The translations under genes and the position numbers were made by a program. A model generated the notes under the pieces. It saw only the letters and a program-made list of their open reading frames with translations, was not told where the DNA came from and made no database searches. Below are positions 1 through 64,000 of a DNA stretch of 64,000 bases, piece after piece; position 1 is the stretch's first letter, and each line of letters starts with the position of its first letter. Origin of the DNA: Dictyostelium discoideum (Eukaryota); contig CM000153.2 in the NCBI GenBank assembly GCA_000004695.1, positions 832,001-896,000 of the forward strand, written 5' to 3'.

Positions 1-11600: not shown

Positions 11601-14384
11601 CCCAAACATATAATTTATCTGAATGTTTATTCAAACCAATTAAAAAGAATTGGTATGGTAATAAAACACTACTTTCACCACCACCACCACCATTACGTCT
11701 ACTGCTGTCGTTATTAACTTTATTCTTATCAAAATCCATTGAATTATAATGATAAATTAAATTTAATGGATCAACTATATGAACTTCATCAATCCAATCA
11801 TCCTCTAATGTTGATTCTTCAATCATACCAATTGATAACAATGATGATTTAACATAATTCTCTTGACTAATCTCTATATAATATACAAATATACCATCTC
11901 TATTTGAAAAGAAACAAAACTTTTGATTTGGTGACCATGTCATTGAATAATATGATGGAAATGATCCAATATCAATTAAATAATTTGGTGATTGAATTTT
12001 CTATAATAACAATAACAATAATAATAATCGAAAAATTAATAAATATTAAATTTAAAAATATTTGTTTTTAAATATAAACTTACACTTGAATCTGTTGAAT
12101 TCCAAATAATAACATTATTTTGATAATCTAAAGATGAAAGATATGGTGAATTTTTAGATGCTGCCAACTTTTTAATTGTACTTTTATGACCATAACATCT
12201 AGATACTGGTGATGCATTTGTACTATTATTATTATTATATGTACATATAATAATAAAAAAGAAAAAAAGTATTAGAATATATGTATATATATATATATAT
12301 TTATATTTTCATTTAAAAAAAAAAGATAAACATTACATTTGAGTTTGATTTTGATTTTGAATATAAAATCTTCTTGAAGAGATTGCACCATTAAAAGAGT
12401 TAAAACAAACTTTAATTGAACCAGGAGTATTATCAGTCAATGACATTGGTTGATATAATGAGATGATTCTATTTGGACCAATTTCTTGTGGTGATAAAAT
12501 TTGACTATTAATCCAAATTGATAATGATGAAGTTTGCTTTGTCATTGAATCATCTGTTCTTAATTTCCACAACACTAAAGAACCATCCAATTTAATAACA
12601 ATAATCCAATCAACTATTTGTTTAGTTTTTGCTAAAGAATCTTTTTGTCTTAATAAAATTGGATTTGTTAAATGTAATTTAAAATCATGACTTCTTAAAT
12701 ATGAATTTGAATCATCTGTTGAATTATTATTATTATTACTATTACTATTTAATGATGTACCTGTAGTTCCACTTGAAGATTTTGATAATTTACCACCACT
12801 AAAACCACCACCTGCATTATTATTATTATTACTATTACTATTATTTTTTTCATCATTTATATTATTATCTTCATTATTTTTATTAAATATATCAAATTTA
12901 TCTTCATTTTGAGAATAAACCCAATCAACAATATCAGAACCTGATGGTATAATACTTGAAACATTAAATTGTAATCTTCTAGATTGTGGTGATTGTTGCC
13001 ATAAACGGACAACACCATCTTTGCAATTTGTTAATAAGATATTATGAGTTGAAGTTTTTCTATTTCTCCAAGAAATCCAAGTGATTGAACGTGGATGTGG
13101 TAAATAAATGAAACCATAGGTTTCACCTTCAAATTTTTTATTTTTCTGCTTATTGAAAATCTCTTTCAATTGATTCAATTGTTTTTGTAATTCTTCAATT
13201 GATTGTTCTTCTTTTTGTGGTTGTTGTTGTTGCTGTTGTTGTTCTTTATTTTTATTAGCATCACCACCTTTTTCTCTTTCTTTTTCTTTTTGTAATTTAT
13301 CTCTTTTATTTAATTCAGTATTGATATCGTTTGAATCTTCACCAGTGCCAATGCCACCACTACTAACCACCTCGTCAAAACCAATTTTATTTGCTTTATA
13401 GATTGGGCCTTTGTTGGTGAGTTTATTGAATTGCTCTTTGTATGCACCTTTTCTGTTCTTTTGTTTGGCCAATTCCTCACGTTGTAATAGTAATGATAAT
13501 TGTTCTTGTTGTAATTTAATTTGTTGCTCCTCTGCCAATAGCTTTGCTTTTGATTTCTTTTGAAGGAACCAAACCTTAATTAAACGATCAAATTTACCAC
13601 AAGTTGCAAAGAATGAACCATCGGGTGAACATGATAAATTATTAATTGGACTTGAACTATCAGTTTTCCAAACGATTTGTGCTTGCTTATTAAATAATTT
13701 TTGTTCTTTTATTCTTTGATCTTGTAAAAACTTTTCATTATTAACTCTAACTTGTGTATTATTATTCAATGCACTCGTTGTTGGTGTATTATTACCGCTA
13801 CTATTTAAATTGATTTTATTAGTCGTTGTTGTTGAACTAAATTCTTGATCTAAACTATTATTTTTACCAAATGACGATGACGATGTTGAATTTGGTGATG
13901 ATGTTGAATTATAATTATAATTATTATTGGCAGAACTACTACCACTACCACTACTAACACCACCACCATTATTAATTTGATAATTTTTCATAATGGTTTG
14001 TTGATCTAATTTCCATTTTACAATTTGTGAATGACCACCAACAATAAAAGAATTTGATTGTAACCATGATAAAGCTGTAATTTCAAATTGACTTGGTATT
14101 GTGAATACGTGTTCCCATAATCCTCTTTCTTTATTTAAAACGTATAAAAAGATTTCATGTGATGATGATGTTAATAACTTTGTATCGTTTGATAACCATG
14201 ATACGCATGTAACATCACTTTGATGTCCTGTTAAAACTTGAATAACTTTCAATGAAACTCCTTTCAATATATAAACATTTGATCCTGATGAATAGGAATA
14301 ATAAACATCATCTTCATAAATTGTATATGTAAATGTTAAAGGATTAGAGTTTGCTGACCCTGTTATAATTTGACTGGGTTTCAT
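5650..14384 (-). CDS. DmX-like / rabconnectin-3-alpha (Rav1-related) giant WD40 protein, about 2900 aa, multi-exon.
   Basis: Three long minus-strand ORFs (12333..14384, 8143..11943, 5650..7734) are collinear. The N-terminus MKPSQIITGSANSNP...GSNVYILKG...VIQVLTGH parallels the DMXL N-terminus (MHLHQVLTGAVNPGD...). The protein has N-terminal and C-terminal WD40 blocks (GSSDGNIKIWSL) and a central Rav1-like region (LLAGQLKKAVNLLLQMQGDFQLALVISRLYEG). Exon 1 is 12337..14384 (donor GTAATG). Exon 2 is 12084..12222 (donor GTAAGT). Exon 3 starts at 12000 after TTATTATAG. The segment 7735..8160 is coding-like but in shifting frames and is unresolved (see findings). Confidence 0.7.
8215..8700. repeat. 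Tandem repeat array inside a DmX-like coding exon (roughly 100-bp period, at least 8 copies of a shorter core).
   Basis: The motif CCAAAATCTAAACC(T/C)AAATCA recurs at least 8 times. It encodes repeated DLGLDFG / YMGLDFNTP peptide units separated by Ser/Gly/Asn-rich spacers. Confidence 0.8.
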
Positions 14385-14582
14385 TTTTTTTTTTTTTTTT
14401 TTTTTTTTTTTATTCTATAGAATAAAATAAATAAATAAAAAATAAATTGGGTTTTAAAAAAAAAAAAAAAAAAAAAATGAATAAAAAAAAAAAAAAAAAT
14501 CTTTATCCTTTAATTTTCTTTTAAAAATGTATCTTTTGGAGTGAACTTTGATGATTTTTTTAATTTATAAAAAAAAAAATAA

Positions 14583-14615
<33 letters not shown>

Positions 14616-15463
14616 ACTTTTAAAAAAATTAAAAAAAAAATTAAAAAAAAATAATTCACCAGTGTTTTCAAATTTTCAATTTTTTTTTTTTTTTTTTTTA
14701 TTTTTTTTTTAATAATTTTACACAAAAATGGAAATTCAATAAAAATTAAACAATGGAATTTAAATAATTTTTTTTAAAAAAAAAAAAAATATAATTAATT
14801 CAATCAGACAATCAATTGTCCAATTATAATTAATTTTTTAAAAATTTTATTTAAATGCACGTAAGTTTATCAATTTTGGAAAAAAAAAAAACTCAATTTT
14901 TAAAATATATGTAATGTTGAAATAAAAAAAAAAAAAAAAAAAAGGTCCAACTCGAATCCCACTATTATAGATTAAAAAAATAAAAAAATAATAAAAAAAA
15001 TTTCCAAATTTGGAAAAAATAGAAATAAAAAAGTAAACAAGTAATCTTTCCAGAAAATTAAAAAATGAATGAACCAACTTAGAAAAATCCAAGAACTGGT
15101 TAACAGTATCATTTTGATATAGTATAGGGTTGTATATTTGTGTTACATATATATATATATATATATATATATCTCTCCCCTTTAATATTTATTGGTTAAT
15201 ATTAAATTTAAAACATAAAATAAATATTTCCAGAAAAACTAAAAAATAAAAAAAAAATTTTAAAATGGAGGAGTCTCCAAGTTCAAAAAATTTTTATTTT
15301 TTTTTTATAATTTTTTTTATTTTATTTTTTTTTATATTTTTTTTTATTTTTTTTTCAAAATGAGTGCGGTTTTTTCAATTTTTTTTTTTTTTTTTTTTTT
15401 TTTCTTCTTTAGTTCCCCTTTTCTCAATCATCAACTAAATCAATAATAAACAATTAATCAAAA

Positions 15464-17687
15464 ATGACAATCTTTGATAGCGACGAAGAAGAGTTAGTTA
15501 CTAGTATGTGTATATTTATATAATAAACTATTTTTTTTTTTTTTTTTTTTTTTTTTATAAAAAATGCATAAATACTAACATCTTTTTTTTTTTTTTTTAA
15601 ATTTTTTTAATGTGTGAAGCTCTCAGTGATTTCGAACCACCAGTTCAAATTGATACTTCATTCAATAAATTTATTGTAGTTGATAATATTCCAGTTGCAC
15701 CAGAGGCAAAACACGAGAAATTGAAATCTATTTTAGTTAAAATCTATCAAAATAGACCAGGTGCTGAAGTTGTTGGTATTCATTTAGCATTAGATGCTCA
15801 AAGAAATACTAAAGGGTAAAAAAAAAAAAAATAATAATAATAATATAAATAATTTATAATACATTATAACTAATTAAATATAATCAATCATAATCAATTT
15901 ATATATTTAGTTTTGCATTTATTGAATATTCAAAAAAAGAATCAGCAATTGATGCAGCAACTTCATTAAATAATTATCCATTAGATAAATCACATACATT
16001 AAAAGTTAATTTATTAGATGATTTTAGCAAATTTGCCAATTTTGAAGAAACTTATAAACCACCAACTAGAGAAGATTTTAAACCAAAACCAAATTACAAT
16101 CAATGGTTATCAGATCCAAAAGCATTGAAAGGTTATGACCAATTTGTAACACGTTATGGTGATTATACAGATATTTGTTGGAATGAGATGCATGTTGGTA
16201 AACCAATGGTAGAGAAATCATCGGTTTCATTGACCTCATCATACGTTCAATGGTCAAACACTGGTAGTTATTTAGTTACATTCCACCCAGACGGCATTGC
16301 TTTGTATGGTGGTAAAGATTGGATTCAAGTGAATCTTTTCGAACATCGTGGTGTTCAATTGGTAGATTTCTCACCAGAGGATAAATATTTGATTACATTT
16401 GCACCAATTGCATCCGATAATCCAAACTCACCAAAATCCATCGTAGTATGGGATGTACGTAGTGGCAAGAAGTTGAGATCATTCTTGGCCCCACCAAAGG
16501 AGCAATTCACATGGCCAGCCTTCCAATGGTCCGCCAAGGATAAATACATTGCACGTATCGAACAGTTGGAGAAGGGTATCAACATCTATGAAACTCCATC
16601 AATGAATCTTTTAGATGATAAAATTTTCGAAGTCAAAGGTATCAAAGATTTCAGTTGGTCACCAACCGATTTATCATTGGCCTACTTTGTACCAGCAAAT
16701 GATCCATTACCAGCAAAGATCTGTCTCGTTGAGATGCCATCCAAGAAACTCCTCGCCGAAAAGAGTATTTGGGGTGCCACCGACGCCCGTTTCCATTGGC
16801 AAAATGAAGGTGCTTATCTTTGTGTAAAGACCGATAAAGTTGCCACTGGTAAGACCAAAAAAGAAAAGATTCCAACCACTAGCTTTGAACTCTTCCGTAC
16901 TCATGAACCAAACGTACCAATTGAATCCTTTGAAATTCAATACGCAATCAAAGCCTTCTCTTGGGAACCAAGAGGCAAGAGAATTTGTATCATTCATGGT
17001 GAATTCAAGATGAACATGTTTGTTAGTTTCTTTGAAGTTCAAAAAACAAGTGTTAAACTCATTAGTAAATTAGAGAATCGTAAATTGAATACCATCTTTT
17101 GGTCACCACGTGGTACTTTGGTATTATTGGCCAATTTGGGTGACACTGGTGAATTGGAATTCTACAACACTCAAGACTGTGAATCCTATGGCACTCAAGA
17201 ACATCTCCAATGTACTGGTGTCGATTGGAATCCATCTGGTCGTTATGTTACCACCTTTGTTAGTCATTGGAAGGTTCAAACCGATACTGGTTTCAACATT
17301 TGGTCATTCAATGGTGATCTCGTCTACTCTGTACTCAAGGATCGTTTCTTCCAATTCAATTGGCGTCCAAGACCAAAATTCATGCTCACCAATAAAGAAA
17401 TCAATCAAATCAAACAAAACATCAAAAAATATCAAGAGAAATTCGATAAACAAGATGAAGATGATAATAAAGCCATTCAACATATTGAACAAACTCGTCT
17501 TGATAATTTAATGAAAGAATTTTTATCTTTCCTTCAAAAAGGTGAACAAGAATATCAAGCACTCGAACCAACTAGAAAACAACTTGGTTCTTATGAAGAT
17601 ATTGATCCAAATGATATCTATGAATCAATTGAAACAATTGAAGAACTTATTGATATTAAAACTATTGTTTTAAAGAAAATAAATTAA
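15464..17687 (+). CDS. eif3B: Eukaryotic translation initiation factor 3 subunit B (eIF3b/PRT1), 668 aa.
   Basis: Three exons: 15464..15504 (MTIFDSDEEELVT, donor GTATGT), 15627..15815 (RRM: FIVVDNIPV...) and 15911..17687. The RNP1 motif KGFAFIEY spans the exon 2/3 junction. The WD40 beta-propeller segment FSWSPTDLSLAYFVP is typical of eIF3b. Intron phases are consistent and the coding length is 2004 nt. Confidence 0.9.
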
Positions 17688-17933
17688 ATTTAAAATAAAA
17701 TAATAAAAAAAAAAAAAAAAAAAAAAAATTAAATTAATAAATTTAAAAAAAAAAAAAAAATAGATAGTTTTTTTTAGAAAATAATATAAAAAAAAAAAAA
17801 AAAAAAAAACATATCAAAATCAAAATGGTGATCAAAAAAAAAAAAAAAAAAAGATATTTTTAGAAAAAAAAAAATAATTTTTTTTTTATGTGGTTTTTTT
17901 TTTCAAAATTTTAATTTTTAATTTTTTTTTTTT

Positions 17934-18518
17934 TTATAATAAATTACAAGATTTCTTTTTTTTAATTGGTTGATCAGTATTTTGTTCTTGAGAATTTGAA
18001 TGTTGATTTGATTGACGAGCTTTTTTAACTTCTCTAACAAGTTCATAAAAAGATTCAGAAACATTGATTCTTTCTTTGGCAGAGGTTTCCAAGAATTTAC
18101 AGTTTAACTTCTTTGCCAATTCTTCACCTTCGGCGGTTGAAACTTCACGATATTCATTGAGATCACATTTATTTCCTACCAATACGAATGGTACTGAATC
18201 TAAATCTTTTACTTTCAAAAGATGATTATGTAAACGATGAATCTCTTTAAAACTTTGAAGATATGTAATTGAGTAAACGCATAGAAATCCCTCACCTGTA
18301 CGCATATATTGATCCCTAACCGCACTGAAATCTTCTTGACCTGCGGTATCATAAATATCTAATAAACACTCCTCTCCATCAACTGTTGTTTGCTTTCTAT
18401 ATGAATCTTCTAATGTTGGATCATATTCATCCACAAATTTTTGTGCAATAAATTGAATTGTTAAACATGATTTACCAACACCACCTGGTCCAACTAATAC
18501 TAATTTAAAATTAAACAT
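17934..18518 (-). CDS. Ras-family small GTPase, 194 aa, single exon, with polybasic-CAAX tail KKKKSCNLL (geranylgeranyl type).
   Basis: G1 motif GPGGVGKS, effector region [13 protein letters not shown]3 DTAGQE, G4 GNKCD, G5 ETSAK. Confidence 0.85.
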
Positions 18519-18523
18519 TGTTT

Positions 18524-18554
<31 letters not shown>

Positions 18555-18558
18555 GAAT

Positions 18559-18595
<37 letters not shown>

Positions 18596-19050
18596 AAAAA
18601 AATTAAAAAATTTATATATGATACAAGTTTAAACTATTATTATTCGATATATAATAGTTGTAGTAGTGTTTAGGTAATGTGATTTAATTATTAACAGTAA
18701 TTTTGATTATATACTGTGATGATATTAATATGGTTTTTTTGTTTTTTTTTTTTCTGGAGGTGATTTGAATTCAAATAAAAAGTAAATAAATAAAAAAAAT
18801 AAAAAAAATAAAAAAAACAAAAAAAAAAATAAAAAAAATTAAAAAAAAAAAAAAATTTTATCAAAAAAAAAAAAAAAAATTTAAAAAAAAAAATAAAAAA
18901 ATAAAAAAATAATAAAAATTTTATCAAAAAAAAAAAAAATTAAAAAAAATATATTGTTGTGGTGAGGAGTTTTGTTTTGATTGCTTAAACTTTTGGTGGT
19001 TAGATAAAGAGATAGATAGATAGAGTCGGTTATATCTAGATTTCAATATG

Positions 19051-19114
<64 letters not shown>

Positions 19115-19124
19115 AAAAATTTAA

Positions 19125-19176
<52 letters not shown>

Positions 19177-19319
19177 GTATGAAAAATTATTATTATTATT
19201 TTTCATACTTTTTATTATTTTATTATTTTATTTTTTAAATTTTTTTTTATTTTTTATTTTTTTTAATTTACAGTTTTATTTTATTTTTTAATTAATATAT
19301 ATGTGTGAGATAAAAATAG

Positions 19320-19361
<42 letters not shown>

Positions 19362-19424
19362 GGTTTTTTTTTTTGTATATATGAATTGAAATTATTTTGA
19401 GAGATATATATATTTATATTTATA

Positions 19425-19742
19425 TTAATGGGCTTTATTTGAAGAAGTGGAAATTAGAGCGGCATTTAAAAGTGGTTGTTGTTGGAAATAATCATTATCA
19501 CCCATTGAATTGCCAAGTGCCCAATCAGCAGAATCAAAAAATTTTCTTCCATGTATTCTTTGATTCATTAACCCTTTCTTTTGTAAACCAGAATATTTTG
19601 GATTTGTTGGAGGTGGGGTTAAATGATTATCATTTTTATTAATTGAAATAATTGTATTTATAGTATTATTTGTTGAAGTTGTATTTGTAGTAGTAGTGTT
19701 ATTACTATTATTTGAATCGTTATTTAATTCTAATTTTGACAT
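19425..19742 (-). CDS. Small protein (105 aa) with an endosulfine/ARPP-19/Igo-like core. Candidate PP2A-B55 inhibitor.
   Basis: The segment LQKKGLMNQRIHGRKFFDSADWALG matches the endosulfine consensus (KRLQKGQKYFDSGDYNMA), including the Greatwall-site serine in FDS. It has a poly-Asn/Thr N-terminus. It is the only ORF in the 18.5-22.1 kb region. Confidence 0.5.
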   Translation of the reverse strand: MSKLELNNDSNNSNNTTTTNTTSTNNTINTIISINKNDNHLTPPPTNPKYSGLQKKGLMNQRIHGRKFFDSADWALGNSMGDNDYFQQQPLLNAALISTSSNKAH

Positions 19743-20288
19743 TTTTTTTTTTTAATATAATAATTTGAATATTTGAAAGGTTGGAATCGGAATTTATAGT
19801 TAAAATTTAAATTATTTATTTTTTTTTTTTATAAAAGTACAGTTAAAGTTATTGTATATTTGTTTTTGAAGAGGTGAATTATATAGTTATTGTAATATAT
19901 ATATGTATTATATAAAGGTTTTTTTTTTTTTTTTTTTTTTTGAATTGAATTGAATTGAATTAATTTTTTTTAATAAATAAAATATTGTACAGAATTTAAA
20001 AGGCTGAAAAAAGAAAAAAAAAAAAAATAAAAAATGAATATTAGAATTTTGAGTTTAAAATTATTATTATTGGGTTATTATTATTTGTTTAAAAGAATGA
20101 AAAAATTTTTGTTTGAATTGCTTTTTAAATTTATAAATTTTTTTTTTTTTTTCTTTAAATTAAATTTAAAATATTAATATTTACAATACACGTTGGCAAT
20201 ATTCGGTGTAAAAAATAAAAATACCACAAAAAAACATAAAAATTTAAATTTTTATATATATGTGTGGGTATTTTAAGACAACAAATTT

Positions 20289-20338
20289 TGTGTGTGTATG
20301 TGTGTGTATATGTGTGTGTGTGTGTTTGTTTATGTGTA
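20289..20338. repeat. (GT)n / (TG)n dinucleotide microsatellite.
   Basis: tgtgtgtatgtgtgtgtatatgtgtgtgtgtgtgt. Confidence 0.9.
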
Positions 20339-22023
20339 TTATTACAAATTTGAGAGGGAATGAATTAATACATTAAATTACAATTTTTTATTTATTTATT
20401 TTTTTTTTTTTTTTTACAATTTATTTTTTTTAATTTGGAAAATCGTCATTATAGTTAGTTATTTTAATTAATTTTTTATTATTTTTTATTATTTTTTTGT
20501 TATTACTATTTTTTTAAAATAATTTTGTGATAATGATGATTTTATGTTTATATATTAAAATTTTAATTTTGTGTCATAAAATATCTTTTGATCTGTTGTG
20601 TCACCATTTTTTGTGGGATTTTTTTTAGTGTGTGGGAAGTACATGAAATTTAAACATTGCCTAAAAAAAAAAAATAAAAAAAAAATAATAATCCAACTTA
20701 TAAAAAAAAAACTTTTCAATCGACTTTATTTAATTCAATGAAAAAAAAGTTCAATTGGTTAAAACAAATAAAATCATATTGTCGTTATGATTCTATTTTT
20801 TTACCTTACCTTCTCTTAATTTTGAGAATTAATAAAAAAAGAAAAAAAAATTTTAATCTGTTTTAATTAATAAAAAAATAAAAAAAAAAAAAAAAAAACA
20901 TTAAAAAATAAAAATAAAATAAAATAAAATAAAAAAAAAAAAAATAAATTAAAATTAAAAAATAAAAAAAAAAAAAAAAAAAAACAATGAGAATCTCATG
21001 CGATTACAATTGTTTAATTTAAAGGAAATTAAGAAAAATATGTCGAAATCTCATTTCCTTTTAAACTTGGAAAGTACAAAAAAAAAAAAAAATAAAAAAA
21101 AAAATTAAAATAAAAAAAAAAAAAAAAAAGATATTTTTTTGATTGATTAGATAAATTAATAAATTATTTTGGATTTTATTATTTTTTTTTATTTTATATT
21201 TATTTTATTTTTATTTTTATTTTTATTTTATTTTTTTCAATACAAATAAAATATAATATTTCAAGTATTCTATTAAAATTACAATAAAATGAATATTCAC
21301 ATAAATATTCTTTAATTATTTGAAAAGTAAATAAAATAACGTTAAAAAAAAAAAATCTATTTAAATTCAAAATTAAAAAGTTTTTTTTTCAACTTCCAAG
21401 CAAAGAATAATCGAGTATTTTATTACTTAATTAAAAAAAAAAAATAAAAAAAAATAATAATAATAAAAATAATGGTTAAAATAATAAACAAAATAATAGA
21501 AAACTTTAATAATAAAGCCAAATTGAATATGGTTTTATTATTTTAATTAAAATAAAAAAAAAAATAACCAATTAAATTTTTTTTTTTTTTTTAATATTAG
21601 AAATAATAGAAATATTAAAATCAAATTTACAATTGTAAATTTTATTTTTATTATTTCTATTATTATTCAAAAATTAAGTTGATTTGATTGATTTTAATTA
21701 ATAAGAATTGGTAAATATTATTTTCTTTTTTTTTTTTTTTTTTCCGAATAATATTTGAAATTTCGACCAATTTTTTTTTTAACATTTTGCTCTAATTAAA
21801 ATCTTATAAGAATTTTTACCAACACCTATTATGGAGGTAATATTAAAAAACTTTATTTTTTTATTTTTTTATTTTTTTGATTGAAGTGTTTATTTCCATT
21901 TTTGAAATTTTTGTTAAAAAGTTATTTGATTTTAAAATTAATATATTTCGTGTGGGCTATATTTTTTTTTTTTTTTTATTTTTTTTTTTTTTATTTTATT
22001 TTGTTTTATTTTTTTTTTTTTCG

Positions 22024-22062
<39 letters not shown>

Positions 22063-22107
22063 TTTTCATTTTTTCATTCACATCACTAAACACATCAATC
22101 AAATAAA

Positions 22108-22233
22108 ATGTTAGGTCGTTTAATTAAAGATACCACTCAATTTGTCAAATCCTCAACCAAATTTGGTATTGTTTGGGGTCCAAAACTTGCCCCATGGGGT
22201 ATCACTTTAGGTAAGAGAGCTTCATCAATGATT

Positions 22234-22265
<32 letters not shown>

Positions 22266-22499
22266 GTCAAATGACACAGCGCAGATAGCAGAAATGAATA
22301 TTTGATTTTAAAATTTATTTAATTTATATTTTTATTTTTATTTAAATTGGAAATTTTCATTTTATTATTAGGGCTCGGGGCTTTTTACTTTTTCCAACCA
22401 AAATTTTTATTCAAACCCCTTCCAATCATTGGTAGCAACTATCTCACTCAAAAAGATCTCGATAAAATGAAAAAAGAAGCTGCTGAAAACAGTCAATAA
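22108..22499 (+). CDS. Small two-exon gene encoding a 76-aa single-pass membrane protein. Possibly a mitochondrial-complex subunit. Unidentified.
   Basis: Exon 1 is 22108..22210 (MLGRLIKDTTQFVKSSTKFGIVWGPKLAPWGITL, donor GTAAGA, phase 1). The intron is 161 nt. Exon 2 is 22372..22499 (GLGAFYFFQPKFLFKPLPIIGSNYLTQKDLDKMKKEAAENSQ*). It has a hydrophobic core with a GxxLGLG motif. Confidence 0.5.
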
Positions 22500-22635
22500 A
22501 TTTATTATAGCATAAATAAATAAAAAAAAAGAAAAAAAAAAAAAAGAAATAAAAGATTCATATTATGGATGTAATAATAAAAGAAAAAAAAAAAAAAAAA
22601 AAAAGTAGAAAAATAAATTAAAAAGGTAGGTAATA

Positions 22636-22640
<5 letters not shown>

Positions 22641-22730
<90 letters not shown>

Positions 22731-22739
22731 AACATTGGT
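22641..22739. repeat. (ATT)n trinucleotide microsatellite, about 33 units.
   Basis: A perfect attatt... run in the 3' flank of the small gene. Confidence 0.95.
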
Positions 22740-22935
22740 TTATTTTAAAATTTTTTATCTAACATTTAGCATATAACACTTATATATAGGTTTTTTTTTC
22801 TTGGTTTATAAACAAATAAAATTAACAAAATAAAAATAAAAAAATATTAAATATATATAAAAAAAATTCATTTCATGAATCAATATTCATATTGATATTA
22901 AAGTTTATTTCTTTATTGAATTCATTTGGAAATTA

Positions 22936-22966
<31 letters not shown>

Positions 22967-23358
22967 TTATAATAATAATAATAATAATAGTTGGTGGTAG
23001 TATAGCACAAGCAAGAAAATATTTTACTTGTCATTTTTTATATTTTGTTTTTTTATTATTATTTTTATTATTATTTATCATCATTCATCTCACCATTTTG
23101 TTTTATTCTCAACCTACAAATAAAAAAAATAAATAAAAAATAAAAAATACACACTTTTTTTTATACCCACAAATTGATATAATTTAATTTAATTTTTATT
23201 TATTATTATTTTTTTTTTTTTTGTGTTTATTTGAAATTCACACCTAACACTTGTGAATTTACATTTTCATTTTTTTTTTTTTCTATTCATTTTTTTTTTT
23301 TTTATTTATATAATTTTTTTTATTTTATATCATTTTGCAATAGTGTAAACTTTTAGTA

Positions 23359-24264
23359 ATGACCAAACCAACCTTGACATACGTAAATATATTAATTTTT
23401 TTATTCTTTTAATTTTAAATTATAAAATTAATTATTTTTTTTATTTTTTTTTATTTTTTAACTTTTTTAAGTTTCCAGTTCGTGGAAGAGTTCAATTTCC
23501 AAGATGTTTATTAGAATACCTTGGTGAAGAATATAATTTTAACGAGGTTAAAACTATATCTGATGATTTAAGAAAACAATTATTGTTTAAACAACTACCA
23601 CTTTATCAAGAAGGAGATTTCAAAATCGTTCAAACTCCTGCAATAATTGATTACATTTCAGAGAAACATGATTTTCGTGGTAAAACCAAGTAAGTTTTTT
23701 TTTTAAATATATTTTTTATATTCTTTTATTTTTGTAGAGTTTTCTTTATTAATTTCAATTTTTTAATTTTAAATCTTTCACAATTTTATTTAATATTTTT
23801 TAGAGAAGAAAGAGCAAGAGCTCATCAATGTTTAGCAGGTATAATGGAAGTTTTGGACCATTGTTTGGGATATTCATTTAAAGTAGATTCTTTATATTTT
23901 TTATTTTTTTTATTTTTTTAAAAACATATTAATCACCAACTATTAATTAATCTTTTTTTTATTTTTTTATTTTATTTTTTAACAATAGATGGATAAACAA
24001 CAACAAGAAAAATTCAGAAATGAAAGTCCAATAAAGAAATTTTTTGAAGGTTTTGAAATGGTACTTTCTCAAAATAAATATTTGGCATCTGGTGAAAAAG
24101 AAACTTATGTTGATCTTATGGCATTTGTAATGGTTGACTATGTCACTAATTTGGGTCTTATGCCAAGTGGTGATTATCCTAAACTAATCTCTTTGAAAAA
24201 ACATTATGAATCATCACCACAACTTAAAAAATATTTGGAATCAAGACCACAATCTAATTTCTAG
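23359..24264 (+). CDS. Glutathione S-transferase (alpha/sigma-like), 198 aa, 4 exons.
   Basis: Exons are 23359..23382 (MTKPTLTY), 23472..23689 (FPVRGRVQFPRCLLEYLGEEY...), 23804..23882 and 23989..24264. The N-terminal thioredoxin-fold TYFPVRGR and the C-terminal helical domain fit GST architecture. Confidence 0.75.
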
Positions 24265-24409
24265 AATATTCCTCAATTTTTTATTAATTTTTAATTTTAA
24301 TTATTAAATAAAAAAAGAATAAAATAAAACTAAATAGCATTCAATGATGATGATAATAATAAAATTTATACATATATATATATAAATAATTTATTTATTA
24401 ATATATAAT

Positions 24410-36453: not shown

Positions 36454-38280
36454 ATGGGCAGTACTACACAAATGAGCGATTATCTAGTATCAACAACAAC
36501 AACTTCTTCAGCATCATCAATGGTAACAATGACATCACAAATTGAAAACAATAGTTTAAATAGCAACGATAACACTAACACCACCAACAATAACAACAAT
36601 AACAACAATAACAACAACAACAACAACAACAATAACAACAACAACAACAATAATAATAATATTAATAATAATAATAATAATGGTGGTATGGTTGGAGTTA
36701 ATCATAAAACACATAAAAAGACTGCTTCGATTGGTGGAGGAAAGAATAGGGCGATACTTCATGATTTTACATTTTCTTATTTTATACCAAATCAAAATAG
36801 ATCAGAAGATAATAGCAATGAAAATGAATTGGGTTTAAATAATCATAATGTTCAACATCAAGGTGTAAGATATCTATATATTTTATTATAAACTATATAT
36901 ATATATATTTTACTAATTAATTTTCTTTTTTATATTATATTAGCCAATAATTCATTTAACAAAAAATTTATTACATTTTTATAAAAAGTGTAATTCCAAT
37001 TTCAATTATATATCATCTTTAAATCCAAGACGTGTTTTAACACATCCAAGTGAACCATTATCAAACGATGGGTATGATAATGTTAATTCCGATTATATTG
37101 TTTATGTTAATGATATTATTACCAATAACGAAAGTGGTCAAAAATATAAGGTTTTAGATTCATTAGGTCAAGGTACATTTGGTCAAGTTGTTAAATGCAA
37201 AAATTGTGATACTGATGAATTGGTAGCCATCAAAATTTTAAAAAATAAACAAGCATATTTTCAACAAGGTCGTTTAGAAATTCAAACTTTAAAATCTGTA
37301 AGTAAAAAAAAAAATAAAAAAAAAATAAAAAATTATTATAACTAATATGTTTTTTTTTTTTTTTTTTTATATAATTTAGTTAAATGATCAACATGATCCA
37401 GAAGATAAAAATCATATTTTAAGATTATTAGATTCATTTATACACAAGATGCATTTATGTATTGTTTTTGAATTACTTAGTGTTAATTTATTTGAATTAA
37501 TTAAACAAAATAATTTTAGAGGACTTTCAACCAATTTAATTAAAGTATTTTTAATTCAAATATTGGATGCATTAATAGTTTTAGCAAATGCAAATATAAT
37601 TCATTGTGATTTAAAACCTGAAAATATTTTATTACAAAAGTAATTATATTTGTATTTATATATATATTTATAATTTTAAAAATCATTATATTATTACTAA
37701 TGCTTTTTTTTTTTTTATAATTATAATTTTTTAAATTATTATTATTATTATTATTAATAGTGTTAATTCACCAGCAATAAAAATTATAGATTTTGGATCT
37801 GCTTGTTATGAAAAATCAACACTTTATACATATATACAGTCAAGACATTATAGATCACCAGAAGTATTGGTTGGAACAGTTTATTGTGCATCAATTGATA
37901 TGTGGTCATTGGGATGTATTTCAGCAGAGTTATTTTTAGGATTACCATTGTTCCCTGGTAATTCAGAGTATAATCAAATTTCAAGAATCGTTGAGATGCG
38001 TGGTATATTTCCATCAGATTTATTGGATAAAGGAAAGAGTAGTACTAGATATTTTCATAGACATTTAGGTAGTAACTCTGATGATAATAATAATAATAAT
38101 AATAATAATAATGGTAAACCCTATTATTATACTTTGAAATCGGAAGAGGATTACCAAAGAGATTCAAAAACAACTTTACTTCCATCAAAAAAATATTTTA
38201 ATTATAAAACTTTACCTGAAATTATTCAAAATTATGGTTTCAAAAAAAGTATGTCACCTCAAGATATTGAAAAAGGTAAA

Positions 38281-38372
<92 letters not shown>

Positions 38373-38673
38373 ATTTATAAGGCTAATTTAATATTAATAT
38401 CAATAATATATTATTGTTTTCTGTAGAAAAACAACATAGAATAGTATTCACAGATTTTATAAATGGTTTATTACAATTAGATCCAAATGAAAGATGGTCG
38501 CCAATGCAGGCAAAAGAACATCCATTTATAACGGGTCAACCTTATAATGGGCCATTTATACCTGATCCATCAAAGAAACGACATTTTACTTATAGCCAAC
38601 CAAAACAAATACCTCAACATTCAATGTTAAATGGAAATCAAATTTTAAATCAACACCAACTTTTTCAACAATT

Positions 38674-38763
<90 letters not shown>

Positions 38764-38777
38764 GCATAATCAATTTC

Positions 38778-38813
<36 letters not shown>

Positions 38814-39335
38814 CATCATCACAACAACATATACAGATTCAACCACTTCAACTATTTAGTACACCTTATACATCGACAAATAATACACCAAATCTTAGTA
38901 GTAGTAATAGTGGCAGTAGTTTAAATAATTTAAAGAAATTAAATTTACCACCTTTTAAGCAACAACAACAGCAACAATTTTCAACATCACAAAACTCTGA
39001 TTCATTTAACTTTCCGAATGAATCTTTTTCACCAAGAGGCATATATATTCCATCATCTGCTTCAAATATACAACAACAACAACAACCTATTAATATAAAC
39101 AATAACCAAAATGGTGTTGGATCTCAAGTTTCTCAATTGGCACTCGGTCAAAGTCCATCATTATTTGGTACACCAACTAACATTTATCCACCTTATAGTT
39201 CGATGTACAATAATTCACCAGTTGCCACACCAAATTCACTTTCTTTTTATGGTTCTTCATGGGGTTCCGACAGTAGTAGCATTTCATTAAATCCTTCAAC
39301 ACCAACCCAAAAGCAAATGTTTCAACAACAGCAAT

Positions 39336-39380
<45 letters not shown>

Positions 39381-39527
39381 GTAACAATAACAATGGCAAT
39401 AACACTAACAACATTAATAGTAATAATAATAATAATAATGTTAATAGAAGGAACAGAAGTAAGAGTGATATTCCATCAGATTCATTTTCAAGTTCAGAGG
39501 GAATGGATCCACAATTTAATTTATATC

Positions 39528-39624
<97 letters not shown>

Positions 39625-40928
39625 GCAATTGCAGTACCAACAACAATTCCAAACACTTCAAGATCTCAACATTGAAGGTGAAAAACCTCCGATATACCCA
39701 AATTCACCTCACAGAAAAAGATCTCATTCAGGTTATCTCGATCAATATGCAAATGGTTATAATTCACAACAAACAAACAATACACAGCAACAGCAACAGC
39801 AGCAACAGCAACAACAGCAACAGCAGCAACAGCAACAACAGCAACAACAACATCCATCATTTTTCTCAACAAGAATGCATTTGGATCATTTCAATGGTGG
39901 GAGTAGATATAGATCACAGAGCTATGGAGATCAACAATTTCAACAACAGCAATATAAACAACAACAAAAGAATTTGCACCATCAGCAACAACAACAACAA
40001 AGATTTATGCAAGTTGGATCTCCACCTACTTCCCATTTATCACCTCCAATACCACAATCACCTTTGATGATGTCACAACCACTTCATCAAACATATATTC
40101 CTCAACAACAACAACAACAACAACAGCAGCAACAACAATCACAACCAACTCCATTTACACCTCAAATGATATCACAAGAACCAATAAGCCCAGCATTGAT
40201 GGGTGATGCATCTTCTATTTGGAATCCCTCACCAACCGAGGAATTATTGTTTACAATCGATTTACCAAATCAACAAAATACACCACATCTTACACCATCA
40301 AATTCGAGTACTAATCTTTTAGGTAAATCTGCATCATCACCATTAAAGAATTCAAGTGGTGGTGCGATACCACCAACACCAACCATTCCTATTAATATGG
40401 AGGAAATTAATAATGGATTTTCAAAGTTTCATTTCAATGATCAACCCAGTTGGAATAGTAATGGAAATAGTCCTTGGATGATACAACAACAACAACAACA
40501 TCAACAAGGTTTTAATGGTAATAGTGAATCAATGTATAATGATGATTTAATTGGTTTTAGTCCTTATAATAATTATTCAAATGATTATAGACCACAACTG
40601 TTTAATAAACAATCACCACCTTCTTCCTATAATAGTAATAAATCGTTTTATGGTGGTAGTGGTGGTGGTGGTAATAATAATAACAATAATAATAGTAGAC
40701 CAACAAACCAAAACTTTTCAAATTCATTACTTCCATCACAACAGCAAAATGTAATATTTCCTCAAAATTCACCACCTTCTTCATATAATAGCAGCAATAG
40801 TTTAAGTAAATCTGGTGGAAATACTGTAAAGAATAATAGTAATACAGGAGGCAGACCCAGAGGTGATTCTATGAAACAAAGATTCAATAGCACCAATAAT
40901 TTATTAAGTGGTGGTAGTTATCAGTACC

Positions 40929-41021
<93 letters not shown>

Positions 41022-41263
41022 ATAAAAAAGATACTCCTTCTCTCATGATGTCACCACCTATGAATGGTTTAAAAACCAGTTCAGAGATTGGTATTCCATC
41101 TGAAGAAATTAGATACCAATATCAACAACAACAATTACAACAACAATTTCAACAGCAACAACAACAACAGCAACAGCAACAAATTCAACAGCAATTACAG
41201 CAACAGCAAGCTCCTCCACAAAATAGAAAACAGGTTGTTATTGGTTCATATAGAGAGACATAA
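36454..41263 (+). CDS. yakA: DYRK-family protein kinase YakA, 1458 aa, 5 exons.
   Basis: Exons are 36454..36864, 36944..37297, 37380..37639, 37761..38275 and 38427..41263. All junctions are GT..AG with consistent phases. Total coding length is 4374 nt, exactly 1458 codons. The DYRK-homology box is SNDGYDNVNSDYIVYV. The kinase core includes GQGTFGQVVKC, HCDLKPENILL, DFGSAC, YIQSRHYRSPEVL and DMWSLGC. The C-terminus is very long and poly-Gln rich. Confidence 0.93.
38282..38371. repeat. (TTA)n microsatellite, about 30 units, inside yakA intron 4.
   Basis: A perfect run. The spurious ORF 37867..38391 reads it as poly-Ile. Confidence 0.95.
38675..38763. repeat. (CAA)n poly-Gln-encoding repeat in yakA exon 5. 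Further arrays lie at about 39527..39627, 39780..39850 (CAACAG) and 40929..41020.
   Basis: Long uninterrupted caa runs are translated as Q tracts in ORF 38414..41263. Confidence 0.95.
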
Positions 41264-41330
41264 TTTGTTAAAATATATACAATAATAAATTATAATTTGA
41301 AATGCTGATCATCATTCTATGATCCACTCC

Positions 41331-41369
<39 letters not shown>

Positions 41370-41650
41370 TTATTTAATAAAAAAAGTAAACAGAAAATTA
41401 CACTCTTTATTTTAATTTTTTATTATTTTAAAATATCTAATATTTTTTAAAGGATACTTCTTTGTTCTTTATAAAAAAAAAATATCTCAAAATATCTTGA
41501 AATTCTTTGATTTGATAAAAAAGTTTTATTGTAAATTAAAAAAATCTTTTTTTTTTTTTTTTTTTTTGGGATTTTTTTTTTTTTTTTTTTTAGTTTATAA
41601 CGGCCCCTTAAAACTAGTAAAAAAAAAAAAAAAAAAATAAACAAAAAAGA

Positions 41651-42381
41651 ATGTTTAACATTCAACTTTTAATTTTTATAATTATTTTTTCTTTTATTTC
41701 ATTATCTTTTGGTCAGCTAGCCTTGGAAGAAAGTAATTTTTTTTTTAAAAAAGAAAAAAAAAAAAAAAAACATTAAAACTAACATTTAATATAAAATAGA
41801 GGAATCCATTGATATATTATTAAATAGTTACAATTTATTACCAATATCGAATAATAATTATTGTGAATTACCTCAATATTTTTTATGTGATGCTACAAAT
41901 AGCACAATCCTAAAAATGTAATACGAAACTATTTTTATAATTTTATAATTATAATCTAAAAAAATTTTGTTTTATTAATATATATATATATATTTATATA
42001 TATTGATACTTATATCTCTATATATATTAATTAATATTTAAAAGAAATTTAAATGGTGATTTTAATAATTTTACAATTTTTCCAAATGGCACAATAGATA
42101 AATTTACCAAATTAAGGGATATTTCAATAAAAAACTCAGTTTTATCAAATTTATTTTTTGATGAAATGCCCGCATTATTAAAAAATTTGGATTTAGATAA
42201 TTGTTCAATTTCATCATTCCCAAACTATTTCAAAAATCTCCTTTCTTTAACCATGAACGATGTAGATTTTAATGGAGATATTTCTTCTTTTGCAATCAAT
42301 AGCTTATTGACTTTGTATGTAAAATTATTATTATCATTATTATCAATATCATTATTATTATTATTTTTATTATTTTTATTA

Positions 42382-42465
<84 letters not shown>

Positions 42466-45453
42466 TTGTAATTTTAAAATTTTGAAGAAAAGGAAATTAA
42501 CAATTAATAATAATTAAAAATTTTAGTAAATTAACATACTCTTCAAGTGATAAAATTAAAAATTATCAAATTTTAAAAACCAATCAAACAAGAAGTCCAA
42601 AAAATATTAATGAACATATTATAACTGTAAATAATATAGTTTACAATGAATTCGATACTTATGGATATTTGTTTGTATTTAATTTTAATATTCTTTATTT
42701 ATTTTTTTTATTTTTTTTTTTAAAATTAATTTTTAATACAAAATATCAATAAGGAAATTTATTTTAGGAAAATATTTTATTCAAGATAGTTTTAATGAAA
42801 TTGGAAACATTACAACAAAAGATTTATCAATTATTGATGTTGGTCATTTTAATCAACAAATTACAATTCCTTTAGAAATAACTTCCGCTTCAGATTCTAT
42901 TTCATTTAGAAATATTCAATTCAACACTGATGACCATGAATATTTAAATTTTAATAATATCCAAATATATGTTTTGTATGTAAAAAAATCATTTAATTTT
43001 TAATTACTTTTTTTAAAATAAAAAATTTACTAACAAATAGATACTTAATAAAATAAATAAAAAAAATCAATTAGGTCTTTTTTTAATTGTTCTGGGTTAA
43101 TAAATTCAAATGAAGATTTAAAGATTAACATTTTGGGATCTTTAAAATTTTTGTAAATAATTTTTTGAATTTTACAAAAAAAAAAAAAAAAAAAAAAAAA
43201 AATCTACTAATTATTATAATATTGTTATATAACAATATTATTAATATTATTATTTATTTATTTATTTAAAAAATAATAGTGTATTCAATAATTCAAATTT
43301 AAAGAAAATTCCATATTTTTATATAGGTCTTGAGGGATTGGATTTATCAAATAATCAAATAATTGGTGAATTACCAGATGTAGAAGAACCTGAGAAAAAT
43401 GAAAATGTAAGATCCATTAACCTATCAAATAATCTTATTCAAGGTACAATACCACCAAATTATTGTTATCATGGTGTTATACTTTCAAATAATAATTTAA
43501 CAGGTGATATTCCAATGTGTTTTATATGTCAATTAAATGATGAATATAGTAGAAATAGAATTAATGGTAATAATTTCAATAATTATATTAGTGGATCAAC
43601 AAATGGTTTTCCAACATGTTCTGGTATAAAGTTTACGTCAAATGCAATTTTCTCACCAGGATATGGTAGTATACAAGCAAGAGGTATAAATTTTGGATGG
43701 CAACCAAATAATTTTAGTCAAGATAATATTTTTTCAACACCAGAATTGAAATTTACAGTAAATATTCCAAATAAAGAGATTTATTCGTTTGGTTACTATA
43801 ATGGTTTGTGGGAGAAATTAGAGAAAACAAACTTTACTGCCAATGTTCATTTCGAAATTCCAAATTTAAATGCAACTTTGAAATTTGATATTTTACCACC
43901 AACATTTTCAGATGTAATAGTTATTCCATATGTGAATTTAGGTTATGTATTTACGATTATTGGGCAAGGTATATCAACATATGGTTACAATTCAACTGTA
44001 GCTGTTGATGATTTTAATTGCATTTCCTTTTTCTCTTCAACTAGTATTATAAGATGTATTGTTTATCAACCACAACTAGCTGAAAAAATATATAAAATCA
44101 CAGTTTTTAATAATCAAACAAAATTAACTGGTTCATATCAATATAAATTTGAAAGATTATATCCATTTATTATCTCTGTGAATCCAACAACAATTCAAGG
44201 TGGACTTGCTTCTTTTTATGGTAGTTATGGAATTAACAGTACAAATGTAACCCTTTTTGTTGGTGATCAACAATGTCAAAATATATCATTCGATCCACTA
44301 TTAATTAAATGTACCATTGGTCCTGGAGTAGGTGTTCATTCAATTAATTTAACTGTTGATGGTGTTAATTGGATAGGTAAAAATATATATACTTTTTTAT
44401 TGGAAAAACAAAATTGTCCAGGTGATGATAAACAATGTAATGGAAATGGTGATTGTATAGATGGTAATTGTTTTTGTTTTAGTGGTTTTGGTGGTTTAAA
44501 GTGTTCAAATGGTAAGTTTTTAAAAATTGGAAAAAAAATAACAAAAAAAAATAAATAAATAAAAAACAAAATATTAATATCATTTCATTATATTTATTCT
44601 TAAAATTATAGTTATTGAAACTTCAATTAAAATAAAAAAGAATGATACATTAATTGAGATGATAAAAAATGGTTATTCGTTTGGTTTTTCTATAAAGGAT
44701 ATAAGAGAGATTGATATTACAGAAAAAGTTGTTAGACAACATAATTTCACAAAATGGACTTTAACCCCAGATTCAACCTTACAAAAATGGACATATATAA
44801 ATAAATTTGGAAATTCAATCATTTCTTATACGATTGAACAAATTATTGGTGAAGCTAAAAATTATACATTTGCTGGAGAATTAATTATACTTCAACCTGG
44901 TTCTTTAAAATTATCAGCAAACATTTCAAATTGGGAATATTTAGGATCATTAAATACATTACAACTTAGAATTGAATCGTCAGTTAAAGCTCAACAAGAG
45001 AATGAATGCGAACAAACATCAAATATCCAATCAAATGGTAATGGTTTCTCTTTGAATTATATCACCATTCAAAAAGATAAAAATATATTTAGTGGTAGAT
45101 TTATTGATAAGGTGGTTTCAGATGGTAGACCTACCTTTTCCAAAGTTTCAATTTCTGAACAAAGTGAAAATTCAATTACAGTATCAATTTCTTTACCCTA
45201 TTGTAAAGAATGTTTAATTGATCCTGATTTCTCTGTAATGATAAATCCTGATATACCTTCAAATCCATGTAGTAATAATCAACCATCAAAATTAAAATGG
45301 GTTATACCAGTCAGTGTAATTTTAGGTTTATTAGGTTTATTTGGTATATTTGCAATTGTATTCTTTTTAGCAAGAGATCGTATTTACATCTCTAGAAAAG
45401 GTGGAATTATTATATTAAAAAAAATTAAAAAAACCTCAAAAATGAATGAATAA
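41651..45453 (+). CDS. Type I membrane glycoprotein with signal peptide, LRR segments, IPT/TIG domain, EGF-like module and a single TM (Tgr-like). Multi-exon. Paralogue of 24410..27921.
   Basis: Exon 1 is 41651..41732 (MFNIQLLIFIIIFSFISLSFGQLALEES, donor GTAATT). Exon 2 is 41800..41917. Exon 3 is 42045..about 42318 (LRR: LKNLDLDNCSISSFPNYFKNLLSL). There are more small LRR exons at about 42527..42980. The large exon is 43327..44511 (LDLSNNQIIGELP; IPT PFIISVNPTTIQGGLASFYG; EGF CPGDDKQCNGNGDCIDGNCFCFSGFGGLKC; donor GTAAGT). The last exon is 44612..45453 (TM VIPVSVILGLLGLFGIFAIVFFL). Placement of the middle exons is approximate. Confidence 0.6.
42390..42463. repeat. (TTA)n microsatellite in an intron of the LRR/IPT gene.
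   Basis: Perfect ttattatta... run. Confidence 0.9.
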
Positions 45454-45705
45454 ATTAAAAATAAACAAAATAAATAAAAATCATTTAATTTTAAATAAAA
45501 TAAATATTACAAAATTAACTATAAATTAAATAAAAAAAGTTTTTATTCTTTATTTTATTTGTAAACATTTATTGATTCTTTATTTTACTTTTATTTTTAT
45601 TTTTTTTTATTTTTTTTTATTTTTTTTTTTTATATATTATTACCATTTTTTATTACTATTATTTTTTATTTATTTTTTTATTTTTTTTTTTGTATATATA
45701 CTTGT

Positions 45706-46885
45706 TTACATTTCATAACCTAAAAACACATCCCATGTCATTTGGTTATTACAAACAGCAGAAATATCGGTTAAAAGAGCTTTAAACTTTGATTGATTTG
45801 TGAGTAATAAAAGTTTTGAAAGTCTTTCTCTTTCAAAGAAAGGAGTATCAATTGGTAACCAAGTTGATTGAATAAAGCATTCTAATAAAATTTTTTGATG
45901 ATCAATTGATGAATATTTGGAAACTATAATAATTTAAACAAAAAAAAAAAAAAGAAATATAAATATATTTGATATTAATAAAAAGAAAAAAAAAAAAATT
46001 ATTCAAACAAAAAAATATTTTTAAAATTAAAACCAAAAGTTTAAAAACTATAGTAACACTTACTCCAACGATATAAAAATAAAGAAATTTGATTAATTAA
46101 TTCTCTACTTTGATCATTGACCAATGCTTTAAAAGTATTTGTTAAAATTCTTGCGCTATAATTTTGTAATAAGGATTCGTGAGGATTCATTACAATAAAT
46201 AATTGATTTAGGAAATCGAGAATACTCTTTATAGACTCATTTTCCATATTTAATAAAAATTCTATTGATAAATCTATTACTTGAATTAAATTTGGTGATG
46301 AATTAAATGCACTTGGACATTTTTCTAGTGTCTTTAATAATGTTTTATAAATTCTTGTTATAGTTGGTATACTTGAACTACCATCTAAAAAAAAAAAAAT
46401 AATAATAAAAATTAATTTTAAATTTCTAAAAAAAAAAATAAAAAAAATAAATAAATATATATACTACTTACTTTCAATTAAAATTGGTAGAGATCTATTG
46501 ATTAATGTTCCTATTAAATTTATGAAATGATTTTGATAATTTTGATCTTTACCAAAAAAGTCAATTAAAAGATCAATCACTTGATAAACTGATGAACCAA
46601 TAGTTTTAAATTGATTTATTATTGATAATAATAATTGGAATGTATTATCTAAAAATGTAAATTGTTTTTCCAACTCCATTATTATCTTCCAAAATACCAT
46701 CCATAATTGTTCCAATAATAAAACATCGAAATTTAATACTGCTAAATGATTAATCTCCTCTAAAATCCCCCAAATTGATATTATAAATTCTTTAAATAAT
46801 AAATTTGAATCTTCTGGAAAACTATTTGTAAAATAAAGTTAAAAAAAAATTAAAAAATTAAAAAAAGATTAGATATACTTTTATT

Positions 46886-46929
<44 letters not shown>

Positions 46930-48894
46930 CTTACTTTAAAGTTGATTCTAAAATTGATAAACCATTTATAAGTAATTGACTCTTTTCTTGATAATTATCA
47001 TTTGATAATAATACCAATTGTTTTAATGAAGCTGAAATTGGATTTACCAATCTTGATAAATAAGGTGGTACCTTTTCTGATGACATTTGATCTAATAACT
47101 TTAAAATTGAGTCTATATAAGTTTTTTGCTCTTCAATAGTTAATATACTATTAATTGGTTCAACCGTTTTAAAAACATTATCAACTTTTTTATATAATCT
47201 ATCTCCAAATTTATCTGCAAAACTAGATAACATTTTCACTTTTTTTTTTTTTCAAAAATAATAAAATAAAAATAATAAATTTTAGTAAACTATTATTATT
47301 ATTATTATCATTATCAAAATAAAATAAAAAATAAAAAAAACTTACAAGTTGGTAATCTAATTTCTTCATGTTGAATTAAACTTAAAATATAATTAAAAGA
47401 TGGTGTTAATAAATCAGATTCTGAAATGAATTCACCATAATCCTCTAAAAGATATAAAATTGTTAAAGATAAAGTTGAATGATATGGTAATTGAAGTGAA
47501 TATGATAATATCCATGCTGCTTTATTTGGATCATCATCCTCTATTACATTTGAACAAACACATCTAAATACATAATAAACAACTTCAAATGATTGCCATG
47601 ATTTACATTGATTCTTTAATAAATTTTGTGTATATTCTATAAATTGATCAGCTCCAATCATTTCAAAACATGATACAATAATATCACAAACATTATTTCT
47701 ATAATTGGAAACATCATCTGCTAAATCACTATCTATTAAATTTAAATTTAAAATAAAAAAAATAAAAAATAAAAAATGTTAATAATAAATAATTTTTTTT
47801 TTCTTTTTTTTTTCTTTTTTAAAAAAAAGATTGCACATACTTGGTCTAACTTTTTCAATATTTGAAGGATAAGAAGATCTTTCTAATAAAAGTTGAAGTA
47901 ATTTTGCATATAATTTTTGAAATGGTTCACCAGCAGTTGAAGCATCTAAAAGTGAAGCATGTTCACTATGTAATGACCATGCATCAAATGTAATCTCTGA
48001 AATCTCTTTATTTGGATGTGAACAAAGCTCTAATAAAAATGTTAAACATTGTTGAACTTCTAAAATATTTACATCTAACATAATTGGTGCATAACATTCA
48101 ACTATTTGTGATAATACATCTGCAAATGCTCTACAAATAAATAAGTTATCATCTTTTAAAAAAATAAAAAAATAATAAAAAATAAAAAAATAAAATAAAA
48201 ATTACAATTTATTAATAAAAATTCTTCAAAATTATAATATATAATTCTACTTACTTTGAATTGATTCTTCATACATTGGTTTTAATCCCATTAATACTTT
48301 AATAGTTGGTGCAATTAAATGTTGAAAATTTGCTTGATCTGGAATTTGATTATTTTGTGCTGGACGTGCATTGGTTGAAATTAAAGAAATATATGTATGG
48401 AAATTAATTAAATCACCAATTAAACTTAAACACTCTATTATAGTTTCTTGATTATTTATAATTTTAAAAATATTATTTAATAAATTTGCTTTAATTAAGA
48501 CCCTAAATTTTATGTTAACATAAACAATTAGTATTTTTATTTTATTTTATTTTATTTTTATTAAAAATTTTAAAAAAAAAAAAACTTACTTTGAATTTGA
48601 AAATCTAATCCAATGTCTTACACATTTTAATAATAATATATTGAATTGACTTGAAATATTTAAAGATAAAAAATTTGAGATTGTATTGATCACTTGTTCA
48701 GAGTGACCATAAAAATCTTCTTTGATTGCTGTTCTTCTAGAGTTTGATAAGATTACAGTTTCAAACTCTAATGGTAATAAACATAATATATCCAATGAAC
48801 TCCTTTTAATTGATTCTGATGATTCGCTACTATGTAATAATTTTAACATATCATCTATACAATGTTCCCATAGTCTTGGTAAACTATGAATCCC

Positions 48895-48925
<31 letters not shown>

Positions 48926-49475
48926 AGTTTATTTATATAATATATATATATATGTAAATATACTACTACTTACTAACAGCAGATAAACAAGAACAAATTT
49001 TTGAAGTGAAAACTTGATTAATTTGATCCTTTTCAGAAAGAAAACGTGAATAAATTATATTTTTAATGTTTACTCTAAATTCATCACTCCATTTGGATTC
49101 CCACTCACTGTGAATCTTTATATATAATGTTTGAATACCAAAGAATTGTGAAAAGAATGGTTGGTTACTCTTTATTAATTCTAAACAAATTGGTACTATA
49201 TTTTGATGATTTTGAAATTCTAATAACCATTTATTAGCTTCATTTTGTAAATTATTATCATGGTGGGTAAACAATGTTTGTAATACTTTTTCAATTTGTT
49301 CGATACTTGGTGTAACTATATTAACATTATTATTATTATTATTATTGTTATTATTATTATTATTATTACTATTATTATTTGATTGTTGGGGTGGTGAAGA
49401 TGGTGTTGATACTATTACATTATTATTACTATTGGTCGATGATGTTGATTCATTTGAAATTTTTAGTGTGCTCAT
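45706..49475 (-). CDS. Importin-beta family nuclear transport receptor (exportin/importin-13-like karyopherin). At least 8 exons.
   Basis: Exon 1 is 48974..49475 (donor GTAAGT). It carries an importin-beta N-terminal (IBN_N) signature: QNEANKWLLEFQNHQNIVPICLELIKSNQPFFSQFFGIQTLYIKI. A chain of minus-strand helical-repeat ORFs (48586..48849, 47779..48081, 47314..47661, 46931..47239, 46464..46715, 46041..46247) is joined by short AT-rich introns. The C-terminal exon ends ...MTWDVFLGYEM* at 45706. Internal exon boundaries were not all resolved. Confidence 0.65.
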
Positions 49476-49535
49476 TTTTTTTTTTATTTTATTTTATTTA
49501 TTTTTAATATATATTTTTATTTTATTTTATTTTAT

Positions 49536-49590
49536 TTTTATTTTTATTTTTATTTTTATTTTTATTTTTATTTTTATTTTTATTTTTATT
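49536..49590. repeat. (TTTTTA)n hexanucleotide microsatellite in the karyopherin/MOB1 divergent promoter.
   Basis: About 10 tandem units of ttttta. Confidence 0.85.
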
Positions 49591-49670
49591 ATTATAATTA
49601 TTAGTTTTACTTTTTTTATATTATTATTAGTTTTATATTAATTTCGTGATTTTATTGTTTTGTTTTTGTT

Positions 49671-49718
<48 letters not shown>

Positions 49719-49754
49719 CAATAGGCCAAAAAAATATTTATTTTTAAAAAATGA

Positions 49755-49793
49755 AAGGGGCTGTTTCCCTTTGGGAGGGTGAAAAGGAAAGGG
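49755..49793. promoter_or_regulatory. G-rich island (G-box-like) in an AT-saturated divergent promoter.
   Basis: The sequence AAAGGGGCTGTTTCCCTTTGGGAGGGTGAAAAGGAAAGGG is surrounded by more than 90% A+T sequence. It lies between the karyopherin start (49475, minus) and the MOB1 start (50607, plus). Confidence 0.35.
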
Positions 49794-50061
49794 TTTTTTT
49801 TTTTTTTGAAAAATGAAAAAATGAAAAAAAAAAAAAAAAAAAAAAAAAAATGAAAAAAAAAAAAAAAAAAAGTGAATTAAAAAAACAATGATTACATAAA
49901 TAACAGATATTTTTAAAATAATTTTGAAAATAAAAAAAAAAAATAAAAATAAATATAAAAAAAAAAAAAATTCGGATTTTATTTTTAGACCATCGGAATA
50001 AGTGCTATGTATATTTTCAAAATTTATTGGATTTTATTATAAAACTCATAGTTTTTTTTTT

Positions 50062-50094
<33 letters not shown>

Positions 50095-50606
50095 CTATAT
50101 TTTATTTTTAAAACATTTTTACAATTGATTTTCCCAAAAAAAAAAAAAAAAGGAAAAAATTAATTTATTTATTCAATTTATTACATTTTTTTTAAAATAG
50201 AAAAAGAAAAAAAAAAAATTAAAGAAAAAATTTAAAAAAAGAAAATAATAATTGATTAATCAAAACAAATGCAATAAAAATACTAAGTTTTTTTTTTTTT
50301 TTTTTTTGATTTTTTTTTTTTTGATTTTTTTTTTTTTTTTCTAAAACTTTTTTTTTTTGATTTTTTTTTTTTTTTTTTTTTTTTTATTTTAATTTTTTTC
50401 CTCATAAAAAAAACAATTTTCAACTGTATTAATAATTCTTCACACCCACCTCCCCCAATAAATTGTACTTTTAATCATATAATTATTTATTTATTTATTT
50501 ATTTATTATTTATTTAATCATATTATAAACCACAAATTCATAAAAAAAAAAAAAAAAAAATCAAAAAATCAAATAAAGAAATAAAGAAAAAAAAGAAAAT
50601 CAAAAA

Positions 50607-64000: not shown

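Follow-up and report, generated by a model that had tools for sequence, protein, structure and literature searches.

An unnamed endosulfine-family gene of Dictyostelium discoideum and the long AT-rich spacer on its promoter side

The closest described systems to the gene considered here are human ARPP19 and ENSA, which are Greatwall substrates and inhibit PP2A-B55, and Igo1 and Igo2 of budding yeast. A cryo-EM study of PP2A:B55 with tpARPP19 showed that ARPP19 residues F60, D61, S62, G63, D64, and Y65 contact the PP2Ac active site, that Y36 is required for B55 binding in a pull-down, and that L53A and R52A are the most damaging single mutants (PMC10765524). The yeast proteins Igo1 and Igo2, which are substrates of Rim15 and inhibitors of PP2A-Cdc55, belong to the same family and conserve the same phospho-serine site, and starvation responses in yeast are controlled by the Rim15-Igo-PP2A(Cdc55) pathway (PMC4072559). 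In D. discoideum, MASTL-like kinases with long T-loops have been described, including the MAST/MASTL-like DDB_G0272282 and pkgA (PMC12024977), as have the B subunits of PP2A, including phr2aB-alpha (PMC3128529). A literature search found no paper on DDB_G0283571 or on any Dictyostelium endosulfine, nor on its phosphorylation, binding, or expression.

We analysed a 64-kb stretch of the D. discoideum AX4 genome (the window) and estimate at roughly three in four the probability that positions 19425-19742 hold the single D. discoideum endosulfine (ENSA/ARPP-19/Igo) orthologue, a B55 inhibitor by homology, lying beside an ordinary and mostly unconstrained promoter spacer.

The gene at 19425-19742 and its relatives

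An ORF scan found a 105-aa reading frame, running from ATG to stop on the minus strand, and its translation carries KFFDSADW at aa 67-74, as the original prediction had described. The protein exactly matches EAL65663.1/XP_639025.1/Q54QV9. The parts of the gene and its neighbour are as follows.

19425-19742 (stop codon included), minus strand: coding sequence of the endosulfine homologue DDB_G0283571, single exon
19629-19742, minus strand: N-terminal Asn/Thr-rich low-complexity region, aa 1-38, of differing length among species, with an indel-rich alignment
19500-19583, minus strand: conserved endosulfine core, aa 54-81, QKKGLMNQRIHGRKFFDSADWALGNSMG, matched by Pfam, with a putative B55-binding helix, FF kink, and phospho-acceptor motif
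19521-19544, minus strand: KFFDSADW motif, aa 67-74, a predicted Greatwall/Rim15-type site
19530-19532, minus strand: codon of Ser71, the predicted phosphorylated residue of that site
19428-19478, minus strand: lineage-specific C-terminal tail QPLLNAALISTSSNKAH, aa 89-105, outside the Pfam match (model positions 49-80 unmatched)
17934-18518, minus strand: rasS, neighbour downstream of the endosulfine gene, used as a neutral-rate reference

The original prediction assigned this gene to the endosulfine/ARPP-19 family, and that assignment is supported by the Pfam gathering threshold, by a profile search, and by alignment to ARPP19. It had proposed a search with the endosulfine family model; in that search the FDS region clears the threshold of PF04667 narrowly (score 30.9 bits, gathering score 29.8 bits, E=2.9e-7), with aa 54-81 lying on model positions 21-48 of 80. 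The margin is 1.1 bits and the core alone is matched. Precomputed PF04667 matches exist for all six closest homologues. When a dictyostelid profile was compared by hmmsearch with 1.84 billion representatives, 33 proteins were found at E<=1e-3; 10 of these were scanned, and every one matches PF04667 (E<=2.2e-5), six with more than the gathering score. Among the profile hits is a plant "cAMP-regulated phosphoprotein 19-related protein" with an identical FDSADWALG. PDB sequence searches, run both with the dictyostelid profile and with the peptide of the core, did not recover ENSA/ARPP19; the matches to an SGNH hydrolase and to importin-alpha that they returned are spurious, and the core is too short for such searches.

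Compared to human ARPP19, the protein retains a set of residues by which the latter engages PP2A-B55. Alignment with hhalign to ARPP19 residues 31-70 gave a probability of 57% and E=1e-4 over 35 columns, with an ARPP19 sequence whose residues 46-112 agree with fragments in PMC10765524. It pairs Y50 with Y36, R62 with R52, I63 with L53, F69 with F60, and D70-S71-A72-D73-W74 with D61-S62-G63-D64-Y65, and the ARPP19 residues so aligned contact B55 and PP2Ac in the cryo-EM structure (PMC10765524). In this alignment, KFFDSADW is the counterpart of the FDSGDY Greatwall site, as had been proposed, with Ser71 set on ARPP19 Ser62. The likeness extends to the small size of the protein and to a KY-x-x-L element, in which Y50 and L53 align with Y36 and L39 of ARPP19 and are invariant in the amoebozoan alignment. 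It includes, in part, a putative B55-binding amphipathic helix, where L58-M-N-Q-R62-I63-H64 stands for F-L-R-x-R-L-x-K and keeps the hydrophobic positions and the central Arg-(Leu/Ile), so that the positions of R52 and L53 are both conserved. An aromatic kink follows (F68-F69 for Y59-F60), and then the acidic-Ser-x-acidic-aromatic site, which fits the pattern (K/R)(Y/F)FDS(G/A)D(Y/W) as K67-F-F-D-S71-A-D-W74, the serine being flanked by Asp at -1 and +2.

The differences are equally clear. The Dictyostelium site reads FDSADW rather than FDSGDY, the distance from KY-x-x-L to the helix is five residues less, the kink is shorter by one, and the B55-contacting basic residues R50 and K55 of ARPP19 are replaced by N60 and H64. 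Within the protein, the crossover GDHIPTPQDL, the C-terminal VASKLAG B55-pocket tail, and the RKxS PKA site of the animal and yeast proteins are absent (Pfam positions 49-80 are unmatched and the hhalign alignment ends at ARPP19 residue 70), and there is no equivalent of the C-terminal PKA site S105 of Igo1 (PMC4072559). In their place it has a lineage-specific tail, and its N-terminus, unlike that of ARPP19, is poly-Asn/Thr. As the C-terminal half of animal/yeast type is absent, the protein is filed under the broad endosulfine family and not under the animal/yeast ENSA/ARPP-19/Igo sub-architecture. It is short, and most of it is low-complexity or disordered.

Syntenic single-exon orthologues occur in five other Dictyostelium genomes, with the linkage to rasS kept. 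Orthologues are also found throughout the dictyostelids and in a myxogastrid; the amoebozoan genomes or transcriptomes that have one number at least 11, and that of Echinostelium is a Trinity transcript. Residues F69, D70, S71, A72, D73, and W74 are invariant among nine aligned amoebozoan sequences. Set against four close species, the 38 codons of the core differ by 4-9 synonymous and 2 non-synonymous changes; purifying selection acts on the endosulfine core. Among Group 4 species, both core and tail hardly vary, and the tail QPLLNAALISTSSNKAH is identical in five Dictyostelium species. The orthologue of D. dimigraforme has 121 aa owing to an expanded N-terminal low-complexity region. Further orthologues, of 74-100 aa, in Heterostelium album (PPL_06352), Acytostelium subglobosum, Tieghemostelium lacteum (DLAC_03354), Synstelium polycarpum, and Echinostelium bisporum share NPKY-GL..QRLH..KFFDSADW. 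The dictyostelid ones have in common the tail LLN(P/A)AF..K(V/A)H, a pattern that recurs in Heterostelium, Acytostelium, Tieghemostelium, and Synstelium. Group 4 species, AX4 among them, read ...ADWALGN where the other amoebozoan orthologues read ...ADWVLNG, and their Asn-rich N-terminus is longer. T46 and I63 are peculiar to AX4, the relatives having A and L there.

The plant relative places the motif in a wider setting. Salvia splendens KAG6402670.1 (P0033), an ARPP19-related protein, has the identical FDSADWALG and an equal spacing of the upstream KY-G-(L/M)-x-KK, and BLASTP gave 52% identity over 31 residues (E=6e-8). Its Pfam match takes in nearly the whole model, positions 6-78 of 80, with a summed score of 150 bits for two copies, whereas the Dictyostelium protein covers 21-48 only. 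Judged by these sequences, FDSADW is an established natural variant of the family and not a peculiarity of Dictyostelium.

DDB_G0283571 is a genuine, annotated but unnamed Dictyostelium member of the endosulfine/ARPP-19 family. The original prediction warned that so small a gene is easily missed; in fact it is annotated, as it also is in each of the other dictyostelid annotations that were examined. Its database label (DDB_G0283571/Q54QV9) is only "hypothetical", without a name, and the dictyostelid and Echinostelium bisporum orthologues all carry that label too. The label "hypothetical protein" could give way to a name that marks the gene as encoding an endosulfine-family PP2A-B55 inhibitor candidate, with Ser71 as its predicted phospho-site.

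Proposed action of the protein

By homology, a MAST/Greatwall-lineage AGC kinase, for which DDB_G0272282 and pkgA are candidates, would phosphorylate Ser71 in KFFDS71ADW, and the phosphoprotein would dock on PP2A-B55 with phr2aB-alpha as the B subunit. The LMNQRI helix and Tyr50 would lie on B55, while Asp70, pSer71, and Asp73 would enter the catalytic site, and the protein may act there as a tight-binding pseudo-substrate inhibitor that is turned over slowly. Where the animal/yeast proteins have the crossover, the B55-pocket tail, and the PKA site, this one has an amoebozoan-specific tail, LLNAALI...NKAH. The setting may be mitotic entry, as in animals, or the passage from starvation to development and sporulation, as with yeast Rim15-Igo. 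A nutrient-linked role is plausible because Dictyostelium, like yeast, goes from growth to a starvation programme that ends in spores. A more far-reaching and tentative proposal is that amoebozoan endosulfines form a distinct structural variant, which keeps the core for the active site and B55 platform, has the LLN(P/A)AF...K(V/A)H tail instead of the usual C-terminal half, and is linked to the starvation-to-development switch and not only to mitotic entry. On this view, the tail could lend the inhibitory complex stability in another way or bring in another partner. The absence of the C-terminal half together with a lineage-specific tail could help to show which parts of the inhibitor are essential.

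Two other accounts of the gene have to be weighed against B55 inhibition. That the reading frame arose by chance, or is a decaying pseudogene with an accidental FDS-type motif, might be suspected from the marginal Pfam score and from an N-terminal third that is AT-rich and low in complexity; the range of orthologues, the kept synteny, the invariance of F69-D-S-A-D-W74 in nine sequences, and the far greater number of synonymous than non-synonymous changes in the core effectively refute it. It is also conceivable, if rather improbable, that the gene is conserved and its product is not a Greatwall-regulated PP2A-B55 inhibitor, having only a short ancestral motif that serves another kinase or other partners, as with yeast Igo1 and mRNA-decay factors. 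The family resemblance spans only about 30 residues, the equivalents of R50 and K55 and the entire C-terminal half that binds B55 and PP2Ac are missing, and the conserved lineage-specific tail hints at another partner. A clear-cut MASTL is absent from Dictyostelium, whose MAST/MASTL-like kinases are early-diverging (PMC12024977), and Dhh1/Ccr4 are also targets of the yeast endosulfines (PMC4072559). However, the residues that the alignment shows to be kept are those that occupy the PP2Ac active site and the B55 platform (PMC10765524), the same source describes an assay of human ARPP19 residues 19-75 as a phosphorylated fragment on its own, and plants, oomycetes, and amoebozoans all keep this core, which speaks for an interaction that has been conserved.

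As a single-copy small gene, DDB_G0283571 offers a handle on the Greatwall-ENSA-PP2A module in an organism in which growth, mitosis, and starvation-induced development are easily separated. Its practical value is modest.

The spacer at 19743-22107

Published intergenic DNA of Dictyostelium has an A+T content over 80% and a mean length of 678 bp, with most spacers below 1 kb (as given in PMC5391098). The spacer next to the endosulfine gene can be set against these values.

19743-22107, no strand: head-to-head intergenic spacer ("AT desert") between the endosulfine gene and a QCR10-like gene, 2365 bp, GC 13.6%, with no gene called here in four other annotated genomes
19940-19965, plus strand: (TTGAA)n = (GAATT)n microsatellite, 5.4 copies

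The original prediction placed this stretch downstream of the gene; since the gene is on the minus strand, the spacer is its 5' (upstream), promoter side. No start-codon ORF of at least 60 aa lies within it, in agreement with the claim that it has none; such ORFs as there are measure 40-70 aa and are of low complexity, and no stop-free run exceeds 80 aa, the longest being of poly-F/K type. The repeats that had been listed, (GAATT)n, (GT)n, and poly-A, are all real, with (TG)x24.5 at 20289-20337 and numerous poly-A/T tracts, and self-blast of the spacer within the window brought up no copies of a repeat or transposon. The A+T content, claimed to exceed 90%, is 86.4%, which is normal for intergenic DNA; other intergenic tracts of the window have GC of 11.5-15.7%. 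The length is unusual in one sense, as 2365 bp is about 3.5 times the published mean and makes this the longest spacer of the window, and less so in another, as a second ORF-free head-to-head spacer of about 2.0 kb lies at 27922-29956 within the same 64 kb. Overall, the original observations were partly confirmed: the ORF, the motif, the ORF-free stretch, and the repeats stood, and the A+T figure, the orientation, and the idea of a missed gene did not. The desert reading finds weak support, the stretch being long and yet typical in composition, and placed on the wrong side of the gene.

With typical head-to-head spacers of Dictyostelium it shares a GC content of about 13-14%, homopolymer and microsatellite tracts, GT/CA-rich boxes, the lack of ORFs, and an oligo(dT) run ahead of the start of the plus-strand gene; it differs in length (2365 bp against a mean of 678 bp, PMC5391098). 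Its length apart, it is an ordinary promoter spacer shared by the two genes, which likely contains two core promoters, one at either end, and a few short blocks common to five species. It also holds GT-rich boxes, which like the short blocks are plausible transcription-factor sites, and expandable low-complexity DNA. On present evidence the AT-rich spacer has no special significance.

Conserved blocks, enhancers, and RNA genes

The orthologous spacers of the five close species measure 2333, 2024, 1740, and 1190 bp beside the 2365 bp of AX4. Low-complexity matches swamped a permissive blastn, and DUST-masked strict blastn and a MAFFT alignment were used instead. The features of the spacer are as follows.

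20084-20104, no strand: short block TTTGTTTAAAAGAATGAAAAA, conserved in five species, a candidate transcription-factor site, with run statistics no higher than in the neighbouring spacer
20182-20209, no strand: conserved block TACAATACACGTTGGCAA..TATTCGGTGT, by strict blastn 88.9% identical in D. firmibasis and 85.1% in D. citrinum, and seen in the alignment
20261-20337, plus strand: GT-rich block of TGTGTGGGT and an imperfect (TG)24 tract, which matches the GBF response element and keeps its position in five species
20589-20618, minus strand: conserved block TGATCTGTTGTGTCACCA, adjoining the only DUSE-like word of the spacer, TCCCACAA, at 20611-20618 on the minus strand
20717-20831, no strand: cluster of short conserved words CAATCGAC, AAAATCAT..TGTCGTTATGA, and TTCTCTTAATTTTGAGAATTA (strict blastn, alignment)
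21036-21053, no strand: conserved word AAATATGTCGAAATCTCA, ATGTCGAA in all five species (strict blastn, alignment)
21592-21668, no strand: imperfect AT-rich palindrome or hairpin centred on AAATTTACAATTGTAAATTT, with a minimum free energy of -20 to -22 kcal/mol on either strand and z of about -5 to -7

The "conserved islands" of 80-94% identity in strict blastn were rejected as candidate ncRNAs or enhancers. Identity at 4-fold sites of rasS, which is taken as neutral, is 0.84-0.95 for pairs of sister species, and 39% of the spacer positions are present in all five species, with 61% of these invariant as against 73% at the rasS 4-fold sites; the islands are therefore the alignable, non-repetitive parts of neutrally diverging DNA. 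Conserved runs have a density of 5.5/kb in the spacer and 6.6/kb in the neighbouring 0.9-kb spacer. At a neutral identity of 0.84-0.95, the relationship of the five genomes is too close for small elements under constraint to be excluded. D. purpureum, with a 4-fold identity of 0.64, would have had real power, and its contig stops 184 bp upstream of the gene.

The original prediction had suggested that the stretch might hide ncRNA or regulatory DNA, of which ordinary regulatory DNA is likely and no test for ncRNA was positive. A stronger form of the regulatory idea, that the spacer is long because GBF-type G-boxes and the five-species blocks act as specific developmental enhancers and give one flanking gene stage- or cell-type-specific expression, which would make the interior functional regulatory DNA rather than filler, is possible and doubtful. 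The GBF response element consensus (T/G)G(T/G)G(T/G)G(T/G) (PMC2257962) occurs at 20261-20269, 20289-20325, and 20629-20635, the GT-rich block stays in place in all five species, and several words of 8-21 nt are invariant. However, only 3 of the window's 31 GBF-consensus clusters are in the spacer (P=0.11), many other spacers have similar boxes, the spacer is no richer in invariant runs than its 0.9-kb neighbour, conservation lies below that of 4-fold sites, and about 800 bp (roughly 21140-21980) are missing in D. dimigraforme and 21520-21780 in D. firmibasis. GTGTGGG, found five times in the window against 1.09 expected, with three copies in the spacer, all on the plus strand, was chosen after being seen there, and its enrichment was set aside, the pre-defined GBF consensus not being enriched. 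Much less probable again is a small ncRNA gene, either a miRNA-type hairpin at 21592-21668 or a DUSE-driven RNA downstream of TCCCACAA. The hairpin is strong (about -22 kcal/mol, z -5 to -7 against dinucleotide shuffles) and ranks second in stability among 1053 AT-rich windows of 100 nt, and one exact DUSE-like word adjoins a conserved block. Against this, similar hairpins of -20 to -23 lie at four other intergenic loci, and two of the four sister species, D. firmibasis and D. dimigraforme, lack the hairpin. Nearly all its pairs are A-U and it is symmetric on both strands, which makes it a DNA palindrome; the other flags of the z-score structure scan are pairings of A-tracts with T-tracts, leaving this one real palindrome.

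Searches for known RNA classes agree with this picture. Rfam 15 gave no match in the whole window at gathering thresholds, with relaxed hits at E 2.3 or worse, far under the family thresholds, and ARAGORN found no tRNA or tmRNA. Class I RNAs are recognised by a DUSE of the form [AT]CCCA[AT]AA about 60 nt upstream, an 11-nt motif of the CCTTACAGCAA type, and a terminal stem (PMC3188802, PMC7919456). The Class I 8-mer CTTACAGC is not found in the spacer even with one mismatch allowed, and of DUSE-like words, in the relaxed form, the window has 13 where chance would give 25.75. Some 60 nt downstream of the spacer's own DUSE-like word, the DNA is AT-rich and poorly conserved, with no conserved or structured RNA candidate. 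There was no sign of a hidden RNA gene in the spacer by Rfam, tRNA, DUSE, Class I motif, structure, or cross-species constraint.

At its far end the spacer leads into a second small gene, whose parts are as follows.

21962-22107, plus strand: oligo(dT) tract and leader directly upstream of the QCR10-like ATG, presumed to be core promoter and 5' UTR
22108-22499, plus strand: small two-exon gene of 76 aa from splice reconstruction, exon 1 at 22108-22210 and exon 2 at 22372-22499

The intron, 22211-22371, has the ends GTAAGA...TATTAG. The match to Pfam QCR10 is weak and below the cutoff (18.1 bits against 27.5). In the alignment 22003-22107, within the presumed promoter and leader, is conserved in all five species. 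Sister species match both exons at 86-98% identity, and a 75-aa gene is called in D. firmibasis.

The endosulfine gene and its family

This DNA is 64 kb of Dictyostelium discoideum AX4. A 105-aa ORF carrying KFFDSADW was predicted on it, and both the ORF and the peptide are real. The features of the locus are as follows.

17934-18518, minus strand: rasS, the next same-strand ORF after the endosulfine gene
19425-19742, minus strand: endosulfine ORF, 105 aa
19521-19544, minus strand: KFFDSADW peptide (aa 67-74), with the Ser71 codon at 19530-19532
19743-22107: spacer of 2365 bp, head-to-head between the endosulfine gene (minus) and the QCR10-like gene (plus)
19940-19965: (TTGAA)x5.4 microsatellite
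20289-20337: (TG)x24.5 microsatellite
22108-22210 and 22372-22499, plus strand: QCR10-like gene, two exons, 76 aa, GT...AG intron

The ORF is an exact match to EAL65663.1/XP_639025.1 (UniProt Q54QV9), which is labeled "hypothetical protein DDB_G0283571", and therefore it has not been overlooked by annotation. Rather than being easily missed, as had been suggested, the gene is already in the databases as DDB_G0283571 with a Pfam domain attached, merely without a name. A literature search for the gene identifier, Dictyostelium endosulfine, or the string FDSADW found no paper mentioning any of them.

The Endosulfine/ARPP-19-like identity was borne out by a Pfam match, a reciprocal profile search, and alignment to ARPP19, a human PP2A-B55 inhibitor. 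In the family-profile check, PF04667 scored 30.9 bits (E=2.9e-7), the gathering score being 29.8, with the match confined to aa 54-81 (model positions 21-48 of 80); the threshold was cleared narrowly and by the core alone. The protein's six nearest homologues, all of them Dictyostelium orthologues, each carry a precomputed PF04667. An hmmsearch using the profile of A1 (our alignment of the Dictyostelium orthologues), exhaustive over 1.84 billion representatives, yielded 33 proteins with E<=1e-3; PF04667 matched all 10 of those scanned, six of them above the gathering score. The profile-search matches include orthologues from Heterostelium, Acytostelium, Tieghemostelium, and Synstelium as well as the myxogastrid Echinostelium. 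A Salvia "cAMP-regulated phosphoprotein 19-related protein" contains FDSADWALG identical to that of the Dictyostelium protein and an oomycete protein carries five RKRFDSADY repeats. FDSADW is therefore one of the forms that the family motif normally takes. PDB sequence searches did not reach ENSA/ARPP19. The protein call gives an unnamed gene a useful name, although what it names is an ordinary orthologue within a well-known family.

Alignment A1 shows almost no variation from H40 to G77 (HLTPPP.NP.YSGLQKK.L.NQR.HGRKFFDSADWALG) or in the C-terminal QPLLNA.LI..NK.H, and the length of the Asn/Thr-rich N-terminus is free to vary. Across 38 core codons, comparison with four close species gave just 2 non-synonymous nucleotide differences alongside 4-9 synonymous ones, and comparison with D. 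purpureum gave 9 and 14, respectively. The protein is thus evolving under purifying selection. The only two non-synonymous core differences are Thr46 and Ile63 of AX4; at these positions the other five Dictyostelium orthologues all carry Ala and Leu, respectively. The ARPP19 equivalent of Ile63 is also Leu (L53), a key B55 contact. The D. dimigraforme orthologue (locus L002, 6001-6366) has an expanded N-terminal poly-Asn tract and reaches 121 aa, compared to 100-107 aa in other close relatives, showing that the low-complexity region changes length rapidly while the core stays fixed.

In some endosulfine-family proteins, the complete core motif is present as a tandem array of two to five copies. 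Five RKRFDSADY units are found in two proteins of the oomycete Lagenidium giganteum (P0018 and P0020; 554 and 521 aa), two or three KYFDSADW units in environmental proteins P0017, P0024, and P0045, and two complete endosulfine domains in a Salvia splendens protein (P0033, KAG6402670.1; 233 aa). Gene-model fusion could account for some of these proteins, and a multi-valent PP2A-B55 inhibitor would be out of the ordinary.

Comparison with human ARPP19

Cryo-EM and mutagenesis of PP2A:B55-tpARPP19 defined how ARPP19 engages the phosphatase: contact with B55 is made by residues 25-41, Y36 among them, and on the B55 platform by helix alpha3 (F48-L-R-x-R52-L53-x-K55), Y59 and F60 make a kink, D61, pS62, and D64 bind the active-site arginines of PP2Ac, residues 86-98 form a "crossover", and residues 106-112 bind in a distant B55 pocket, with R52A and L53A being the most damaging single mutants (PMC10765524). 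Using hhalign, the amoebozoan alignment matched human ARPP19 over 35 columns (E=1e-4, probability 57%); within the ARPP19 query, agreement with the fragments in PMC10765524 covers residues 46-112. S71 was placed on ARPP19 S62, in agreement with the proposal that KFFDSADW is the counterpart of the Greatwall site FDSGDY.

Residues of ARPP19 and their Dictyostelium equivalents in the hhalign alignment
Y36: Y50
L39: L53
F48: L58
L49: M59
R50: N60
R52: R62
L53: I63
K55: H64
Y59: F68
F60: F69
D61-S62-G63-D64-Y65: D70-S71-A72-D73-W74

Compared to ARPP19, the Dictyostelium protein retains the residues of the active site and those B55 contacts that matter most. It lacks two of the basic contacts, along with the crossover, C-terminal tail, and PKA site. 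A dictyostelid tail, LLN(P/A)AF...K(V/A)H, stands in place of the latter three. This truncated architecture with its lineage-specific tail is the only mildly novel aspect.

By homology, phosphorylation of Ser71 would turn the protein into a PP2A-B55 inhibitor. Candidate partners in D. discoideum are two kinases of the MAST/MASTL lineage with long T-loop inserts, DDB_G0272282 and pkgA (PMC12024977), and the PP2A B subunits, phr2aB-alpha among them (PMC3128529). The setting may be either mitotic entry or starvation and development, the latter as with yeast Rim15-Igo (PMC4072559).

The head-to-head spacer

Because the endosulfine gene is on the minus strand, the AT-rich spacer lies upstream, on its promoter side, and not downstream as originally predicted. 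Its A+T content is 86.4% rather than above 90%, equal to that of other intergenic tracts within the window (GC 11.5-15.7%). The reported repeats are real, with numerous A/T homopolymers in addition to the two microsatellites, and the reported lack of any ORF holds except for low-complexity ORFs. Dictyostelium intergenic DNA has a mean length of 678 bp, is mostly under 1 kb, and has an A+T content of more than 80% (PMC5391098). At 2365 bp the spacer is indeed unusually long, but it is not unique, as the window contains a second one of about 2.0 kb; being head-to-head, it must also hold two promoters. The spacer is the promoter side of the endosulfine gene, of typical composition and unusually but not uniquely long.

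The gene across the spacer resembles QCR10 (cytochrome bc1 subunit 10) weakly, with a Pfam score of 18.1 bits under a cutoff of 27.5. It is annotated in D. firmibasis (75 aa). The D. dimigraforme, D. citrinum, and D. cf. discoideum annotations lack it at the corresponding position, even though conservation of its two exons is 94-98% in these three species. The small gene missed by annotation pipelines is the QCR10-like gene, not the endosulfine gene.

The order of QCR10-like gene, spacer, endosulfine gene, and rasS is kept in all four of these sister species; their annotations call no gene within the spacer, which measures 2333, 2024, 1740, and 1190 bp. DUST-masked blastn found collinear spacer islands of 80-94% identity, and rasS 4-fold sites are 84-95% identical in the same species pairs, so the islands have diverged at about the neutral level. 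In a five-way alignment, 39% of AX4 spacer positions are present in all species, and 61% of these are invariant compared to 73% at rasS 4-fold sites. Invariant runs of at least 8 nt occur at 5.5 per kb, versus 6.6 per kb in the endosulfine-rasS spacer. A few words common to the five species (20084-20104, 20589-20606, 20811-20831, and 21036-21053) could plausibly serve as transcription-factor sites, although statistically they are unremarkable.

The (TG)n microsatellite at 20289-20337 keeps its position in AX4 and at the four sister-species loci (L001, L002, L003, and L005) and differs in exact sequence and length. The interval that separates the endosulfine stop codon from the start codon of rasS contains a non-repetitive block, 19015-19053 (GATAGATAGAGTCGGTTATATCTAGATTTCAATATGTAT). 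Its identity to three sister species is 83-91%, and it could be part of either the rasS promoter or the 3' UTR of the endosulfine gene.

Searches for hidden RNA genes and GT-rich boxes

The possibility that the spacer hides ncRNA found no support. Across the whole window, a tRNA/tmRNA scan found none and no Rfam family matched at gathering thresholds; the best Rfam matches over the region had E of only 2.3 or worse. No Class I 8-mer was found in the spacer, and its non-repetitive sequence has no further copies elsewhere in the window. DUSE-like words (WCCCAHAA) are rarer in the window than chance (13 observed versus 25.75 expected), with one inside the spacer (20611-20618, minus strand). There is no evidence of a hidden gene.

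A structure scan of the spacer yielded one true palindrome, at 21592-21668. This imperfect, AT-rich element of 77 nt is centred on a perfect 20-mer (AAATTTACAATTGTAAATTT). Its MFE of about -22 kcal/mol is symmetric across both strands and comes almost wholly from A-U pairs; it ranks second in stability among 1053 AT-rich windows, but values of -20 to -23 are also attained at four other intergenic loci. Of the sister species, D. cf. discoideum and D. citrinum have the palindrome, and D. firmibasis and D. dimigraforme do not.

GTGTGGG, a word chosen post hoc after being seen in the spacer, has 5 copies in the window versus 1.09 expected, three of them in the spacer (20262, 20630, and 21950, plus strand) and the others at 29374 (plus) and 32519 (minus). 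The two longest head-to-head spacers account for four of the five, each of these on the plus strand. With the published GBF consensus (PMC2257962), 3 of 31 window clusters fall in the endosulfine spacer, indicating no enrichment (P=0.11), and boxes of this type are also present in many other spacers. The second long spacer, also AT-rich and ORF-free, contains a G-box cluster and is flanked as follows.

27727-27921, minus strand: signal-peptide-encoding first exon
27922-29956: second head-to-head spacer
29365-29381: G-box cluster
29957-31369, plus strand: gene for a 470-aa multi-pass membrane protein
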